Of a stretch of DNA of 64,000 nucleotides, positions 1 through 64,000 are shown in pieces (positions within the stretch are counted from its first letter, which is position 1; the number at the start of each line of letters is the position of its first letter). The notes under the pieces are model-generated. The model was not told the origin of the DNA. It saw only the letters and a program-made list of their open reading frames with translations, and did not search any database. The stretch lies in the sequence record MW248466.1; one strand, 5' to 3'. The position numbers and the translations under genes are program-made.

Positions 1-68
1 AATTTTTTGCAATAACTTAAATTTTTATATGGTTTTGAATTTTTAATTATAAGGAGAGTCAGATATCG

Positions 69-1691
69 TTGGGTAATTATTTAAGAAAAATTACGAAGAA
101 TATACAAGATGAGGTCAGTACGAAAGAGTCATTTAATGAAGATGTGATATACTTTAGGGAAAATGAAAACCTAGAAGATATTATATCTGATATTTACAAA
201 TCGGTAGAATTTATTAAGGGCGTAAAATTTATTGATTGTAAGGTTGTTCCTCCAAATGAAGTATATGAGTACAATCAAATGACAGACAAACAATTTAAAG
301 CAAGAGATTTTAGAAAAATCAACGTAGAAGAATCAAAACTATTAGAAGTTCAAATTACTGTAGAATTTGAATCAGCTGAAGGGGAAAAAGAAATATATAC
401 GCATAAATTAGATTTCCCTGAACTTATAGAAGGTCAATACTATTATATTAATGATAATAAGTTCTTCCCTATATTACAATTAGCTGATACTGAATTCTAT
501 AAGCCTAAAGCAAGTACAGTAGTAATGAAAAACTTATTACAACCATTATCAGTAAACGGTTCTAAAAAAGATGAACTTATTGATGATGATAAGAAAATGC
601 CTAAGAAGTTAAGAGGTAGAACATTATATTTAGAAGTATTTAATAAAAATAAACCTGTTCCAGCATTCTTATTCTTTATTGCTAAAATGGGTCTAGATGA
701 AACATTTGAATTCTTAGAAATTAAAAAATATTGTGAATTAGTAGATACCAACGATGAAAAAGATGATAAACACTACTATTTTAGAATCAATAATAAAATA
801 ACTATTCAAGTTGATAAAGAATGGTTAGATCAAGACGATAGATATAGAACTTCTATGGTTTTATGTATTAAAGATTTATTTAAAGGTATGAGAGCAGGAT
901 TAGATAAAATATATGACAAAGAATTCTGGCTTAAGAATTTAGGATCTGTATTTAGTGGGTCTACTAATGTTGATACTAAAATTGAAAAAGCTAATTCTAT
1001 GATTCTATCATTTGATCGTATATTAGATAATCGTACTAAAAATATTTCTAGATTAGAACCAGAAGATAAAGAATCAACTTATCATGTAGTTAAATACATG
1101 TTTAAAAACTTTGATAATCTTAATCTATTAGATAATACAGATTTAGCTAATAAACGTTTAAGAGTATTAGAATACTTAACTTATCCACTGAATAGAAAGA
1201 ACTCTGACACATCTTATCGTATGATTAATTTCACAGATAAGAAACGTACAATTAAAAATCTTAAAGGATTATTCTCAGGTGTACCTCGTGATTTCTTATT
1301 AAAAACTATAGGAACATCTGAAGGAATTAGATATTCCAATGCAGTTAATACAATTGACTTATTTACTAGAATTCTTAAAATGACTAAAGCAGGTCCACAA
1401 ACTGCTGTTGATACTAGTAAACCATCTATTAGAACTATTAATATCAATAATACTTATTTCGGTAGAATTGATTTAATAGCAACATCTTCAAACAATCCAG
1501 GTATTACACGTACATTAACACCATTCTGTGAGGTTAAAGATCCTGGTGAGAATGGTTCATTCTATTTTGAAAATAAACCTAACATCAGAGAAAATATTGA
1601 TACAGATAATTTAGATAAACTAGAAAAAGAATCTGAAGATAATGAAGTAATTTTAGATATTAAAGAAATTGTAGAAGAGGATGACGAATAA
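69..1691 (+). CDS. rpoB: Phage multisubunit RNA polymerase, beta-like subunit (N-terminal part)
   Basis: Motifs resembling RpoB: IEGQYYYINDNKFFPILQL (cf. GTFIINGTERVIVSQL), LANKRLRVLEYL (cf. LGNRRVRSVGE), YFGRIDLIATSSNNPG (cf. HYGRVCPIETPEGPNIG). Adjacent to a beta'-like gene. Confidence 0.85.
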   Translation: MGNYLRKITKNIQDEVSTKESFNEDVIYFRENENLEDIISDIYKSVEFIKGVKFIDCKVVPPNEVYEYNQMTDKQFKARDFRKINVEESKLLEVQITVEFESAEGEKEIYTHKLDFPELIEGQYYYINDNKFFPILQLADTEFYKPKASTVVMKNLLQPLSVNGSKKDELIDDDKKMPKKLRGRTLYLEVFNKNKPVPAFLFFIAKMGLDETFEFLEIKKYCELVDTNDEKDDKHYYFRINNKITIQVDKEWLDQDDRYRTSMVLCIKDLFKGMRAGLDKIYDKEFWLKNLGSVFSGSTNVDTKIEKANSMILSFDRILDNRTKNISRLEPEDKESTYHVVKYMFKNFDNLNLLDNTDLANKRLRVLEYLTYPLNRKNSDTSYRMINFTDKKRTIKNLKGLFSGVPRDFLLKTIGTSEGIRYSNAVNTIDLFTRILKMTKAGPQTAVDTSKPSIRTININNTYFGRIDLIATSSNNPGITRTLTPFCEVKDPGENGSFYFENKPNIRENIDTDNLDKLEKESEDNEVILDIKEIVEEDDE

Positions 1692-3001
1692 TGGCTAGAT
1701 TTTTACTTAAGAATAAAGACTTATCAAAATTACCAGTAGTAACTAATCATGAATCAATTGATAAGAAAGGTGATTTCACTGAAGACGGTATCTTCAGTGA
1801 GAAAATCTTTGGACCTGATTCAGATGTAGATAATATTACAAATGAAGCTATAGTTTATTTAGGCAATAACTATATTATTACACCTTTAGGATATGACAGA
1901 ATTAAAAAATTAATAGGTAGAAAAAGATTTGCTGAGATTATTAGTTCTGAAAAACCTATTGATGAAAACGGTAATGTAATTGAACCAGAAGATGACCATA
2001 ATTCATATATTGGATTAGTTGAATTTAAAAAGAACTTCTTAAAAATTCTTAAAGAAGAAGTTAAACGTGAGAAACGTAAAACTAAAGATTACAATAGAGT
2101 TGTTCAATGGTATTTAAATGGAACATTATTCCAAAATTATGTAACTGTATTTAGTCCTAAATTGAGACCAGCTACAGTTAATAAAGCTACTAAGACATTT
2201 AGACATTCAGAGATTAACAAAGAATTTAACTTGTTAATTGCTCATAGTAATAGTCTTAAAGAATTAGATGAACATTATACAGATGATTCAGTTGAACTAC
2301 AGAAATTAAACTTACTTAATAAAATTCAAGATGATAATATGAATATTTATGATCGTATTATTAATGAAAATATTAAAGGTAAAATGGGTACTATTCGTAA
2401 ATTAATTATGGGTAGTCGTGTAGGATATTCAGCTCGTTCAGTAATTGTTCCAGCTCCTGATTTAAAATTAAATGAAATTAGAATGAATTATACAATCTTC
2501 TTAGAAATATACAAACCACTATTAGCTAATTTAATGTATGTAACGGAAAATATTCCATTGCCTAAAGCAGAAGAAATATTAGGTAAAGCTTTAGATAACT
2601 TTAATCCTAAAGTATATAAATACATGAAAGAATTAGTTAACAAAACTGAAGGTGGTATGAGAGTAATTCTGAACAGGAATCCAAGTATCTCAGAGTCATC
2701 AGTTCAAATATTAAAAATTAAAGATATTATTAGTGATATTGATTCAGCTGTAGTAGGTATTAGTAATAATATACTTGCAGGAATGGGAGCAGACTATGAT
2801 GGCGACACATTGAATATTATAGCTCTCTTCTCAGAAGAGCAATATGATATGTTAAAAGTACAAGATCCAGTCAATCAATTAATATCATATAATGATGGTT
2901 TATTTAATAGAACTTATTCACTTAATAAAGACTCACAGATTGCAGTTTATTTATTAAATAATCCTAAATCAAAAGATGTAAGTATAAAAGCTAGTAAATA
3001 G
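1691..3001 (+). CDS. rpoC: Phage RNA polymerase beta'-like subunit (N-terminal/catalytic part)
   Basis: DGIFSEKIFGP, GKMGTIRKLIMGSRVGYSARSVIVP, ILNRNPSI and catalytic GADYDGD (2786-2806) match RpoC conserved regions. Confidence 0.93.
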   Translation: MARFLLKNKDLSKLPVVTNHESIDKKGDFTEDGIFSEKIFGPDSDVDNITNEAIVYLGNNYIITPLGYDRIKKLIGRKRFAEIISSEKPIDENGNVIEPEDDHNSYIGLVEFKKNFLKILKEEVKREKRKTKDYNRVVQWYLNGTLFQNYVTVFSPKLRPATVNKATKTFRHSEINKEFNLLIAHSNSLKELDEHYTDDSVELQKLNLLNKIQDDNMNIYDRIINENIKGKMGTIRKLIMGSRVGYSARSVIVPAPDLKLNEIRMNYTIFLEIYKPLLANLMYVTENIPLPKAEEILGKALDNFNPKVYKYMKELVNKTEGGMRVILNRNPSISESSVQILKIKDIISDIDSAVVGISNNILAGMGADYDGDTLNIIALFSEEQYDMLKVQDPVNQLISYNDGLFNRTYSLNKDSQIAVYLLNNPKSKDVSIKASK

Positions 3002-3008
3002 ATTTTTT

Positions 3009-3038
3009 AGAATAACGGTCTTATTAGATCGTTATTCT
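3009..3038 (+). terminator. Intrinsic terminator-like hairpin after the RNAP genes
   Basis: agaataacggtct/agatcgttattct inverted repeat just after the stop codon. Confidence 0.65.
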
Positions 3039-3054
3039 TATTATATAAATATGA

Positions 3055-3708
3055 TTGGAGACATTGACCATGAATAAAAGACAAGAAAAGAAATTAGAGA
3101 AGAAAAAATTAGAAGAACAAAGTAACGAAGAAATTATAGTTTTACCAAAATTAAAAGAAGAAAAGGATGAAGTTAAAATGAATAAAGAAGTCAAAGTTAA
3201 AAGAGAAGGGTCTTACAAGAAATTAACTAAGGAACAAGTACATTACATTGCAGAATTAATTGATAAAGGACACGGAAATAATTATATTTTAAAAGAACTT
3301 AAATCTAAGTTTGGTATTGATCGTAAATCACATTCAATTACACATATCAGACGTGGTGAACATCCTACATTTAAAGCACTTACAGATGATAATTATTACT
3401 TTGCTGAAGTAGGATATCCTACATTTAATGAATACAAAAAGATTTTACGTGGAGAAGTTAAACCTAAAAGTAAAACACGTGTAAAAGCTGAAGAAACGGT
3501 TAATAAAGTAAAAGAGTCACCAGTGGCAGAAAAAGTATCTAGTGTTACAGAAGAGAAAGTAGAACAAGTAAAAGAAAGAATGAGTAATATTCAAAAAGAT
3601 AAAGAAACTGGTAAAGAATATCGTGATGCAGATAGTATTCACAAAGCTGGTAAAACTCAAGAAACTATTTTTGATAAGATTTTCAAACGTATTTTAAATA
3701 TTTTATAA
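3055..3708 (+). CDS. Putative HTH DNA-binding protein
   Basis: KKLTKEQVHYIAELIDKG...KFGIDRKSHSITHIRRGE resembles phage HTH modules; charged low-complexity flanks. Confidence 0.5.
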   Translation: METLTMNKRQEKKLEKKKLEEQSNEEIIVLPKLKEEKDEVKMNKEVKVKREGSYKKLTKEQVHYIAELIDKGHGNNYILKELKSKFGIDRKSHSITHIRRGEHPTFKALTDDNYYFAEVGYPTFNEYKKILRGEVKPKSKTRVKAEETVNKVKESPVAEKVSSVTEEKVEQVKERMSNIQKDKETGKEYRDADSIHKAGKTQETIFDKIFKRILNIL

Positions 3709-3726
3709 TAGAAAAGATGATAAGAA

Positions 3727-4779
3727 ATGTCCAAATACGATTTAACTTTATATCATCATTTAAAACAAGAAGTAAAACCATGTAGATTAACAACTTCGCA
3801 GGATGAGACAATGATACGTTGTCCTTTCTGTGGAGATTCTAAAAAGTCTAAAAGTTCAACACATTTATATATACAAAATAGAACTCCATTTAAATATTTC
3901 TGCCAAAGATGTAATGCTTCTGGAGTTATGAGTAATAAAGTTTTAGCTATGTTAAATAGTGGTAATGTAGAAATAAATAGTTATATTAACAATCAATATA
4001 ATGAATATATTTCTAATATGAATAAAAAATATGGTAAATCTTTTATCAATAGAAATACAAAAGAATTAAAATACTACCCAAATAAATATACTGATTTAGA
4101 AATAAGCAAGATTAATTATATTAATGAAAGATTGGGTATTAACATAGATGAGAAGGATATTGAATTATATAAGATTATTTTGAATATAGAAGATTTTTAT
4201 AAGAATAATGAATTTGATATAGATAATCAATATCAGATAAATAATCTTAATAATAACTATTTTAGTTATATGTTGAATGATAAAAATACTATTAATTGTA
4301 GATTAATGAATAGTGATACATTTGGGGCTAATGGGAAGAAACACTTTAAACAAAAAATATTTAAGAATTTAGCTGATGAAAGTACTAGATTTTATTCAAT
4401 TAAAAATGAATTAAGATTGGATAGAAGAGTGTATAACATTCATATAGCTGAAGGATTCTTTGATATATTGGGAATATTTAATCATGTGTATAATAAAGAA
4501 ATAAATGACAATGATATATTTATAGCTAATAACGGAAAAGGTTATAAATTTGTATTAAACTATCTAAATAGTTTAGGTATACTTAATATGAATATAAACA
4601 TTTATTCTGATAGAGATGTTAAAATTACTGATTATCGCAGTAAGAGAATGCTCGGTAATTCGCTACCAGTAATTTTAAATGATGCTAATATATATTATAA
4701 TGAGTTTGAAAATGAAAAAGATTTTGGGGTAACAAAAGATAAAATAAAATTATCAGAACCAATTAAGTTTAATCAATAA
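3727..4779 (+). CDS. DNA primase (zinc finger plus TOPRIM, T4 gp61/DnaG-like)
   Basis: CPFCGD...CQRC zinc finger, IAEGFFD TOPRIM glutamate motif, SDRD DxD motif, KDFG near the C-terminus. Confidence 0.85.
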   Translation: MSKYDLTLYHHLKQEVKPCRLTTSQDETMIRCPFCGDSKKSKSSTHLYIQNRTPFKYFCQRCNASGVMSNKVLAMLNSGNVEINSYINNQYNEYISNMNKKYGKSFINRNTKELKYYPNKYTDLEISKINYINERLGINIDEKDIELYKIILNIEDFYKNNEFDIDNQYQINNLNNNYFSYMLNDKNTINCRLMNSDTFGANGKKHFKQKIFKNLADESTRFYSIKNELRLDRRVYNIHIAEGFFDILGIFNHVYNKEINDNDIFIANNGKGYKFVLNYLNSLGILNMNINIYSDRDVKITDYRSKRMLGNSLPVILNDANIYYNEFENEKDFGVTKDKIKLSEPIKFNQ

Positions 4780-4786
4780 ATAAATT

Positions 4787-4804
4787 TATATTATAAAAGT
4801 GAGG
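4787..4804 (+). promoter_or_regulatory. Putative phage early promoter (TATATTATA-N4-TGA)
   Basis: One of 8 intergenic + strand copies; followed by hairpin 4801-4829. Confidence 0.55.
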
Positions 4805-4856
4805 TAATGGATATTATATTCATTACCTCTAATATTATTTACACTAGGAGAGTGAA

Positions 4857-5363
4857 TTGGATATGACAAAAGAAATTTTTAGCTTAGAAGATATTTTTAA
4901 AGATTTAACAGATTTTCACACGGAAAGTAGATTAGAGGAATTTAGTCACAAGAATATTTTAACAACTTTATTGGAAAACGCAGATAGTAAAAATAATTTA
5001 GAAAAAATATTAATGCTGTTATCTATAAATATTAATTCATCTTTAAGAAATTTAAAATCTATTGAAGATGAAATGATAGATGCTTTTAGCAAAAATGTAG
5101 ATATTAAGAAAGATAAAGATAATATTGATTATCTATTAAAAAATCTTAAAGATGTTAAAGATAATTCAACTATGGAAGATTTTAAAGAATCTTTAATTTT
5201 AGAAATATCTTTAGATCAAATTATTGATCAAATTAATGAAGATGATTTTTATAATGAAGAAGTGAAAGATTTATATCTTAAATTCTATAATAATCTTTCT
5301 ATTTTAATTATATCTTTCAAACTATTAAAATTCTATAACGGATTTAATAATGTAGTATCTTAA
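4857..5363 (+). CDS. Hypothetical protein
   Basis: ORF with AGGAG RBS; no recognisable motif. Confidence 0.7.
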   Translation: MDMTKEIFSLEDIFKDLTDFHTESRLEEFSHKNILTTLLENADSKNNLEKILMLLSININSSLRNLKSIEDEMIDAFSKNVDIKKDKDNIDYLLKNLKDVKDNSTMEDFKESLILEISLDQIIDQINEDDFYNEEVKDLYLKFYNNLSILIISFKLLKFYNGFNNVVS

Positions 5364-5384
5364 TTAAATTTAATAATAAGGAGA

Positions 5385-6014
5385 ATGATTAGAATGAGAG
5401 ATAAATTTTTATTATTTGAAAATGATGATAATAGCATATATATGCTATTATCAAATTTTAAATTCAATAAAGAAATTAAAATAGATTATACACATGATAT
5501 AAAGAATATCGATGATGTTCCTAAGTATTTTAATAAAGGAGTAAAGAGATTTAAAATGAGATATGACTTCCACTCAGGTCATATTATTAGACAAGATGAA
5601 TTTTACAACTATATGGATAATTTAGATTCTGATTTTAAAAATTCAAATGCCAAAGCTTTAGAGAAAATAACTTTCTCTAATCTTATTAGTGATGATAAAA
5701 TCAATATAATATATACAGGTAAAAAAGACGATAATAATAAAATTGTAAAAACTAATATTTACTTTATTGTCCCTGTTAGTATTGTTTCTGAGAAGTTAAA
5801 TTCAAATCTAATATCTTTAGATATTACAGCTATGAATAAAAGATTAAATGATGTTTATAAATCTGAAACAACTAATCAGAAATTATTAGGAATAAAACCT
5901 AGTGTTACAAATATCAATATTATTGATAGACAAAATAAAATTATTAATGAATACTTCAGAGATATAGGAGTAGATTATAACTTTATTAATGATTTTAGTA
6001 AATCAGAAGAATAA
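5385..6014 (+). CDS. Hypothetical protein
   Basis: ORF with AAGGAG RBS. Confidence 0.75.
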   Translation: MIRMRDKFLLFENDDNSIYMLLSNFKFNKEIKIDYTHDIKNIDDVPKYFNKGVKRFKMRYDFHSGHIIRQDEFYNYMDNLDSDFKNSNAKALEKITFSNLISDDKINIIYTGKKDDNNKIVKTNIYFIVPVSIVSEKLNSNLISLDITAMNKRLNDVYKSETTNQKLLGIKPSVTNINIIDRQNKIINEYFRDIGVDYNFINDFSKSEE

Positions 6015-6028
6015 AGGAGACTATATTT

Positions 6029-6760
6029 ATGATTGAAGAAGCTTTTAAATTAAATTTCATAAGTCTAATATTAAATATACCTTACTTTTTAATATCAGTC
6101 TACTTATTTTATTATTTTTATACTTATAAGAAAATTAAAAATAATAAAGAGGATATATACGATGTAGCACCAATAGCTTTTACAAGTTATTTGAGTATAA
6201 TAATTATAATTATACTCAAATTATCTACTAATAGTTTATCTGAGTATGGTAATTTGATATACCATCCTTTTAAAATATTCACTCTAGTTATAGTAGGTTT
6301 AATAATGTATGTTGTACTAGATGCTTCATTATTTATATTTGATAAGATGAAAAGCTCATTAAAGATATTCATTGTATTGAATATATTCTTAATTGCATTA
6401 TTAATATCTGATTCATTATTATTTAATATGATTATTATGATAGTCATATCAATTCTATTAATATTAACTTCATTATTCTTCACAGTTGATAATTTAGATA
6501 GTAAAGATAAATATGTAAAAATAACCTTTTCAACATTCTTTACTTTATTCCCTCTATTTTTATCACTGTTAATTATAAATATGGATGTAATCAAATTTAA
6601 CTTAATAGATGTTAGTACTAATAATAAAATTGATAATATGCATTTAATTATAATTGTACAAATAATTTTACTAGTATGGAATTTAGTAGTAATGATATTC
6701 AAAATATTTAATATCAACATATACACTGTTATATCAGAAATATTTAAAAGAAATAAATGA
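6029..6760 (+). CDS. Multi-pass membrane protein
   Basis: About 7 hydrophobic segments; AAGGAG RBS. Confidence 0.7.
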   Translation: MIEEAFKLNFISLILNIPYFLISVYLFYYFYTYKKIKNNKEDIYDVAPIAFTSYLSIIIIIILKLSTNSLSEYGNLIYHPFKIFTLVIVGLIMYVVLDASLFIFDKMKSSLKIFIVLNIFLIALLISDSLLFNMIIMIVISILLILTSLFFTVDNLDSKDKYVKITFSTFFTLFPLFLSLLIINMDVIKFNLIDVSTNNKIDNMHLIIIVQIILLVWNLVVMIFKIFNINIYTVISEIFKRNK

Positions 6761-6802
6761 ATATTAGGATAATGATCAAATTAATGGTCATTATCCTAAT
6801 AT
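6761..6802 (+). terminator. Terminator hairpin
   Basis: atattaggataatgatca/tggtcattatcctaatat stem followed by a T tract. Confidence 0.7.
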
Positions 6803-6839
6803 CATCTTCTTTTTTTTGTAACTACTATTATTTTAGATA

Positions 6840-6857
6840 TATATTATAATTATGAAG
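6840..6857 (+). promoter_or_regulatory. Putative early promoter
   Basis: TATATTATAATTATGAAG with GTAAC ending 17 nt upstream (6822). Confidence 0.6.
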
Positions 6858-6871
6858 GGAGGAATATAGTA

Positions 6872-7117
6872 ATGGTATTTAATATTTTAATAGCATTAGC
6901 ATATGAGGCACTTATTTCTTTAGGATTAGGAGTTTCAGCTTTTTATATATCTTTATTTTTATTAAGATATGTAAAAAATAATATTATCAAGAAAGAAATT
7001 AAGAATGAAAATAGGAAGTTATTGTATCTTTCATTATTAATAGTTATAATATTTATGTCAATAAAATCATACGTTGATATAAAATTAAGTATTATAGAAC
7101 AAATATTAAAAATGTAG
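6872..7117 (+). CDS. Small membrane protein
   Basis: Two hydrophobic segments; GGAGG RBS. Confidence 0.7.
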   Translation: MVFNILIALAYEALISLGLGVSAFYISLFLLRYVKNNIIKKEIKNENRKLLYLSLLIVIIFMSIKSYVDIKLSIIEQILKM

Positions 7118-7163
7118 AAAAGCGTAACATAAGACATTTTTAATATATATTATAATAATGAAG
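7118..7163 (+). promoter_or_regulatory. Bipartite early promoter AAAAGCGTAAC-N17-TATATTATAATAATGAAG
   Basis: Same two boxes and 17-nt spacing at 7118, 8151 and 9500; each followed by a stem-loop and an RBS. Confidence 0.7.
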
Positions 7164-7211
7164 ATATAATAATATCAATTATATCTTTAATAAAATAAAG
7201 GAGAAATTAAA

Positions 7212-7490
7212 ATGACTGAATTTGAAAATGAAACTAAAGTATCAAAAGAGGAGAAGAAGATTAAAAGATTTATTGATCAAGGTATTGATAATTTGTCTGA
7301 TACCGTAGGAGAAAGTATTGAAGGTATTCCGTTATCTTTAACTGATTATTTTCCTAAAATAAAGAAATTAATTATTAAATTAATTGATCGAGAAGAAAGT
7401 GATGAAATTAAAATGACAAACGAATCAGGTGAAATATTTAAATTTAATAGAACTTCACATGATATTTATTTAACAGCAATTAAATTTTAA
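7212..7490 (+). CDS. Hypothetical protein
   Basis: ORF with AAGGAG RBS downstream of the promoter. Confidence 0.75.
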   Translation: MTEFENETKVSKEEKKIKRFIDQGIDNLSDTVGESIEGIPLSLTDYFPKIKKLIIKLIDREESDEIKMTNESGEIFKFNRTSHDIYLTAIKF

Positions 7491-7496
7491 TGAAAA

Positions 7497-7509
7497 TTTT
7501 CTATGATCC
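7497..7509 (+). repeat. TTTTCTATGATCC motif, copy 1
   Basis: Exact 13-mer, intergenic; six copies between 7497 and 11778. Confidence 0.85.
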
Positions 7510-7527
7510 AACAATAAAATTAAAGGT

Positions 7528-8160
7528 GTGGTATGTATGATTAAAGTCAATGAACTATTAACACAAATTAAAGAAATAAAAACGAATGACAGTTATACGA
7601 AATTAATAAACGAGTACAAAGATATGGTTAATAATGGTAGTATATCTTATAAACCATTAAAAGATTATTATAATTTCATTATATATTATTTAGAAAAATC
7701 CAGATATCAAGCATTGAAATCTAACAACTTTAATGAATCTAATTTAAATATCAAATTATTGATAGAAGATCTAATGACTTTAAACAATATTGTTAAATCT
7801 GATATTTTTGATACTAAAGAAGTAATCAGATCTACTGGTTTTAAATTAACAAATGGAAGTACATTTGATAGAGTTATCAAATACATTAAAGATAAACTGG
7901 ATGAATTAATTATAGAGTTACATTCAGATAATTATAAATATCAAAATATCTATTTTTATCTACCTGAACTAAATAATCTATTGCATAATACAATTCATAT
8001 AGAACGTGTTTTAGATAAAAATAAGAATAATGTAGATATTATTAATATAAATAAATATAATTTATTTGAAATGATGCCTTGTAATAATATTATAGACAAA
8101 GATGAATTTTATATTATGGTTAATCATTTATATTATTTAGGATCTTTAGAAAAAGCGTAA
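7528..8160 (+). CDS. Hypothetical protein
   Basis: ORF track; no motif recognised. Confidence 0.7.
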   Translation: MVCMIKVNELLTQIKEIKTNDSYTKLINEYKDMVNNGSISYKPLKDYYNFIIYYLEKSRYQALKSNNFNESNLNIKLLIEDLMTLNNIVKSDIFDTKEVIRSTGFKLTNGSTFDRVIKYIKDKLDELIIELHSDNYKYQNIYFYLPELNNLLHNTIHIERVLDKNKNNVDIININKYNLFEMMPCNNIIDKDEFYIMVNHLYYLGSLEKA

Positions 8161-8196
8161 CGTGTAATAAAATAAGTATATATTATAATAATGAAG
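8151..8196 (+). promoter_or_regulatory. Bipartite early promoter, copy 2
   Basis: AAAAGCGTAAC-N17-TATATTATAATAATGAAG. Confidence 0.7.
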
Positions 8197-8246
8197 ATAG
8201 ATAGAATATTATCTATCTTTAATAAAAATCAAATGGAGGAATTGAA

Positions 8247-8417
8247 ATGAAAAAGAATTTATTATTGAAAAGTGTAGTAGGATTTGGATTAGGTATTGTG
8301 TTAGGAGTTGTAAGTAACAAGATTGACGACATGATTATGCAAAAGGAAATGGAAAGACAAATTTTTAAAAGAGCTTCAGAAATGACTTTTGAACATCCGT
8401 TCGCTAACTTAAAGTAA
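8247..8417 (+). CDS. 56-aa membrane-anchored peptide (paralog of 9598-9765)
   Basis: Not in the ORF track. GGAGG RBS; MKKNLLLKSVVGFGLGIVLGVVSNKIDD...HPFANLK. Confidence 0.8.
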   Translation: MKKNLLLKSVVGFGLGIVLGVVSNKIDDMIMQKEMERQIFKRASEMTFEHPFANLK

Positions 8418-8444
8418 AGGAGGAAAGAGGATAATTGTTTTAAA

Positions 8445-8496
8445 AGACCTAATGAATATAGATCAATTTCATTAGGTCTATAATTTTCTATGATCC
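8445..8496 (+). repeat. Hairpin plus TTTTCTATGATCC element
   Basis: agacctaatgaa/ttcattaggtct stem, loop contains GATCA, motif at 8484-8496. Confidence 0.8.
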
Positions 8497-8520
8497 AACA
8501 ATAAAAAGGAGCTAAAATCA

Positions 8521-8832
8521 ATGAATAACAAAACTAAATTAGCAGAATTAAGAAAAGAATTAAGAATCGTATATTCTGATATACGATTAAGTAAAACAAG
8601 TACTATAGTGGAAAGACTCCACAAGAAAAAAGAAAGACTAATTAAAGAAATTAATGAACTAGTAGAAAGAGATCAAAATGTTTTTGATAGAGAAAAACAT
8701 ATAGCAAAAGTCAAAGATCAGAATAATGGTAATATTCACAAAGGATCAGATGAATTTTCTAAGGCAGGCAGACTTCATAGAAAATATCAAAAACATGATA
8801 AACACAGAATATTTAATAATTTAACACAATAA
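8521..8832 (+). CDS. Hypothetical coiled-coil protein (paralog of 10817-11137)
   Basis: GSDEFSKAGRLH versus GSNDYAKAGRLH. Confidence 0.75.
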   Translation: MNNKTKLAELRKELRIVYSDIRLSKTSTIVERLHKKKERLIKEINELVERDQNVFDREKHIAKVKDQNNGNIHKGSDEFSKAGRLHRKYQKHDKHRIFNNLTQ

Positions 8833-8847
8833 TAAAGGAGAATCATT

Positions 8848-9516
8848 ATGCTAAAAGTAAATAAAAATAATCTGAAGGAATCAAAATTAGATTTTACAGG
8901 AATTAAAGACTCTTATCAAAAAGGAATTGATTATATTGATTTTGTATATGTAGGAGAACAGAAGCACATCATTAAGGGTAATGAATTTGTTAAAATATTC
9001 ATGAACTCAGAAAGAGAAAAAGCCACTGAAAAGTATAATGGTAAATTAAGCAGATTGGATATTATTTCGGTTAATAACTCTTTAAAATTCTTAATGAAAA
9101 TTATGGAAAGTGAAATACTTAATCCTAGGAATATTGTAGAAGAGAATACTATTTCATTACTAAATAAAGAAGAATGGAAATTAACTTATAAACACATTAT
9201 AAGATTATGTAATGATATTATTCAACTTAATATTGAAGATCCAGATCAACAAAATAGCTTGTATTATTTTTCTATGATCCGAGAAAAATTAAAGAACAGA
9301 TATGATAAAACAGAGAAAATCAATAATATTAAGGATCTCAGAGAATTGATTGTCGAGTTATTTTATATGGATATTGATATTGAATATTTTGAAGATAAAA
9401 ATTATGTAACATGGGATAACTCATTAATAGAAGAATATTTTGGAAAAGATATCGACATTATTGTAGACCAATTGATTGTTAGTAAATCAGTTGAATTTGA
9501 AAAGCGTAACGTATAG
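8848..9516 (+). CDS. Hypothetical protein
   Basis: AAGGAG RBS; contains an internal TTTTCTATGATCC at 9268-9280. Confidence 0.75.
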   Translation: MLKVNKNNLKESKLDFTGIKDSYQKGIDYIDFVYVGEQKHIIKGNEFVKIFMNSEREKATEKYNGKLSRLDIISVNNSLKFLMKIMESEILNPRNIVEENTISLLNKEEWKLTYKHIIRLCNDIIQLNIEDPDQQNSLYYFSMIREKLKNRYDKTEKINNIKDLRELIVELFYMDIDIEYFEDKNYVTWDNSLIEEYFGKDIDIIVDQLIVSKSVEFEKRNV

Positions 9517-9545
9517 TAAAATAAGTATATATTATAATTATGAAG
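9500..9545 (+). promoter_or_regulatory. Bipartite early promoter, copy 3
   Basis: AAAAGCGTAAC-N17-TATATTATAATTATGAAG. Confidence 0.7.
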
Positions 9546-9597
9546 AAAGAGATTATCATTAACTCTTTCTAATAAAAATCATAGAGGAGAAATTAAA

Positions 9598-9765
9598 ATG
9601 AAAAAATTATTATTAAAAAGTGCAGTAGGATTTGGATTCGGAATTGTGTTAGGCGTAGTAAGTAATAAGATTGATGACTTAATCATGGAGAAAGAAATGG
9701 AAAGACAAATCTTCAAAAGAGCTTCAGAAATAACTATTCAACATCCATTTAGTAATTTAAAATAA
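9598..9765 (+). CDS. 55-aa membrane-anchored peptide (paralog of 8247-8417)
   Basis: Not in the ORF track. GAGGAG RBS; MKKLLLKSAVGFGFGIVLGVVSNKIDD...HPFSNLK. Confidence 0.8.
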   Translation: MKKLLLKSAVGFGFGIVLGVVSNKIDDLIMEKEMERQIFKRASEITIQHPFSNLK

Positions 9766-9791
9766 AGGAGGAAAGAGGATAATCGATTTAA

Positions 9792-9847
9792 AGACTTAAT
9801 GAATATAATGGATCAAGTTCATTAAGTCTATAATTTTCTATGATCCA
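9792..9847 (+). repeat. Hairpin plus TTTTCTATGATCC element
   Basis: agacttaatgaa/ttcattaagtct stem; loop TGGATCA is complementary to downstream TGATCCA. Confidence 0.8.
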
Positions 9848-9885
9848 AACTAAAAAAAAAAACAAAAAGAAAAGGATGATTTATT

Positions 9886-10395
9886 ATGATGAAAAAATTT
9901 AACCAAGAAATGATCAACAAAATTCAAGAGGCTATGTTACCTTTATTAAAAGAAGAATTAGGAAATGAAATTGAAACAGTAGAATTTAAAGTAGAAGATA
10001 GATTAGCAATTAATTCACTTTTCGTAACAGCACAACAAGAAATGGCAGCGAAATTAACTAAAGGTGGATTTAACTTAGATAAGACAGTATTCATCTTCTC
10101 GGACAAAGCTCCAGAATACAAACCTGTAGTTTCTATATACCAATCAATAAATAAAGTAACTTCTTTAGGATCAAAAAGAAGATTTGTTAAAAGTATTTTA
10201 GAAACAATCGCACATGAATATCGTCATGCATACCAATTCATCAATGGACAAATTGATGTTGAGAAATTCATCAGAGGAGAATATAGCTACCAAAGTGCTT
10301 CTCAATATAAAGCTCTTGAGACTGAGAAAGATGCATTTGCATTCCAAGCAGAATTCTCTAAGAAGTATTTCAAGCAAGTTTTAAAAGCATTATAA
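9886..10395 (+). CDS. Putative zinc metallopeptidase-like protein (HExxH)
   Basis: LETIAHEYRHAYQ followed by a downstream E (ETEKDA). Confidence 0.6.
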   Translation: MMKKFNQEMINKIQEAMLPLLKEELGNEIETVEFKVEDRLAINSLFVTAQQEMAAKLTKGGFNLDKTVFIFSDKAPEYKPVVSIYQSINKVTSLGSKRRFVKSILETIAHEYRHAYQFINGQIDVEKFIRGEYSYQSASQYKALETEKDAFAFQAEFSKKYFKQVLKAL

Positions 10396-10432
10396 TATTT
10401 ATAACAAATAAAATTTAAATGGAGGGAATATT

Positions 10433-10528
10433 ATGAAAATCACTATCATTAAAGAAAATAAAAAAACTTCTTATAGAATTAGTCTTAAAACTATTCTATT
10501 TGAAAGAAAATTAATTAAAAAATTATAA
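10433..10528 (+). CDS. 31-aa basic peptide
   Basis: GGAGGG RBS plus ATG; MKITIIKENKKTSYRISLKTILFERKLIKKL. Confidence 0.5.
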   Translation: MKITIIKENKKTSYRISLKTILFERKLIKKL

Positions 10529-10555
10529 GGAGATGAAAAGGATACTGTTTTAAAG

Positions 10556-10608
10556 AGACTTAATGGACATGGATCAAGTTCATTAAGTCTATAATTTTCT
10601 ATGATCCA
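10556..10608 (+). repeat. Hairpin plus TTTTCTATGATCC element
   Basis: 13-bp stem, loop ATGGATCAA, motif at 10595-10607. Confidence 0.8.
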
Positions 10609-10646
10609 AACAAAAAATAAAATTGAAATTAAAAGGAGAAATTAAA

Positions 10647-10829
10647 ATGTTAGAATTATTAAATGGAATTGAATTTGTAAACGAAAAGGAAATTAACGAA
10701 GAGAAAGAATTATTAATCAATTATTCAGATGAAGCAAGATATCCATCTGAGCAGACTTACAGAGAAATAGATTCAATTATCGAAAGTTTCGACAATACAG
10801 CTTTCGGATTAAGAAAATGGGGAGTGTAA
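10647..10829 (+). CDS. Hypothetical protein
   Basis: AAGGAG RBS supports ATG 10647 rather than the track start 10623. Confidence 0.65.
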   Translation: MLELLNGIEFVNEKEINEEKELLINYSDEARYPSEQTYREIDSIIESFDNTAFGLRKWGV

Positions 10830-11137
10830 TTAAAATGGTCAGAGAAGAAAAAATTAAACAATTAAAAAAAGAGTTACAAGTAATATTAGATAAAGAAATT
10901 AGATCTAGAAATAAATCAATTTCAAATAGAGATTTTGAAAAGAAATTAGATTTAATGAAACAGATAGACAAGTTAAAATTTGACATTAGATCTGAAAGAT
11001 ATTTAAGAAATGTCAAAAAGAATAAAATTAAGGAATATAAAGGCAGTAATGATTATGCAAAAGCTGGAAGATTACATCAATCTTTCCAAAGTAAAGAAGA
11101 ACACAAAATATGGAAAGAAGAATTAGTAATTCAATAA
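10817..11137 (+). CDS. Hypothetical coiled-coil protein (paralog of 8521-8832)
   Basis: Shared KAGRLH motif; likely start is ATG 10835. Confidence 0.75.
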   Translation: MGSVIKMVREEKIKQLKKELQVILDKEIRSRNKSISNRDFEKKLDLMKQIDKLKFDIRSERYLRNVKKNKIKEYKGSNDYAKAGRLHQSFQSKEEHKIWKEELVIQ

Positions 11138-11142
11138 TATAA

Positions 11143-11394
11143 ATGGAGGAATTTATTATGAAAATATTAAGATTAAAAACAGAATGGGCATTAATATTAG
11201 GTATGATATTAGGAACAGTTGCTGGGATTGCTTCACAAGATTTCTTTGTGGGAGCATCTCTTACATCTCTAATAACATTAATAACAGTAGCTATTAATTA
11301 TTCAATTGGAGATAAGAGAAAAAGTGATATTCAAAAATCTAATAAATCATATTACGTTAGAGTGAATAGTGAGTCAGGAGATGTTTTCAAATAA
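11143..11394 (+). CDS. Small two-TM membrane protein
   Basis: Two hydrophobic helices; similar to the next gene (INYSIG vs INYMIG). Confidence 0.7.
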   Translation: MEEFIMKILRLKTEWALILGMILGTVAGIASQDFFVGASLTSLITLITVAINYSIGDKRKSDIQKSNKSYYVRVNSESGDVFK

Positions 11395-11594
11395 TGGAAA
11401 AAGAAAAGAAATTATTAAAAATAAAACCTTGGATATTGTTTTGGTTTACATTTATATTAGGTTTTATTATAGGTGAATTATTTGGTTATGTGGAAGGAAA
11501 ATCAATATTTGTAGGTGTAATTTTATCTGGAACATGTTTATCCATTAACTACATGATTGGTGAAATTAGAAGAAATGGATTAAAAAGTGATTAG
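11394..11594 (+). CDS. Small two-TM membrane protein (paralog of the previous gene)
   Basis: Overlapping stop/start; two TM helices. Confidence 0.7.
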   Translation: MEKEKKLLKIKPWILFWFTFILGFIIGELFGYVEGKSIFVGVILSGTCLSINYMIGEIRRNGLKSD

Positions 11595-11639
11595 AATTAA
11601 ATTTAGATTATTAATTAAATAATAAGGAGGTGCTTGGAT

Positions 11640-11747
11640 ATGTTATTAGAAAACTTCATTACAATTATCGTGTTACTTGGTTTAATGAAATTTACAGGTT
11701 GTTTCAAATTTATGAAAGAAATCTGGTCTAACAAAGGTAACAAATAA
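11640..11747 (+). CDS. 35-aa single-TM peptide
   Basis: AAGGAGG RBS; MLLENFITIIVLLGLMKFTGCFKFMKEIWSNKGNK. Confidence 0.6.
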   Translation: MLLENFITIIVLLGLMKFTGCFKFMKEIWSNKGNK

Positions 11748-11754
11748 CAATAAA

Positions 11755-11783
11755 AGAGTGGATTATTTTCTATGATCCACTCT
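11755..11783 (+). repeat. TTTTCTATGATCC motif within an 11-bp hairpin
   Basis: agagtggatta/tgatccactct stem with TTTTCTA loop. Confidence 0.8.
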
Positions 11784-11824
11784 ACATATTTAAATTAAAA
11801 AAAAAACGAAAAGAGGAAATTAAA

Positions 11825-12331
11825 ATGAAAAAATTATTAATGGTATTAGCATCAATCGCTTTAATCGCAGTTATCGGAGCAGCAGGAATATTTGGTTATA
11901 GTAGTTTTAAAAGCTTAACAGTCAATAAAGAAGATAGTAAGACTGAAGAAGTATCTAAAAAGAAAGAAGACAAAAAAGAAAAGAAAGAACAAGAAGAATC
12001 AGATAATGTAGAAGTAAATCAACAACAAGATCAAACTCAAGAAGTAAATAATAATGAACAACAAAATCAAACTACAGAAGATAGTAATACAAATGTACAA
12101 CAAAATCAACAACAAGAACCAGTAGTTGAAGAGAAAACTCAAGTAACAGATAATGAAGGTAATAATATAGATGATATGGATTCAGAAGAATTTATTTCTA
12201 AATATACAGAAGGAATGGATGAAGAAGAAGCTCAAACAGTAAAAGACATGGCTGAAGAAGATTCAGGATATGAAGATTTCTTACGTGGACAAGTAGAAGC
12301 TAGACAAAACGGACAAGGCGGAAATTACTAA
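11825..12331 (+). CDS. Membrane-anchored extracellular protein, paralog 1
   Basis: N-terminal anchor ending AAGIFGYSSFK, Q/N/E-rich stalk, distinct C-terminal domain. Confidence 0.75.
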   Translation: MKKLLMVLASIALIAVIGAAGIFGYSSFKSLTVNKEDSKTEEVSKKKEDKKEKKEQEESDNVEVNQQQDQTQEVNNNEQQNQTTEDSNTNVQQNQQQEPVVEEKTQVTDNEGNNIDDMDSEEFISKYTEGMDEEEAQTVKDMAEEDSGYEDFLRGQVEARQNGQGGNY

Positions 12332-12354
12332 TAAGAAGAAAAGAGTGAAATGAA

Positions 12355-12822
12355 ATGAAAAAAATCTTAAGTATTTTAACAGCGATAGCTTTAATCACAG
12401 TTATCGGAGCAGCAGGAGTATTCGGCTATAGTAGTTTTAAAGAATTAAATAATAGTAAAGATAGTCATAAAGTTGAAACAAGTAAAAAACAAAAAGAATC
12501 AGATGATAAAAATAACACTCAACAACAAGAACAAAATACATCAAAAGAAAACAACAATATCCAACAACAATCAAATGAAGATAGCCTAACAGAAAATATG
12601 GATGAAGAATATAAAAAACAACAGGAAATGTATGAAAGGCAATCAAAAAGTGAAGCTCCAGAACCGGATTCTATAATTGGCAATCCACCAAAAAATTATG
12701 AAACTCCAGAAAAAGATAAAATAACTATAAGTGAGTTAAGAGAAGTTTTAGGCGATGATATTGATGAAAGTAAAATTGATGAAGCAAAAGCGTCTGGCGA
12801 ATATATTAATGATGAAGAATAA
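12355..12822 (+). CDS. Membrane-anchored extracellular protein, paralog 2
   Basis: Anchor ending AAGVFGYSSFK, Q/N-rich stalk. Confidence 0.75.
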   Translation: MKKILSILTAIALITVIGAAGVFGYSSFKELNNSKDSHKVETSKKQKESDDKNNTQQQEQNTSKENNNIQQQSNEDSLTENMDEEYKKQQEMYERQSKSEAPEPDSIIGNPPKNYETPEKDKITISELREVLGDDIDESKIDEAKASGEYINDEE

Positions 12823-12853
12823 AAAATAAATAAAAAGAATAGAGGAAAATAAA

Positions 12854-13330
12854 ATGAAAAAATTATTAGTAGCATTATCAATCTTAGCAGTAATTGTAGT
12901 ATTAGTAGCGGCAGGTGTGTTTGGATATTCAAAATATAAAGAAGTAGAAATGAAACAACAGAATTTAGAAACACAATTAGAAGAAAAAAATTCCAATGAT
13001 CAAACTAATGAAAACGATCAACAACAAGAACAAGCAAATACAAATGAATCTCAAAATCAAGAAAATAGTTCAACAAAAAACAATAACGACAATAAACAAA
13101 AAGTATCTAGAGACAATGTATTTGACTATGCTTTAGCTGCAGTAAATGAAGTAGGTGACGCTGATTTAATGAAATTCCAAGAACCTTCTTACAGTGATGG
13201 TGTATGGACAATTGACGCTAATAATAAATCTGGTTCAGGATCTAATACTATAAAAGTATACGATGATGGCTGGGTACAGATATATGATGGATCTGGTGAA
13301 ATAGCTCATGAAACAAAAATAGAACTATAA
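12854..13330 (+). CDS. Membrane-anchored extracellular protein, paralog 3
   Basis: Anchor ending AAGVFGYSKYK, stalk, small beta-rich C-terminal domain. Confidence 0.75.
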   Translation: MKKLLVALSILAVIVVLVAAGVFGYSKYKEVEMKQQNLETQLEEKNSNDQTNENDQQQEQANTNESQNQENSSTKNNNDNKQKVSRDNVFDYALAAVNEVGDADLMKFQEPSYSDGVWTIDANNKSGSGSNTIKVYDDGWVQIYDGSGEIAHETKIEL

Positions 13331-13350
13331 TTATTAAGGAGTGTTGATGA

Positions 13351-13596
13351 ATGATTAAAACAGAAACAAAAAATGAACATTTATTTTTCAAATTTATTTC
13401 AGAATTAGGGCTAACTAACGTGTATGATAACTTTATTGTAAGTGTTCCTTCAGGTCCTAAATTCATTAGATTAAATGAATTTGATGAAATAGAAGTATAT
13501 GAAAAATGTAATGAAAATTTACTGAAAGTAGTCAATATAGATCCTAAATTTGATGACGTACTTTCATTATTTTTCAAAATAACGAAAGGAATTTAA
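13351..13596 (+). CDS. Hypothetical protein
   Basis: AAGGAG RBS. Confidence 0.7.
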   Translation: MIKTETKNEHLFFKFISELGLTNVYDNFIVSVPSGPKFIRLNEFDEIEVYEKCNENLLKVVNIDPKFDDVLSLFFKITKGI

Positions 13597-13602
13597 AATA
13601 TT

Positions 13603-13638
13603 ATAGTCATGAATCTATTTATGTAGATTCATGACTAT
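13603..13638 (+). terminator. Terminator hairpin
   Basis: 15-bp perfect stem atagtcatgaatcta/tagattcatgactat. Confidence 0.7.
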
Positions 13639-13674
13639 TAATTATATATTTTTTTATAAATATAAGAAAGAGAG

Positions 13675-14376
13675 ATGATATTAATTGTGTATGAAATTTC
13701 AATAGCTCTAATGTTTTTAATTGTAATATATTTTTCATTCAATACAATATATAAAACATTAGTAAGTGCGTATAATGAAAAATTAAAAGGAAAGTTCTTT
13801 TCCACATCGTTTTTTACATTTAGTTTATTATTTCCAATAATGATTATTGTATTTTATGATATAGATGGAATAAATATTAAAATAGAGTATGTTTTATTTT
13901 ATTTTATACTATTAATAATCAACTTTGTATTAAATAAATTTCTTAAAGTTCATGATATTATAGTATATACATCATTATTCTATTCTTTATTTATAATGAA
14001 TTACCATTATGAAATAGCTAATGATTTATACTTTGCTATATTTATTGTAATAATTAATTCAATAATTCCATTAGTTAAAATTGAATTACAATTAGCAGAA
14101 ATAATAATTCAAACTGGTGGAGAATATAAAGACATAGATGTGAAGAAGGATATAGTAAGACAGAATTTAAAAATAGTTAATTTAAATGATAATGATACAC
14201 AATTTTCATTAGATAATTTTCTTGAAAGTAAATTTAATAATAATGAAGAATCAATAAATACTTTCTTAGATGAAATGATTGAAAGAATATATTCTGAAAG
14301 AATAAATATAAAATTGTATTGTTATCATATATTAATGGGATTATTAACTATATACTTTTTATTATCTCAAATTTAA
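13675..14376 (+). CDS. Multi-pass membrane protein
   Basis: About 6 hydrophobic segments. Confidence 0.7.
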   Translation: MILIVYEISIALMFLIVIYFSFNTIYKTLVSAYNEKLKGKFFSTSFFTFSLLFPIMIIVFYDIDGINIKIEYVLFYFILLIINFVLNKFLKVHDIIVYTSLFYSLFIMNYHYEIANDLYFAIFIVIINSIIPLVKIELQLAEIIIQTGGEYKDIDVKKDIVRQNLKIVNLNDNDTQFSLDNFLESKFNNNEESINTFLDEMIERIYSERINIKLYCYHILMGLLTIYFLLSQI

Positions 14377-14379
14377 ATA

Positions 14380-14396
14380 TATATTATAAATTTGAG
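14380..14396 (+). promoter_or_regulatory. Putative early promoter
   Basis: TATATTATA-AATT-TGA followed by a stem-loop. Confidence 0.5.
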
Positions 14397-14444
14397 ATTA
14401 ATGATTTATTATTAATCTTTAGACTTAAAAAATAAAAATTAAAG

Positions 14445-14975
14445 GTGGAAATTATCATGACACAAGAATTTTATGCAATCGTACAGTTTCAAAGTAATAG
14501 ACAGTTTCAAGGAAAAGAATATATTTATAAAGTACCTAAGAGACTTATTAAAAATGAAGATGATTTAGTACTAGAAAAATTTGCAATTGTATCTAATTTC
14601 AATCATAAAGATAGTAATTCCGTTCTAAGTCTTTCAGAAGATATTGCTAACGCTATTAGACCAGTAAAAATTAATAAAATCATGGATGAAGACGAATTTA
14701 TTGAATCAGATTATGTTGAAGATGCAGATGATTTAAATTATAGAAAAATTAATCAAGATGAAAGAATCGAGTATAAATACTTATTATCTTTTATCGAAGA
14801 TGAAATTCATGATTATATTGAAGATATTGAGAAAGAAAAAGAAAAAGAAAAAATTGAAAAACTGATGAGACTAAGATTACAGAAGTTAGAAAAGAAAAAA
14901 TCATTTGATAATATTGTCAAAAGTTATGATGATGAAGAATTAAATGAATTATTTAATCGATTTAAAGAGCTTTAA
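14445..14975 (+). CDS. Hypothetical protein
   Basis: ORF track; C-terminal coiled coil. Confidence 0.7.
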   Translation: MEIIMTQEFYAIVQFQSNRQFQGKEYIYKVPKRLIKNEDDLVLEKFAIVSNFNHKDSNSVLSLSEDIANAIRPVKINKIMDEDEFIESDYVEDADDLNYRKINQDERIEYKYLLSFIEDEIHDYIEDIEKEKEKEKIEKLMRLRLQKLEKKKSFDNIVKSYDDEELNELFNRFKEL

Positions 14976-14983
14976 GAAAAATA

Positions 14984-15013
14984 TCCCAATGAGATGTATT
15001 ATTCTCATTGGGA
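14984..15013 (+). terminator. Terminator hairpin
   Basis: tcccaatgaga/tctcattggga. Confidence 0.65.
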
Positions 15014-15047
15014 TTATTTAATTACTTAATCAGGAGATGAAAAGGAT

Positions 15048-15878
15048 ATGTATAACAATAAAAATTTTATGTCAAGTTTAAATTTAAATAAAACAAAGTT
15101 GAGTGAATTTATAGATAAAGAAGATATAAATTCTGATGTGTCTAAGAAAGTGTATTATGAAAAAGTTATCGATTTATATATGGATCAAATATTTAATGTA
15201 GATAATGAATTTTTAAAAAGTTTAATTGACTTTGATGATTTAAAATATACTAAAGATGAATTAGATTATATAATATATGAAGAAATGGGAGTAAATAGAA
15301 ATAATAAAAAAGATATATCTTTAATCATTAATAGAGTATACGAATCTTATAAAGAATCTAAATCAGATAAAAACTATTATTTAATGAAATATTTATTACC
15401 GTTCACATTATATAATGATAGAATTTTTAATAGAAACTTTTATTTACATTTCAGTTCTAGTAGTTTTTTTAAAAATGAATTTATAGATGCACTTACTGAT
15501 ACTTTTATGTATATTAGAGATAATAATATAGAATGTGAAGTTATAGAATTATTATTTAACGATATATGTACTAAAGTATATGTGCACAGTAATGAAGTAG
15601 TGTCTAGAATTTTAGTTAGAATAGCTAAAAAGGATTCTAGTTTATTATTTACCGATGACACTATATTTAATATACTATATTCTTTATATTCACATCAAAC
15701 TATTAAGAAAATAAAAAGAAATATAAGTATAGAAAGTATTGAAAAAATTATAAAAATGAATAGATATACTTATATTGAAAGAATTGAAAAAGCTATAGGA
15801 AGACAATTATCTTTTTATGATAATCCAAACGGTAAAGAAATAAAGAATATGATAAAAGAATTTAAAAATAATAAATAG
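15048..15878 (+). CDS. Hypothetical protein
   Basis: ORF track. Confidence 0.7.
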   Translation: MYNNKNFMSSLNLNKTKLSEFIDKEDINSDVSKKVYYEKVIDLYMDQIFNVDNEFLKSLIDFDDLKYTKDELDYIIYEEMGVNRNNKKDISLIINRVYESYKESKSDKNYYLMKYLLPFTLYNDRIFNRNFYLHFSSSSFFKNEFIDALTDTFMYIRDNNIECEVIELLFNDICTKVYVHSNEVVSRILVRIAKKDSSLLFTDDTIFNILYSLYSHQTIKKIKRNISIESIEKIIKMNRYTYIERIEKAIGRQLSFYDNPNGKEIKNMIKEFKNNK

Positions 15879-15893
15879 GGAGTTGAAACGGAT

Positions 15894-16394
15894 ATGTTAA
15901 AAAATAAAAATATTGAAATTAACCAAGATATTATTAATAATGAATTAATGAAAACAAAATATTTGGAAGAGGCGATGTTGAAAATGTTAAGTCAAGATTT
16001 AATTATAAATTTAAGATTTTTAAAAGATAATTTATTATCTGGATGGGAATTTGAAAATAATACAGCTGAATTTAAAGAAATAGAAAAATTCTATGATCCT
16101 TCACTAAAAATAAGATTAATTTTTAAAGTTAATAATGAAAAAGAAATCAAGTATACTCTTAATGAAGATGTTCAAGACATGTTAGAGAATTTCATGATTA
16201 AGAAAGCTGATGATGAAAGAGCTTGTGAAATTATTAAATCTGTTATTGAGTATGAATATTTTAAGAAAGTAAATAAGAAGGGTCATGATCTTGATATGGA
16301 TACGATTAATTTATTAATGGATGAAGTTAATAGACTCAAAGATAAATACAATATCAGCAATAAACAAGCTAAGAAATTATATATTGCTTATTAG
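15894..16394 (+). CDS. Hypothetical protein
   Basis: ORF track; GGGAG RBS. Confidence 0.7.
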   Translation: MLKNKNIEINQDIINNELMKTKYLEEAMLKMLSQDLIINLRFLKDNLLSGWEFENNTAEFKEIEKFYDPSLKIRLIFKVNNEKEIKYTLNEDVQDMLENFMIKKADDERACEIIKSVIEYEYFKKVNKKGHDLDMDTINLLMDEVNRLKDKYNISNKQAKKLYIAY

Positions 16395-16412
16395 AGGAGA
16401 AGTGATAAATTT

Positions 16413-16973
16413 ATGAGAAAAACAGTAAATCCATTTGATTGGCATATTTTTAAAAAAGGTAAAAATGCAATAATACCTTTTAGATGTCTTATAGCATTGT
16501 TTATATTTTCGATTATAATGCTTTATCTATCAATAATTTATAGTGTCAATTTGTTTTTATTATCTTTAATAATTTTCATTCCTATATTAATAATATCTAC
16601 ATTTATATATGTGAAATATTTTAATGATGAGATTATGGCAGAATACAAATTTATAAATTTTTCTTATGAAATAAAAGGGAATTATTATTCTAAGTGGTTT
16701 TTTAACATGGTAGGAGTTATTGAAAATGAAAAAGAACTTCACGAATTGAATAAAATTATTTTTAATATTAGTAAATTTCACGTAAGAGAATTAGATAGAT
16801 ATAACTGGAAGAATAATACAGGTAAAAATAGATTACTGACTTACAGAGAATTTATCAAATATAGGAAAAATATATTAAAATTAGAAGAAAATATTAAAAT
16901 TGATAAATATATAAAAGAATTTCAAGAATATCATAAATTAAAAATAGATGGAGGAGTATATAATGAAAAATAA
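16413..16973 (+). CDS. Membrane protein (paralog of 16948-17592)
   Basis: FDWHIFKKG...two TM helices...WKNNTGKNRLLTYREF. Confidence 0.75.
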   Translation: MRKTVNPFDWHIFKKGKNAIIPFRCLIALFIFSIIMLYLSIIYSVNLFLLSLIIFIPILIISTFIYVKYFNDEIMAEYKFINFSYEIKGNYYSKWFFNMVGVIENEKELHELNKIIFNISKFHVRELDRYNWKNNTGKNRLLTYREFIKYRKNILKLEENIKIDKYIKEFQEYHKLKIDGGVYNEK

Positions 16974-17592
16974 AATAAATATATTTGATTGGTATATCTA
17001 TAAAAATGGCATGTCAGCAATATTCCCTTCTGTATTTAGCATGTTTTTAACTTCAACACTGGCAATATTATTTACTTCTATATTGTTAATTAATATTAAA
17101 TTAGCATTATTATCTTTATTAGTGTTTATACCAATGATAATTATCTCTATATTTATAAATATAATATTTTTTAATACTAATATTATGACAGAATATGGAG
17201 TAGTAAATAACTCATATAAAGTGAAAGATAAATATTATTCATTTTGGTATATTGAATTAAATGAAGATAATGAGGTTTTTAAAGAAGCTTTTAATAATTT
17301 TAAAAATGAACACGAATGGATTATAAAAGAAGAAAAAGTAAAAAATCTATCAGAAATACTGTTACAAGGATTTTTTATAAAAGACACTAAAATATTGGAA
17401 CTTGTAATAAGAGAAAATAATAGAAAACATTGGAAGAACAATATTGACACAAATAGGTTAATAACTTATAGAGAGTTTCTTAAATATAAAAAGAATAAAA
17501 AGAAATTTGAAAAATCTAAGAAGTTAGAAAAAGAAATAAAAGAATTTCAAGATTACTATAACTTAAACACTAAAGGAGAAATTAAAAAATGA
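16948..17592 (+). CDS. Membrane protein (paralog of 16413-16973)
   Basis: FDWYIYKNG...two TM helices...WKNNIDTNRLITYREF; likely start ATG near 16963. Confidence 0.75.
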   Translation: MEEYIMKNKINIFDWYIYKNGMSAIFPSVFSMFLTSTLAILFTSILLINIKLALLSLLVFIPMIIISIFINIIFFNTNIMTEYGVVNNSYKVKDKYYSFWYIELNEDNEVFKEAFNNFKNEHEWIIKEEKVKNLSEILLQGFFIKDTKILELVIRENNRKHWKNNIDTNRLITYREFLKYKKNKKKFEKSKKLEKEIKEFQDYYNLNTKGEIKK

Positions 17593-18053
17593 ATACTAAA
17601 ATAATCGCAGCATTTCCGGGTACAGGTAAATCTTATATTAAAAATAACATCTCATTCTTAAAAACATCTGATTCAGATTCAACTAGCTTCTCATGGTTAG
17701 TAAAAGATGGAGAAAAGGTTAGAGATCCTAGATTTCCGAAGAATTATATTCGTTATATTAAAGATCTATATTATAAAAATGTAATGGATTATATTTTTGT
17801 ATCAACTCATAAAGAAGTCATCCAAGAGTTAATTGATGCTAATTTAGAATTTGTAGTAGCTTATCCTAAACGTTCAGATAAAGAATTATATTTAAAAAGA
17901 TATAAAGAAAGAGGTTCAGACGATAAATTCATTGAACTTCTTGATAATATGTTTGATAGCTTCATAGATGACATAGAAGATAAAGTTCCTGAAGAAAACA
18001 GAATTGAACTTAATCATAATGAATATCTATCTAATGTATTAGAAAAAATTTAA
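17589..18053 (+). CDS. P-loop nucleotide kinase-like protein
   Basis: N-terminal Walker A IIAAFPGTGKS; size and layout of small phage kinases. Confidence 0.7.
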   Translation: MNTKIIAAFPGTGKSYIKNNISFLKTSDSDSTSFSWLVKDGEKVRDPRFPKNYIRYIKDLYYKNVMDYIFVSTHKEVIQELIDANLEFVVAYPKRSDKELYLKRYKERGSDDKFIELLDNMFDSFIDDIEDKVPEENRIELNHNEYLSNVLEKI

Positions 18054-18070
18054 ATAAGGAGAAATTAAAA

Positions 18071-18529
18071 ATGAGATACTTTAAAGGTGTAGTGGCAGGG
18101 AAAGACTTTTTCTTAAAAGCAAATAATGAAGAAAACGCAATTAAGGAATTAGCATTAAAAGAAATTGAGTCTATAGGATCTTTTACAATGTTAAGTAATG
18201 AAAAACAGAAATATCTAATGATTTTCTTTAATGAAGATGAAGATAAATTTGTTATTGGAAATGGATTAGAATCATATATATCATTAGACAGTCTTAAATC
18301 TGAATTAGAATCTAAAGAGTTAGAATGTTATTATTTAGAATTAGGTAATACAGATAATATTGAGATAGATGGTATTATAAAAAATGAAGAATACACATTA
18401 ACAGAAATAATAATGGAAAGCGTCAAATCAACTATGAATGATTTTTATGAGCAAGTTATAAATTCTGTATTAACTGAGCTGACTGAAAAAGAATATAAAA
18501 ATTCAATAGTTGTTAATAATTTTAAATAA
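18071..18529 (+). CDS. Hypothetical protein with conserved C-terminal tag
   Basis: Ends LTEKEYKNSIVVNNFK. Confidence 0.75.
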   Translation: MRYFKGVVAGKDFFLKANNEENAIKELALKEIESIGSFTMLSNEKQKYLMIFFNEDEDKFVIGNGLESYISLDSLKSELESKELECYYLELGNTDNIEIDGIIKNEEYTLTEIIMESVKSTMNDFYEQVINSVLTELTEKEYKNSIVVNNFK

Positions 18530-18548
18530 CTAGGAAGGAATAGAAATA

Positions 18549-19019
18549 ATGAGAAATAAAAAAAGAAGTATAGATAGTTTGATAAATAATAATCTAGAAT
18601 TACCAATTGAGGTTACTGAAAATTATATAAATAATTTTATATATAAGTCATTAACTACTATAAATGAGAAAAAAGAAATAAAACCAAATCACACTTATAT
18701 AATTAATCATGAAAATGAATTATTTAATAAAGCAGATAATTTCATAAATTGTATTTTAGAATTATTAAAAGGTGATGTAGGTACTTTAATAGATAAAAAA
18801 GATTTAAAGTTAAAAAGAAATATAAAGAAAGATAATATAAATAATTGTCTTACAATATATACTATTGTAGAAACTTTAACTTACAATAATTCTATAACAA
18901 TGATGATGGTAAAAAATGTAAATAATATTAATAAAGAAGTAACTGGTGAACTAATATTTGATATTAACATAAGTGACAAACTAGGTAAAGATAATTATAA
19001 TGAAAATATTTATATTTAA
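18549..19019 (+). CDS. Hypothetical protein
   Basis: ORF track. Confidence 0.65.
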   Translation: MRNKKRSIDSLINNNLELPIEVTENYINNFIYKSLTTINEKKEIKPNHTYIINHENELFNKADNFINCILELLKGDVGTLIDKKDLKLKRNIKKDNINNCLTIYTIVETLTYNNSITMMMVKNVNNINKEVTGELIFDINISDKLGKDNYNENIYI

Positions 19020-19033
19020 TTACTATTTAAATA

Positions 19034-19051
19034 TATATTATATAGATGAAG
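19034..19051 (+). promoter_or_regulatory. Putative early promoter
   Basis: TATATTATA-TAGA-TGAAG. Confidence 0.55.
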
Positions 19052-19074
19052 TTAATTAAAATACAGGAGATGAA

Positions 19075-19422
19075 TTGGATATGTTAAACGATACTAAAAA
19101 GGTTTTAGACAGAATGTATGACAAAATAAATGGTGATTTAATTGTTATTTCAGAGTGTATAGATTTATTTGATAAGGAATTAAATTACACTGTAACTGAA
19201 GGTAATGAGAGAACATCAAATCTTGATTATTTGGCAGATTCTTTAATTGTAGTTGCTTCAGATATATTTACATTAAATGAAGTACTTAATATTGACGAAG
19301 AAACTATTAATAATGAATTATTATCAGAATTTAAATTAAGTTATAGAATGATACAGAATTTTCATATGAAATTGGAATTAAATAGCTATCAATTAAAAGA
19401 GATTAAAACCTCGATTGAATAA
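19075..19422 (+). CDS. Hypothetical protein
   Basis: CAGGAG RBS. Confidence 0.7.
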   Translation: MDMLNDTKKVLDRMYDKINGDLIVISECIDLFDKELNYTVTEGNERTSNLDYLADSLIVVASDIFTLNEVLNIDEETINNELLSEFKLSYRMIQNFHMKLELNSYQLKEIKTSIE

Positions 19423-19441
19423 ATACAGGAGATGATTAGGA

Positions 19442-19927
19442 ATGAATTATTTAAAGAATGGAAAAGAGGAGGTCTTTCCAGTCAATGAAGAAGGAATGGA
19501 AAATATCATATTCTTTCTTCTAGACTACTCACAGAAAAATGATTATAATACAATGAACATAATTAAGGAAATAAATGATCACGTGATGAAAGGCGAAAAT
19601 ATAAGTAATGAATTTATTAATGAAAAGACAAAAGAAACGATATTAACACTAGGTAAAGTAAAAGGCAATTTAACTAATGAATTAGCTAGAAGCGGATATA
19701 TAGTTAATTTCTCTAGAAATAAAATATCATTGTCAATATACGTAAAAAATAACAGTTTCAAATTAGTAAGAATATCAGATCATAATATCAATAAGAAAGT
19801 AAATAAAAAAGGAGTAATAAGTAATAGGTTTGACTATCAAATTAAAGCTGACAGTAAATTGGTAAGTAATAAATCCTTAAAGAAATACGGTATTGATGTA
19901 TCGGAAGGAATTTATTATTTAGATTAA
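19442..19927 (+). CDS. Hypothetical protein with S-x-Y...RISDH motif
   Basis: CAGGAG RBS; SLSIYVKNNSFKLVRISDH. Confidence 0.7.
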   Translation: MNYLKNGKEEVFPVNEEGMENIIFFLLDYSQKNDYNTMNIIKEINDHVMKGENISNEFINEKTKETILTLGKVKGNLTNELARSGYIVNFSRNKISLSIYVKNNSFKLVRISDHNINKKVNKKGVISNRFDYQIKADSKLVSNKSLKKYGIDVSEGIYYLD

Positions 19928-19954
19928 TAAATGTATTGAATTAAAAATCAATTA

Positions 19955-19972
19955 TATATTATAATAATGAAG
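19955..19972 (+). promoter_or_regulatory. Putative early promoter
   Basis: TATATTATAATAATGAAG followed by a tgaagataa/ttatcttca stem-loop. Confidence 0.6.
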
Positions 19973-20022
19973 ATAAATATTATTAATATTATCTTCAATA
20001 AAAAAAAAGGGAGTTTTATATT

Positions 20023-20316
20023 ATGGCAAAATTAAATGAAGAAATATTAAGAGATTTTCAAGTAAGAACTGAGATTGATGGAGAATTTGAAGTAATGGAA
20101 TCTGATGAGCTCGGTGTTGATGAAGCTTATGAGAATGAATTAATTAAAGAGTTGGGGGTAGATGTAGATTCAAGCGTATTTTCTTATGCAATAGCAGAAG
20201 TAAATGATGAAGAAAATATGTATACCTTAGAGTATAGTCATGAAGGTGTTCTACTAACTATTCATGATTATGATGAAGATTATGTACCACAAACTATTTA
20301 TAAAAACATAATCTAA
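20023..20316 (+). CDS. Small acidic hypothetical protein
   Basis: GGGAG RBS. Confidence 0.75.
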   Translation: MAKLNEEILRDFQVRTEIDGEFEVMESDELGVDEAYENELIKELGVDVDSSVFSYAIAEVNDEENMYTLEYSHEGVLLTIHDYDEDYVPQTIYKNII

Positions 20317-20326
20317 TAATTTAAAT

Positions 20327-20359
20327 TATAGCTGATATCTTTAATGGATATCAGCTATA
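20327..20359 (+). terminator. Terminator hairpin
   Basis: tatagctgatatct/ggatatcagctata. Confidence 0.65.
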
Positions 20360-21012
20360 TTATTTTAATTTTTTTACTTGAAGGAGATGAAAAGGATAAT
20401 ATGAATTATTTTGAATTGGAATATACAGGTTTAATTGATAATAATCAATTAGATAATGGAGTTCTACACAAACAAGAAGATGAAGAAATTGAATCCGGTC
20501 TTTTAAATATGATTTTATTTAAATTGTATCTAAAAGAATTCTATAATGATAATATAGATGATAATGATTTATGTAAGAAACTAAAAATAGAAATAAGAAG
20601 TCTTCATAGTTATAATAATTCAGAAATCTATATTAATGAAGACTTTGCTGAAATATATGATGGCATTAATCCGAATAATAGCATTAAATCAAGAAAAATA
20701 AATAAAGATTATGAATATTTATTTGAATTTATTAAGGATAATATAAATGAAAAAGATTTAAATAATATACATGCAATTAAATTTACAACATTTAAAGTAG
20801 AGAGATATAAACCTGTTGTACGTTCTATATACTCAGATAAACTTAAAATTAAAACTAGTAAATTCATTAGTGGACCTACAGCAACAAGAGAATTTGTATT
20901 TTATAATATTTCAAGTGAAAGTTTATATAGATTAATGAATAATACGAATAGAATAAGAAATATAACGGAAAAAGAATATAAAAATAAATTAGTTAAAAGG
21001 AGTTTCTTATAA
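20344..21012 (+). CDS. Hypothetical protein with conserved C-terminal tag
   Basis: Ends ITEKEYKNKLVKRSFL; likely start ATG 20401. Confidence 0.75.
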   Translation: MDISYIILIFLLEGDEKDNMNYFELEYTGLIDNNQLDNGVLHKQEDEEIESGLLNMILFKLYLKEFYNDNIDDNDLCKKLKIEIRSLHSYNNSEIYINEDFAEIYDGINPNNSIKSRKINKDYEYLFEFIKDNINEKDLNNIHAIKFTTFKVERYKPVVRSIYSDKLKIKTSKFISGPTATREFVFYNISSESLYRLMNNTNRIRNITEKEYKNKLVKRSFL

Positions 21013-21551
21013 TGTATGAAGTTAATAAAAAATTTAAATATGATAAAAGGGATAAAGAATTCACATTATTCCACCAGAAATCAGAAGAAGAAATAACTGA
21101 TTCATTTATAATTATTAATTATATTTCATATGTATTATATCAATTCTACGAAAGAACACCAGGAAATGCAGATGTCTGGTTAGAAATTACTGATATAAAA
21201 GGTAATTTCTTATTTAAATTTATATTTGATAACAGACCATCTTTCGGTTCTAATTATTTTCCTAAGTGTAGTTTAGGTATACAAGATAATAGTGATAATG
21301 AAATTGTGACTACCGAATTTAGTGATAAATATAAAAGACATAATTTTATTCTAAAGGAAATATCTAAATTTAATAATGTTCTTATTAATTTTTATGAAGA
21401 AGAATTATTTACTAATGACGATGAGGAATTAAACTTATCAAAGATTGTATTTAAAACTAATGACATTAAATTTTATCAAAATAAAGATTTAATTAGTTAT
21501 ATTTCAGATAAAGAAGCTAGAAAAATTTTAGTAAAAGAAAACTTTAAATAG
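21012..21551 (+). CDS. Hypothetical protein with conserved C-terminal tag
   Basis: Ends ISDKEARKILVKENFK. Confidence 0.75.
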   Translation: MYEVNKKFKYDKRDKEFTLFHQKSEEEITDSFIIINYISYVLYQFYERTPGNADVWLEITDIKGNFLFKFIFDNRPSFGSNYFPKCSLGIQDNSDNEIVTTEFSDKYKRHNFILKEISKFNNVLINFYEEELFTNDDEELNLSKIVFKTNDIKFYQNKDLISYISDKEARKILVKENFK

Positions 21552-21567
21552 AATAGGGGTAAATAAA

Positions 21568-22104
21568 TTGAATAGATACTTTAAATTTAAATTAAATAAT
21601 AAAAGTGATTACGATGTATTTAAATTTTCAGGAAATGAAGAAGAAATAAGCGATTCTAAAATTATAGAGTCTTATTTTGCTTATATGCTTGATTATTATA
21701 TAAATGAAGCAATACCTGACTCTAGTATGATTAATATTGCTGTATTTACTATAGATGAAAGAAAAAGGTTATTGAGCTTTACTATAGATAAACCGCCAAT
21801 TTATATAAAAGAGCCAGTTAGTACTTTATTTATGAATGAAAATGATGAAGATAAACAAATTAATTTTAAAGAATTTAATGAAATTAAAAAATTTATACAC
21901 GAAAAGATTATGGAATTGAATGAGGATGAATTTTACATTTACATTGATTATAATTTTGATTTTTCTTATGAAAAAATAGATTATGATAATGCATTTGATA
22001 AGTTATTATTTATTAAAAATAATTTAAATTATAATCAATTCCATATTAAAGAAACAGATGAAAATGAATATAAAAATTATCTAGTGAGGGAGAATTTTAA
22101 ATAA
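21568..22104 (+). CDS. Hypothetical protein with conserved C-terminal tag
   Basis: Ends TDENEYKNYLVRENFK. Confidence 0.75.
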   Translation: MNRYFKFKLNNKSDYDVFKFSGNEEEISDSKIIESYFAYMLDYYINEAIPDSSMINIAVFTIDERKRLLSFTIDKPPIYIKEPVSTLFMNENDEDKQINFKEFNEIKKFIHEKIMELNEDEFYIYIDYNFDFSYEKIDYDNAFDKLLFIKNNLNYNQFHIKETDENEYKNYLVRENFK

Positions 22105-22125
22105 AAGAGAAAGTGAGATAAATAA

Positions 22126-22902
22126 ATGGAATACGTTATGATAAATAAATTACTAACAAAAAATGATTCATCTGAATTAAAACTAAATATGGTCAAACCG
22201 TATAAAGAGGAAGAAGACTTTTTCAATTTCTTTTTAAACTTTATTATAGAATATAATTCATATCATATAGGAAATTATAAATACTTTTATAGTATAAACT
22301 CATTATCAGATTATAATTCAGATTATCAAATAAATGGAAATCCTTATGTACCATTTGAGGAAGGAATAAAGGTAAATGAAGTTATTCATATTTATAAAAA
22401 TAAATTATTTAGAAATATAAGTAAAGACATTGAAAATAGAATAATTGTACTTTATGTAGAAGATAAAGAAGATGATATTTCCTTTTATATATTAACATCT
22501 AATTACTTTAATAGAAAATTTAAAAAAGAATATAAAGAAGAACTTTTCGATAAAGAAGAAATATTATCTAGACTTATAGTAAAATCTTTTCTAAATGAAA
22601 AGATTTTATTAGATTCACATTCAGAATTTTTAATTATTAAAGATAAAGAAAAATTAAGCAATTTAATTACTAATTTAATGAAAAATCAAAAATACAAAAT
22701 TTTAAACTTTGATTTCTTAAGTAATAGTGAATTAAAATATAGTAGAATACTATTTAATAAAAATGTATATGATAATAAATTAGTCCTAAAACATTTAAAA
22801 GGAATAAGTTACAAAGATATTATTGATAAAGATAAAGAGAAAATTACATTTATAGATAAAGAAGATTACAAACATTTAGTAATTAAGGAATCATTTAAAT
22901 AA
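22126..22902 (+). CDS. Hypothetical protein with conserved C-terminal tag
   Basis: Ends IDKEDYKHLVIKESFK. Confidence 0.75.
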   Translation: MEYVMINKLLTKNDSSELKLNMVKPYKEEEDFFNFFLNFIIEYNSYHIGNYKYFYSINSLSDYNSDYQINGNPYVPFEEGIKVNEVIHIYKNKLFRNISKDIENRIIVLYVEDKEDDISFYILTSNYFNRKFKKEYKEELFDKEEILSRLIVKSFLNEKILLDSHSEFLIIKDKEKLSNLITNLMKNQKYKILNFDFLSNSELKYSRILFNKNVYDNKLVLKHLKGISYKDIIDKDKEKITFIDKEDYKHLVIKESFK

Positions 22903-22980
22903 ATAATAAATATTCTCATCCATTCACTATATAATAACTTTTAATTATATAATAATTTTTAGAATGGATGAGATGCTTTT

Positions 22981-23640
22981 ATGAGTAATTATTTATATCG
23001 TTTTAACAAAAAGAATGTAAATATCTTCTATCATAAAAGGACTAATAATGGTCATAAAATGTTATTTAATAATAGCAATGATAAAGATAGATCTATATAT
23101 TTAATAAATACTGATGAAGAAATCAATAATATGGAACTAGTATCTAAATATATTGCTGGAAAAGTATTTGAAACGCTAAACCAAGAAAATATGAAAATAG
23201 TGCATATGGATTTCTTTAATAGTAAATTAGAATTCTTTATAAGTAGATCATCCAAGAATAAATATATAATGAATATGTATTTTAGTTTAAAAAGTTATAA
23301 TGACCTAATAGAAAATGAAAAAGAATTTATAGATAGTGTTAATGAACTTAATTTAGATTTTTTAAAATCAGTTTCTTTAGATCAAGACAATAATCATATA
23401 TTGGATATGACATTAATATTTTTAATAGATAAAAATAAAATAGATGAATTTATTAAAAATCTATTTTATATTAATTATATAAAGATAATAGAATTTATAA
23501 TAGATACTATATCTGTATATGCAGACGATTATAAGAAATTTAATGAAGAAATAAATATTCTTTTGGATCATAGAAATTTTGTAGAAGAAATAACATATAA
23601 AGAATATAAAAAGATAATGACGAAAGAGATGTTTATTTAA
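22981..23640 (+). CDS. Hypothetical protein with conserved C-terminal tag
   Basis: Ends ITYKEYKKIMTKEMFI. Confidence 0.75.
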   Translation: MSNYLYRFNKKNVNIFYHKRTNNGHKMLFNNSNDKDRSIYLINTDEEINNMELVSKYIAGKVFETLNQENMKIVHMDFFNSKLEFFISRSSKNKYIMNMYFSLKSYNDLIENEKEFIDSVNELNLDFLKSVSLDQDNNHILDMTLIFLIDKNKIDEFIKNLFYINYIKIIEFIIDTISVYADDYKKFNEEINILLDHRNFVEEITYKEYKKIMTKEMFI

Positions 23641-23647
23641 GGAGTAA

Positions 23648-24364
23648 TTGACTATGAAGATTTCAGCCAATAAAGAATTATTAGGAAAGAAAGTTATACC
23701 TTTAGGTTTTAAACAACTTAATAACTTATATAAAGATCATGATTATGTATATTTAAGAATTCCTGAAATATTTAATGTATTTGATAAGTATCAATTTAAG
23801 GATAATAAATTTGTATATCTTAAAACAGAAATAAAACCCAGTACTATTGTAGATTTAATAGATTCTTTATCAGGTGGATACAATGGTTTATTGAATAAAT
23901 ATATTTCTAATGATATACTAAATATACATTATACAAAGAAAAATTTATTAGATATTTCTAATAGTGAATATAAAACTCTAGAAGAAACAAGGCTTCAGCT
24001 AGATTTAGAATTAGAATTCATAAGTAGTAATGAAAAACAAAGAAAGCAATCTAATATTTTAATAAAGGATATTCATAAAGAAATAAATTATATAAGGAAC
24101 GAATATACAAAAGTATTCACTCTTAAGAAAAGTAAAACTAGAAATAATAAACCAATAAAAATAAAAATTAGAAATTTATATGATGAAGATCCAATATCTA
24201 TATTAAAAATAATATTGGACTTGGGAGAAGATTATTGTATAAATAGTACTATATTTAACGCATTTACTTACTCATTAATGTTAACACATAATTTGGATTT
24301 TATAGACGAAAAAGAATTTCAAGATATAGTTAAGAAAGAGAAAATAAAAAATACTTTCATTTAA
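23648..24364 (+). CDS. Hypothetical protein with variant C-terminal tag
   Basis: Ends IDEKEFQDIVKKEKIKNTFI. Confidence 0.7.
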   Translation: MTMKISANKELLGKKVIPLGFKQLNNLYKDHDYVYLRIPEIFNVFDKYQFKDNKFVYLKTEIKPSTIVDLIDSLSGGYNGLLNKYISNDILNIHYTKKNLLDISNSEYKTLEETRLQLDLELEFISSNEKQRKQSNILIKDIHKEINYIRNEYTKVFTLKKSKTRNNKPIKIKIRNLYDEDPISILKIILDLGEDYCINSTIFNAFTYSLMLTHNLDFIDEKEFQDIVKKEKIKNTFI

Positions 24365-24370
24365 AACATT

Positions 24371-24411
24371 ATTCATATAGTTTGAGGAAATTTTCCTTAA
24401 GCTATATGAAT
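24371..24411 (+). terminator. Terminator closing the early region
   Basis: attcatatagtttgagga/tccttaagctatatgaat followed by a T-rich run. Confidence 0.7.
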
Positions 24412-24561
24412 TATTTTATTTTTTTTTCTAAAAATATAAACTAATTTATATTAATAATTTTTACAATGTATCATGCACTTAGTCGCAAATATTTATTTAT
24501 TTTAAGAACATAAATTTTATATCAAATAATATAGAATTTTTAAAAAGGAGAATTTAATTTT

Positions 24562-25089
24562 ATGGAAAAACATGATAAATTAACTGAAGAGTTAGAAGCT
24601 TTATACGAACAATCTCAAGAAGAATCTTTAGAAGAGCAATTCGAAAGCATTATTGAATCTGCTGATGAAGAAGAAACTGAAGATAAAGATTCTAAAGAAG
24701 ATTCAGACGAAGAAGAAACATCTGTTGAAGAACAATTTAACAGTATCTTAGAATCAGAAGATGAAGAATCTGACGAAGATGAGGAAGAAGATTCAGATGA
24801 AGATTCAGATGAGGACTCAGTTGAAGAATCTGATGATGAAGATGAGGAAGAAGATGACGAAGATTCTTTAGAAGAAGAATTAAATCGTTTATTTGAAGAA
24901 AATGAAGATCCAGAAATGGATGTTGAAAAGCAAACTACAAAAGCTAACAACATGAACTCAAAAAAATCATCTGATTCTACTGAACATCCTGAAGAAGATG
25001 TAAGTAAAATCACTTCAGAAGATGAAGATGAAGACGAAGATGACGAAGATGAATCATTAGAAGAATCATTAGATCGTATCTTTGGTTAA
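24562..25089 (+). CDS. Highly acidic repeat protein, putative prohead scaffold/internal head protein
   Basis: D/E-rich with repeated S(L/V)EE-x-(F/L)-x-x-(I/L) helices and I/L-x-E sites. Confidence 0.5.
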   Translation: MEKHDKLTEELEALYEQSQEESLEEQFESIIESADEEETEDKDSKEDSDEEETSVEEQFNSILESEDEESDEDEEEDSDEDSDEDSVEESDDEDEEEDDEDSLEEELNRLFEENEDPEMDVEKQTTKANNMNSKKSSDSTEHPEEDVSKITSEDEDEDEDDEDESLEESLDRIFG

Positions 25090-25110
25090 TTATTAATTAA
25101 TCTTTAAAAT

Positions 25111-25144
25111 ATCCCCTAACCTTATTAATTTAAGGTTAGGGGAT
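25111..25144. terminator. Bidirectional terminator between convergent genes
   Basis: 14-bp perfect stem atcccctaacctta/taaggttaggggat. Confidence 0.75.
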
Positions 25145-25183
25145 TAATATTGCATTTTTTTTTATCTGAAATAGTTTGTATTA

Positions 25184-25633
25184 TCAGTTATTTTGTCTTC
25201 TACCAAAAGCATCGAGACCATCTAATGGATTTGTCTTATCTCCAGTAGATTTAAAATCATCTGCACCGTAAGTTCCACTAAAATTAGTGTCCACACCTTT
25301 AGATAATTCTTTACTCATCATATTCATATTCTTTACTCGTTCTTTTTTCCTTTGTAAGTAAGATTCTGCATCCTCTTGAGACATTAATCTATTCTCGTCA
25401 ATAGTTTCATTTTCTTTTAATTTAACTACTGGCTTGAAACCTTCCATATATACATAAAATTTATCAATCTGATCTTGATATTTAAAAGGAATTTTAGTTT
25501 TTAAATGTAATGTAGTAGGTTCATCTTCATATTGTAGAGTTTCATAATCAAGAATATTGCCTTCTTCATCTACTGTTACTGCTAAATCCATCATAATTTC
25601 TTCTTTATTTTTTTCTTCTGACAAAATATTCAA
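25184..25633 (-). CDS. Hypothetical protein (tail-associated)
   Basis: Directly downstream of a tail fibre-like gene. Confidence 0.65.
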   Translation of the reverse strand: MNILSEEKNKEEIMMDLAVTVDEEGNILDYETLQYEDEPTTLHLKTKIPFKYQDQIDKFYVYMEGFKPVVKLKENETIDENRLMSQEDAESYLQRKKERVKNMNMMSKELSKGVDTNFSGTYGADDFKSTGDKTNPLDGLDAFGRRQNN

Positions 25634-25651
25634 ATCCTTTCTAATTAAATA

Positions 25652-28648
25652 TTAGTTTCTACCATAAATATAAGAGTTGAGTATCCAAGCATTACCTTTT
25701 TGACCTGGTTTAACTCTTGCACGAATTGCTATAGAAGCTATAGATTGTGCCGGAACACCCATATCTACAATAATTTCTTTATGTTTTGTCTTAGTTACAC
25801 TAGTTGATGTATCTTTAGGTATAGATATAGTTTTATCAAAGAATACTCCATTTTGATCATTAAAAGAGTCCACTTTAATATCAATACCACATTGAGGTGT
25901 AGCATACCAAATACCTATATGCAACCATCTAGTTTCATGTTGACCGTAAAGAGTCATAGCACGTCTAAAATAGCTACCTGTAGTTTTATCACTAAACATA
26001 AATGCGTTACCAACGTTTTTAAATCTAGGAGTACCATTAGACATAAGATCTTGCACACCTGGTTCTGAACGTACATACGCTGTAGTAAATCGAGGCATAC
26101 CGTTATAAACTAGATATCCACCATCTGGACGTTTAATTGTAATTCCACCCTTAACTTCTCCCATAGCATCTAACATTGTTTGAACAACAATATTTTTAGA
26201 CATTAAATTAGTAATAGCGGCTTCTTTAATAGTAGCTCTGCCATTAGAAATTACTACATCACCATCATTAATATCTACCATTTTAGATTTTAATTTAATA
26301 CTATTAGGATCAATATCAAAAGAAGATAATTTGTCATTAGATGAAGATGACATAGTTATACCATCTGCTAAGATAGATAAAGCAGAACCCATTTTTTCCA
26401 TTCTAGTTTTATCAGCATTGTAAGTTTCTTTAGTAACGCTTAAAGCGATATTATTTTCTGTTTGACTAATTCTACTTTCCATATTAGTAATTCTAGCATT
26501 ACTGTCTTTAATAGACGGTTGCCAAGCAGTAGATTTATTACCTTCTTCAACTTTTAATCCTTCAATATCAACAGACATTGGGAAAGTTCCATTTTTATTA
26601 ATAATCATATTAATTAATGTATCAACTGTAAATGAATCATTAGGAATAAATACTACTTCTATTAATGTTAAAGCTGAAGTATCATCAAACGTAATATTAC
26701 GTGAATCTTGACCTTTAGCAACACCGTTAACAAAAGTATTAGTTATAGTTGAATTAGGTATACTAACATCAACGTTAGTTAATGTACCAGTTTTCTTTTC
26801 TAAGTTAAAACTTAATATGTGTTCACGTCTACTTCTAACTTTATCTAATTTAAATTTAATACCTTGACTGTTAGCAGTTAAAGCTGCATTAAGTTCTCCA
26901 TATTCTAAATAATTAGTTTTAGTTAAAGTTGCAGAACCAATTGGTGTAATATTAGCGATACTAATTAAGTTCATACCACCAACTGTAATTTTACCAGCTT
27001 CTGTAACCGCATAACCGTTAGAAATACTGTCAATAGCTTTTTGAATAGCATCTTTAATATTTGATTGAGCTTCATTATATCTCAAGTAGTTAGTATTAAA
27101 TTGAGCTATTTCTTCTTGAGTAGCTACACCATCGCTAATTGTATTAGTTATATCTTGTATCAATATATTATATTTTTCATTAAATAAATCATATTTATTT
27201 TTTAAATCTGTTTTTACTGAATTAGCCATCATTTTATTAGGATAAAGTGTATTAAAGATTTTATCTATCTCAGCTTTATCCTTATCAATAACATTTTTTT
27301 GTTTATCAATAGCAATTCTTTCAGCATTAGAGATAATACCATCTTTAAAAGCTTCAGTAACTGTATCACCTAAACCTACAGCATTCTTTTCGATATTAGT
27401 TATTTTACCATTAATAGTTTTATTATAGTTTTCTAACATATTGTCATAATCTTCAGGAGCTGCTGTCCAGTCAGAAGATACATTACCTCTTTCAACTTTA
27501 ACCCTAGCGATATCAAATGTACCACTTAAACCATTAAGATCAGTATCTACGCCAAGAAGTAATTTAGTATTATTTCTTCCAGTAAGTGTTTGTTCGTATA
27601 CAAATGAATATCTATGCCATTCTTCATCAATATCTAAATACTTTTCAGCAATTGGTGTAGAATAATTACCAGAAGGATCAATGAAGTAACAATAATCAAG
27701 TCTATTAAATGTATCTGATCTAAAATCAAATGAAATAGTATAAGTCTCATTGTATTCTAGTTTAAATCCATTATAACTTTGAGCACCTACTTGACCTTCA
27801 ATACCTTCAGTATTAATTGTAAAATAACTTTTACCGTTACTATCTTGTCCAAAAGTTAAAGCATTTGGTTTTGATGAATTTAAAGTATCTGGTTTTAATA
27901 ACCAATTACCTGAAACTGCTAAAGAATTTTCTAATAAGTTTTTACCACCAATAACAATACCGTCAATTTCAGATTTAGAAACTGTTTGTTCTATTAAGTC
28001 TGCAAATTGAGATATCTGACTTTCAAATTCAGTTACTTTATTATTAACTGTATCTATATCAGCTCTAGTAACTGTATCTTGTAAAACTCTAGCTGTTTGT
28101 TCTCTAAATGACTCTAATTTAGTAATACTATCATTAATTTCATTAAGAGTATAATCAGTAGCTATACTCTTAATTGATTCTGCAGTTTGTTCTACTTTAG
28201 TACTTAAATATTGTATAGATGATTCATACTTATTAACTTTAGACATTGTTACTGATAGAGATTCCTCATTAGATGAAACTCTTCCGTTTAAAGAATCTAG
28301 ATTACCTTTAATATCAGAATCCCATCCACCTTCAACAACGCTATCAATATAGTCGATACTTAGTTTTTGGTATTTTCTTAATTCAGTTTTTAATGTATCA
28401 AGTGTAGCATAGTTAGATAAATCTAAATCAATATCGTGACTACCATCTAAATTTCTTAATTTTTCTACTAAATTATCATTTTCTTTATCTAAAGAATCAA
28501 TATTTGTATTTAATACATTAATTCTATTTTTATTATCTTCTGATAGATTTTTAATGCTATCTTGTTCTTGTAATAAAGAATTGAATTTCGATTTAATAGA
28601 ATTTATTTCTTCATTTATTTGAAGAAGATTCTTTTCTTTATCTTCCAT
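25652..28648 (-). CDS. Tail fibre/receptor-binding-like protein (998 aa)
   Basis: Coiled coils, two GGxNL...KVExGN..xxW.xx.xD modules, C-terminal beta-rich domain like Firmicute phage minor tail proteins. Confidence 0.7.
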   Translation of the reverse strand: MEDKEKNLLQINEEINSIKSKFNSLLQEQDSIKNLSEDNKNRINVLNTNIDSLDKENDNLVEKLRNLDGSHDIDLDLSNYATLDTLKTELRKYQKLSIDYIDSVVEGGWDSDIKGNLDSLNGRVSSNEESLSVTMSKVNKYESSIQYLSTKVEQTAESIKSIATDYTLNEINDSITKLESFREQTARVLQDTVTRADIDTVNNKVTEFESQISQFADLIEQTVSKSEIDGIVIGGKNLLENSLAVSGNWLLKPDTLNSSKPNALTFGQDSNGKSYFTINTEGIEGQVGAQSYNGFKLEYNETYTISFDFRSDTFNRLDYCYFIDPSGNYSTPIAEKYLDIDEEWHRYSFVYEQTLTGRNNTKLLLGVDTDLNGLSGTFDIARVKVERGNVSSDWTAAPEDYDNMLENYNKTINGKITNIEKNAVGLGDTVTEAFKDGIISNAERIAIDKQKNVIDKDKAEIDKIFNTLYPNKMMANSVKTDLKNKYDLFNEKYNILIQDITNTISDGVATQEEIAQFNTNYLRYNEAQSNIKDAIQKAIDSISNGYAVTEAGKITVGGMNLISIANITPIGSATLTKTNYLEYGELNAALTANSQGIKFKLDKVRSRREHILSFNLEKKTGTLTNVDVSIPNSTITNTFVNGVAKGQDSRNITFDDTSALTLIEVVFIPNDSFTVDTLINMIINKNGTFPMSVDIEGLKVEEGNKSTAWQPSIKDSNARITNMESRISQTENNIALSVTKETYNADKTRMEKMGSALSILADGITMSSSSNDKLSSFDIDPNSIKLKSKMVDINDGDVVISNGRATIKEAAITNLMSKNIVVQTMLDAMGEVKGGITIKRPDGGYLVYNGMPRFTTAYVRSEPGVQDLMSNGTPRFKNVGNAFMFSDKTTGSYFRRAMTLYGQHETRWLHIGIWYATPQCGIDIKVDSFNDQNGVFFDKTISIPKDTSTSVTKTKHKEIIVDMGVPAQSIASIAIRARVKPGQKGNAWILNSYIYGRN

Positions 28649-28710
28649 TATTAAATTTCACCAAACTTTCATTTTTATTTAAATAATAAGTTGATGTTTT
28701 ATGATTTTAA

Positions 28711-29217
28711 TTAAACGAATAATGAAAGATTGATTGCATTTGTATACGGATCCGATAATTTATATACATAAATATTAGTAATCATTAAGTCTTTCATCTC
28801 AATTTTATTATTTTTCATTAATTCATCTAACTCTGTATCTTCTTTAATAGAATCAAAAATAGCTGGACCAATATATTTTAATACTTCTTTGTCTAACTTA
28901 TCAGCCACATCTTCTTCATATTCTCTTAAATAGATTTCATAATCATCATTACTTCCCTGAAAACTTTGTTTATTTTTAGCATGCAAATCTTTATCATCTA
29001 ATTTAATAACGAATGTCGGTTTTTTAACATCAATATGTTTTTCTGCTGCTTCAGATCTAAATTTAAAGTTTTCTGATTTATTAATAGTATCACGAATAAT
29101 ATCAACTGTATTCTCTAAATCAATATAGTTCATAATATTATTTCTAATTCTCATTATTAACTGCAAATCTCTAATATCTTTTTCTTCATTAACTAATACA
29201 TCTTTATTATTTCTCAT
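28711..29217 (-). CDS. Hypothetical protein
   Basis: ORF track. Confidence 0.7.
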   Translation of the reverse strand: MRNNKDVLVNEEKDIRDLQLIMRIRNNIMNYIDLENTVDIIRDTINKSENFKFRSEAAEKHIDVKKPTFVIKLDDKDLHAKNKQSFQGSNDDYEIYLREYEEDVADKLDKEVLKYIGPAIFDSIKEDTELDELMKNNKIEMKDLMITNIYVYKLSDPYTNAINLSLFV

Positions 29218-29219
29218 TG

Positions 29220-29867
29220 TTATCTATTCCCCATTCTTTTCTCTTTTATTTTTTCTATTAATATTTTATATTTATCTAATAATACTTTATCCATTCTACC
29301 TTTAGATTCTTCTAGATCATCTTTTACATATTTAATATGTATGAATGTTTTATCTTTAAAATCACTAGAATACTTCTTAAGAGAAGTTACTTTAAATATC
29401 TGAGCGTCATCTTTCCAAAACATTTCATTCATAACATCAAATGTAGTTTTTTGGAAATTATCAACATCAGGAGTATTTATTCTCTTAATTAAACCTAAAA
29501 GTTTAAATAGTATAAGCTTTATAGAATCAGTATTATTACAAGGATTTCTTTCTGTAATTAATTCAAATTCAATAGGACTTTCAAAATTATTTTTGATAAT
29601 ATCCTTTATATAATTATCTTTTAATTCTTCTTCCATTCTTTTCTTTAGTTCTTTTTTATATGTGTGTAAAGGATCATAAGTTCTCATTCCACTTTTTCTA
29701 TGTCTAAGATATTGATAAACTTCATGATCTTCTATAGAAATAATAATTTCATTATCATTTACACTTTTATATTCAATATTACAATTTCTAACTTCTTCAA
29801 TTTTATCTAATATCTTTTTAGGTACTTCTTTTTTCTTTTTAGGCATTTTATTCAATTCCTTTAGCAA
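29220..29867 (-). CDS. rusA: RusA-family Holliday junction resolvase
   Basis: TPDVDNFQKTTFDVMNEMFWKDDAQI matches the RusA signature (PDxDNxxK...D......DDxQ). Confidence 0.85.
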   Translation of the reverse strand: MLKELNKMPKKKKEVPKKILDKIEEVRNCNIEYKSVNDNEIIISIEDHEVYQYLRHRKSGMRTYDPLHTYKKELKKRMEEELKDNYIKDIIKNNFESPIEFELITERNPCNNTDSIKLILFKLLGLIKRINTPDVDNFQKTTFDVMNEMFWKDDAQIFKVTSLKKYSSDFKDKTFIHIKYVKDDLEESKGRMDKVLLDKYKILIEKIKEKRMGNR

Positions 29868-29922
29868 AGTGTATATTTATAATAATAACGTTATATGTAT
29901 ATTAAAATTTTTTATAAAATAA

Positions 29923-29954
29923 ACGGTAACATTCAATTTAATGAATGTTACCGT
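29923..29954 (-). terminator. Terminator after the holin gene
   Basis: acggtaacattca/tgaatgttaccgt. Confidence 0.7.
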
Positions 29955-29962
29955 AAAGTATA

Positions 29963-30502
29963 TTAATTTGATTGATCTTCAGCAGATCCTCCACCTAAGA
30001 TTTCAGGATTATAATTAGCATCAGCTCTAACATCTGATTCTATTAATTCTTCATCATCCTCAAAAGAAACTTGTTGTTCTAAATCTTCATCTTCAAATAT
30101 TTCTGGATCCTTTGACAAGTTTGTAGTTTCTTGGTTGCTCTCTTGCTCCAAAAAAGGCTTCACTGGAGGAAGTACCGTCCCATCATAATCTACTGCTTGA
30201 AGAGATTTTTCATTATTTGCAGTAGGTCTACTTTTAACTAAGTTACGTTCAGAGTCAGCTATTCCTTCAGTAGTACTATCTATAAAACGACCAACTAAAC
30301 TAGATATAACACCTGCAACAACTTGAACAATACTTAAAACATTAGTTTCAGTATCACCAGAAACTTCTCCACCGAAAGCACGAATTAAGAAAATAACTAC
30401 GTTGACTAATTGAATTAATAAAGCCGCTGTCCATGCTTTATTTTTAAATCTAACTAATACATTAATGTATTTGTCTGTACCAATTTTTAAATTTTTTTCC
30501 AA
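29963..30502 (-). CDS. Holin (phiLC3/Phage_holin_1-like) with acidic C-terminal extension
   Basis: INVLVRFKNKAWTAALL...two TM helices...DSTTEGIADSER. Confidence 0.8.
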   Translation of the reverse strand: MEKNLKIGTDKYINVLVRFKNKAWTAALLIQLVNVVIFLIRAFGGEVSGDTETNVLSIVQVVAGVISSLVGRFIDSTTEGIADSERNLVKSRPTANNEKSLQAVDYDGTVLPPVKPFLEQESNQETTNLSKDPEIFEDEDLEQQVSFEDDEELIESDVRADANYNPEILGGGSAEDQSN

Positions 30503-30541
30503 TTTAATATTTCTCCTTTTTATTAAAATAAATATTTAAAA

Positions 30542-31102
30542 CTATCCTCCAAATATTCTTCTAAGTATATCTAAGATTACTGAAGGAGCTAATATCAAAG
30601 ACACTATATTGATAAATAAATTTCTTTTAAAAGTTTTATTTTCCTTTTCATCACTATTAGAACCGTCTTCAATCTTCTTAAACTCAATTTCAAAGTCTTC
30701 TATATTAAGTTTACTATCTAAACCCAATCTTAAATCTTGTATATCACTAGTTATTTTTCTTTCAACTTGTTCAACATTTTGATTTAATTCTTGTTTAACA
30801 GATTGTATTTGTGATTCTAATTCATAATGTCTTCTTTTTCTTTCTTCTTCTTCAATTTTTCTATTTTCTCTATCTTCTTTCATTTCTTTTCTGATTTCTT
30901 CAGTATTTTTACCCATGTTTTCAAGTAATACTTCTACACGTACTAAGGTGTTACTTGTTTTTTGACTCTCAGATTTAACTTCGTCTATTTTCTTATCAAA
31001 CTTCTCTTCAATTTCTTCTTTAAGTGAATTATTTGACTTTAGTAATTCTAATTCAGTTATAGATTTACTATTTTCATACAATCTTCTTTTATCTTCTTCC
31101 AT
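30542..31102 (-). CDS. Coiled-coil protein with C-terminal TM helix
   Basis: Long coiled coil ending in a hydrophobic helix; upstream of the holin. Confidence 0.7.
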   Translation of the reverse strand: MEEDKRRLYENSKSITELELLKSNNSLKEEIEEKFDKKIDEVKSESQKTSNTLVRVEVLLENMGKNTEEIRKEMKEDRENRKIEEEERKRRHYELESQIQSVKQELNQNVEQVERKITSDIQDLRLGLDSKLNIEDFEIEFKKIEDGSNSDEKENKTFKRNLFINIVSLILAPSVILDILRRIFGG

Positions 31103-31583
31103 TTATAATAGATTCCATTCTCATTTCAAGAATTGTAAATACCGCAAAGAAGAGATTTAGGAAAGAGATGAAAATTTTTAATATTATGGTAGATTGCATA
31201 CCGGCACTATCTAAAGATAAAATAGCGTATATTAAAAATAGAGCGAAGTTAATAAATGCACCTATAGTCATTAAAGGTTTCGTCATGAAATTATCTAAGA
31301 ATAGGGAAGCAGCTAAAGCCAATCCTCCAATAATTAAAAATACACCATATGTTTTTAAATCCATAAAATTAGAAATAGCCACATAAATATCTGATGTTCT
31401 ATAAGCTTCTCTTGTTCGAAAAACAAATTGAAAGCCGTAAACTAAAGAATAAACAGATAAGAAAATAGGAGTTATATAATATTTAAATTGCTTAAGAAAA
31501 TAATATAATTTGATGACTAAACTATTTGCTTCTTCAACACTTAGATTATCTTCTCTATCATTATTTTTATTATCGCCTGTCAT
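31089..31583 (-). CDS. Four-TM membrane protein in the lysis cluster
   Basis: Four hydrophobic segments. Confidence 0.7.
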   Translation of the reverse strand: MTGDNKNNDREDNLSVEEANSLVIKLYYFLKQFKYYITPIFLSVYSLVYGFQFVFRTREAYRTSDIYVAISNFMDLKTYGVFLIIGGLALAASLFLDNFMTKPLMTIGAFINFALFLIYAILSLDSAGMQSTIILKIFISFLNLFFAVFTILEMRMESIINGRR

Positions 31584-31683
31584 AGTTATTTTTCACATCC
31601 TATTTTTTTATTATAAATCTTTATTATAAATCTTTGTTCCTTTAATAGACTTGATGTGTTCTATAAACTTTGAAGCAAAATAA

Positions 31684-31717
31684 AGTCCCTAACACTCAAT
31701 TAAGAATGTTAGGGACT
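31684..31717 (-). terminator. Terminator hairpin
   Basis: agtccctaaca/tgttagggact. Confidence 0.65.
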
Positions 31718-31855
31718 GTTTGAAGACTTTGCCAAAATTAAAAGAAAAAAGAATAAAGATAGACAAGAACAAAGAAATTGTATGAAAGATATTTATGTAA
31801 ATAACTTTCATATAAATATGTTCTATTTTCTTTATTCAATTGATGTTGATAAGAA

Positions 31856-32194
31856 TTACTGATTAGGTAAAGTTCCACCTTGAGCTGTTGAAGGATTTTC
31901 AGGATCTTCTTCTTGAGGTTCTACTTCTGTAGCTCGACCAATACCTTGAACTTCAGAATCTTCTACTGAATCATCAACAATATGTTCTTCATCAATAGGA
32001 TCTATTTCTTCAACTAATTCTTCGTCTTCAACATCATCACTAGATAATGTTTCTACATCATTTAATTCATTCAAAACTTCTCCAACAAATAATCTCAAAT
32101 TATTACCTTCAGAGACTTCATTTAATTCTAAAACACCTTTAGCTACTAATGTAGCATGAAAAGTTACGATAAAAGATTTTTTATTTAAACTCAT
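31856..32194 (-). CDS. Small tail-associated protein (CD1375/XkdX-like N-terminus, acidic tail)
   Basis: FHATLVAKGVLELNEVS...LRLFVGEVL resembles small proteins found after tail fibre genes. Confidence 0.45.
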   Translation of the reverse strand: MSLNKKSFIVTFHATLVAKGVLELNEVSEGNNLRLFVGEVLNELNDVETLSSDDVEDEELVEEIDPIDEEHIVDDSVEDSEVQGIGRATEVEPQEEDPENPSTAQGGTLPNQ

Positions 32195-32208
32195 AGTTTA
32201 ATTTCCTC

Positions 32209-32571
32209 CTATTTTCTTCCAGCCAATAAAGCAGCTAATTTCTCTTGAAGTTCACGAATTTCTTTTTCTTCAGGAGTTTCTTCTGGTTCTTCTTTCTTAT
32301 TAAAAGTTTGACCTGGTTTTTCAACCAATCTAGGTTTTGAATCGATTGTTTCAACTTTTAATTTTTCCATTTGTTCACGAATATTATGATCTACAATAAA
32401 AATTATAGTTTCTTGAGTAGAGTCATTCATATTATTTATCGAATAACCTGAAAAATAACCTTCTTCATCAATATCTTGCATATTAATAATGAGCCAGAAT
32501 AAATTCTCAATTCTTCTACCTTTTTCATCATACATACTTTCATAAGTTTCAACAATTGCCAAAATAAACAC
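32209..32571 (-). CDS. Hypothetical tail-associated protein
   Basis: Follows the giant tail gene. Confidence 0.65.
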   Translation of the reverse strand: MFILAIVETYESMYDEKGRRIENLFWLIINMQDIDEEGYFSGYSINNMNDSTQETIIFIVDHNIREQMEKLKVETIDSKPRLVEKPGQTFNKKEEPEETPEEKEIRELQEKLAALLAGRK

Positions 32572-32627
32572 TTCCTTTTATAATAAATATTTATAAATAT
32601 AAGTTTATAAATATTATAAATAACTGA

Positions 32628-35600
32628 TTACGTTATCATCTTAATAGCTCTACCTTCATCTGCAAAGTCACTTAATGACATACGAACTATAGAGATTTGA
32701 GCCATTTGTGAAGCACCTGTTGATCCAGTTATAGATAATTGTATTAGTAATGTTTTATTATAATTGTCTGGAGGACCTAAATCAATTGTCGCAACTTTTA
32801 TACTTGTATCCGGTTTAGATGAACCGGATATTCCTATTTCTCTATGCATTTTTATGTTACTATTAGTTTTCCATCCTAAACCGTCACTGAATGTAACGTA
32901 AAGGTTATTTCCTTCTTTTGAAACTGCTTTATAAACAAATTTCAGATATCTTCTATTATGATGATAACTAAAAACATTCAATGTTGCTTTGTCTTTTCCA
33001 GAAGCTTCATCTAATTGTGCATTATCATAACCATATTTATAGACATCTCTAAAAATATTATATGTTCCAGCTCTAGTATCTTCTAAAATTATCGGCCTAA
33101 AGTTTCTTTCATCATTAGCATGAGCAGATCCGCTAACCCAGTTCCAAGTTTTAACTCCAGGCATAGTTGCAACAAAGTTGGTTTCAGATAAGAATAATCC
33201 ATCTACCATCTGGTCAACACCATCTTTTCTAATGGTTAGTCCAGATGAATTTATCTCAACATAATTATCTGTATCCATTGCTGTTTTTGAGATTTTTAAT
33301 TTGTCACCAGAAAATACTACATTCCCTTTGCTATTATATATGGTCATTCTATCAGTGTTGAAATCTATATTATTAGATATCATTTTTATAGATTCTGGGT
33401 TCATTGAAATTTTACTAGACATGGCACCAGTACTGTATTTATCTAAAGATGAAGGTGTCCATGTTTTTAATGTATTTCCCTTTTCTAATTTAGGTAAACC
33501 ATAGTAGAATCTAGTTTCATCAAAGAAGGTTTTATTATGATCATAATTATTATATCTTAATAGAAATCTTACATAGTTAGTTTCTCCGTTATCAGTTGTT
33601 CTTGGTATTTTTGTAGTAAAACTATATCTCTTCCATGTATCAAATACAAATTCACTAGCTGGAATTTCAACTCTACTAATACTAGCATTTGTACTCTGAC
33701 TTGTATTTTCATAACCCGCCATCTCAAAATATATTTTATAAGATAAATATTTTTTTGCAGATGATGGTATATAAATATATACAGATCCTGTAATATAGTC
33801 TCCAATTTCAAAGTTTCCTTCCCTGCCTACAGGTAGATATCCTGATAGAATTGAAGGCCACGTAGAACCAAAATCATTTTGAGTATATTTAAAAACAGAC
33901 TTAACGGAACTATCATCAAATTCCATATCTTCATTTCCATCTACATATTCAACCAATTTAATATTTTCAAATGAAGCATCTATACTTGAATTTTCATCAG
34001 TACCTGATCTAGTTGCATATAATAATAACTGATTAACACCTTCTTCATTTGGCGAAGTGAATTCAATATAATTTCTTTCTCCATCAGTTACTGGAAACTC
34101 TTGTGTGTGTGTTGAAGGCATAACAGGTAAGAATGATCCATCATCAAAAGATGAACCTGTATATGGATATCTATATGGAAATAACGTAACTACTTTTAGT
34201 GTATTTTGTCCTGATAATATATTATAGTCAAATGCTAATTTATATTTTGTATTTTTCTTTAATGGTGAGGACAGACTTATTGTCATTCTTCTGTAATTTC
34301 CACTTGTAGATATATTATTCTTTCTATATCTAGGAGCTAAAGCAATATTATCATCTGTACTTATTGTCATATCACTTTCGTCAGCTATAGAAAATCTAGG
34401 GTATAAAGGTCTATCCGATTTATCTAGACGAATATTTTTGAAAGAAAATTCACCATTTGAGTAGGGTGACACAGATGCTATAATGAGTCTCAATCTATCC
34501 ATTTTAGAAAGATCTGCACTTGTTACTGTGAATGTCGTTTTAAAGAAATTCCATTCTTCAGTTAGATCGCTATCTGCACTGAGAGTATAACTTAATGGAT
34601 TAAGTGTTTCACCTGGTTTGTTTACTCTTAAACTTACAGTTATTGATCCAGTTGGTGTAGTTCTGGATTTTCTGGCTTGGAAACTGAAAGTGTAAGTTCC
34701 TGGATTAATCTTTGAAAGTTTAGGACTTCCTGCTCCATCAGAATAATCTTTGCTAGATGTTTGCCATTGTTTCCATCCTTCATTCGCATTTGATCTTATT
34801 GTCAAATAATCTTTATTTGCGGTAGTTGTATCCGTAGGATATTCTTCACTTGATCCACTAAATGTATATATCCAGTACGGTGAGTCAATTTTTTCTGCAT
34901 AATTTATTTTTAATGATTCATTGTCATCAGCATTGACCCATCCTTCCCATCCATTACGAAGATCAGTATTTATTAATGAATTATCTGCGTTTAAATAAGT
35001 ACTTATTTTATTAACAGATAATTCAATAGAATCTGCTTTTTGATCTATTTTAGAAGAGACAGTAGATATTGAAGTCTCAATATCTTCGGGAGCTGGAGAC
35101 CAATCAGTTGCTTTATTACCTTTTTCTATTTTAATATTAGAAATATAAATATTTGCTTTTGAAGTGGATTCTCTAGTAATATAAAATCTCATATAATTAC
35201 TTTCTTGAGATTTGAATGGAACGCTATATCTAACAATATTATTGGTTAAACTTTTATTAAATTCATTATACCCAAAAATGGATACAAATGGATCAAAATC
35301 AGTAGCATCATCCTTAAGCTTTCTTATTTGTGGATAAATATCTCCTTTTTCACTACCATCTTTATATGCATCAAATGATATAATATAATCCGTATAAGGA
35401 TCAGTTTTAAAAGTTTGAGTCAACCAGTTTTGATTTCCACTATTTTGAAGTGGTGCAAAAGTTCTCCCATCTTTATTAAATTTATCTGTAAAATTACCAA
35501 TCCAGAAAGATTTATCAAAATCTTTAGTACCTCTTAGTATATTTTTTCCACCGACTTGAATATTGTTAATTTGAGAATTAACATCTTCAGGAGCAGGTGT

Positions 35601-38600
35601 CCAATCAGTAGATTTATTACCTTTTTCAATTTTAATATTTTTAATAGAGAATTTATCTCCATTATTATTGTTATATGCGTATATAGCCCATCTAGAGTTA
35701 GTTCCAGAAGTCTTAGTTATTTTAGAAGTGTATTTATATCTGAATTCTTTATTACCAATATTAGTTATTGTATCACTACCAATAGACATTCCTGGATCTA
35801 CTACACTATCATATATTCTAAATACATCCCCACGTTCCATTTGTAAATCAAATGATATAGATATTTCATCTCCAACTTCTACTTTGTTTAATAATTCATC
35901 AATATAAATTCTCCATAAATATTGATAACTACCATTTGAATTATCTTCAAAACCTTTATTCCAAGATAAACTGTTTTCTAATAAGTTTCTAGCACCAATT
36001 TGAATATTATTAATATTTTCATTAACTCTATTTTCAACAGCAGAAACTTGACTAGTAATTTGATTTGGTAATTGTTCGATACTTGAAGTATTTGCTGATA
36101 TTTTACCATCTAGTATTTTTTGTTCACTTACAATACCACTAATTTTATCTGTTTCAACTTTAAGTTCAGAATAATTATTTTCAATTAATTTACCAGTTTC
36201 AGTTAATTTAGTAGCATTAAGAGTAATATCTTTTTCAGTCTGAGTTATTCTAGTTTCAGCTTTAGAAAATCTATCTTCAAGATCCCCTTTAGATAATCCC
36301 CAATCTGTATCAATATTACCTAATTCTAGTTGAGGCTTAGAAATATAAGCTAAACTATTTACATCTTTAGCTGTAAAGTAAATTCTTATCTTTTTACTTT
36401 TACCAGTATTAAATCTAACATTGTAACGTTTATCTTCTTCTGTAGTTTCTCGATAAGTACCACTAGTTATAATATAATCTAAGGGATCGAAAATTTTACC
36501 ATCATCAGTTAATCTCATAATAGGTGTATATGCAATTCCTTGAGTAATTCCTTCTTTATTATGTGCATTATAGCTTAATACATAATCAGTATTAGGTATT
36601 ACATCTACTTCTTGGAATATACTCCATGCTAATCTGTTAGATTCAGAAATATAATCTAGTGAGTAACCAATACCATCTTTAATTATCCCACCATATTTAC
36701 TGAAGTTTGTCTTATTAAATGGTAAATCAAATTTCTCAGTACCCACTAATAAGTTATTTCCACCTATTTTAATTTTATCAGAAAGAGCTTCTACACTAGT
36801 TTCAGAAGTAACTCTTTGATCAATTCTACCAATTTCAGCAGTAATACTAGTCTCTAAATTAGATACAGTGTCATCCGTAGCTTCTTGTTTAGATACTAAA
36901 TTAGTAATTCTATCAGCTTCGACTTTAACTAAAGCTTTAGAAGATTCCATAACGTCATTAACTGCAGACTGTCTATCTGTAACTTCTTGAGTTATAGCAT
37001 CATTAGCAACTGTTAATTTACCTGAAAGATCTGTAATATCAGTACCTTGTTTTTCAACTTTTTCGGCAGTGATTGTATAGCTACTATCAAGTTGTTCCAC
37101 TTTAGTAGATAAATCACTATAATTATCTTCAGTTGCTGTTATTCTTTGTACCAACGATGTAATTTTATCAGTTTCAATCTTTATTTGACCAATTTGACTT
37201 TCTAATTCTTCTCTATCTGTTTTCTGTGACTGAGAAACTAGATCAATCTGTCCTGCGATAGTTTCTATTCTAGAAGTAATGTCTGTCATTACTTTATCAT
37301 CTAAATCAGTTATCTTCTTAGAAACTTCTTGACGGATCATATCGACAGTCTGACTTACTTCGGAGAAACCTTCAGTGACTTGTTTTCTATAGTCATCCAT
37401 CTCTTTTTTAGTCATCATAGTAGCAACTAATTCATTAGTATCTATAACTGTCTTTTTAACTGATTCAAGACCAGTAACATCATACATCTCTAAATTAGTA
37501 ACCCAGAATTTAGGTTCATCAGATCCATCTTCAAATTCAATAACATCTGAATCTTCAGATTGGTTTACTTTAAAGTATAATGTCATATAGAAAGCACCGT
37601 ATAGGAAACCATTAGTACCTCTAACATTTTCTTTAGTAATTAAACCTTGACGATGATACCAACCATTAAATTCTTCTGGATCGTCATCTTCTTCTGTATT
37701 AGGAATATCCTCATCTTTAATTAAAGACCATTCTACATTACTATCAGTAAATGTTCCTGAGACTTTAGTTCCGGCAGGGAAACCACCATCTTCTGAATCA
37801 TAGTTAATTAAATCAAAAGGTCTATTTAAATAGATACAATTATTTTCTCTATCAATAGCTCCAAAATCCCAACCGTTCATGAATACATTTCTAGAGTATG
37901 CTGATTCTCCATAATTATAACCATCATTACTCTTGAAATTCCAAATAACTAATGAATGATTGTCATTATAATCTGTTAAATTAGGATTAATATTTCTATT
38001 AAAAATTCCAGCATTAGACACATTATAATTATTAGTCATAGTTTTAATAGCTTCTTCTTCATCTACTGGAGTTGAATTAGTATCAACAGCAACATCTGAA
38101 TCCGGCATAGGAACATCAATTTCATCTGATGTTGTTGCATCTTCTTCAGGAGTATCATCTGCATAGATTACAGTATCTTCTTCTTCATCAGGCAATGCAT
38201 TAGGATCATCTATAGAAAGAATATCATCTGCATCATTAGGTAATATAATTGATCCGTCTCTATCGTAATCATAAACAGGAGTGTCATCTCCTTCATCTAA
38301 TGGAGCAGATTGGAATCTATAAGTATCATCAAGACCATCAAGACTATTGAAATAAATAACTTTATCTCCTTGTCTTAATTCTTGAGCTAATTCAATTACA
38401 GGTTTTTCACTACCCATTACATGTTGAGATTCTATTAATTGTCCATCTTTATCATAACTTAAATGTCCTATAGAAGAAGGAAGCGAATTATTATTTTTCA
38501 TAAACATAGAAAGTTTGTATGTTTTCTCTGGATTAATCGGTATTAATCTTTCAGAAGAAACAGTAGAGTTAAATCCGTCCATTCTAAATGAAGCTGCCGA

Positions 38601-40748
38601 CTGAAACGCATCTGAATTATCGTAATACATTCCAGAGAAGTTTGATTCATCTCCTTGATCTGCATTACCGTTAAAAATTAAATTATCTCCACGAGAATCC
38701 ATATAGTAATTAAATTCTTGTTGAGATACTTCTAATTCTTGACCTAAATCTTCTCTAACGTTATTAGCTTCAGCCATAGCTTTATCTATATCTTTAGATT
38801 TCTGATCTAGCTCTTCTTGTTGTTTTTCTAGTTCTTTTTTAGTTAAAGCTAGATTTTCTTTAGATTTAGAGATTTCTTGTTTTGTATCTTCGATTTGTTT
38901 TTTAATTTGTTCTATTACATCTTCGTTACTTATATTACCATCTATGTAACCGTCAGGGTTAATAGGTAATCCAAGAACATTAGATAAATTTTCTACAAGA
39001 TCATGCAGTTGACCTTTTAGATTCATACTTGATTCTGTATTATTAGATTCAATTCTTTCAACCTTATTTTTCATTAAATCTAATGAAGATTTAAGGTTAT
39101 TTATATCTGACATAACATTTATGTCACCTTTTAATATTTGAGAATCGCTATCGTAAGTTAAACCTAATATTCTAGCAATTTCTTTAAATACAGTATCTTT
39201 AATACCGTGAGAATATTCATTTTGAAGTTTATTCATTTCTAAGTTAATAGCTTCATTAGATAATTCAATAATACTTTTAGTGCTATTAATTACAGAATAG
39301 AAACCTACAAACGATTTATTAATATCTTTCATTAATGATTCATTCTGATCAGCTCTATTAAGCTTATTAACTTCAGATTTTATTTTATCAAAGTCATTAT
39401 TAATTTCTTTAATTTTATCTCTAACCTGAATTTTAATTGCATCTTCTTTAAGATAAGCTGAATCAAATATAGATTTTAATTGGTTAACAACTTGATCTTT
39501 TTGAGATTTAATCAAATTAAAATCAGAAATAATGGCATCAAAATTAAGTTCTTTATTTGATTGTAATACACTTGATCCATCTGTACTACTATTGTTACTA
39601 TTACTAATATCATTAATATAATTTTTAAATGATTCTAATTGTTTATTAACTAGAGATTCAACTAATTTAACATCATTACTTTTAGAAGCTGTATTATCTT
39701 TAATAAAGATGTTATCATTAGCATATTTAGTATAATTATCTAACATTTCAGGTTTATAAAGTTCATTAGAATCTTTATGCTTAGCAAAGAAGTTAAATTT
39801 CTCTATATTATAATCGAATAAACTTCTCTCTAATTTATATATTTGAAAACCTGCTGTTAACTCAGGTTTAATATTTTTATAATTGATGAATATTTGACTT
39901 GATATAAATTTATTATAATGACAGTTAGTCCAATTTCTTAATACTAAACCAGTCATTTTTAAATCTATAGCATTCAAAGAACTGTCATTAAGGTATTTAG
40001 AAGCGATTTCTTCCATTTCATCTCTAGTTTTTCCTTTAACTTCCATAGTGTCAAATATATAATTTTCATCTTTAATAAATCTAGCTTGATTTAATGAATC
40101 TTTAACAGTAATAGATTCATTATTATCATTATACATGATTAAGCCAGTTTTAATATTTGATTTATCTACATTAAATTCAAAACCAGGAATTCTACCAGAA
40201 ACTTCTTTAGGATTAGATTTTCTTAAATCTTTACCTTTATTAATTATTAAAGTTCTTTCATTTGTATTAATATCATACTTATGTCTAATAGATAAATCTT
40301 TTTCAAATAAAATATCCAATAATTTTTCAAATACAGATTTATTATTTTTAGATAAAGTTATTTCTTCATCAACAACTAAATCATTATACTCAATATTATA
40401 TCCTGTATTCAATAATAAAGTACTTAATATTGATTTTAATTGTCCATTTAATTCTTCATTAGAATTCATAAAAACATTATTTAAATCTTTTACATAAGCA
40501 GGAATCAATGAAGATTTTAAACCATCTTCTTCAATACAAACAAATTCAGAATCATTCTTACTTTCATCTTTAATAATTATATGTGTATTTTCTGAAATGT
40601 AGTTTTTACTTTTGAATTCAATATTAATGATTTCAGTTTTCTTACTAAAATCATATACTAATTTCTCACCAGAGATTACATTTTCAAAAGTTTCTGCAAC
40701 TAATTTACCTTCAATTCTTTTACGTTCTTTATCTAGAATACTAATCAA
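32628..40748 (-). CDS. Giant tail/host-specificity protein (2706 aa)
   Basis: N-terminus resembles Tal/endopeptidase-type tail proteins; long coiled coils; at least four NLL...KxEKGN..TDW.PAPED-type modules; C-terminus similar to the 998-aa protein. Confidence 0.75.
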   Translation of the reverse strand: MISILDKERKRIEGKLVAETFENVISGEKLVYDFSKKTEIINIEFKSKNYISENTHIIIKDESKNDSEFVCIEEDGLKSSLIPAYVKDLNNVFMNSNEELNGQLKSILSTLLLNTGYNIEYNDLVVDEEITLSKNNKSVFEKLLDILFEKDLSIRHKYDINTNERTLIINKGKDLRKSNPKEVSGRIPGFEFNVDKSNIKTGLIMYNDNNESITVKDSLNQARFIKDENYIFDTMEVKGKTRDEMEEIASKYLNDSSLNAIDLKMTGLVLRNWTNCHYNKFISSQIFINYKNIKPELTAGFQIYKLERSLFDYNIEKFNFFAKHKDSNELYKPEMLDNYTKYANDNIFIKDNTASKSNDVKLVESLVNKQLESFKNYINDISNSNNSSTDGSSVLQSNKELNFDAIISDFNLIKSQKDQVVNQLKSIFDSAYLKEDAIKIQVRDKIKEINNDFDKIKSEVNKLNRADQNESLMKDINKSFVGFYSVINSTKSIIELSNEAINLEMNKLQNEYSHGIKDTVFKEIARILGLTYDSDSQILKGDINVMSDINNLKSSLDLMKNKVERIESNNTESSMNLKGQLHDLVENLSNVLGLPINPDGYIDGNISNEDVIEQIKKQIEDTKQEISKSKENLALTKKELEKQQEELDQKSKDIDKAMAEANNVREDLGQELEVSQQEFNYYMDSRGDNLIFNGNADQGDESNFSGMYYDNSDAFQSAASFRMDGFNSTVSSERLIPINPEKTYKLSMFMKNNNSLPSSIGHLSYDKDGQLIESQHVMGSEKPVIELAQELRQGDKVIYFNSLDGLDDTYRFQSAPLDEGDDTPVYDYDRDGSIILPNDADDILSIDDPNALPDEEEDTVIYADDTPEEDATTSDEIDVPMPDSDVAVDTNSTPVDEEEAIKTMTNNYNVSNAGIFNRNINPNLTDYNDNHSLVIWNFKSNDGYNYGESAYSRNVFMNGWDFGAIDRENNCIYLNRPFDLINYDSEDGGFPAGTKVSGTFTDSNVEWSLIKDEDIPNTEEDDDPEEFNGWYHRQGLITKENVRGTNGFLYGAFYMTLYFKVNQSEDSDVIEFEDGSDEPKFWVTNLEMYDVTGLESVKKTVIDTNELVATMMTKKEMDDYRKQVTEGFSEVSQTVDMIRQEVSKKITDLDDKVMTDITSRIETIAGQIDLVSQSQKTDREELESQIGQIKIETDKITSLVQRITATEDNYSDLSTKVEQLDSSYTITAEKVEKQGTDITDLSGKLTVANDAITQEVTDRQSAVNDVMESSKALVKVEADRITNLVSKQEATDDTVSNLETSITAEIGRIDQRVTSETSVEALSDKIKIGGNNLLVGTEKFDLPFNKTNFSKYGGIIKDGIGYSLDYISESNRLAWSIFQEVDVIPNTDYVLSYNAHNKEGITQGIAYTPIMRLTDDGKIFDPLDYIITSGTYRETTEEDKRYNVRFNTGKSKKIRIYFTAKDVNSLAYISKPQLELGNIDTDWGLSKGDLEDRFSKAETRITQTEKDITLNATKLTETGKLIENNYSELKVETDKISGIVSEQKILDGKISANTSSIEQLPNQITSQVSAVENRVNENINNIQIGARNLLENSLSWNKGFEDNSNGSYQYLWRIYIDELLNKVEVGDEISISFDLQMERGDVFRIYDSVVDPGMSIGSDTITNIGNKEFRYKYTSKITKTSGTNSRWAIYAYNNNNGDKFSIKNIKIEKGNKSTDWTPAPEDVNSQINNIQVGGKNILRGTKDFDKSFWIGNFTDKFNKDGRTFAPLQNSGNQNWLTQTFKTDPYTDYIISFDAYKDGSEKGDIYPQIRKLKDDATDFDPFVSIFGYNEFNKSLTNNIVRYSVPFKSQESNYMRFYITRESTSKANIYISNIKIEKGNKATDWSPAPEDIETSISTVSSKIDQKADSIELSVNKISTYLNADNSLINTDLRNGWEGWVNADDNESLKINYAEKIDSPYWIYTFSGSSEEYPTDTTTANKDYLTIRSNANEGWKQWQTSSKDYSDGAGSPKLSKINPGTYTFSFQARKSRTTPTGSITVSLRVNKPGETLNPLSYTLSADSDLTEEWNFFKTTFTVTSADLSKMDRLRLIIASVSPYSNGEFSFKNIRLDKSDRPLYPRFSIADESDMTISTDDNIALAPRYRKNNISTSGNYRRMTISLSSPLKKNTKYKLAFDYNILSGQNTLKVVTLFPYRYPYTGSSFDDGSFLPVMPSTHTQEFPVTDGERNYIEFTSPNEEGVNQLLLYATRSGTDENSSIDASFENIKLVEYVDGNEDMEFDDSSVKSVFKYTQNDFGSTWPSILSGYLPVGREGNFEIGDYITGSVYIYIPSSAKKYLSYKIYFEMAGYENTSQSTNASISRVEIPASEFVFDTWKRYSFTTKIPRTTDNGETNYVRFLLRYNNYDHNKTFFDETRFYYGLPKLEKGNTLKTWTPSSLDKYSTGAMSSKISMNPESIKMISNNIDFNTDRMTIYNSKGNVVFSGDKLKISKTAMDTDNYVEINSSGLTIRKDGVDQMVDGLFLSETNFVATMPGVKTWNWVSGSAHANDERNFRPIILEDTRAGTYNIFRDVYKYGYDNAQLDEASGKDKATLNVFSYHHNRRYLKFVYKAVSKEGNNLYVTFSDGLGWKTNSNIKMHREIGISGSSKPDTSIKVATIDLGPPDNYNKTLLIQLSITGSTGASQMAQISIVRMSLSDFADEGRAIKMIT

Positions 40749-40778
40749 ATTTAATTCACCATCCTTTCATTTAATTGA

Positions 40779-40790
40779 TATTAATGTGTT
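40779..40790 (-). promoter_or_regulatory. Putative late promoter AACA-N6-TA
   Basis: Matches the AR9-type late consensus just upstream of the giant tail gene; low-information motif. Confidence 0.45.
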
Positions 40791-40802
40791 CCATGTCAAT
40801 AA

Positions 40803-41225
40803 TTAATAGTCTTCCAATTGTTCAGCTAGCGTATCGATAATAGTAGCTTTTTTTCCTGATAGTTGAGTTTCCATATTATCAATAATGTTTAATAAAATAG
40901 ATTTATCTCTAACAGTAATAACCGCTTTTTCTTCATCAATAGCTAATATATCTTCTTTAGCATTTGGAAATTCACTTACATTAAGAACAATACTTTCTGG
41001 ATCTTTAGGATCTTTAACAATATTGCCATTTTCATCTTTTTTAGAAAATTCGTTAATCATATCTTGTCTATCTTTAGCATATTCTTCATAAAATTCTTTA
41101 AGTTGATTAATGAATTTAGTTCTATGTCTGGATTTATTACCATTTAAAGGAATGTTATATAATACATCATATACAGTTTGTAAATCCTCATTTTTAATTG
41201 TAACTTGTTCAATTGTTTCTACCAT
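40803..41225 (-). CDS. DUF1617-like phage protein
   Basis: IKNEDL..VYDVL..IPL.G.KSRHRTKFI..L...DR..MI.EF.KKDENG pattern recalled from Firmicute phage tail regions. Confidence 0.55.
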   Translation of the reverse strand: MVETIEQVTIKNEDLQTVYDVLYNIPLNGNKSRHRTKFINQLKEFYEEYAKDRQDMINEFSKKDENGNIVKDPKDPESIVLNVSEFPNAKEDILAIDEEKAVITVRDKSILLNIIDNMETQLSGKKATIIDTLAEQLEDY

Positions 41226-41342
41226 TTTAGAAAAACTCCTTTTAAATTAATATTTATAATATAAATTAAGTTATTATGGCATTTTAAAAAATTACTCAAC
41301 ATTTTATTTATTATGAAACTAATAGAAAGTGGGTAGAAATAT

Positions 41343-42605
41343 ATGCCTCATTTAGGAAAAGAAAATGGTTATTCCATGTGTACTGCATCGCCTTCATTAT
41401 CCAGTGTTATATCAGGAGTACAATCATTCATGTGGAACTATTTTAAATCAATGTTCCCTAGTAATTTTTTTGCTTCAACTTATGTAAATACTTCTCTTAA
41501 TTCAAATTCATTAAAAGATATGAAGGAACGTAAAAAAGGATTTCCTCATTTATCAATGAATACGCAATTTGAATTGGGTGATGGTTTTATGTCAGGTTTA
41601 CCTATGTGGCATAAGACTGATAGATTTGTAATGAAAAATCTTAAAAGGAATTATAGATTAATATTTGAAGATGATACAAGAGGAATTAGAATATATACAG
41701 TTCCTCAACGATATAAGGTAGTATTTAATTACGGTATATTATTGCAAACAGAAATGAGTGCTTGGAACGTTCTTAATCACATTAATCAAACATTTGAAAA
41801 TGGTGGTTATAATTATGCTAATGAAATAAGAATACCAACAAAATTACCAGAAATATTTATTGTTAATATATGTAGAAAACTAGGTTTAGATATTAATAAC
41901 AATAAAGATAGAATGCAATTAAATGATTATATGATGACAAATGGTTTAGGTCCAATTACTAATAAAAAAGATTTGTCTACTGGTAAAGAAAAGTATACTT
42001 ATGATTATACTACTAATATATTATTAAATTATCCTGATTTAACTAATTACGAAAAAGAAGTAACTAATTTAATAAATAAATCAGCTTCAGTTAGATATGC
42101 AATATCTGCCGAATTATGGGTACCTGGCAGTTATATATTAGAAATCGAAGACGACTTTAATATTCAAAGAGAAATTGATTCACTTTCAGATGATGTTTTA
42201 CAATTCGATATTGCTATTTTACAAGATATGATTCCTAAAGAAAATGATAGAGGAATGAAATTATTATTAGAAAGAAACTTTAATACTGAAATGAATGTTA
42301 AATTTGATTCAACTCAGATTGAAGACATATTAGATAAAGATGTTATAAACTCAATCAAAGAACTTAATAAGATTAATGGAGATATTCAAAAAATCGTAGA
42401 ATTCAAATTGTTTAAAAATAATAGACCTATGAGTAAAGATGAATATTTCATTGATTATGATAATTTTGAATTAATTGTAAAAGAACCTGAAGATAATAAA
42501 GTTCACACACTTGTAATGTATGCCGATACACGTAAAATTAATATGATAAATGAATTAATAAATCAAGGAAGAAAAAAAGATTTATACAAAATGGACATAT
42601 TTTAG
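41343..42605 (+). CDS. Hypothetical (possibly virion) protein
   Basis: ORF track. Confidence 0.75.
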   Translation: MPHLGKENGYSMCTASPSLSSVISGVQSFMWNYFKSMFPSNFFASTYVNTSLNSNSLKDMKERKKGFPHLSMNTQFELGDGFMSGLPMWHKTDRFVMKNLKRNYRLIFEDDTRGIRIYTVPQRYKVVFNYGILLQTEMSAWNVLNHINQTFENGGYNYANEIRIPTKLPEIFIVNICRKLGLDINNNKDRMQLNDYMMTNGLGPITNKKDLSTGKEKYTYDYTTNILLNYPDLTNYEKEVTNLINKSASVRYAISAELWVPGSYILEIEDDFNIQREIDSLSDDVLQFDIAILQDMIPKENDRGMKLLLERNFNTEMNVKFDSTQIEDILDKDVINSIKELNKINGDIQKIVEFKLFKNNRPMSKDEYFIDYDNFELIVKEPEDNKVHTLVMYADTRKINMINELINQGRKKDLYKMDIF

Positions 42606-42624
42606 AAAAAAAATCAAAATATTA

Positions 42625-42656
42625 GAGGTAACTATCAAATTAATGATAGTTACCTC
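42625..42656. terminator. Bidirectional terminator
   Basis: gaggtaactatca/tgatagttacctc between convergent genes. Confidence 0.7.
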
Positions 42657-42663
42657 AATTTTA

Positions 42664-43470
42664 TTATTTTACATTAGTTCTGTATTCAAGAATAGTTTTT
42701 ACTAAAAGCATATTAGCATTTAATTCTTTAGAAGTTCCTTCAGCTTCTTCAGCTTTAAGTTTACCCACTTGTTCTAAAGACATCATTTCCATTGGATTAA
42801 TATTCTTAGGAATTTTACCTGAATTAAGTTTAATAGCTTCACTAGCTTGCATAGCTTTAATAGATTCATTTAAAAATTCATTAATAATTGAATCTGAAAA
42901 ACTTTTAATAATTTTATTATCTTCTTTTTTAGTAATATCATTACCTTTAATTAAATCTGCTCTATTATAATATACAAATAAATCAATATAAGTTACTAAG
43001 ATTATATTGTATATTTCTTGGAAGTTTAAATTAATACCCATATTTTCATCAGTGTAATTCAACATTAATGCAAATACTCTTTCACTAATATTACTTTGTC
43101 CTTCGGGAAGAAATTCATCAAAACCTACACTTCTAGACATTGATAAGAAGTCCATAATATTTCTTGCAAAATTTTCTTCACTGTTTAATTCATTCTCATC
43201 AGTAAAGAATTTAACAAAATCAGAATATGATAAACCAGTAATATCATCTGATTTTCTTCTAATCATTTTCATACTATAAAAATCTCTGAATGTTTTACTA
43301 TCTCCAGTTGAACCTAATTTATCTTCTAAGATTTCTAATTCTTTTCTATTAGATTCTTCTTTCATTTCTTTCATTAATACATTTGAAACATCCTCGTTAA
43401 TTCTTTCTAAGTCATTGTTAAATAATTCAATTGCTTGGTTTAATTCTTCCATTATCCATTTCATCTCCAT
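42664..43470 (-). CDS. Hypothetical protein
   Basis: ORF track. Confidence 0.75.
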   Translation of the reverse strand: MEMKWIMEELNQAIELFNNDLERINEDVSNVLMKEMKEESNRKELEILEDKLGSTGDSKTFRDFYSMKMIRRKSDDITGLSYSDFVKFFTDENELNSEENFARNIMDFLSMSRSVGFDEFLPEGQSNISERVFALMLNYTDENMGINLNFQEIYNIILVTYIDLFVYYNRADLIKGNDITKKEDNKIIKSFSDSIINEFLNESIKAMQASEAIKLNSGKIPKNINPMEMMSLEQVGKLKAEEAEGTSKELNANMLLVKTILEYRTNVK

Positions 43471-43551
43471 TTATAAAAATTATTTAAGATTATTTAATTA
43501 CCATTAATCTCATTTATATAATATATATTTAAATAATGTTTATAATTTTAT

Positions 43552-44196
43552 TTATATATCTGAAGCTTCTAATAATTCATTATACTGTTCTATTTGATGA
43601 TCTAACATATAATCTTTATAATACGAAACAAATTCATTTACTTTACCAAATATTGAAGATAGTGGAATGATAATTTTACCTGCGTGAGCTAATTGATGAT
43701 TTGTTTTGGATAGTAATACTAAACCTACTTTATTATCAAAATGTAATTTCATAACTCTTTCTGCTATATCTATAGATGTGAATTGTTCATCTTCCATTAT
43801 AGCTCTATTAACTACTATTTCTACAATTTCATATAATGTAAAAGGAAAGTGATGATATTCCATTGTAACCATATCTTCTGTTAAATTTGACATTGTTATA
43901 TCATTTTTTAAATTGTATTCTTCTTTTAATATTGATAAATACTTTTTATATTCATTTGATCTTCTTACTAATCCTTCTACATTCTTAATAAATTTCTTTA
44001 AACTGTTTTCTGATTCTATTTCAAAGTATAAACTTGATATTTGAAATTTACTTTTTTTATTTACTAATGTTGTATTATTATTTGAATCTTTCTTGATTAG
44101 TATATTATTAATCTTATTATTTTTATTTAATTTAACTTTATTACTTGAAAATTTCTTATTATTAAATTTTATATCTACATTTTTATTACTACTCAT
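43552..44196 (-). CDS. HNH-like (beta-beta-alpha-metal) protein
   Basis: TMEYHHFP...VGLVLLSKTNHQLAH. Confidence 0.5.
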   Translation of the reverse strand: MSSNKNVDIKFNNKKFSSNKVKLNKNNKINNILIKKDSNNNTTLVNKKSKFQISSLYFEIESENSLKKFIKNVEGLVRRSNEYKKYLSILKEEYNLKNDITMSNLTEDMVTMEYHHFPFTLYEIVEIVVNRAIMEDEQFTSIDIAERVMKLHFDNKVGLVLLSKTNHQLAHAGKIIIPLSSIFGKVNEFVSYYKDYMLDHQIEQYNELLEASDI

Positions 44197-44677
44197 TTTT
44201 ATTCAATTCCTTTTTATTAATTAAAAATTAATTAATTTATTATATTTATATTCTTTATTTATTAAAAATTCTTTAATTAAAAATATATTTATTAAAAATT
44301 TATTAATAATATTTATATTAATTAAAATTTAATAATTAAAAATAAATAAACTACCCCCTAAATCCCCCTTCTTATAAAACAAATTCCAAACTATATATTA
44401 AATTATTAACTCAGAAAATTAAAAATTTTTACTAAATAATATATCTGTTACAAAATGTATTAATCTAATATAGATATATTAATTCAAATTTTTAGTTTTT
44501 TAATATTAATATATTTATATATTTATTTCAATCATTGGTATACTTATTTTTAATTAAATAAAAATCTATATTAAGTTGATACAGATTATTAAATTAAAAA
44601 TATTATAGAAAATATATAGAGTTATATAACAACCTTTTATTAAATATACAAAGAGAGCGAGGATTAAATGAGATATA
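44197..44677. other. 480-bp extremely AT-rich intergenic region, candidate origin or regulatory hub
   Basis: Repeated TTAAAAAT units and an isolated CTACCCCCTAAATCCCCCTT island at 44351-44370. Confidence 0.35.
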
Positions 44678-47221
44678 ATGGCTATAGAATTTAATGATTT
44701 TAATAGATTCAGTAAAGATGATTTAAGAAAATACAATCCTCTCTATTTTTATAAAGCATTTACTGAAGAAGATATAGAAAATTTAGATGATGTTATTAAA
44801 TATTGTCAAGGTCTAATTATTAAAGATCAATCAATGGCAGATAAATTAGAATCAAATGATTCAATGATGGAATCAGATTTATATATAAGAGCTAAAGATG
44901 ATACTCTTGATGATTACTATTCAGTTTTCGATAGAGATAGTATATTAAGAACTTATAAAGAAAAAAATCCTTATTATGGTAAATTAAGAAATTTATATGA
45001 TATTGATCCATACGATTCAAGAAACACTAGTGATTTTCAAATAATAAAAGCACTTAATAAAACTTTAGATAGTAAAGAAGAATCTTTATTATTGGAAAGT
45101 TATACAGAATCAGTTGAATATTTTAAAAAAGTAACTCATACTAGAGCATTTAATAATCAAATATATTACAGAGAAATGTTTTATATGTATCTAATTAATG
45201 CTACTCTACATAGATATATTAATAAAACTATGTATAGAATATTTGATGTTGATAGATATACAAGGAGAGATCTTAAAAATGCATTTATATCTAATGGTTT
45301 GGATTACTTTGATGAGTTCCCACTTGAGTACCAAAGAAGAACTTACAAAAGATTAAATGATTTAATTAGAAATAAAGGTACTAATGAAATATTTCCTATA
45401 ATTGAAGAAATATTTTCTATTAATTCTATTGATATTAATAAATATTATCTAGCTAAGCATCCGAATGATTTGAAATTTTATAAAACTAATGTAAATGATA
45501 ATTTCAATCCTTATAAAGATAATCAATATAGTTACAATGAGATTGTTGATCTTGATCCATACTGGAGAAATACTAAAGAAGAAGTTATGGATAAAGCATT
45601 TAATGTGATACAAACTAAATATTTGTCTACAGATGCTGTTATAGATATAATTAATAATAGTAAATCTTTATCATTCTTATACAGTTTAATCAACTTAATG
45701 AAAGAAGATAAAAATATTATTGAAGATGATAGCTTTAATATGACTAATACGAGAATTAGTTCTAGAAAGTTTAATGTTTTTGACGGAATTGTTACACTTA
45801 ATACACTTGTTATAAATTATATTAAATGGAATGATAGAATTAAAAATGATAAAAATATGAATATATATGCGTATAATTTTAATTCAGATATAAAAGATAC
45901 TGTAGATGATATTCGTAGCTATATCTATTCCAGACAATTTGATAAATCAGATTATACTGATTTTGCTAAGGAACTAAATTTCCTTAATATTAAGAAATTT
46001 AAAAATAGAAATACATTAAGCTATGAAGACATTATAGATGAATATGAATCATCTGATTTAGCACAACGACAATTTAAATTCATTTCTGAAATGTTAACTG
46101 GTGAGAATGGATCAACACAATTAGAATATTATATTGAAAATGATTTAATTATTGATGGTATGCGTTATTTATGGACTCAAATATCAAACCCAGAAAGAAA
46201 CTTCTTATTCAAAAATATTTCTTATTATGAAAACTTTATGAAGATATATAAGAAATTCTTAAATGTAATGGTAAGAGATGGAAGAATTGATAGAGAAGAT
46301 GTATATAAAATAATGATTGAAGATGATTCAATTGATAAAGAATTAAAAGATTTTGTTAAAGTTATGAATGTTAGATTCTTAAATGAATCATATGATAGAT
46401 ATAAAAATAATAAGAATGCTGAAAATATTGAAAATATAGTTACTGCAGTAAGAAAATCTATAGACTATTCAATTAAGAATAATCAATATACTTCTAAAAA
46501 ACAAATATCTAGATATCCTGCATTAAAATCATATATTTCAGATATATTAGTTTATGATGATTCTGATAAAGATTTAATAAATATTTATGACATTATTAAT
46601 ATGTATAGACATAATGAGAAATTCCGTAAAGAACTAGAAGAATTAATATATAATGCGAATGATCCTCATTTAAGAGAAAAATTTATTACATTGCATAAAC
46701 AACTATTTATCAATAATTCTAGTAATGATGTATTTGATGGGTTTAAGACTTATTCAGATTATCTTAAATTTAAAGAACCTGATTTGTATTATTATACTAT
46801 TGTGGAATCAGAAATATATGATGAAGATACATTTGATAGAGAAACTATCTTTAGAGAACGAATTTTTGAATTAGTTAGTAGTATTGATAATCATTTAAAT
46901 TTAAAAGAACAGTATTTTACTAATAGTAATTTTGTAGGTATAGTTAATTTTATCAGAGATTATATTACCATTTTAATTACATTATTTAAATCTTATTCAA
47001 CTGATTTAATTTATACTAGTCTATTATTTAAATTAGATGATAAATTTGAAAATAGTATACATTTAATAGATGAAGCTAATATTAAGTATAATGGAACTTC
47101 TAAAAAAGTAGATAAAATCAATACGCTTGATAATAAAAATATCATTGATAAAATTAATAGAAAAGAAAATATTGAGACTAAAGACGATTTAAAAATCTCA
47201 ATAATTAAGAAGGGAGATTAA
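44678..47221 (+). CDS. Large virion structural protein, probable baseplate component
   Basis: 847 aa; preceded by AACA-N6-TA (44628-44639); context of baseplate and PG-binding genes. Confidence 0.5.
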   Translation: MAIEFNDFNRFSKDDLRKYNPLYFYKAFTEEDIENLDDVIKYCQGLIIKDQSMADKLESNDSMMESDLYIRAKDDTLDDYYSVFDRDSILRTYKEKNPYYGKLRNLYDIDPYDSRNTSDFQIIKALNKTLDSKEESLLLESYTESVEYFKKVTHTRAFNNQIYYREMFYMYLINATLHRYINKTMYRIFDVDRYTRRDLKNAFISNGLDYFDEFPLEYQRRTYKRLNDLIRNKGTNEIFPIIEEIFSINSIDINKYYLAKHPNDLKFYKTNVNDNFNPYKDNQYSYNEIVDLDPYWRNTKEEVMDKAFNVIQTKYLSTDAVIDIINNSKSLSFLYSLINLMKEDKNIIEDDSFNMTNTRISSRKFNVFDGIVTLNTLVINYIKWNDRIKNDKNMNIYAYNFNSDIKDTVDDIRSYIYSRQFDKSDYTDFAKELNFLNIKKFKNRNTLSYEDIIDEYESSDLAQRQFKFISEMLTGENGSTQLEYYIENDLIIDGMRYLWTQISNPERNFLFKNISYYENFMKIYKKFLNVMVRDGRIDREDVYKIMIEDDSIDKELKDFVKVMNVRFLNESYDRYKNNKNAENIENIVTAVRKSIDYSIKNNQYTSKKQISRYPALKSYISDILVYDDSDKDLINIYDIINMYRHNEKFRKELEELIYNANDPHLREKFITLHKQLFINNSSNDVFDGFKTYSDYLKFKEPDLYYYTIVESEIYDEDTFDRETIFRERIFELVSSIDNHLNLKEQYFTNSNFVGIVNFIRDYITILITLFKSYSTDLIYTSLLFKLDDKFENSIHLIDEANIKYNGTSKKVDKINTLDNKNIIDKINRKENIETKDDLKISIIKKGD

Positions 47222-47226
47222 AAAGC

Positions 47227-48063
47227 TTGTTTAATTTTGATAGATTTTCAAGAAGACTCGTTGAGAGTGAAGCTATGGAACAAGAAAAAATAGATGAGAT
47301 AAGCTCAAGAGTGGAAACAAGAGACTCTAATGCTATTAACATCCAATCAGACTTTAAAGAAGATATAGGAAATTACATTAAAGGTATTGTTAAATTTTCT
47401 AATCCTAGAACAGGTGAATTAATACATCAAGAAGAAAATTTAGTTTTAATGAGAACTCGTGTTTGGTTATTAGAAAAATTATTTGGTAAAGGTATACCTT
47501 CAAACTATAATGCAGATAGTACCCCTGATCGTACAATTTGTTTATTCTCAATTGGATCGGGTGGAGCAGATGTTAACAATGCAGCTTTTTCTCCTTATAC
47601 AGTTAAGTATTCGGATCAAAAATTAAATAGACCAATTCCGTTTGTAGTAGAAAATCCAGATAAAGAAAATTCTGATTTAACTGCAAATAATCCTAGTATG
47701 ATTGAAGAATTATCTGATGAACAGAGAAGAAAATATTATCTTCCTGAAGATAAACAAGATGGAACTACTAGTTTCTATGGTAAACGTTTTACTAATGCAA
47801 CTAAAGAAAATCCTCTTGGAGATTCAAAAGGATGGATTATTGATAATGAAGATGGATCAGTAGCGTTTTCATTAAAAATGTCAGTAGAACCAGATGAAGC
47901 TAGAGGTTCTATTGTTAATGAATTAGGTTTATGGTTAGCCAAATATAATGAAACTGAAAATAAATTTGATGGTACTGAATTAGCTACAAGACTTACATTT
48001 GATAGTCGTTCTTTAAAGAACTTATCAGATGGATTAGATATAGAATATATCATTTATATTTAA
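47227..48063 (+). CDS. Virion structural protein, probable baseplate component
   Basis: Beta-rich C-terminus (SLKMSVEPDEARGSIVNELGLWLA) as in baseplate/tail-collar proteins. Confidence 0.5.
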   Translation: MFNFDRFSRRLVESEAMEQEKIDEISSRVETRDSNAINIQSDFKEDIGNYIKGIVKFSNPRTGELIHQEENLVLMRTRVWLLEKLFGKGIPSNYNADSTPDRTICLFSIGSGGADVNNAAFSPYTVKYSDQKLNRPIPFVVENPDKENSDLTANNPSMIEELSDEQRRKYYLPEDKQDGTTSFYGKRFTNATKENPLGDSKGWIIDNEDGSVAFSLKMSVEPDEARGSIVNELGLWLAKYNETENKFDGTELATRLTFDSRSLKNLSDGLDIEYIIYI

Positions 48064-48070
48064 TAAAATA

Positions 48071-48100
48071 ACCACAACGATAAATTAATATCGTTGTGGT
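48071..48100. terminator. Bidirectional terminator
   Basis: accacaacgata/tatcgttgtggt. Confidence 0.7.
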
Positions 48101-48104
48101 ATAT

Positions 48105-48323
48105 TTATTTTTTATCTTGTTCTTTTATCTCTTCTAATAGGATTTCATTAAAAGTAGATAACTTATCTATTACTTTTCTTTGATTTCTATTTTCTTTTTC
48201 TATCATATTGATTCTTATAGATATTTCTTCCAAATTCTTAAGAATTAATTTAGTTCTTACAATTAATGGTAGACCTATCAATAAGAAATATATTAAGAGG
48301 CAAAGGATAACAATCTGTATCAC
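48105..48323 (-). CDS. Small membrane-anchored coiled-coil protein
   Basis: N-terminal TM helix; GGAGG RBS on the - strand. Confidence 0.6.
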   Translation of the reverse strand: MIQIVILCLLIYFLLIGLPLIVRTKLILKNLEEISIRINMIEKENRNQRKVIDKLSTFNEILLEEIKEQDKK

Positions 48324-48393
48324 TATTGGTTTCCTCCAGTACTTACATTATAGAAAAAATTTTTATAGAAAAGGGAGCGTTGATGAAAATACT

Positions 48394-49062
48394 ATGAATT
48401 ATAAAGAATCGTTTAAAGAATTCGACTTCGGAAGAGACTTTGAAGCTGTGGTTATAGATAACTCAGATTTTGATACAAAATATGAAGTTAAACTATTTGT
48501 GTTTGAACTAATAATGACCACCTTGCAAGATTCCCCAAGAAATATCAAAAGAAACCTATACGCATCAAATATTATTAATATAGAGGATTTAGATATATCT
48601 GAAAATATTGATATTGGAAATTATTTAGTCTGTCAACCGTTGATGAATAATGATCTTGATAAACCTTTAAGAAAACCTGAGTTATATGACAGAGTTTTAC
48701 TTAAATTCCATAATGCAAATCCTAAATTTCCATATTATTACGATATGCATCTTCCAAGAAAATATAAACCTGAAGAACCTCATATTCCTAATAGAAGACA
48801 AATTAAAGGGAATTATTATAGATTGCTTATGTATAGAGAAGAAAATATGACAGGAAATGACGTTAATGTAGTAGGAATAACATTGTATGGTCTTGGATAC
48901 TCTGTCAATAAATATGATAGTAAAAACTATATATTCGATAGAACTATGTTAGAATCATTGTTGCAATTCCAAAAAGATAATAACCTTAAACAAGATGGAG
49001 ACGTTGGACCAATTACATTTAACAAATTAATAGAAAAATACAATGCAATTAGTTATTGTTAG
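48394..49062 (+). CDS. Protein with C-terminal peptidoglycan-binding (PG_binding_1) domain, possibly a baseplate hub/gp5-like protein
   Basis: MTGNDVNVVGITLYGLGY...LLQFQKDNNLKQDGDVGPITFNKL; start moved to ATG 48394 because the track extension overlaps the opposite-strand gene. Confidence 0.7.
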   Translation: MNYKESFKEFDFGRDFEAVVIDNSDFDTKYEVKLFVFELIMTTLQDSPRNIKRNLYASNIINIEDLDISENIDIGNYLVCQPLMNNDLDKPLRKPELYDRVLLKFHNANPKFPYYYDMHLPRKYKPEEPHIPNRRQIKGNYYRLLMYREENMTGNDVNVVGITLYGLGYSVNKYDSKNYIFDRTMLESLLQFQKDNNLKQDGDVGPITFNKLIEKYNAISYC

Positions 49063-49080
49063 AAATGAGGAATTAAAAAA

Positions 49081-49665
49081 ATGTATTATGAAATTAAACA
49101 AGATAGACGAAGAAGAAGTAATACTTTTCAAACACATGTAATAATTACTCATATGAATAATTTAATACTTAAAGAGAATAAATTTAGTGATAGAAATTTA
49201 CTTAAAGGATCTTATAAATATTCTTGGGGTAAAGTTCAGAATTATCTAATTAGACATGCTAATATTAGAGCTTTACCTATGCATTATTATGTAGAATTGA
49301 TAGATAAAGATTACGCTGTTATGGAAGGATTATCTGATTATAAACCTAGTTATTACCTTCAAGAATTAGCAGATAAAGGAATTATACCTCAGAAATATAA
49401 AAATAGTATTTTAATAGCTGTAGCTGATGATTTTAATTTATATAATCCCGATGTACGTATGTTTAAACATTTAGCAGATAAATTATTAGTACCTTTATGT
49501 AAAAGACACCGATTAAGTTTTCATGAAATAAAATTATTAGACGAAATTTATAGAGATGATTATCTTGATCACCTTGATGAAAATCGTTTTGAAACTAAGT
49601 CTATGAATAGATTTGATAAACAAAGATTAAAAAATCAATTTAATATTTACAATGTAATGAAATAA
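49081..49665 (+). CDS. Amidase_2/T7-lysozyme-fold-like protein
   Basis: HVIITHM, PMHYYVE, SILIAVADDF and LADKLLVPLCKRH follow the amidase_2 layout. Confidence 0.5.
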   Translation: MYYEIKQDRRRRSNTFQTHVIITHMNNLILKENKFSDRNLLKGSYKYSWGKVQNYLIRHANIRALPMHYYVELIDKDYAVMEGLSDYKPSYYLQELADKGIIPQKYKNSILIAVADDFNLYNPDVRMFKHLADKLLVPLCKRHRLSFHEIKLLDEIYRDDYLDHLDENRFETKSMNRFDKQRLKNQFNIYNVMK

Positions 49666-49998
49666 AATTTATTTATATTTTGTTAATAACAATATAAATA
49701 TAGAAATTTAGATTTCTATATTGTTTTACCTTTTGTTTTGTCTTATGTTTGTGCTCTGATTTCAAAGTCATTTTGCTCTTAACTTCGTATAGTATAAAAC
49801 TTTGCTATTTATAATTTTTTTAGCTAAGTTGATAAAGCTTATAAGCTTTATTGGACAAACTGCCATGTCAAATTTATAAATAACTTACAATATATTAGCG
49901 TATTAAGTTTTTATAATAAAAAATTGCTCGCTTAATGATTAAATTTCTATTTTAATCTTTATTTATGATTTACTCCTTATATAAATAAAAAAATAAAT

Positions 49999-50028
49999 CC
50001 CCAATACCATAGAAAAATGGTATTGGGG
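49999..50028. terminator. Bidirectional terminator
   Basis: ccccaataccat/atggtattgggg with A/T tracts on both sides. Confidence 0.75.
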
Positions 50029-50035
50029 TATTTTA

Positions 50036-50749
50036 TTAACCGAAATATAATTTCTTTCTGTTACTATTAAATATAGAATAATTTTCCATCTTTTCTACTA
50101 ATTCTTTACGTTTATCTCTTGCTTCACGTAAATCATCCATATTAAGATTTAATTCTCCAAAAGTAGTTTGTAAGTTCTGGAATCTACTTCTCATAGCATA
50201 TAATGATATTTGAACATCATAAGAAGCTAATTCTAAGAAATAGTCATGCATATTATTTGGTACAGAACCGAAATGTTTATCATGATAAGTATTTAGAACG
50301 ACTAGTAAATTAACTGTTCCAATTACAGCAGAACTTAATATTTCTATTTTATTAGGATGATGATATCTGAAAGTAGATGGTGATAAATTAATTGCCATTA
50401 AATCAGACATCATTTGACTATCTATAGGATTTCCCATAGCAAATCCTGCATAAGGACTCATATTACCTGCATATCCTGTTAAATTAGTAATAGGATTATT
50501 AGCTCCAATTACTCTATTAATATTAACTATAGGATTCTCAGAATCAATATAGAACATATTAGTTGTACCTTCTACTTTATCTTCCGGTTTTATAATTACT
50601 CTTTCTTGTTTAGGATGAAATTTACTAAATGTAGGAATAGTGAATCTTTCTACTGTTTTAATAATTTCATCAGGTTTTAATTCTAGATCAGTGAACATGA
50701 AACCTACATCACGTTCAATATAGTTAAGTATTTCTGTATTGGTTAACAT
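50036..50749 (-). CDS. Neck/head-completion protein (T4 gp13-like)
   Basis: ILNYIERDVG...LELKPDEI at the N-terminus and GELNLNMDDLREARDKRKEL at the C-terminus echo gp13. Confidence 0.55.
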   Translation of the reverse strand: MLTNTEILNYIERDVGFMFTDLELKPDEIIKTVERFTIPTFSKFHPKQERVIIKPEDKVEGTTNMFYIDSENPIVNINRVIGANNPITNLTGYAGNMSPYAGFAMGNPIDSQMMSDLMAINLSPSTFRYHHPNKIEILSSAVIGTVNLLVVLNTYHDKHFGSVPNNMHDYFLELASYDVQISLYAMRSRFQNLQTTFGELNLNMDDLREARDKRKELVEKMENYSIFNSNRKKLYFG

Positions 50750-50773
50750 AACCTTTAATCACATCCATACATA

Positions 50774-52784
50774 TTATTTAAAGTTTCTATAGAAATCATC
50801 AAGTCCATTAAGAACAGATTCTTCTAAGAAAACTTTAATAGTTTTATTACTTTCTTTAATTGAAGCTAATTGAGATCCTTTATCATAACTGATATTAGAT
50901 TCATCAACTCCAGCAAATCCCATATCTTCTGCAATGTATTTTACATTATCTGAATTTTCTTTAATATAAGTTAAAACTTCTCTAGGTGAAAATTCAGTAA
51001 TTTTACCATTAGCAAACATATCAATTGATTCATTTACCATTTGTAAATCATTAGGATTATAGTTATTATGTCCTTCTGAAATAATATTTTGAATATAAGA
51101 ATCTTGATGAGATGGAATTACTACCCAGTCATAACAAATTAATCTTAAAGGTTTAGTAACTTCAACTTCACCAGAAGGTGTTCTATTAATTTTACTGAAA
51201 CCACGCATTGAGAAAGATACATCAGACTTTTGTCCAATTAATCCTTTCATATCTTTACCAGCTGATGTTTGAGCTGTTTCTACTTCACCCATTAATTTAT
51301 TCCCATTCCACCAAGTTCTAGTGATAATGTGTGAAATATTTCTTTGATCAATATACATTTGACGTTTAGGTTCATCACTTAAGGGATGACCTGACTCCAT
51401 TACCTTCATATAAGTTCGTTAGACTTATACCGTCTTAAAGACTGCTCTATATTTCTATAGACGATGAGACCATATCAAAATCCTTTATAAGAATAAAGGA
51501 CCTCTCAAATTTCGATTTCACTTGAAATCTACTCCCTTTAGGGATGGTCGTTGAACTATCCAATTAAAGTTAAATCTTTATTTCTACATTCACAAATTTT
51601 TGTATTATGAAAATCACACATATTATATCTTTCATATTTTAAATCATTGAAAATTCTTGTGGACTTATAACATATACAAAATTTGTACTGATTTTCTTTA
51701 GGTATTAAATAGAAATAAGGTCTGATTAAGTCTAAAAAATCTAGTATATCATCAAATTTTTTCATACCGATATCTTTTATTTTTCCTTTTTCTCTCATCA
51801 CTTTAAAGTTCAAATTAAATTTTTCATTAACTTCTTTAACAAATTTTTCAATATCTTCATCTTTATACGAAGCTAATGTTATTTTTAATCTTCTACTTAA
51901 AGTTGGTTTTCTATTATTTGGTCTCTTTTGATATCCCACTGATAGTGAACCATCATCGATATACCAAAATAATAGAACTATAGGATCGATAAATTTTATA
52001 TCGGGTAATCTTCTAGAATTATCTTCGTATCTTGATATTTCAATCATATTACGAATTAATTCTTTTTCTTTTGAACTTATACTAAATCTTAAAGTATTAA
52101 AATGACCTTTTCTTACTTTATTAGTTTTATAATATTCACTAATAATATTATATTTTCTATTTATATATTCTACTTCTTTTATAGATTCTTGTGTGAATCC
52201 TAGAGATGGATTGACATTATTTCCTCTCGGAGCTTCTATATGTCCATCACCAAGTAGACTTCCTAAAATAATAGAGTTAACTTTTTCTTTTTCCATATTA
52301 ATCATTCCCTTAATTTTATAATTATATGTTAAGGGTGACCTAATTAATAGGTAAAAAAGGATAGATGCTGATTATCCATTGTTAACAGTACTTAGGACCT
52401 TATATTATTAAATGTATAAAAATAATAAAAGGCTTTTATTTCACCATATACCATCTTAACTATTGTTTCTACTTTTCAGTGACCATTAAGGTTAGTTAAG
52501 CTTTAGGAGTTCCCAGCAATTAAAGAGATTTCGACACTATATTACTATAATGAAGGGCAAATTCTACCATAAAAAGTTCTTCTTGCTAATTTTTCTTGTA
52601 TTACTGGACTATCTAATCCACTTTGAATAACATCTTTACGATAAACACGACCATTACGGTTCTGTCTATCCGCTTCTTGTAACTCAGCAATGAATCTAAC
52701 TGATTTATTATTATCTTGAACTACTTCTGGTTGAGAAGTTGTGTTAGATTCATTAATAAGATAAGCTTTTATATCTTTAGACAT
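50774..52784 (-). CDS. Prohead protease (T4 gp21-like), spliced: join complement(52566-52784, 50774-51397), about 280 aa
   Basis: QNRNGRVY in exon 1; splicing restores TFYG|ESGHP (catalytic His); SFSMRG (catalytic Ser) and DWVVIPSH in exon 2. Confidence 0.88.
51398..52565 (-). mobile_element. Group I intron (1168 nt) with homing endonuclease
   Basis: P AATTGCTGGGAA, Q AATCAGCA, R GTTCAACGACCA, S TGATATGGTC; 5' exon ends in U with a U.G pair, intron ends in G. Confidence 0.9.
51556..52305 (-). CDS. Intron-encoded double-motif LAGLIDADG homing endonuclease
   Basis: IILGSLLGDGHI and LLFWYIDDGSL motifs; lies between intron elements Q and R. Confidence 0.88.
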   Translation of the reverse strand: MINMEKEKVNSIILGSLLGDGHIEAPRGNNVNPSLGFTQESIKEVEYINRKYNIISEYYKTNKVRKGHFNTLRFSISSKEKELIRNMIEISRYEDNSRRLPDIKFIDPIVLLFWYIDDGSLSVGYQKRPNNRKPTLSRRLKITLASYKDEDIEKFVKEVNEKFNLNFKVMREKGKIKDIGMKKFDDILDFLDLIRPYFYLIPKENQYKFCICYKSTRIFNDLKYERYNMCDFHNTKICECRNKDLTLIG

Positions 52785-52818
52785 TTATTTAACTTCCTTT
52801 CACATATTAAATTTAGAA

Positions 52819-52856
52819 TATTTAAATGTTTGATAAGCAATTTTAACAATAGAATA
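52819..52856. promoter_or_regulatory. Divergent putative late promoters (AACA-N6-TA on each strand)
   Basis: - strand 52819-52830 faces the protease; + strand 52845-52856 faces the head genes. Confidence 0.5.
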
Positions 52857-52884
52857 TTAACCTTAATGAAAATATGAATAGGAT

Positions 52885-53904
52885 GTGAAATACTTGAAGA
52901 ATTTCAATGAAGTAGAAAGTGATTTAAAATATTTCATAGAACAAACAGATAATGATTCTTTTCCTGTTGATTTATATGATAAATTAATCGATATTGAAAA
53001 GTATGCAGATGTAGATTCTTTTACAAGTGATCAAGTTAGAAAATCGGTTAAATATCTTGTTGCTTTAAAAGATTCATTAGAAAGATTTGAAATTGAAAAC
53101 GAACAGTCTGAAATGGCAGTTAATATGGTTCTTCATAAAATAGAATTCTTAAAGGATAAGTATAATACTCTTTATATTAATAAACGTGTTCCAAATAATG
53201 GTTACATAGATAACTTATATAAAGAAGATTTTAGTTCTAATATTAATACAGAATTTAATTTTAAACAATTAACTGTAGCACTAGCTGAAAGTCCTGCTGA
53301 TTCTAAATTAGAAAGAAAAGCTGTTATTAATTTCTTAATGGAAGGTACTATGAATTATCTTAATGAAGCTTATGACGATGATGATGATGAAGATTATCTT
53401 GATGGTCTTGATAGTAGTTTTGAAACTTCTAAAGAACCTAAAGTTGCTGAAAAGAATTTAAATAGATTGATTGGTTCTGTTAAGAAAGCAACCGCATCTT
53501 CTAAGAATATGGATGATAAGCAATTAGCTAAATCTAATCGTATTAGATTTGTAAGAGCTTTATTAACTGCGATTTTATTCTGTATTGGATTGAAAATTAG
53601 TTCATCGGCTATAGGTAAAGCTAAAACAGCTTTAATAGGTTTATTGACTGTAATTGTCTATAATGCAACTAAAGGTAATGAACTTAATAGACTTATCATT
53701 GTATTAGAAGAAAGAATTCAATCTTTAGAAAATAGAATTGATTCAACTGATGATGAAGGAAAAAGAAAAGAATTAAGAATATTAAAATCAGACTTAGAAG
53801 GTCAACTTAAGAAAGCTAATTTCCAAAAGAAATCTATTGAGAAAACTAAAAATGCAATTTCTCGTGGAGATGTAAATGATAGTGGGTCATCGTATGACTA
53901 TTAA
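52885..53904 (+). CDS. Putative internal head/ejection protein
   Basis: L-x-E processing-like sites, acidic patch, hydrophobic helical hairpin, C-terminal coiled coil. Confidence 0.5.
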   Translation: MKYLKNFNEVESDLKYFIEQTDNDSFPVDLYDKLIDIEKYADVDSFTSDQVRKSVKYLVALKDSLERFEIENEQSEMAVNMVLHKIEFLKDKYNTLYINKRVPNNGYIDNLYKEDFSSNINTEFNFKQLTVALAESPADSKLERKAVINFLMEGTMNYLNEAYDDDDDEDYLDGLDSSFETSKEPKVAEKNLNRLIGSVKKATASSKNMDDKQLAKSNRIRFVRALLTAILFCIGLKISSSAIGKAKTALIGLLTVIVYNATKGNELNRLIIVLEERIQSLENRIDSTDDEGKRKELRILKSDLEGQLKKANFQKKSIEKTKNAISRGDVNDSGSSYDY

Positions 53905-54568
53905 TAATAGAGATCTTTTATCTGAATCAATTAAAAAATTATTAAATGGTAATAATATTCTTAATGAAGCTGAAGATGATGAAACTAATAATGATTCTTC
54001 AGATACTAATACAGATGATACAAGTTCTGAAGATACTAATAGTGATAATGAAGAATCTTCAGAAGAAAATACAGAAACAGAAGAAGATAATCAAGATGAT
54101 AGTAATGAAGATGATTCTAGTACAGATGACCCTGAAAGTGATCCAGAATTAGATGATGGTTCAGAAGAAAATTCAGGTGAAGATAATCCTTTAGATGATC
54201 AATCTGAAGAAGAAAATAATGAACCTAAAGAAACTAATTCTGATAAATATCTAAAATTACAAATATTTAATAAATTAAACGATTTAATAGATGTGTCATT
54301 AAAATTTAAAGATATTGTAAATGAAAAGAATATGGAATCATTTGATAAAAATGAAAAAGAAAAAATGAGTGAAGTTACAGTACAAACTTCAAATAATATA
54401 GACAGTTTAATTGATAGTATTAATTTATTTAACAATAAATTTATAAATAATATTGATGCTGATAAATGTGAGAAACTTTATAAGAAGTTTGAAAATACTT
54501 ATAACGAAATCTTCAATATTTATTTAAAAGAATACAATAAATTGAATAAAGACAAAAAAAGCAAATAG
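53876..54568 (+). CDS. Acidic putative scaffold/prohead core protein
   Basis: D/E/S/N-rich tract after ILNE|AE; immediately upstream of the capsid gene. Confidence 0.5.
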   Translation: MIVGHRMTINNRDLLSESIKKLLNGNNILNEAEDDETNNDSSDTNTDDTSSEDTNSDNEESSEENTETEEDNQDDSNEDDSSTDDPESDPELDDGSEENSGEDNPLDDQSEEENNEPKETNSDKYLKLQIFNKLNDLIDVSLKFKDIVNEKNMESFDKNEKEKMSEVTVQTSNNIDSLIDSINLFNNKFINNIDADKCEKLYKKFENTYNEIFNIYLKEYNKLNKDKKSK

Positions 54569-54746
54569 TTTTATATTTCAAATTTTATTCCGTTTTATTA
54601 ATATTTATAAAATTAATAACATTAACATATGAAAAGAAATATTTCATTACAAATAATGATTATTTTTTATAAACAAATTTATATAATAAAATTAATAAAT
54701 ATAAACTACACGCTAATATATTTAAGAAAAGGAGCAGAAAAAATTT

Positions 54747-56351
54747 ATGTTAAACCCAAACAGAATTAAAGATGAATTTTCGGTTCGTTTAGAAGATATC
54801 GAAAACTCTATTAATGAATCATATAATCTTAGTACTATCGGTGGAGATTTCGCTGCTATTGCTACTGATGATGCAGTATTTGAAAGCTATAAAGATCAAT
54901 TATTAGAAGGTTTTGACGCTGCTGAAGGAGAAGCTTTAGCTGGAATGTTAGATAATACTCGTGAAGAAATCTTAATGGAATCTTCAATGGGACCTATCCA
55001 ACCTTACGCTTCACTTTCTATGCCTATTTTAGTTAAACTTTGGGCTCGTTTAGCTTTAACTGAAGCTTTACCAACTCAAGTTGCTAACAAACCAAACTTT
55101 ACAGTTCCAATCTTAACTCCATATGTTGTGGATGCAGATGGTAACAAACATGCTTTACCAGAATCAATCAATAACACTCCTGAAACTTTAGTTGGATTAG
55201 TTCAAATTAAAGAAGATATCCCAGTTGAAGGTGGAAAAATTACTGATTACGATTTATTTACTGGATTAAAAGAAGGTAAAGAAGTTCGTAAAGGTATTGA
55301 CCGTTTAGATCGTAAATTCAAAATCGTTGAAGCTAAATGGAGTGATTCATTCGATGAACGTACTTCAGCTGCAGGATTCGTTGAATTAGGTTCTAACGTA
55401 GTTAAATTACAAGACAATGATACATTAGTAGGTCAAATTAAATACCCTACAAATGGCGATGGTGAAGTTGAAACTGATACTGTCTTAGGTAAAGTAGATG
55501 TTTCTTCAGGTGAAATTACTTTGACTTCTGCTTCAGGTAAATTAACTGATGTTAAAGTTAAAGGTTATGTAGCTTCTGAACAACATACTTCAGCTACAAA
55601 CGTTGAACTTGGTTTAACTCGTAAAGATGTTGTTATCGATACAGCTCAACACATCGAAGCTACAGTACCTCTTGAAGTAATTCAAGATATGAAAGCTACT
55701 TATGATATCGATGGAGTTGCTCGTTTATCAGAAACTATGTCTCAATTATCTAGTCAAAAAGTTGACTTAGACATTATTGAATTCTTAGATCACGAATATA
55801 AAGAAACTGATGCTAAATATCACTTCAGCTTCGATGTATTCCCACATAGTGATTACAGTGCCCACCCTAAAGATTGGTTAGAAGGTCTACGTGAAGTAAT
55901 TGACCACACTACTCAATCAATGAAAAACGATTACAAACTATATGACGTTCAATTCGTTATCGTTGGTAACCCATTAGACGTTCGTTTAATCCCTAACGTT
56001 TCTTGGACTTTCAATGGTGGAGACCGTAACGCAGATGCTTATTCTAACGGAATCAAAATTAACTATTCATTAGGTGCTGCTTCAGGTACTGCTAACTACC
56101 GTATTATCGGTTCTGACTTAGTTCGTCAAGGTGAATTGACTATTATTGCAATTCCTCAACAAGACAACTATAAAACATTCATGTTCTACCCTTACACATT
56201 CAATGTTGTAAATGGTGGAGGTTACCTAAATACTCGTAACCCTAATGTTCCTAACATGATGATGACTCGTAGATATACAGTTGAATCATTCGTTCCGATC
56301 ATTGGACGCATTACAATCAAAAACAACAACGGTTCAGTATACGCTCGTTAA
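54747..56351 (+). CDS. Major capsid protein precursor
   Basis: 534 aa, strongly biased codon usage, strong RBS, own terminator; ILME|SSMGPIQPYASLSMPILVK resembles T4 gp23-like capsid N-termini. Confidence 0.8.
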   Translation: MLNPNRIKDEFSVRLEDIENSINESYNLSTIGGDFAAIATDDAVFESYKDQLLEGFDAAEGEALAGMLDNTREEILMESSMGPIQPYASLSMPILVKLWARLALTEALPTQVANKPNFTVPILTPYVVDADGNKHALPESINNTPETLVGLVQIKEDIPVEGGKITDYDLFTGLKEGKEVRKGIDRLDRKFKIVEAKWSDSFDERTSAAGFVELGSNVVKLQDNDTLVGQIKYPTNGDGEVETDTVLGKVDVSSGEITLTSASGKLTDVKVKGYVASEQHTSATNVELGLTRKDVVIDTAQHIEATVPLEVIQDMKATYDIDGVARLSETMSQLSSQKVDLDIIEFLDHEYKETDAKYHFSFDVFPHSDYSAHPKDWLEGLREVIDHTTQSMKNDYKLYDVQFVIVGNPLDVRLIPNVSWTFNGGDRNADAYSNGIKINYSLGAASGTANYRIIGSDLVRQGELTIIAIPQQDNYKTFMFYPYTFNVVNGGGYLNTRNPNVPNMMMTRRYTVESFVPIIGRITIKNNNGSVYAR

Positions 56352-56381
56352 GAGTAGTACTTTATTCTTGTTATTTATATT

Positions 56382-56410
56382 ACCCATACATCTCTCTGAG
56401 GTGTATGGGT
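56382..56410 (+). terminator. Terminator after the capsid gene
   Basis: acccatacatctc/gaggtgtatgggt followed by T-rich sequence. Confidence 0.75.
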
Positions 56411-56447
56411 TTATTTTATATCAGAAAAGGAGAATAAATATTTCATT

Positions 56448-57602
56448 ATGAATTTACAAGAAGAACAGCAATTAAATAAAATTAATAAAATAATGAATAT
56501 CAATGAAGATGCTTTTAATTTTAGTAAAAATACTTCATTATTAAGAGAAATAGATGAAGAATTTAAAACCTTATTAGATAGCTATAATTTTGATAAATCT
56601 GATTTTGATTTAATTGATAAATCTGAAATAAATAAAATAGCTACTAATATTTCTAAAATCACTAAAAAGCTATTTAATACTAATATGAAATTAAAATTCA
56701 TTGAAGCCGATCCTAAAGGAAAAGATAAATTTAGAGTAGACTCAGTTGCTTCTACAATGATATATCCAGAACAAATTAGGAATACAGTAGATGGAATTTC
56801 TAAGATAGTTATAGAGGAAAAGAATGGTATATATTATTCTAAACCTAGAGAAATTGAAGTATTTATGGAGTTATCATCTATCAGATACTTTTTAGAAATG
56901 AAAAAGAATTCTAAGAAAGTAGCTTTTTCTAATTTTAATGAAAGAGTTTGTACTTCAGTACTACTACATGAAATAGGTCATAATCTATTTTTACCTATTG
57001 AAATTAAAGTAATAACTCAAGGTAAAGAACCTGCTTTTGAGCTTAAGTATAAAGACAATAAACCGGTACAATTTCAATACACTAAGGATATAGAAGCTGA
57101 TACTGATAGAAATTTAAAATTGGCTGGTCCTATGATAATTTCTATGACAATAATGGTTGCTATTTTAACTTCATTAACAGGTGTAGCTTCTATAACTGGA
57201 ATTACTTCTATCTTTTCTTTCTTTAAATTAGGATCAATGGATAATAAAAGAGTAAAAAAAATGAATTATAATTTATCTGAAAGATCTGCCAATCAATTAC
57301 CTGCATTATATGGATATGCAAAAGAGAATATAGTGCTTTATGATATAGTTTATGCCGCAACTAATAGTAAAATGGAAAAAACTAAAAATAATATTTTCAG
57401 TAAAATATTTAGAGGATTAATGTATCCTAGTAGATTATTTATTAGAAATTATAAAGACTATACATCGGATTCTATTGACAATACTATTAAGACTCTTAAA
57501 TTTGAAATAAATAATCCTAATAATAGTAAAGAAGTTAAAGAAGGTTTAAAACAACAACTTTCTGATATTCAAACTTTAATGAAGAAATCAGATAACATGT
57601 AG
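56448..57602 (+). CDS. HExxH-containing head-module protein with a hydrophobic segment
   Basis: VLLHEIGH, downstream SERSANQLP, TM-like MIISMTIMVAILTSLTGV. Confidence 0.6.
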   Translation: MNLQEEQQLNKINKIMNINEDAFNFSKNTSLLREIDEEFKTLLDSYNFDKSDFDLIDKSEINKIATNISKITKKLFNTNMKLKFIEADPKGKDKFRVDSVASTMIYPEQIRNTVDGISKIVIEEKNGIYYSKPREIEVFMELSSIRYFLEMKKNSKKVAFSNFNERVCTSVLLHEIGHNLFLPIEIKVITQGKEPAFELKYKDNKPVQFQYTKDIEADTDRNLKLAGPMIISMTIMVAILTSLTGVASITGITSIFSFFKLGSMDNKRVKKMNYNLSERSANQLPALYGYAKENIVLYDIVYAATNSKMEKTKNNIFSKIFRGLMYPSRLFIRNYKDYTSDSIDNTIKTLKFEINNPNNSKEVKEGLKQQLSDIQTLMKKSDNM

Positions 57603-57626
57603 ATAAGAAAAGAGAGTTGAATAAAT

Positions 57627-60103
57627 ATGATTGCTAAACCAAAGTTAAAGAAAAAAGTGTATTATGATTATAAAACTAATAATATTAGTTTTTTAATAGT
57701 GGCTAGAGACCTTAAAAAGAACAACGTTAGAAATTATGGGATTCCATTAACTCTATACGATAAAAATCTTATAGGTGTAGATCCTTGGGATCCTGAAATT
57801 TCTGATGAAATGAAAACTCGTGTATTAAGAGAAGCTAAAATTAATATATGGTTTTATCTAAGGGAAGTTATAAGAGTTCCAGTTCCTGGTGGTAAAGTTA
57901 TGTATGAACTTCATAGAGGTAATATGGCTATGACGTTTTGTATGTTACACAATTTAGATACAGCGATAATGCTTCCACGTCAGCACTATAAAACATATTC
58001 AGCTGTATGTTATTATTCATGGATAATGTTATTAGTAGGTAGTAACTATACAATGCTATTTACTCATAAATCTTATTCAGATACTACTGAGAACTTAAAA
58101 CGTCTTAAAAATTTATTTAAAGAGAAATGTTTACCTGAATATGTATTAGCTAATTTTGGAGATAAAAATGATAGAGATAAGATTAATGAATTTCAATTAG
58201 CTAGTAATAACAATACTATTAAAACTGTTTCACCTCCGACTAACGGTGAGTCAGCTAACAAAGCAGGTTAATATCATGGCTTGCTATAAATCTTTTTAAT
58301 TGCTGGGACAAATTATTTAATTTAATCAGCATCACGTATGTGTTCAACGACTAAATAAAAGACAATTATAAAATTGAAGATATAGTCTAAAATAGCGTGG
58401 TTCTACTGTAAATAGTTGCAGTAGTAAAAGAATATTAATTGCTGGAAGAGATTATCATCTTAATCAGCATCACTAATTATAGTGTTCAACGACTAAATAT
58501 ATTCACTTATTTATATGAGTATGATATAGTCTGATCTATATTTAAACAAATATAGTTAACTTAATGACCTATGGTTTGGCTAGATGAGTGGGCTTTTATA
58601 CCTCACAACCAAACAATGTTTGAAGCAATGAGGCCTGAAATTAATGCGGGCTTATTTATTTAATTGCTGGAAAGTCTTTATTAAGATAATCAGCATCATT
58701 AAAATTAATGTTCAACGACTAAATAATAAATAGTATTAATATAATACTAAGATATAGTCTATTCTATATGGAATCCATGTAGTTAATATTAAAAGGCAGT
58801 CTCTACAGCATCAGCTATAGCTAAAAAGAATGGTACACCTTATGGCCTTCTTATCACCACAACACCGAGTACATTGGACGTACCTCAAGGACAGTTCTTC
58901 TTTGAACAAATGAATGATGCAGCTCAATGGACAGAAAAAATATATGATTATTACATTAATTCTGAAGAAGAAGGTAATGAAAAATTAGAAGAATACATGG
59001 AAAGTAATTCAGGTAATTCATTCATCTATATAGAATATTCATATAAAGAATTAGGTAAAGATGATGCTTGGTTAGAAAAACAAAAACGTCAAATTGGTTC
59101 TTTAGAAGCAGTTAAACGTGAAATTCTTCTTGAATGGGCATTTAGTAATGATGATTCATTATTTGATGAAGAACAAATGACGGAGTTATCATTATATGCA
59201 AATAAAGAGATATATAACACTATTGATTTTAAAATAAACAACAAAACGTATTACGTCCATATGGTTAAAAAGATGGAGAATATGCATGAAAAGAATTGGT
59301 TAGTTGGTATTGATATATCTGGTGGTCTTGGTCGAGATAATACTGCATTTACTGTAGTTGATCCGGGTACATTAGAACCAGTAATGGTTTTCCAAAATAA
59401 TATAATTAACGGACCTACTTTTAGAAAATTAATTAAAGAACTTATTACACTTTATATACCTAATGCAGTATTAATACCTGAACGTAACTATGCTGGTACA
59501 GTGATGATAGAAGATATGATTCAAACTGATGGTATTGGAGATAATATTTTTTATTCATTAAAGAATAGAACAGCAGAAAAACAAGTTGAAGTGAATAAGC
59601 AAGTATTTAATGAAATTCCTAGACATAGTACTAATAAAGTTACTAAACAAGTAAGAAGATATGGCATTGATACAACTAAAAAATCTCGTGATCTAATGCT
59701 TAATGAAATTTTATCAATGATCGTTGAAGAAAAGCCTTATCTAGTTAATAATAAACTATTATTCCAACAAATAAAATCTCTTCAAATGAAAAAAGGTAGA
59801 ATTGATCACCCTGATGGAGGACATGATGACTTACTCATGAGTTATTTATTCTGTTTATATGCATACTATTACGAAAAAGATATTAAAAAATTTGTTAAAG
59901 TTAAATACGGTTCAATGGTATCTGCAAGTGGAGAAAATGCAGAGGAAATTGAAAAAGAAAGACAAGCTAGAAGTAAAGATATTGCATCTATAAAACGTAT
60001 TGGAGGAATTATTGATGGTAATTCACCTACCAATCCTCTATTACAGAATAATAATTCATCCCCAGATCAAAAATCAAAAAGAATAATGAACTTATTAGAT
60101 TGA
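57627..60103 (+). CDS. terL: Terminase large subunit, spliced: join(57627-58268, 58396-58409, 58567-58636, 58796-60103), 677 aa
   Basis: Walker A-like PRQHYKT; splicing yields KAG|RGSTV|PMVWLDEWAF...RP|AVSTAS...LLITTTP; nuclease motifs VGIDISGG, ERN and DDLLMS; joined length 2034 nt is in frame. Confidence 0.92.
58269..58395 (+). ncRNA. Minimal group I intron 1 (127 nt)
   Basis: P1 with U58268.G58279, P10 ATCATG/CGTGGT in register, P/Q/R/S elements, P3 and P8 stems, terminal G; no P9. Confidence 0.88.
58410..58566 (+). ncRNA. Minimal group I intron 2 (157 nt)
   Basis: P1 CTACTGU/GCAGTAG, TTGCTGGAA, AATCAGCA, GTTCAACGACTA, TGATATAGTCT, P9 hairpin, terminal G. Confidence 0.88.
58637..58795 (+). 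ncRNA. Minimal group I intron 3 (159 nt)
   Basis: P1 AGGCCU/GGGCTT, P10 TGC/GCA, P/Q/R/S elements, P9 hairpin, terminal G. Confidence 0.88.
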
Positions 60104-60110
60104 TTGTACT

Positions 60111-60144
60111 AAAGGTAATGACATAATAATTTGTCATTACCTTT
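60111..60144 (+). terminator. Terminator after terL
   Basis: aaaggtaatgaca/tgtcattaccttt plus T tract. Confidence 0.75.
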
Positions 60145-60281
60145 TTATTATCACAAATTTTTATTATTCCATCTTAACTAATTTGTATAATAGAATTTCA
60201 ATAATAATTTTAAATTAGAATTTTTTCTAAATTTAATAGAATAATATAATATATAATAATAAAACGGATGGTGAAAATAAA

Positions 60282-61073
60282 TTGGCAAAAACATATTTAA
60301 TTGACGATAAAGATGATTTAGAAATGGTAAAAGAAGAATATGATGAAGTCATTATGAATATTTCTGAAGATATTATGATTGATAATATTAAAGAACAAAT
60401 TGAAGAATCAAATAGCAGACAGTTTTATATTAATCAATATCATAAAGATTTCTTTGAATATTTTGAAATTAGATTTAAATTTATTTTAGAAAGATATAAA
60501 GAAGATAATGATATCTTAATTAAAACTAAACAAGTTTATCACGATATTCTTAATGAAATTCAAGAATCTATTGAAACTACGTATCAGTTTTCTTTAGAAT
60601 TCCCAGAAGATATTTTAATTGAAGATAAAGCTCAATACATTAAATCTTTGTATAATTTCTTCGTATTAAATAAAAAAGAAACTTTAAATAATTTATTTAT
60701 TAACTATATTGAAAAGAATATAATGCAGTTAGCTAAAACTTATAAAGATAGTATGGATGATGATGTTATTAATTCTCTTTCATATAATAACTTAAAGAAA
60801 ACTATTGATAACGATTATACACCTTTAGTGTATTCTATTCCTGAAATTATTGATAGTATTCATATTTCTGATAATGAAGATGTGATAGAGACTATTATTT
60901 ATGATGAAGAATCTGAATTAAATAACTATCAAATTGATAAAATGTTAGTAGAGCAATCTATAACAGATGTTAGATTTGATAACCATTTAATTAATGTATT
61001 TAGAGATTCTTTTGTAGAAAATAATGTACTACACCGAGAAGTTCAATACTATTTTATAGATAAGTATAAATAA
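60282..61073 (+). CDS. Hypothetical acidic protein
   Basis: ORF track. Confidence 0.7.
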   Translation: MAKTYLIDDKDDLEMVKEEYDEVIMNISEDIMIDNIKEQIEESNSRQFYINQYHKDFFEYFEIRFKFILERYKEDNDILIKTKQVYHDILNEIQESIETTYQFSLEFPEDILIEDKAQYIKSLYNFFVLNKKETLNNLFINYIEKNIMQLAKTYKDSMDDDVINSLSYNNLKKTIDNDYTPLVYSIPEIIDSIHISDNEDVIETIIYDEESELNNYQIDKMLVEQSITDVRFDNHLINVFRDSFVENNVLHREVQYYFIDKYK

Positions 61074-61097
61074 TAACATATAAGGAGAAAAGCTAAA

Positions 61098-61844
61098 ATG
61101 ACTGAAGATAAGAGCAAAGAATTAGATTTAGAAAAATTAGAACAAGATATAGAACAAGCTAATGATGAATTCAAAAAAGAAAATGAAAAGATCGAGAAAG
61201 AATTAGAAGAAACTAGAGAAGGAATTAATAAAGAAATAGCTTCTTATTACGGTAAAGATAGTATTAATCTTAATAACACTATTTCAGTGGATGCTAAGGT
61301 CGATAGATATCAAGAAAAATTAGACTTTATTAATGGAGATTTAAGTTTTGATAATGAAGATGATATTCCTGAGAGACTTAGACCTCTTAAAAATATGGAA
61401 ATAAAAGATACTAAACAGATCGAAAATATTATTCAACAAATTAAAGACAGTAAAGAAGCTAAACATCTTGTAGAAAATATTACTATTAGTAAATTACCTG
61501 TTAATGAAAATAAACTTAAAAAAGTAAATGAAAAATTAAATATGAAAATTTATAGATATAATAAGTTACGTGGAAATGAAAATAATGAATATAATTACAT
61601 TGATCTAGAAGAAATTTACTATAATTTAAAAAATGCATTAGATAACGATAGTTTTAAAGAATCAAATATATTATACAAATTTATGTGTTCATTAGGTTCA
61701 TACATGTCGCAAAATTATGAAAAATATCCTTACTATATAAAATCTCTTTCTGAAAATGTTGACTACATTGGAAAATTCGGTAATAAACTAGATCAGAACG
61801 AAGACTTTATCAAAGTAATAAATAGTATTCTTAAGAAATACTAA
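61098..61844 (+). CDS. Hypothetical protein
   Basis: AAGGAG RBS. Confidence 0.75.
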   Translation: MTEDKSKELDLEKLEQDIEQANDEFKKENEKIEKELEETREGINKEIASYYGKDSINLNNTISVDAKVDRYQEKLDFINGDLSFDNEDDIPERLRPLKNMEIKDTKQIENIIQQIKDSKEAKHLVENITISKLPVNENKLKKVNEKLNMKIYRYNKLRGNENNEYNYIDLEEIYYNLKNALDNDSFKESNILYKFMCSLGSYMSQNYEKYPYYIKSLSENVDYIGKFGNKLDQNEDFIKVINSILKKY

Positions 61845-61885
61845 AATATATTATTAAAAATTATAAGAAAGAGGTTTGATTAAAG

Positions 61886-62125
61886 ATGGAACAAATTAAA
61901 TTTTATACTAAGAATAACTGTGCTAAATGTGGTTTCAGTAAAATGTTTTTAAATAATAAAGGTGTTGCTTACACTGAAATTAATATTGATGAAGATGAAA
62001 GTGCTAAAGAAGAACTTTTATCTAAAGGATACCAATCATTACCTGTAATTGATTTTGGAACAGATGTAATTGTTGGTAATGATCCTGCTAAATTAACTCA
62101 AATTTTATCTACAGTTACTGCTTAA
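61886..62125 (+). CDS. nrdH: Glutaredoxin-like NrdH redoxin
   Basis: FYTKNNCAKC CxxC, GYQSLPV; upstream of nrdI and nrdE. Confidence 0.85.
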   Translation: MEQIKFYTKNNCAKCGFSKMFLNNKGVAYTEINIDEDESAKEELLSKGYQSLPVIDFGTDVIVGNDPAKLTQILSTVTA

Positions 62126-62150
62126 TTAAATAATAAAGGAGATTATAATT

Positions 62151-62351
62151 ATGCAAACTATTTTTAATAGTCCTGAAGAAGTAGATTTTAAAAAATTAGC
62201 TGAGATGGCTAGAAACAATGATAATGTATTAAATACAAAAGCTGTTCATGAAGGAGAATACAATTACAATTTCAGTATTGAAGGTTGGAATTACTCATTC
62301 AGTTCAGATGGAACTTATTGGAAATGGAATTATCAACAAGTTAATCAATAA
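62151..62351 (+). CDS. Hypothetical protein
   Basis: AAGGAG RBS. Confidence 0.7.
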   Translation: MQTIFNSPEEVDFKKLAEMARNNDNVLNTKAVHEGEYNYNFSIEGWNYSFSSDGTYWKWNYQQVNQ

Positions 62352-62369
62352 TAATGATTAATAAAAAAC

Positions 62370-62400
62370 GATCTATCACAGAGATAATCTGTGATGGATC
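62370..62400 (+). terminator. Terminator hairpin
   Basis: gatctatcacaga/tctgtgatggatc plus T tract. Confidence 0.65.
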
Positions 62401-62438
62401 TATTTTTAACGAAAAATTTTATATTTGGAGAGATTTAA

Positions 62439-62843
62439 ATGAAATTACTTTATTTCTCATTAACAGGAAATAGTAAAAAATTTGCTGAGAAATTAGATAG
62501 CTCTATAGTAGGAGAACCTATTGAACTTAATAGAGATAATTGCGATGATATTAAAATGAATGAAGAGTATGTATTAGTATGTGGTTCTTACAATACTCCT
62601 CACGCTATTTACAATCATGTAGAAAAATTTTTTAATAATGGTAATAATTTAGAATTATGTAAAGGTATAATTGGCTCAGGAAATAGAAACCTAAATTATC
62701 AATTCTTAACTACACCTAAAAGATTATGTAGTGATTTTAATTTAGAATTGATTGCAGGAGTAGAGTTGTTTGGAATTAAAGATGAACATTTAGAAGTGAA
62801 TAAAAAATTAAAAGAGTTATCTAACTCTAGTATTATAAATTAA
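62439..62843 (+). CDS. nrdI: Flavodoxin-like NrdI
   Basis: YFSLTGNSKKF, GIIGSGNRN, ELFG. Confidence 0.9.
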   Translation: MKLLYFSLTGNSKKFAEKLDSSIVGEPIELNRDNCDDIKMNEEYVLVCGSYNTPHAIYNHVEKFFNNGNNLELCKGIIGSGNRNLNYQFLTTPKRLCSDFNLELIAGVELFGIKDEHLEVNKKLKELSNSSIIN

Positions 62844-62869
62844 TATATCATAAGGAGACTTTTAATAAA

Positions 62870-64000
62870 ATGCCAAAAGAAATAGACTTAAATTCAGAAA
62901 AATTTAAAGATTATTCATATAATGAATTAAACTCAAGAGGTTCACAATTAAAAGATGGTAATTTAGATTTAGAATTTGAATTAGCTTCAACTAACAAATA
63001 CTTTTTAGATAAAGTAAACAAAAATGTAAGATACTTCAAAACATATAAAGAAAAAATTAATTATTTAGTTGATAATGATTATATTGATGGAGATATGATC
63101 AATAATTATGATTTTGAATTTATTAAAGGATTAATGAAAGAATTAATGGCTTATAAACATAGATTCACTCGTTTATTAGGAGCTAAAAAATTCTATGAGC
63201 AATATGCAATGAAAGATGATGCAGGAGAAATCTTATTAGAACTATATGAAGATAGAATTTTATTTGTAGCTTTATATTTAGCTGATGGTGATGAAGAATT
63301 AGCTAGAAATATTGCTAATGAAATTATTACAGGTACATTCCAACCTGCTACGCCAACATTCCTTAATGCAGGTAGAGTACGTTCTGGGGAATTAGTAAGT
63401 TGTTTCTTATTAACTATGGAAGATTCTTTATCATCTATTTATAGAAATATCTCTAATGTAGCTCAATTGAGTAAACGTGGTGGAGGAATTGGAGTATCTT
63501 TAAGTAATCTACGTGCTGACAATGATCCAATTAAAGGTGTTGAAGGAGCAGCTTCAGGAGTAGTTCCAGTTATGAAAGTATTTGAAGACACATTATCATA
63601 TGTAAATCAATTGGGTCAACGTAATGGTGCAGGTGCACTTTACTTAAACATTTTCCATAAAGATGTAGTAAAATTCTTAGATACTAAGAAAGAAAATGCT
63701 GATGAGAAAGTAAGATTAAAAACTATTTCATTAGGTTTAACAGTTCCAGATAAATATTATCAATTAGTTAAAGAAAATAAATCATTATATACATTTAGTC
63801 CATATGATATTAAAAAATATTACGATTTAGATTTCGATAGTATTGACTTTAATACTTACTATGATATCTTTGTAGATGATAAACGTATCGGTAAAGAGAA
63901 AATGTATGCTCGTGATTTAGAAACTACTATTAGTAAATTACAACAAGAATCTGGTTATCCTTATATCATTAATATTGATACTGCTAATAGAGCTAATCCA
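62870..64000 (+). CDS. nrdE: Class Ib ribonucleotide reductase alpha subunit (truncated by the window end)
   Basis: Own translation: FQPATPTFLNAGR, ELVSCFLL, SKRGGGIG, QLGQRNGAG, KKENADEKVRLKT. Confidence 0.95.
   Translation, partial: MPKEIDLNSEKFKDYSYNELNSRGSQLKDGNLDLEFELASTNKYFLDKVNKNVRYFKTYKEKINYLVDNDYIDGDMINNYDFEFIKGLMKELMAYKHRFTRLLGAKKFYEQYAMKDDAGEILLELYEDRILFVALYLADGDEELARNIANEIITGTFQPATPTFLNAGRVRSGELVSCFLLTMEDSLSSIYRNISNVAQLSKRGGGIGVSLSNLRADNDPIKGVEGAASGVVPVMKVFEDTLSYVNQLGQRNGAGALYLNIFHKDVVKFLDTKKENADEKVRLKTISLGLTVPDKYYQLVKENKSLYTFSPYDIKKYYDLDFDSIDFNTYYDIFVDDKRIGKEKMYARDLETTISKLQQESGYPYIINIDTANRANP

Follow-up and report, generated by a model that had tools for sequence, protein, structure and literature searches.

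The tail-bearing genes of the locus

The window, that is, the whole stretch of DNA analyzed here, comprises bases 1-64000 of MarsHill (MW248466.1), a uracil-DNA, AR9-like jumbo phage of Staphylococcus with a whole genome of 266.6 kb. Seven genes in it, the solitary gp031 and the six of the gp036-041 unit, encode proteins that end in the same type of C-terminal tail (Table 1). The seven C-termini quoted in the initial annotation were confirmed letter for letter against the ORF list, and their owners are the annotated CPT_MarsHill_031 and CPT_MarsHill_036 to 041. The penultimate phenylalanine is present in 7/7 of these tails, and the seventh, that of gp041, carries a 4-residue insertion. Two gene starts were revised. 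For gp036 we prefer the annotated start at 20401 to the earlier 20344, since 20344 lies inside the terminator hairpin and the orthologues start at the later ATG; for gp041, position 23648 was replaced by the annotated 23654, the orthologues again starting at the later ATG. The most conserved member within the clade is gp040, with 74-99% identity.

Table 1. Features of the window around the tail-bearing genes, with the full set of tail bearers in the MarsHill genome in the last row
Feature	Coordinates	Strand	Description	Tail
gp031	18071..18529	+	152 aa, solitary tail bearer	18479-18526
Terminator hairpin	20327..20366	+	annotated; ahead of the gp036-041 unit	
TATATTAT match	20356-20363		overlaps terminator hairpin 20327-20366; 45 nt upstream of gp036	
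gp036	20401..21012	+	203 aa, tail bearer	20962-21009
gp037	21012..21551	+	179 aa, tail bearer, recent gp038 paralogue	21501-21548
gp038	21568..22104	+	178 aa, tail bearer, best structure model	22054-22101
gp039	22126..22902	+	258 aa, tail bearer	22852-22899
gp040	22981..23640	+	219 aa, tail bearer	23590-23637
gp041	23654..24364	+	236 aa, tail bearer, 4-residue insertion	24302-24361
Terminator	24364..24429	+	annotated; end of the gp036-041 unit	
All tail-bearing genes		+	gp031, 036-041, 097, 105, 106, 110, 117-119, 121-127, 131-134, 254, 262-264	

The initial annotation had counted seven such proteins and called for a profile of the tail. An iterated profile was run over the C-terminal 22 aa of every MarsHill ORF of 60 aa or more (635 ORFs). 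Seven proved to be an underestimate: the profile converged on 29 genes across the 266.6-kb genome, all 29 matches being C-terminal, and the E-values jumped from 4.5e-5 to 0.029. The count of 29 is a lower bound. Decayed tails were seen in at least two more paralogues, gp260 and gp261, of which gp260 is 35% identical to gp264. The 29 bearers lie in six clusters, all on the + strand, and account for about 11% of MarsHill genes (roughly one in nine) and together for about 6.5% of the genome. Their tails measure 16-22 residues, and the remainders of the proteins (hereafter, bodies) are mostly acidic and 130-280 aa long.

Members of the family were found in ten Staphylococcus jumbo phages and nowhere else. 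When 1.84 billion representatives were searched exhaustively with HMMER, clade members alone were returned, the query being a seven-protein profile that is blind to tail-only matches. Scans of IMG/VR with two tail patterns gave no family-like gene ends, and a word-indexed protein search for relatives outside the clade gave few and little informative candidates. The family is unmentioned in the literature searched and undescribed in the databases searched. Our best reading is that the seven genes in the window belong to a clade-specific gene family of these phages.

The expression context of these genes was also considered. The motif TATATTAT has been reported as the early-promoter core of MarsHill. 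Its enrichment in the window is slight (51 matches, 38 expected), and it occurs within 100 nt upstream of 4/29 family genes where 1 would be expected (p 0.02), which is suggestive only. Neither the text nor the supplement of the SA1 RNA-seq paper (PMC9414953) gives per-gene expression classes.

Conservation of the tail and divergence of the bodies

The tail is strictly terminal. In 112,373 residues of real MarsHill ORFs we observed 25 terminal tail matches of at least 15 bits and no internal ones; the single remaining match at this threshold is also a tail, whose end falls 2 residues short of the stop. Three shuffled control sets and a reversed one gave 0 matches at 15 bits or more, and a chance origin of the tail matches is excluded. 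Across 28 tails, phenylalanine occupies position -2 in 27, lysine position -10 in 25 and position -1 in 23, while glutamate is found at -12 in 21, lysine at -13 in 21 and glutamate at -14 in 20. The predicted helix ends in Asn or Gly at -3, Phe at -2, one further residue and the stop. The charged columns, presumably exposed, show a stricter conservation than the demands of a structural helix alone would explain. The tails have a mean charge of +1.6 and the bodies of -7.9. A strongly amphipathic tail helix was rejected, as the hydrophobic moment equals background.

The orthologues of Machias, SA1 and LY01 retain the tail. Comparison of the orthologue groups revealed that the tail is better conserved than the middle of the protein in 4/6 groups (0.43-0.59 versus 0.29-0.36), and that the first 20 residues are likewise conserved above the middle.

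The bodies had been described as dissimilar by eye. This holds for most of them, with the exception of gp037 and gp038, which align over 163 aa with 27.6% identity (E 2e-4). When the tails were stripped, similarity was found in three pairs only (037/038, 117/119 and 133/134). The bodies form 27 clusters, and neither HMM nor profile-profile comparison linked any of these clusters (highest hhalign probability, 17%). Full-length homology, named beforehand as the observation that speaks against a modular system, was found for the three pairs, and elsewhere BLASTP, HMM and profile-profile methods revealed none. Pfam gave no match for the seven window proteins at E up to 1, for the 29 bearers at E up to 0.01, or for ten neighboring genes; for the seven and for all 29, searches of PHROGs and of PDB sequences were likewise without a significant match.

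As body homology is undetected beyond these three pairs, we infer the common descent of all 29 proteins from indirect signs. The bearers are organized in tandem arrays on one strand, with similar sizes and recent duplicates among them, and their copy number varies between phages. The tail subtype tracks the genomic cluster: tyrosine at -11 occurs in 0/14 tails of gp117-134 and in 9/14 elsewhere (p 6e-4). An aromatic pair lies within the first 15 residues of 16/29 bearers, compared with 17/205 other proteins (p 1e-8, for a pattern picked post hoc). A shared N-terminal hairpin profile was rejected in an independent test, in which a profile trained on one cluster did not score other members above background (p 0.64). 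Judging from the tandem arrays, the three duplicate pairs, the subtype-by-cluster pattern, the N-terminal aromatics and the paralogues with decayed tails, the bearers look like one family related by common descent and not like unrelated modules.

Structure predictions and comparison with known systems

AlphaFold modeled gp038 as a compact alpha/beta domain (pLDDT 80.4, pTM 0.76) in which the tail forms a strand (160-163) and a terminal helix (165-177) at pLDDT 84-92; the strand runs straight into the tail helix, and no low-confidence linker precedes the tail. The gp031 model is poor (pLDDT 50 overall) and confident at both ends only, its N-terminal 20 and C-terminal 20 residues reaching 73-77 with the same order of elements as the ends of gp038. 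The two models are not independent, because the input alignment was shallow, with 18 sequences in which paralogues were mixed. Foldseek found no PDB match to the gp038 model at E up to 1e-3. In BFVD it retrieved the protein's own subfamily and one weak match, a 258-aa model (E 0.034, TM 0.41) that is probably a gp039 orthologue, judged by its length and accession series. Foldseek with the poor gp031 model was uninformative.

We then considered known families with a comparable organization. The logic of the poxvirus ankyrin/PRANC adaptors is similar, in that numerous members of one viral family vary in their N-terminal parts and have a C-terminal element in common. The F-box-like analogy drawn in the initial annotation nevertheless fails: Pfam gave no PRANC, F-box or ankyrin match for the seven proteins at E up to 1 or for the 29 at 0.01, no ankyrin or other repeat family matched in the 29 bearers, and the PRANC domain has about 60 residues against the 16-22 of the MarsHill tail. 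No Skp1/cullin ubiquitin ligase of the kind bound by the poxvirus adaptors is known from the bacterial host.

Short terminal peptides common to dissimilar proteins are familiar from other systems. Encapsulin cargo-loading peptides are C-terminal targeting peptides on unrelated cargo, and the internal proteins of T4 carry an N-terminal capsid-targeting sequence that is cleaved. The MarsHill tail resembles both in this respect, but unlike cargo-loading peptides it is predicted to be structured and, in the gp038 model, to follow without a flexible linker. SsrA-like ClpXP tags are unstructured and end in non-polar residues. The MarsHill tail shares their position at the extreme C-terminus; in contrast, its last residue is lysine in 23/28 cases and a helix is predicted at pLDDT 84-92.

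Among phages, the AR9-like relatives vB_BpuM-BpSp of Bacillus (the 'tryptophan repeat gene family') and LPJP1 of Listeria have tandem arrays whose proteins, of about 110-350 aa, also have a conserved C-terminal end. However, that end differs from the MarsHill tail and the proteins are repeat proteins; homology was rejected, with hhalign probabilities of 0.03 when whole proteins were compared and 0.2 when the tails were. Staphylococcus immunity arrays of the DUF600/EsaG type were rejected as well (no Pfam match; Foldseek against 2ia1 and 8gup, TM about 0.2, E above 0.3). There is also a likeness in form to jumbo-phage expansions, in which dozens of small paralogues without an assigned role occur in one lineage, in tandem arrays, and are absent elsewhere. 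Bacillus phage G, with its lineage-specific expansion of about 35 zinc-ribbon genes, is one example (PMC7824862). Unlike that expansion, the MarsHill family has no known domain and is recognizable by its last 16-22 residues only.

Possible roles of the tail

Several explanations could account for a conserved stretch at the ends of so many genes. One is that it is the translation of a nucleic-acid signal, such as a promoter, a terminator, or a signal for ribosome binding or coupling at the following gene. The genes are tightly packed and, in one case, that of gp036, the ribosome-binding site annotated for the following gene falls within the tail-coding DNA. Against this, the conserved columns use several synonymous codons (four for Val at -6, two for Leu at -7 and several for Thr at -15 and -16), the substitutions in tail columns are conservative at the amino-acid level, the sequences 3' of the stops are unrelated and differently spaced, and tails occur both inside and at the ends of transcription units. 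We rejected this explanation on the codon variety and consider it almost certainly wrong; the same variety at conserved columns indicates, from sequence comparison, that selection acts on the tail as protein and not as DNA. At the protein level, the bearers may be an ordinary paralogue family, very large and diverged, whose tail is merely the best-kept element of secondary structure and is read by no partner. The integration of the gp038 tail into a compact domain by AlphaFold, with no preceding linker, fits this well, as do the tandem arrays and recent duplicates, the tail subtypes that follow genomic clusters, the common N-terminal aromatic feature, the better conservation of both ends than of the middle, and the precedent of jumbo-phage expansions such as the zinc-ribbon copies of phage G (PMC7824862). 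Yet it would be odd for one of about a dozen elements to remain near-invariant while all other core positions become undetectable. Moreover, the tail includes residues of the solvent type (E -14, K -13, E -12, K -10 and K -1), and in 29/29 it keeps a constant distance from the stop codon, which a purely structural helix does not need. We regard this explanation as a possible but somewhat doubtful one.

A further explanation, favored by the initial annotation, is true modularity: unrelated bodies would have gained the same docking, sorting or packaging peptide by recombination. The 27 unlinked body clusters and the strictly C-terminal position of the tail agree with it, and so does the presence in the related Bacillus and Listeria jumbo phages of arrays with their own, different conserved C-terminal ends. 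However, independent origins of the bodies are undemonstrable, since no body matches any known domain; the tail-coding DNA bears no sign of recent transfer between clusters and the tail subtypes follow location. Vertical divergence is suggested by the duplicate pairs and by the paralogues whose tails have decayed. The tail is also predicted to be structured, with no linker. Finally, no family member (DC4 genes 00206 and 00212-00217) is among the 15 proteins in the virion proteome of the close relative DC4, the one such proteome published and a very shallow data set. We therefore consider modularity improbable. What survives of the proposal is the idea of a variable body with a common handle, in that the tail is the sole strongly conserved element, is apparently selected as protein and is strictly C-terminal. 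A free docking peptide is not supported by the gp038 model, in which AlphaFold places the tail in the compact domain with no flexible linker, and none of our results indicates a protease, chaperone, RNAP or capsid partner.

The reading that we prefer, with about even confidence, is a family restricted to the clade and duplicated in tandem, in which the bodies are hyper-diverged and the C-terminal element is conserved, probably because it both belongs to the fold and provides a surface for a shared interaction. In this model, the family would have grown by tandem duplication of whole genes, and the bodies would then have diverged past sequence recognition, as is typical of genes engaged in a phage-host arms race. 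Throughout, the last 16-22 residues would have stayed almost unchanged; the prediction for them is a short beta strand, followed by a helix-capping residue and then the terminal helix. The tail most likely does two jobs. It would close the fold, possibly against the N-terminal hairpin. At the free C-terminus it would also expose a positively charged surface common to the members, to be bound by one shared partner or by other proteins of the family, with each variable body adding a different specificity.

A more tentative and rather unlikely reading is that the tail is a C-terminal address label, by which some thirty mostly acidic, diversified proteins would be delivered to, or act through, a single hub of the phage or the host, such as the phage GroEL-like chaperonin, the interior of the capsid, the virion RNA polymerase or an unfoldase. 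If this were true, the phage would encode a plug-in system for sorting or for adaptor functions, and among the bodies may be the missing factors that protect uracil-DNA or counteract host defenses.

The evolutionary signature is unusual: the only part spared from divergence is a short element confined to the very end of the proteins. If the tail is only structural, the family would represent a striking case of sequence decay inside a conserved framework, and the tail profile would still be a practical annotation marker for the clade. If a common partner reads the tail, one peptide and one profile would serve to find, gather and study some thirty proteins in the uracil-DNA Staphylococcus phages, a group under consideration for therapy.

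Seven window genes and their surroundings

Region 18000-24500 is 100% identical to MarsHill MW248466.1 at equal coordinates, and nine further Staphylococcus jumbo phages match it at 77-97%. MarsHill is an AR9-like phage of 266.6 kb, for which uracil DNA has been reported, and the window is very AT-rich (GC 0.19-0.30). The initial annotation had proposed that seven dissimilar proteins here share a C-terminal docking peptide. All seven C-termini it quoted were found letter-exact in the ORF list and map to annotated gp031 and gp036-041, each labelled hypothetical. Their orthologues in Machias, SA1 and LY01 retain the tail, by which we mean the conserved C-terminal 16-22 residues. Two of the proposed starts need shifting to their annotated positions, 20401 and 23654; the first was moved from 20344 because the ATG there lies inside a terminator hairpin and the orthologues begin at the later codon. 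The bodies, i.e. the proteins minus their tails, are indeed dissimilar in sequence with the exception of gp037/gp038, the sole full-length BLASTP pair among the seven (27.6% over 163 aa, E 2e-4). The remaining BLASTP matches among them are confined to the tails.

The left arm consists of orphan genes as far as the tail-fibre gene, and Pfam gave zero matches for the genes scanned among gp026-042 (+ strand, window 15000-25100, 10 kb). Shortly upstream of gp031, the first family member, lie the genes of two small proteins, gp028 and gp029, which are 38% identical to each other (E 1e-19) and hydrophobic in their N-terminal segments. Directly preceding gp031, gp030 has a P-loop-like, glycine-rich start that is kept in Machias and LY01; Pfam returned nothing for it at an E cutoff of 0.01. 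At the other end, the gp036-041 unit adjoins gp042, which is extremely acidic, D/E/S-rich and of low complexity. The long antisense ORF found there is probably a by-product of this composition.

Size and distribution of the tail family

A starting profile of 25 tails was run on all stop-to-stop ORFs of the complete MarsHill genome, and its additional matches all terminate at a stop codon. Iterated over the C-terminal 22 residues of each of the 635 genomic ORFs of at least 60 aa, the profile converged at 29 ORFs, with an E-value gap from 4.5e-5 to 0.029. All are annotated genes; their combined 5,804 aa take up about 6.5% of the genome, and by number they represent about 11% of its roughly 270 genes. 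A scan of full-length ORFs gave 25 terminal matches at 15 bits or more, and one nominally internal match proved to be a genuine tail whose alignment ended two residues early. Three shuffled sets and one reversed set yielded zero matches to the tail profile. The genome-wide profile, the check suggested in the initial annotation, thus confirms the shared tag and enlarges the set fourfold.

The tail can also decay. Two additional paralogues, gp260 and gp261, carry shortened, divergent tails: gp260, with its decayed tail, is 35% identical to the tail-bearing gp264, and the start of gp261 resembles those of gp262 and gp263. The family therefore exceeds 29 genes. Partial tail-like ends under the profile threshold occur in gp094, gp103 and gp136 and are retained in SA1; these three may be more distant members. 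One protein with such an end is 398 aa long.

Features of the tail family and its surroundings. L010, MarsHill genome piece; L011, Bacillus phage vB_BpuM-BpSp (BpSp); L014, SA1; L015, Listeria phage LPJP1.
Feature	Coordinates	Strand	Remark
Family genes gp031, 036-041, 097, 105, 106, 110, 117-119, 121-127, 131-134, 254, 262-264		+	annotated, 29/29
gp028/gp029	window 16413-17592		similar pair
gp030	window 17589-18053		P-loop-like start
Terminator hairpin	window 20327-20366		contains 20344 ATG
gp042	window 24562-25089		acidic
Antisense ORF	window 24615-25013	antisense	probable by-product of gp042 composition
gp260/gp261	MarsHill genome 261797-262687 (L010:1797-2687)		outside window; shortened tails
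gp094	MarsHill genome 91744-92022		partial tail-like end
gp103	MarsHill genome 101272-102459		partial tail-like end
gp136	MarsHill genome 127908-128231		partial tail-like end
gp094, gp103, gp136 in SA1	L014:5180-5359, 15374-16615, 34544-34741		partial ends retained
BpSp array	L011:36760-49516		annotated 'tryptophan repeat gene family'
LPJP1 array	L015:31237-36991	minus	

When the seven window proteins were made into a profile and run by exhaustive HMMER against 1.84 billion representative proteins, nine proteins were returned, all of the MarsHill clade. In tblastn against 50,697 phage genomes, gp040 matched only in ten Staphylococcus jumbo phages, and two tail patterns scanned through IMG/VR found zero family-like gene ends. 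No description of the family turned up in the literature searched. Unlike MarsHill, the related jumbo phages BpSp and LPJP1 do not carry the tail. Each has its own tandem paralogue array with a conserved C-terminal end unlike that of MarsHill, and profile comparison of these ends with the tail showed no similarity.

Selection on the tail and its predicted structure

A conserved gene end could reflect a DNA signal. However, the tails draw on four different codons for Val at -6 (column -1 being the last residue before the stop), on two for Leu at -7 and on several for Thr at both -15 and -16, and the DNA downstream of the stops is unrelated among the genes, which makes this explanation very unlikely. 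Together with conservative substitutions (I/Y/V/F at -11, K/R at -5), these observations indicate selection on the peptide. Scored against MarsHill amino-acid composition in 28 tails, the most informative columns include -2, with F in 27/28 (4.1 bits). K occupies -10 in 25, -1 in 23 and -13 in 21 of the 28, E occupies -12 in 21 and -14 in 20, V or I occupies -6 in 24, and D or T occupies -15 in 23. Under the accepted rules of helix capping, an N-terminal capping box would be formed by D/T/S at -15 and E at -12, and a C-terminal cap by Asn/Gly at -3 and the Phe after it. The amphipathicity of the tail helix is not unusual. Tails have a mean net charge of +1.6 versus -7.9 for bodies, which are acidic in 25/29 members.

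AlphaFold models were built from shallow alignments (18 rows, with paralogues mixed) of window proteins and proteins returned by the searches. The gp038 model is usable (pLDDT 80.4, pTM 0.76): the chain opens with a beta hairpin (2-7, 16-21), then come a long helix (29-48) and more strands and helices, and the tail forms a strand (160-163) and a helix (165-177) at pLDDT 84-92. The gp031 model is poor (pLDDT 50) and confident only at the first and last ~20 residues, where the order of elements is as in gp038. Foldseek with the gp038 model found no relative in the PDB; in BFVD it recovered its own subfamily and one weak full-length match (E 0.034, TM 0.41) to a 258-aa model, probably of a gp039 orthologue, judging by its length and accession series.

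Origin of the family and role of the tail

Are the bodies related? With tails removed, full-length homology was detected by BLASTP for three pairs, 037/038, 117/119 and 133/134, and nowhere else. The bodies of 57 family proteins pooled from MarsHill, SA1, Machias and LY01 fell into 27 clusters with no HMM links between them, and all 351 profile-profile comparisons gave a probability of 17% or less. An earlier profile-profile test of six orthologue groups likewise gave no link, and no body was matched in Pfam, PHROGs or PDB sequence searches. These results would suit a free docking tag carried on unrelated modules, as initially proposed. Indirect evidence nevertheless favours common descent, because the genes form tandem arrays on a single strand, include three young duplicate pairs, have in gp260 a relative of gp264 with a decayed tail, vary in copy number from phage to phage, and have tail subtypes that track genomic cluster. 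An aromatic pair within the first 15 residues, a pattern recognized post hoc, points the same way (16/29 members versus 17/205 other proteins); a stricter test failed to support it, as a profile of the N-termini of one cluster gave the other clusters scores no higher than background. Within each of orthologue groups A-D, conservation peaks in the tail (in group D equally in the stretch immediately before it), and the first 20 residues are likewise more conserved than the middle.

Four of the 29 family genes, gp036, gp117, gp131 and gp264, have at 45-74 nt upstream the early-promoter core reported for MarsHill, versus 1 gene expected (p 0.02). An RNA-seq study of SA1 (PMC9414953) classed 97 genes as early and names no family member. 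Orthologues of the window members are absent from the shallow DC4 virion proteome (15 proteins).

We consider a free tag on unrelated modules less likely than a clade-specific amplified family, and the poxvirus F-box comparison drawn initially holds for its logic only. In our best reading, this family was tandemly amplified within the clade, its bodies diverged past recognition and a short terminal strand-plus-helix stayed fixed. As modelled, this strand and helix probably belong to the fold. They probably double as a shared interaction surface, since their exposed charged columns and their exact distance to the C-terminus are strictly kept.

Follow-up and report, generated by a model that had tools for sequence, protein, structure and literature searches.

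The terL gene of Bacillus phage AR9 (AR9_g121), which encodes the large terminase subunit, is annotated as a five-exon join whose four introns cluster around the ATPase centre and score 71-93 bits against the Rfam group I model RF00028, and in the AR9 genome report Lavysh et al. (2016) are said to have described such intervening sequences as self-splicing introns. AR9 belongs to the same phage clade as Staphylococcus jumbo phage MarsHill, in which the same gene is interrupted. A staphylococcal phage gene with several introns is also on record, as Twort orf142, reportedly studied by Landthaler and Shub (1999) and Golden et al. (2005), is said to contain three ORF-less group I introns with IA2-type cores and short internal exons. 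Twort resembles MarsHill in being a staphylococcal phage with three ORF-less introns in one gene, whereas the host gene and the phage family are different. Its ribozymes measure roughly 250 nt or more, with P2, P7.1/7.2 and P9 all still present. The usual small reference ribozyme is the Azoarcus tRNA-Ile intron (IC3, ~205 nt), in which a complete core is joined by P2, P9 and a pair of tetraloop-receptor clamps, the whole being rich in G+C and very stable; by comparison, the MarsHill terL introns are 46-78 nt shorter, contain 24-25% G+C and have no obvious clamps. Doudna and Szostak (1989) reportedly engineered T4 sunY mini-ribozymes in which an IA2-type core without its periphery is still active. 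These are man-made, ~180 nt in length and assayed under high-Mg conditions, whereas the MarsHill introns are natural, smaller and located within an essential gene.

In gut jumbo (Jug) phages, small ORF-less group I introns with a mean of ~206 nt split essential genes (Sci Adv 2026, PMC12880540), with terL in two to three pieces and metatranscriptome reads that confirm splicing for 37 of the 76 predicted introns; the same paper contains no structural analysis and states nothing on minimal size (PMC12880540). The Jug phages differ from MarsHill in lineage and host, and the shortest MarsHill terL intron (I1) is ~80 nt under their mean. Degenerate 'group I' introns of 56-81 nt are known from fungal rDNA (Phialophora, Arthonia), one of which is reported to splice in vitro, but these consist of P1, P7 and P10 only, without P3-P6 and P8 (PMC3160393), whereas the MarsHill terL introns keep every core helix. 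The term 'smallest' is therefore valid only among complete-core introns, and searching the literature for a paper that explicitly names the 'smallest group I intron' yielded noise only. A multi-intron terL (AR9) and abundant small group I introns in jumbo phages are already known; the exact four-exon structure of MarsHill terL, its 14-nt micro-exon and the extreme reduction of its introns are new here.

The window analysed is a stretch of 64,000 nt from the MarsHill record MW248466.1, whose numbering is used throughout, with terL on the + strand. GenBank annotates this gene as two ORFs, 57627-58271 and 58874-60103, and the MarsHill authors already knew of its disruption by introns, the mature terminase being one that they could not reconstruct. 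In the sister phages S6, SA1 and DC4, terL is uninterrupted (2034 nt, 677 aa). Alignment with the S6 and SA1 genes reveals MarsHill insertions at 58269-58395, 58410-58566 and 58637-58795, each between aligned bases, each with a T (U) directly 5′ and a G as its last base. An earlier sequence-only reading of the window had proposed introns of 127, 157 and 159 nt at 58269-58795 and had suggested alignment to intron-less terL homologues as a check; the insertions land exactly where it predicted. The predicted features are as follows.

57627..58268, + strand: terL exon 1, residues 1-214, ending ...KAG; matches S6 terL 1-641 (92.7% identity) and PHROG 32359, terminase large subunit (E 4e-54).
58269..58395, + strand: predicted terL intron I1, 127 nt, without P2 and P9; P1 58263-58268/58279-58284 (U58268.G58279); P10 from guide 58273-58278, pairing 6/6 with exon 2 at 58396-58401; P3 58291-96/58357-62; P4 58301-06/58326-31; P5 58310-14/58319-23; P6 58333-35/58340-42; P7 58349-53/58383-87; P8 58363-67/58372-76; terminal G 58395; not in S6 or SA1, same site as AR9 terL intron 1 and alignable with it.
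58396..58409, + strand: terL exon 2, 14-nt micro-exon CGTGGTTCTACTGT, coding for R G S T and two bases of V.
58410..58566, + strand: predicted terL intron I2, 157 nt; P1 58403-09/58418-24, 7 bp (U58409.G58418); P10 5/6 in register; P3 58430-35/58499-504; P4 58440-45/58464-69; P5 58448-52/58457-61; P6 58471-75/58480-84; P7 58491-95/58527-31; P8 58505-10/58515-20; P9 58536-43/58548-55; terminal G 58566.
58567..58636, + strand: terL exon 3, 70 nt, PMVWLDEWAFIPHNQTMFEAMRP, completing V219 and carrying Walker B and the catalytic Glu; aligns to S6 terL and, at Walker B, to T4 gp17 (...MIYIDECAFIP...).
58637..58795, + strand: predicted terL intron I3, 159 nt, not in Madawaska, S6 or SA1; P1 58631-36/58648-53 (U58636.G58648); P10 of 3 contiguous bp; P3 58655-60/58725-30; P4 58665-70/58690-95; P5 58674-78/58683-87; P6 58697-701/58706-10; P7 58717-21/58755-59; P8 58732-38/58742-48; P9 58764-71/58775-82; terminal G 58795.
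58796..60103, + strand: terL exon 4, residues 243-677, with the TTTP coupling motif and the nuclease domain; matches S6 terL 726-2034 (94% identity).

Joined in silico, the four exons give 2034 nt and 677 codons with a single, terminal stop, and comparison with the S6 and SA1 alleles indicates that excision would restore the host gene. The joined TerL reads ...KAGRGSTVPMVWLDE... across the restored region, with predicted junction peptides ...KAGRGSTVPMVW... and ...AMRPAVST.... The sequence-only reading had expected a 677-aa frame with RG and Walker B from four exons, in agreement with the joined exons, the S6/SA1 alleles and the T4 gp17 alignment. Exon 2 brings back the RGSTV of S6 (AGAGGTAGTACCGT) by means of codons that are synonymous or nearly so, and intron guides (I1 P10, I2 P1) pair with 13 of its 14 nt. 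The annotated stop of the upstream ORF (58269-58271) consists of the first three bases of I1, the TTG at 58874 given as the start of gp071 is an artefact of annotation by which 26 codons are left out, and neither ORF covers residues 215-268, in which the Walker B/catalytic Glu region and TTTP lie. The GenBank annotation is thus wrong for gp070/gp071, and the four-exon structure closes the published gap by giving the mature MarsHill terminase exactly. As Pfam gives only weak terminase matches for the divergent MarsHill protein, TerL was identified instead by PHROGs and the T4 gp17 alignment, and separate searches were run with each of the two ORF pieces and with the intact ORF of S6. An intein, translational bypass and a split protein were also considered and ruled out, given insert lengths that are not all multiples of three, stops inside the inserts and the missing residues, Walker B included.

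The four group I core motifs quoted in the sequence-only reading are all found three times, in order, between the annotated terL ORFs, and the 64 kb contain GTTCAACGACTAAA exactly three times, always inside the same 370 nt, consistent with the three core copies it had claimed. In I1, I2 and I3, the core helices P3-P8 lie in canonical order with a P3/P7 pseudoknot, and every listed pair is standard. Helix mapping likewise reproduces the claimed P1 with a U.G splice-site pair (6-7 bp in the three introns) and the in-register P10 (6/6, 5/6 and 3 contiguous bp), next to a terminal G in each. The junctions match the Rfam consensus nearly exactly (J3/4 UAA; J4/5 and J5/4 A-rich; J6/7-P7 UUCAACGACUA; J8/7-P7′ GAUAUAGUC). 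P2 and P7.1/7.2 are missing from all three introns, as had been claimed, and comparison with a 289-nt AR9 homologue makes the loss evident; P9 is also missing from I1. The description 'core-only' consequently holds for I1 but not for I2 and I3, each of which has an extra 8-bp P9 hairpin. P5abc, cited by the same reading as a sign of minimality, is indeed lacking, but its absence carries little weight since P5abc is not expected in an IA2-like lineage. J7/3 consists of AAU alone in all ten MarsHill copies of this design (see below), without the P7.1/P7.2 extension of subgroup IA2, and as the AR9 homologues carry an insertion of ~80 nt there, the MarsHill introns are IA2-derived by homology rather than canonical in IA2 architecture. 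No ORF of >=30 aa lies wholly inside I1, I2 or I3 that might encode a homing endonuclease, and the short ORFs in the terL gap cross exon-intron boundaries. The periphery that normally clamps the core (P2, P7.1/7.2, P9 tetraloop contacts) is missing in the MarsHill introns, a point against the splicing proposed below.

The AR9 gene provides the most direct comparison. AR9 intron 1 (289 nt, IA2-like) occupies the identical site to I1, after the Gly preceding RG. The two can be aligned over their whole length, 5′ splice site to 3′ exon, and agree in IGS context and in the J6/7-P7 and J8/7 sequences. With Rfam matches of 247-281 nt, the introns of AR9 have an ordinary size and score above threshold, whereas the MarsHill introns score below it. 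The former are enlarged by ~80 nt of P7.1/7.2, by a longer P6, by a P9 that is followed by more 3′ structure and, in some, by P2; the latter have none of these extras, save the 8-bp P9 hairpin that I2 and I3, unlike I1, keep. Given the shared site and the end-to-end alignment, I1 looks like a reduced derivative, and the MarsHill introns appear to be reduced descendants of ordinary IA2-like phage introns; measured against its 289-nt counterpart, I1 no longer has the ~80 nt of P7.1/7.2, the extended P6 or P9. The sizes at this one insertion site (AR9 289 nt, AH12 206 nt, MarsHill and LY01 127 nt) form a natural reduction series and document which elements of a group I intron can be dispensed with in evolution.

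RF00028 is a model independent of the present work, with a curated gathering threshold of 50 bits. In E-value mode on a short stretch, the Infernal search that the sequence-only reading had recommended gives 47.0 bits for I1 (E 1e-10), 45.1 bits for I3 (E 3.9e-10) and, for I2, two partial matches of 17.9 and 12.4 bits. All three introns fall under 50 bits, and for this reason a default search of the entire 64-kb stretch at the gathering threshold gives no match; the shortfall is due to the deleted P2, P6 extension and P8 loop positions. A 16-kb search in E-value mode lost all mini-introns of LY01, AH12 and Madawaska to filtering. Since Rfam at its gathering threshold misses introns of the MarsHill type, the intron load of jumbo phages is likely underestimated and essential genes are likely mis-annotated as split. 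A second model, R1, was seeded with six MarsHill copies, four others being kept out, I2 among them; it scores these four at 76-84 bits (I2 84.2 bits) and gives no match on the S6 and SA1 loci.

These ten copies constitute one MarsHill family of 127-185 nt with a shared grammar, in which the seven beyond terL (140-185 nt) interrupt four other MarsHill genes. The conserved junctions and the guanosine-binding P7 are invariant across the ten, and two of the siblings, at MarsHill positions 113168-113307 and 226132-226286, are without P8. P3 is present as seven different strand sequences, and each of them forms 6/6 pairs with the partner from its own copy, whereas partners swapped across copies give a mean of 3.3/6 pairs and no full pairing; the outer four pairs of P6 form 4/4 in every copy. 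The three terL copies are ~72% identical among themselves with compensatory differences, and helix mapping and copy comparison agree with the earlier claim that P3, P5, P6 and P8 vary between copies yet pair.

Between phages the intron number varies: terL contains no intron in S6, two in Madawaska, three in MarsHill and at least four in LY01, a presence/absence polymorphism of the kind typical of mobile introns. LY01, which was independently sequenced, has the same three terL introns as MarsHill at 92% identity, and Madawaska shares two of them. The guide sequence covaries with the exon between MarsHill and Madawaska: the MarsHill exon GCAGGU with guide GCUUGC, and CGUGGU with AUCAUG, correspond in Madawaska to exon GCCGGU with guide GCCGGC, and to micro-exon AGAGG with guide CCUUU, the Madawaska micro-exon AGAGGTAGTACTGT being accompanied by a matching change in its guide. 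The Madawaska site-1 intron holds a 340-aa zinc-finger endonuclease-like ORF in its P1 loop. As the MarsHill introns encode no endonuclease, their spread or persistence is probably owed to endonucleases encoded elsewhere or to recombination during co-infection. The lack of MarsHill plaques at 37 °C was considered as an effect of weak A-U-rich introns and ruled out as evidence, as intron-free DC4 is also grown at 30 °C.

The intron-less alleles, full core, U.G pair and IGS, P10, terminal G and covariation support a group I reading at the level of sequence, and the terL gap very probably comprises three ORF-less group I introns (127, 157 and 159 nt), with exons of 14 and 70 nt between them, that are spliced as proposed. 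In such a scheme, terL would be transcribed as a single pre-mRNA in which each intron folds to the standard core, with a P4-P6 stack, a P3-P8 stack and a P7 guanosine pocket closed by the P3/P7 pseudoknot. In P1 the guide would bind the final 6-7 bases of the preceding exon, with U.G at the cleavage site, and in P10 it would bind the start of the following exon; two transesterifications, begun by exogenous guanosine and finished at the terminal G, would join the exons. The product would be an mRNA for the 677-aa terminase, with an ATPase centre assembled from four pieces (RG motif, Walker B WLDE, TTTP motif). MarsHill forms plaques (MarsHill paper), and a viable phage speaks for splicing because the unspliced product is without residues 215-268, including Walker B. 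We infer that splicing occurs and is RNA-catalysed, possibly with help.

Whether such help would be needed bears on two readings of the same introns. The MarsHill introns may be genuine group I introns that depend on a trans-acting helper, be it a phage or host RNA chaperone, a maturase-like protein or the translating ribosome, and we give this nearly, though not quite, an even chance. Many natural group I introns require proteins, e.g. CYT-18, Mrs1 and StpA. The MarsHill helices are short and very A-U-rich (stems mostly A-U), and the proposed fold without P7 has a computed energy of -15 to -29 kcal/mol at 37 °C, whereas the computed minimum-free-energy fold is lower and different, sharing 21/31, 31/43 and 32/43 of the proposed pairs in the three introns. 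A fold this weak, with a different minimum-energy structure, suggests that the active form may have to be reached with the aid of a chaperone, through translation-coupled protection or at low temperature. The absence of P2 and P7.1/7.2, of P9 in I1 and of P8 in two siblings is consistent with dependence on a helper, as is growth of the entire phage clade at 30 °C. Against this, the catalytic-core junctions are all intact and no helper candidate emerged from the present analysis. Small size alone would be no bar to autonomy, given the reported activity of the ~180-nt sunY minis and the high stability of the 205-nt Azoarcus intron. We raise more tentatively the possibility that the MarsHill family represents the smallest natural complete-core group I ribozymes that splice autonomously, with I1 at 127 nt and siblings of 140-185 nt, two of them P8-less. 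If true, this would shift the lower size limit to about 40% below the Azoarcus intron, imply that P2, P7.1/7.2, P9 and even P8 are dispensable in nature, and offer a very compact scaffold for ribozyme or RNA-circularisation engineering; self-splicing of the 127-nt RNA or of the P8-less siblings would bear on ribozyme folding, minimal catalysts and compact splicing tools.

It is very improbable that the inserts are decayed, unremoved intron remnants with the terminase made as separate polypeptides, as the two separate terL CDSs in GenBank might suggest, since these ORFs omit residues 215-268 with the Walker B/catalytic Glu region and TTTP, the 14-nt and 70-nt exons are conserved as protein through different codons, stems and guides show compensatory change that decaying sequence would not keep, and the phage is viable. 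Chance resemblance or an assembly artefact (repeat collapse or duplication) deserves practically no credence, even though the MarsHill authors say that uracil-containing DNA interferes with sequencing, because LY01, sequenced independently, shows the same three introns (92%) and Madawaska two of them, an independent model returns an E-value of 1e-10, and the three copies are just ~72% identical with compensatory differences.

Metagenomic relatives of the MarsHill introns also support the preferred group I reading. In 55 distinct IMG/VR sequences, pairing is seen in 93.5% of cells, versus 63% in shuffles and 33-48% in a control with the partners slid, and 338 cells have changes on both sides. 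The cores of these relatives span 94-120 nt, which are lengths of cores and not of whole introns; the introns were not sized with our automatic splice-site finder (P1, P10 and open frame), as it recovered just ~6/10 known MarsHill junctions. Combinatorial reconstruction of a five-intron cluster in one IMG/VR contig (L049) yielded no open frame. The same compact cores are found in IMG/VR contigs of 230-400 kb, putatively of Jug phages, where they often stand in tandem ~220 nt apart.

The window covers bases 1-64000 of Staphylococcus phage MarsHill (MW248466.1). MarsHill is an AR9-like jumbo phage of 267 kb with presumed uracil-containing DNA, and its GenBank record carries two ‘terminase large subunit’ CDSs (57627-58271 and 58874-60103) separated by a gap of 602 nt. 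The MarsHill authors described terL (large terminase) as intron-disrupted and singled it out as the sole gene for which the mature product ‘could not be confidently reconstructed’. In the sister phages S6, SA1 and DC4, terL is uninterrupted (2034 nt, 677 aa), and alignment with the S6 gene, a comparison proposed in the sequence-only reading, places three insertions at exactly the positions that reading had assigned:

58269-58395, + strand, intron 1 (I1), 127-nt insertion relative to S6 terL
58410-58566, + strand, intron 2 (I2), 157-nt insertion relative to S6 terL
58637-58795, + strand, intron 3 (I3), 159-nt insertion relative to S6 terL

Each insertion is preceded by T and closed by G, and the region holds, in order, three copies of the series TTGCTGG ... 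AATCAGCA ... GTTCAACGACTAAAT ... GATATAGTC. The intervening exons measure 14 nt and 70 nt. As had been claimed, joining the four exons yields a 677-codon frame (2034 nt, a single stop at its end) that reads ...KAGRGSTVPMVWLDEWAFIPHNQTMFEAMRPAVST..., the same as S6. The 14-nt exon encodes R-G-S-T-(V) through CGT GGT TCT ACT in MarsHill versus AGA GGT AGT ACC in S6, and this change of codons with retention of the peptide indicates selection on the protein. The joined segment aligns with T4 gp17 ...RGNSFAMIYIDECAFIP...TTTP, thus the three intron sites lie around the Walker B/catalytic-Glu centre of the packaging ATPase. For gp071, the annotated TTG start (58874) is an artefact, as exon 4 starts 26 codons upstream at 58796. 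A 30-aa ORF at 58571-58663 is exon 3 continuing into I3.

The group I model of Rfam (RF00028; curated threshold 50 bits) is independent of the present analysis, and the Infernal search with it that the reading had called for gave 47.0 bits for I1 (E 1e-10), 45.1 bits for I3 (E 3.9e-10) and a match split into two pieces, below 50 bits, for I2, so that a default Rfam search reports none of the three. The scores are lowered by positions of the model that the introns lack, namely P2, the extension of P6 and the long loop of P8, and not by core mismatches. Helices were mapped by hand, with every pair verified by script. P1 (6-7 bp) has a U.G pair at the cleavage site and P10 is in register with the guide in each intron, as anticipated from the sequence (6/6 pairs in I1, 5/6 in I2, 3 contiguous pairs in I3). 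P3 (6 bp), P4 (6 bp), P5 (5 bp), P6 (3-5 bp) and P8 (5-7 bp) are all formed, P7 (5 bp, GACUA/UAGUC) makes a pseudoknot with P3, J3/4, J4/5, J6/7 and J8/7 match consensus, and each intron has a terminal G. The description of the introns as ‘core-only’ holds in that none has a P2, or a P7.1/7.2 given a J7/3 of three bases, and fails for I2 and I3, which carry a P9 of 8 bp that is absent from I1.

The same ten copies of this mini-intron are found in the MarsHill genome by nhmmer, a regular-expression grammar and R1, a covariance model spanning P3 to P3′ that was built from six of them. Three lie in terL, one in DNA polymerase I, two in virion RNAP beta-prime, one in gyrB and three in non-virion RNAP beta; sized against S6, the seven outside terL measure 185, 158, 140, 155, about 170, about 169 and 174 nt. 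The four copies outside the R1 seed, I2 among them, score 76-84 bits, and R1 has no match in the S6 and SA1 loci. P3 occurs with seven distinct strand sequences, each pairing 6/6 with its own partner, whereas strands crossed between copies pair at a mean of 3.3/6 and never fully. In P6 the outer four pairs form in all ten copies (4/4), P5 varies yet pairs in 10/10 (4-5 bp, by script, the remainder by inspection), and P8 varies and pairs in all eight copies possessing one, bearing out the proposal that these stems differ in sequence and keep pairing. One un-annotated copy is:

MarsHill 113168-113307 (locus L005:49168-49307), mini group I intron of 140 nt near the 3′ end of CPT_MarsHill_113 (virion RNAP beta-prime), outside the window

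The annotated stop of CPT_MarsHill_113 (113191) falls inside this intron; the true final exon is 113308-113340, encoding VQALYSLTKE*, which matches the S6 CDS end. This copy and that at 226132-226286 lack P8, with CUAA alone between P3′ and J8/7; group I introns do not usually lose a core helix. At 252198-252557, in non-virion RNAP beta, two adjacent mini-introns flank a 21-nt micro-exon, a second case of a very short internal exon.

The number of terL introns varies between close relatives (none in S6, SA1 and DC4, two in Madawaska and AH12, three in MarsHill). Whole-genome blastn finds the family at 9-26 places in the group of MarsHill, LY01, Machias, AH12 and PB50, and exon matches only in S6, DC4 and SA1, a sharp split inside one phage clade; the DC4 authors likewise found no introns with Rfam. 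Two related terL introns are:

Madawaska, L003:1170-2422, site-1 intron of 1253 nt with a 340-aa ORF in the P1 loop
LY01, L131:2099-2259, fourth mini-intron of about 161 nt, after TTTP, the first three being the same as in MarsHill

The Madawaska ORF, annotated as a homing endonuclease, is zinc-finger endonuclease-like (Pfam DUF4379 treble-clef zinc finger). I3 is missing from Madawaska terL, and the site-1 core (P3 UUUAUU/AAUAAA, P8 AGUAUUA...) is closer to MarsHill I3 than to I1, which suggests exchange of cores between sites. The Madawaska exon GCCGGU faces the guide GCCGGC, and the micro-exon start AGAGG the P10 guide CCUUU; the MarsHill counterparts are GCAGGU/GCUUGC and CGUGGU/AUCAUG, a synonymous exon change with a matching guide change, as a working P1/P10 predicts. 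Intron 4 of AR9 and the second intron of AH12 share their region of terL with the fourth LY01 intron, and LY01 terL is broken once more past S6 position 1617, with a ‘mobile element protein’ gene lying downstream of the break.

The annotation of Bacillus phage AR9 joins terL from five exons. The four introns between them match RF00028 over 247-281 nt (71-93 bits) and carry a P7.1/7.2 insertion of ~80 nt, a longer P6 and a P9. AR9 intron 1 (289 nt), an AH12 intron (206 nt) and I1 of MarsHill and LY01 (127 nt) all follow the same Gly codon and are alignable over the 5′ splice site, guide, core and 3′ exon. Because they share a site and differ by whole-element deletions, I1 is best read, from these alignments, as a shrunken derivative of an ordinary IA2-like intron. 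No endonuclease gene is present in the three terL introns, and established knowledge of collaborative homing indicates that their persistence probably relies on endonuclease genes at other places in these genomes, or on co-infection recombination.

The terL introns are a real feature and a strongly reduced version of a known intron type. From their boundaries, structure, covariation and homology, all shown by the analysis, together with phage viability, we infer that they are spliced, since the Walker B segment, which the phage must have to be viable, is encoded only by the joined exons. The best explanation is that a single pre-mRNA undergoes ordinary group I splicing at three junction pairs. 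It is quite conceivable, if somewhat short of probable, that the RNAs depend on a helper rather than acting alone: their G+C content is only 24-25%, the proposed fold is worth just -15 to -29 kcal/mol at 37 °C and differs from the predicted minimum-energy fold, and the usual clamping elements are absent. The growth temperature of the whole clade, 30 °C, would favour weak folds; the introns are rejected as the cause of this habit, as intron-free DC4 is grown at 30 °C too. If self-acting, a terL mini-intron might be the smallest autonomous group I ribozyme, of interest to RNA biochemists; for phage genomics it is less striking, intron-rich jumbo phages being by now familiar.

It has long been known that phage terminase genes can contain introns and that a single gene can contain three (Twort), and the Azoarcus group I intron measures ~205 nt. 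Intron disruption of MarsHill terL is already published and the multi-intron terL of AR9 already annotated. A limited, partly noisy literature search turned up neither the exact four-exon structure of terL, with its 14-nt exon, nor a structural account of the reduced design, natural P8-less copies or a complete-core group I intron as short as 127 nt, the length tables of a 2025 intron database and of a gut jumbo (Jug) phage study lying outside that search. The Jug study (2025-26; PMC12880540) reports 2513 group I introns (mean ~206 nt), terL in 2-3 pieces and metatranscriptomic confirmation of 37/76 predictions. Degenerate fungal ‘group I’ introns of 56-81 nt (PMC3160393) differ in being without P3-P6 and P8.

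A pattern scan of IMG/VR gave at least 120 loci, and in those listed R1 has 108 matches (55 distinct), many in contigs of 230-400 kb and frequently arrayed in tandem, about 220 nt apart. In the resulting alignment, 93.5% of cells are paired, versus 63% when shuffled and 33-48% with partners slid, and 338 cells are changed on both sides, figures that lean towards R1 because the alignment was fitted to it; the MarsHill counts are free of that bias. Several contigs (L011, L017, L032, L039, L049, L067 and others, 230-400 kb) each cluster up to five compact cores on one strand, about 213-242 nt apart, which implies runs of mini-introns with very short exons. The P8-less layout also occurs in uncultivated huge-phage contigs, e.g. 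L049:2426-2506(-).

Follow-up and report, generated by a model that had tools for sequence, protein, structure and literature searches.

How can an intact large terminase (TerL) be made from a gene interrupted by three introns, the first of which ends almost directly after its catalytic core and lies only 14 nt from the second? This question is raised by Staphylococcus phage MarsHill, a jumbo phage whose terL gene lies in the window analysed here (nt 1-64000 of MW248466.1). In the paper describing MarsHill, TerL 'could not be confidently reconstructed'. We attribute this failure to two exons, of 14 and 70 nt, that lack annotation and encode the RG/Walker B centre of the protein.

Exon-intron organization of terL

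The MarsHill terL gene consists of four exons and three predicted mini group I introns (127, 157 and 159 nt), all on the plus strand, and none of the introns contains an ORF. Exon 1 (57627..58268; 214 codons) encodes a Walker A-like motif, PRQHYKT, and ends in GCA GGT. It is followed by intron 1 (58269..58395), inserted at G214|R215, and by the 14-nt exon 2, CGTGGTTCTACTGT (58396..58409), which encodes R215, G216, S217 and T218 and provides 2 nt of the codon for V219. Intron 2 (58410..58566), with a P/Q/R/S core, is inserted within this V219 codon. Exon 3 (58567..58636; 70 nt), reading (V)PMVWLDEWAFIPHNQTMFEAMRP, contains Walker B (LDE) and has no GenBank annotation, and intron 3 (58637..58795) separates it from exon 4 (58796..60103; 435 codons and a stop), which reads AVSTASAIAKKNG...TTTP, with the C motif, and encodes the nuclease domain. 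The GenBank CDS gp71 starts inside exon 4, at an internal TTG at 58874. The three introns thus interrupt the coding of the ATPase centre, at the RG before Walker B, at Walker B itself and at the approach to the C motif.

Joining the four exons gives 2034 nt encoding 677 aa, with one terminal stop. The product is identical to the TerL of phage S6, whose gene is uninterrupted, at 658 of 677 positions (97%), and the alignment is gap-free. The terL genes of S6, SA1 and DC4 are all uninterrupted and read ...KAG RGSTV PMVWLDEW..., while PALS_2 has the same nucleotides, GCAGGT-CGTGGTTCTACTGT-ACCT, with exon sequence exactly that of MarsHill and no intron at any of the three sites. As the intron-less alleles match the joined exons, the exon assignment is not due to chance, and these alleles, together with the spliced 677-aa ORF, establish the exon-intron boundaries at the level of sequence. 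A twintron was considered and rejected, as the 14 nt between introns 1 and 2 are coding and are kept in every intron-less homologue. Rfam detected no introns in the DC4 genome according to the paper describing it, which has little bearing here, the terL of DC4 being uninterrupted.

Without splicing, translation of terL would stop at codon 215, and Walker B is encoded in exon 3. A second terL copy was rejected as a source of the protein, since the MarsHill genome has one TerL locus only. MarsHill is, according to its describing paper, a propagated isolate; because a viable phage with a single terL locus needs an intact TerL, we infer that terL is spliced.

The 14-nt exon pairs with both neighbouring introns. 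Its first six nucleotides, CGTGGT (58396-58401), pair at all six positions with ATCATG (58273-58278), directly 5' of the intron 1 P1 guide, forming P10; its nucleotides 8-14, CTACTGT (58403-58409), form the 5' strand of P1 of intron 2 by pairing with the guide GCAGTAG (58418-58424), with a U.G at the splice site. The RG encoded by exon 2 aligns with VRGNS just upstream of Walker B in T4-type gp17, a motif assignment based on a weak phmmer alignment to the gp17 structures 3ezk/3cpe (whole-sequence E 0.0014); a Pfam search with the intact TerL of S6 returned no family. Omission of exon 2 shifts the frame and introduces a stop at codon 221. The first-pass annotation had proposed a micro-exon that is used at both of its ends and whose skipping would delete the RG motif and shift the frame. 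All of this was borne out: the exon is real, as identical nucleotides are uninterrupted in PALS_2, both pairings covary among phage alleles, and the RG and the frame would be lost together upon skipping. A role of such skipping as a switch on packaging, which that annotation also raised, would be speculative.

A family of mini-introns and an intron that lost P9

All three introns contain the conserved group I core, with canonical P/Q/R/S elements (AAUUGCUGG, AAUCAGCA, GUUCAACGACUAAA, AAGAUAUAGUCU), which are identical in introns 1 and 2. Covariation supports P4, P6 and P7 in 44 relatives, and each intron has a P1 with the U.G wobble at the 5' splice site (AGCAGGU/GCUUGCU, CUACUGU/GCAGUAG and AGGCCU/GGGCUU, respectively). 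Each also ends in a G, but only introns 2 and 3 have P9 and, plausibly, a 2-bp P9.0. In intron 2, the P9 hairpin (58536-58555) is followed by a tail at 58556-58566; in intron 3, P1 is formed by 58631-58636 and 58648-58653, and P9 (58764-58782) is followed by a tail at 58783-58795. P10 could be found by inspection in both (CUAU/AUAG and GCA/UGC, respectively). The R-to-S gap is 22-26 nt, with one P8 hairpin, and the gap between the P1 guide and P3 is 5-13 nt. The core sequence is IA-like but lacks the defining peripheral helices, and P2 and P7.1/P7.2 are absent, which sets the introns apart from subgroup IA2 (Twort/SPO1 type).

A search of the whole window with Rfam at the gathering threshold and E<=0.001 gave nothing. 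Sub-threshold hits to RF00028 (gathering score 50) emerged only when the scan was confined to 751 nt: intron 1 scored 47.0 bits (E 9e-11) and intron 3 scored 45.1 bits, and intron 2 was matched in fragments only. This shortfall is due to the absent peripheral helices and not to the core. A covariance model of the family scored the three introns at 86.9-100.2 bits, and intron 1 reached 86.9 bits when it had been left out of the training. Thus, all three are group I introns of one family, for which guanosine-dependent splicing is predicted.

Intron 1 is the most reduced of the three. Its P1 is formed by the last 7 nt of exon 1, AGCAGGT (58262-58268), and the guide GCTTGCT (58279-58285), followed by P3 (58291-58296/58357-58362), P4 (58301-58306/58326-58331), P5 (58310-58323), P6 (58333-58342), P7 (58349-58353/58383-58387) and P8 (58363-58376). 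P2, P9 and P9.0 are absent. All that follows the S element, GATATAGTCT (58379-58388), is the tail AAAATAG (58389-58395) with the terminal G at 58395. The minimum-free-energy fold reproduces P1, P4-P5, P7 and P8. However, its helices are rich in AU and short, with 3 bp in P6, and the fold z-score is only -1.4, so unaided folding may be poor; moreover, P10 has a competitor in the predicted fold, where AUCACGU (58331-58337) forms 7 bp with G|CGUGGU (58395-58401).

An end only 7 nt past the S element, with no room for P9, had been noted in the first-pass annotation; the coordinates confirm it, and comparison with relatives shows how exceptional it is. All other introns of this family at TerL loci have a hairpin of 7-8 bp starting 3-4 nt after S. 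As RNAalifold, run on a MAFFT alignment, retrieved no helices other than P4, P6 and P7, with P3, P5, P8 and P9 misaligned owing to their variable lengths, we assessed the presence of P9 by a hairpin scan with a random-window control. The scan located a hairpin with 5 bp or more, beginning no further than 8 nt from S, in 72 of the 75 distinct family cores, with 42 different P9 stems among them; stems of at least 7 bp occurred in 58 of the 75, and the figure for random windows drawn at those loci was 8.9%. The remaining three were intron 1 of MarsHill, its copy in phage LY01, and one intron (L051) with a long-loop P9. At the site of intron 1, phages Madawaska and AH12 carry P9-bearing introns, and for this reason we regard the loss of P9 as a derived deletion. 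Absence of P9 from a natural group I intron has been termed 'very unusual', and P9 'essential' (PMC3873408).

The pairings around exon 2 covary at both sites. P10 at site 1 reads CGTGGT/ATCATG in MarsHill, AGAGGT/GCCTTT in Madawaska and GAGGT/ACCTT in AH12, and P1 at the same site occurs as AGCAGGT/GCTTGCT, AGCGGGT/GCTCGCT and AGCCGGT/GCCGGCT. At site 2, P1 reads CTACTGT/GCAGTAG in MarsHill and GCACCGT/GCAGTGC in Machias.

The same 127-nt intron 1 is present in LY01, an isolate from China, where it is identical to that of MarsHill, from the USA, at 125 of 127 positions, compared with 90-94% identity in the flanking exons. One exact-motif scan for mini-introns of this family returned 79 loci in IMG/VR. 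A 17-nt pattern of the P9-less end matched 74 metagenome loci, nearly all by chance and with no R element, but one contig (L127) has a true third copy; no P9-less intron 1 without a neighbouring intron 2 was found by this pattern. These recurrences bear on whether the absence of P9 could be an assembly error, terL a pseudogene, or its two ORFs the genes of separate polypeptides. GenBank does list two separate TerL CDSs, and the authors of the genome were unable to reconstruct the mature protein. Yet the intron recurs in an independent isolate and a metagenome contig, the phage is viable with one terL locus, and Walker B, encoded in frame by exons 2 and 3, is missing from both annotated ORFs. 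We therefore rejected a split TerL and an assembly artefact, and consider readings of this kind extremely improbable.

None of the MarsHill introns has a homing-endonuclease ORF, whereas such an ORF is present in same-site relatives, namely in intron 1 of Madawaska and, after the R element, in the intron 2 copies of Machias, PB50 and L127. In L127, the P9-less intron 1 adjoins this endonuclease-bearing intron 2. Intron 1 probably hitch-hikes with the homing endonuclease of intron 2: lacking an endonuclease itself, it would most likely persist by co-conversion with intron 2, 14 nt away.

Routes for the removal of intron 1

We favour as probable the view that intron 1 splices as a minimal intron through P1, its 6-bp P10 and its terminal G, and that all three introns leave the transcript by the usual two-step reaction initiated by guanosine, yielding the mRNA for the 677-aa TerL. 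Intron 1 of MarsHill and LY01 would then have arisen by deletion of the P9 hairpin and of the P9.0 partner, with the whole catalytic core retained, that is, P3-P8, J8/7 and the G-binding P7. Its putative 3' splice site is the one marked by the terminal G, 7 nt from P7, and by P10. The unusually long 6-bp P10 would have been in place beforehand, being present in the same-site relatives that bear P9, and we infer that it compensates for P9/P9.0 and that intron 1 splices unaided by intron 2. The 14-nt exon may be mere DNA between two independent insertion sites, with a length near the minimum that could still supply 6 nt to P10 and 7 nt to P1.

Mini-ribozymes derived from the sunY intron, deprived of the 3' terminal domain, are said to stay active (Doudna and Szostak in 1989; Michel et al. 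in 1990), and work on sunY and on P9.0-P10 deletions is reported to have found P10 sufficient to define the 3' splice site. Those were laboratory truncations, whereas intron 1 of MarsHill is natural and lies within an essential gene. The second step of splicing survives the deletion of either P9.0 or P10 singly, but is blocked when both are gone (PMC11417360).

The first-pass annotation had suggested that the P1 hairpin of intron 2 (58403-58424) replaces P9, so that intron 1 would splice only while intron 2 is present and the order of splicing would be obligatory. This hairpin, of 7-9 bp, is close in size to the P9 stems of the family. However, intron 1 ends in its terminal G before this hairpin begins, whereas P9 and P9.0 place a G downstream of themselves, so the hairpin would be unable to deliver the G as they do; moreover, it starts 15 nt past the 3' strand of P7 (GTC of the S element), compared with 0-7 nt in the 72 P9-bearing relatives. 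The L9 loops are not conserved in the family (about 40 different ones), leaving no sequence-specific contact of P9 to be replaced. The case for dependence is that every known P9-less intron 1 (MarsHill, LY01 and L127) has intron 2 adjacent to it, but these three co-occurrences represent a single lineage with the two elements 14 nt apart, and physical linkage accounts for the association. In Madawaska, P9 was kept despite the same 14-nt tandem layout, and in AH12, the P9-bearing site-1 intron stands without an adjoining intron 2. A precedent could be seen in the Prasinoderma rnl intron, an algal natural group I model likewise without P9, whose authors speculate that the missing element comes from elsewhere, with another RNA piece or factor helping; this intron is fragmented and trans-spliced (PMC3873408), while intron 1 of MarsHill is contiguous and has P9-bearing relatives at the same site. 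With the position of the G, the 15-nt offset, the variable L9 and the layouts in Madawaska and AH12 all against it, the substitution of P9 by P1 of intron 2 found no support, and we regard it as very unlikely.

The weak predicted fold of intron 1 raises another alternative, namely that the intron is crippled and needs assistance from an RNA chaperone or a splicing factor, supplied by the host or the phage, or forms a hybrid ribozyme, and that the efficiency of its splicing limits, and possibly times, TerL synthesis. Certain phage introns splice in vivo yet show no splicing in vitro (PMC11878797). In the hybrid version, the 5' half of intron 1 would pair with the S element of intron 2, the P, Q, R and S elements being identical in the two introns, and exon 2 would be skipped to give a truncated product of 220 aa. 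Similar adjacent introns do skip exons, as described for Twort orf142, with a 23-nt exon (PMC10136302), and SIOphi (PMC11878797). Nevertheless, the skipped product, frameshifted and with the stop at codon 221, would be unusable as a productive route, we found no sign of TerL regulation by splicing, and the conservation of intron 1 suggests a working intron. We consider this alternative rather unlikely. Quite unlikely, too, is that introns 1 and 2 form a cooperative unit of two ribozymes, in which intron 1 would be unable to finish alone and would act through a composite helix of the adjacent P10 and P1 on the 14-nt exon or through a hybrid core. If this was the case, the two would be group I introns that depend on each other in nature, with an obligatory order of splicing and a tunable balance between full-length and frameshifted TerL.

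Known systems and the place of the MarsHill introns

The introns of Twort orf142, reportedly described by Landthaler and Shub in 1999, are presumably about 100 nt longer than those of MarsHill, and we take the R and S core sequences of the two phages to be closely similar. Orf142 is likewise a late gene of a Staphylococcus phage with three self-splicing group I introns (I1-I3), two of them are highly similar and have a very short exon between them, and exon skipping was observed (PMC10136302, PMC11878797). MarsHill differs in that the gene is terL, the exon is 14 rather than 23 nt long, P2 and P7.1/P7.2 are absent, one intron has no P9, and splicing is predicted.

Interrupted terL genes are known from other phages. 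Two or three group I introns interrupt terL in Bastillevirinae (SIOphi, phiAGATE) and in the gut 'Jug' jumbo phages. The mean intron length in Bastillevirinae is 802 nt, compared with 127-159 nt in MarsHill; a small extra exon lies between two introns in rNDPL of phiNIT1, and an internal exon is skipped in SIOphi (PMC11878797). The Jug phages have about 18 small introns per genome, with a mean of about 206 nt (PMC12880540). Neither a P9-less member nor a 14-nt exon is described in the text consulted (PMC11878797, PMC12880540). A placozoan cox1 exon of 1 nt is likewise flanked by two independent group I introns and is invisible to ORF and BLAST searches, but that gene is mitochondrial, with IB introns and RNA-seq support (PMC5436844), while the MarsHill exon belongs to a phage and is taken up by P10 and P1.

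If intron 1 splices, it would be a natural minimal group I ribozyme of 127 nt, without P2, P9, P9.0 and peripheral helices. The smallest group I intron usually cited is that of Azoarcus, of about 205 nt, and intron 1 is well below this size. It would be, to our knowledge, the smallest natural group I intron, the literature searched having yielded no usable published size record. Such an intron may be of use in minimal-ribozyme and circular-RNA engineering, and in probing the purpose of P9. Since the curated Rfam thresholds miss all three introns, jumbo phages probably contain more mini-introns of this family than are annotated. The terL gene of MarsHill would offer a compact natural system in which two ribozymes share a 14-nt exon.

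Exon–intron structure of MarsHill terL

A blastn search with nt 57600-60110 returned Staphylococcus phage MarsHill (MW248466.1), an AR9/PBS1-like jumbo phage of 267 kb and about 25% G+C, at 100% identity and identical coordinates. MarsHill has only one TerL locus. In GenBank it has two "terminase large subunit" CDS, one at 57627-58271 and one at 58874-60103; some 600 nt between the two are left unassigned, and gp71 starts at an internal TTG (58874), 26 codons inside exon 4. Exons 2 and 3 have no GenBank annotation, and a 30-aa ORF at 58571-58663 is exon 3 reading through into intron 3.

The uninterrupted 677-aa TerL proteins of phages S6, SA1 and DC4 read ...SANKAG-RGSTV-PMVWLDEWAFIPHNQTMFEAMRP-AVSTAS..., and therefore fix the limits of the MarsHill exons: E1 at 57627-58268, E2 at 58396-58409, E3 at 58567-58636 and E4 at 58796-60103. 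The introns between them are 127, 157 and 159 nt long. Joined, the exons form a frame of 2034 nt and 677 codons with a single terminal stop, and its product is identical to S6 TerL at 658/677 positions, without gaps; translation of unspliced terL stops at codon 215. The last nucleotide of every 5' exon is a U paired with a G of the guide sequence, and the last nucleotide of every intron is a G. The junctions are confirmed at the nucleotide level by PALS_2, which is devoid of these three introns and has exactly the exon nucleotides of MarsHill (GCAGGT CGTGGTTCTACTGT ACCT). Intron-less alleles occur in two synonymous versions, in which 6/7 codons are silently different (sequences L002/L009 vs. 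L003 and 58263-58572 of the window): S6 and SA1 have GGA AGA GGT AGT ACC GTT CCA, and PALS_2 has GGT CGT GGT TCT ACT GTA CCT, as in the MarsHill exons. Such versions might have arisen through precise loss of introns or co-conversion, or as target variants that resist the endonuclease.

In a weak phmmer alignment with gp17 structures 3ezk and 3cpe (whole-sequence E only 0.0014, the local one weaker), AGRGSTV PMVWLDE is placed opposite AVRGNSF AMIYIDE, with the conserved RG immediately before Walker B, and TTTP opposite the TTT coupling motif. The terL introns of ten related phages lie at S209|A210, G214|R215, V219, P242|A243 (inside R241 in Machias and PB50), P266|S267 and near residue 540. Homing elements typically concentrate at catalytic motifs in this way. 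For the Machias (L006:2753-2923) and PB50 (L007:2762-2932) introns near the third site, the frame (AGA = R241) is kept only with the placement ATGAG|T...AAATG|ACCAGC, which would make the last exon nucleotide G, not U; one nucleotide downstream, a P1 containing a U.G pair (GATGAGT/GGCTC-CATC) can be drawn. In LY01, a fourth mini-intron (L004:1761-1921) follows the TTTP codon CCT, and its 5' half is nearly identical to that of intron 3 (shared guide GGGCTT, target ..GCCT); this site is also occupied in PALS_2, Machias and AH12. LY01 also has a further large insertion past residue ~540 (L004 ~2740-3240), whose group I core is a different one (GTTCAACGACTATCG).

A family of minimal group I introns

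The terL sequence contains three copies of canonical group I P, Q, R and S elements (AATTGCTGG, AATCAGCATC, GTTCAACGACTAAAT and GATATAGTCT), and the 64 kb contain exactly three R elements. In a 751-nt slice, Rfam Intron_gpI matched introns 1 and 3 at 47.0 bits (E 9e-11) and 45.1 bits, respectively, slightly below the gathering score of 50, and intron 2 in fragments only. Whole-window scans (1-64000) recovered none of the three, either at the gathering threshold or at E<=0.001; a search for introns in these genomes with Rfam would therefore overlook them.

When split at the conserved elements, 17 TerL-locus introns of seven phages had one common minimal architecture: a P1 hairpin, P3, P4/P5, a short P6, P7, a single P8 hairpin and P9, with P2 and P7.1/P7.2 absent. 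An exact-motif scan of IMG/VR added 79 loci, mostly on contigs of 200-400 kb, and together with the phage loci these gave 75 distinct cores. Alignment of 44 non-redundant members revealed compensatory changes in P4, P6 and P7 (e.g., 11 GC-to-AU changes in P4; 11-25 double changes per pair in P6). A covariance model built from this alignment with intron 1 left out matched the window exactly three times, at 100.2 (intron 2), 95.6 (intron 3) and 86.9 bits (intron 1).

The predicted minimum-free-energy fold of intron 1 recovered P1, P4-P5, P7 and P8. In the same fold, AUCACGU (58331-58337, the Q/P6 5' side) is predicted to pair with G|CGUGGU (58395-58401), that is, the terminal G and the P10 half of exon 2, as a 7-bp alternative to P10, because this segment and the P10 guide AUCAUG are nearly identical. 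The alternative has one pair fewer in LY01 (CACA for CACG).

The missing P9 and the pairings of the micro-exon

As the first-pass annotation had read from the sequence, intron 1 ends with AAAATAG, 7 nt past its S element, and exon 2 follows directly. All other TerL-locus members have a 7-8-bp hairpin 3-4 nt past S and then an 11-14-nt tail ending in G. By inspection, the 2-3 nt past P7 can usually pair with those before the terminal G, with covariation (P9.0; GAU/AAU, AUU/AAA, AAA/UUU, GU/AC). Of the 75 cores, 72 have a hairpin with 5 or more bp whose start is no more than 8 nt from S, and 58 have one with 7 or more, vs. 8.9% of random windows drawn from these loci. As this hairpin is nearly universal despite 42 stem sequences and about 40 loops, P9 is selected as a helix, with no conserved L9 contact. 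Such a hairpin is missing from three cores: those of MarsHill intron 1, of the LY01 copy of this intron and of an L051 element that has a long-loop P9. Judged from these cores, intron 1 is the sole family member without P9. At G214|R215, the insertion site of intron 1, the Madawaska intron has P9 as well as an endonuclease ORF of 1 kb within its P1 loop, and a 14-nt exon (AGAGGTAGTACTGT) and then intron 2 come after it. The AH12 intron at this site, 206 nt long, also has P9, and AH12 has no intron 2. The P9-less state is thus a derived deletion.

The claim that the 14-nt micro-exon E2 is employed at both ends was borne out by alleles of differing sequence. At the intron 1 site, the intron tracks the exon both in P1 (MarsHill AGCAGGT/GCTTGCT, AH12 AGCGGGT/GCTCGCT, Madawaska AGCCGGT/GCCGGCT) and in P10 (CGTGGT/ATCATG, GAGGT/ACCTT and AGAGGT/GCCTTT, respectively). 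Inside V219, the P1 strands of intron 2 read CTACTGT/GCAGTAG in MarsHill, and those of Machias and PB50 read GCACCGT/GCAGTGC. We estimate the chance of a 6/6 complement to be of the order of 0.3%, and complementarity maintained in differing alleles is real covariation. Since P9-bearing relatives also have a long P10, the latter is older than the loss of P9.

The proposal that the P1 hairpin of intron 2 replaces the missing P9 did not hold. The G needing delivery sits upstream of this hairpin, which starts 15 nt past the P7 3' strand, vs. 0-7 nt in P9-bearing relatives; the family has no conserved L9 contact for it to provide, and Madawaska kept P9 in the same tandem layout. Splicing of intron 1 may depend on intron 2. 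Skipping of exon 2, which encodes RG, would shift the frame, as proposed earlier; the product would then end in ...KAGTYGLAR*, codon 221 being the stop. Such skipping is plausible, because introns 1 and 2 do not differ in their P, Q, R and S elements and because there are precedents in Twort (23-nt exon), Coxiella (34-nt exon) and SIOphi (PMC10136302, PMC11878797). It would yield a frameshifted product only, and a regulatory role is speculation.

Splicing and persistence of intron 1

On balance, and from DNA comparison, as for all conclusions here, we favor, with some reservation, independent splicing of each of the three introns by the ordinary group I pathway. Intron 1 would be a natural minimal version, in agreement with laboratory sunY mini-ribozymes, its 3' splice site being set by the 6-bp P10 and by the terminal G, which lies at a distance of 7 nt from the end of P7 that binds G. 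We know of no natural group I intron smaller than these 127 nt. The setting of the 3' splice site by P10 and the terminal G agrees with the finding that loss of P9.0 or P10 is tolerated singly, but loss of both is not (PMC11417360).

It is already known that one phage gene can contain several group I introns, that the exons between them can be short and that exons can be skipped (PMC10136302, PMC11878797). Also known are terL genes of Bastillevirinae and of Jug phages that are split two or three ways (PMC11878797, PMC12880540) and abundant small (~206 nt) introns in jumbo phages (PMC12880540). Placozoan cox1 has a 1-nt exon between group IB introns (PMC5436844). Resembling E2, a putative 12-nt exon (ACACTTTCCCAT) lies between two family members in an IMG/VR RNA polymerase beta' gene. 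Tandem arrays of the same mini-introns surround the NADFDGD catalytic motif of this gene on jumbo-phage contigs L014, L028, L046, L051, L015, L027, L020 and L030, with inferred exons of about 12, 22 and 26 nt (e.g., ACACTTTCCCAT; TGATGGTGATACTGTTTCTATT). A natural 127-nt intron without P2, P9 and P9.0 and the four-exon structure of MarsHill terL, as now resolved, are new in degree.

According to the MarsHill paper, these phages plaque and propagate inefficiently at 37 °C; that introns with very short, AU-rich helices in essential genes contribute to temperature sensitivity is pure speculation.

Intron 1 of MarsHill (Texas) and LY01 (China) is identical at 125/127 positions, and the neighbouring exons at 90-94%. 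A third P9-less intron 1 end, with the same 14-nt exon, occurs in a metagenome contig (Ga0079226_10131909, 1-230; L127), and the intron 2 beside it retains a homing-endonuclease ORF, as in Machias intron 2. As the two elements are only 14 nt apart, the ORF-less intron 1 could be kept through co-conversion during intron 2 homing, which would explain most simply both that it persists and that it is always associated with intron 2.
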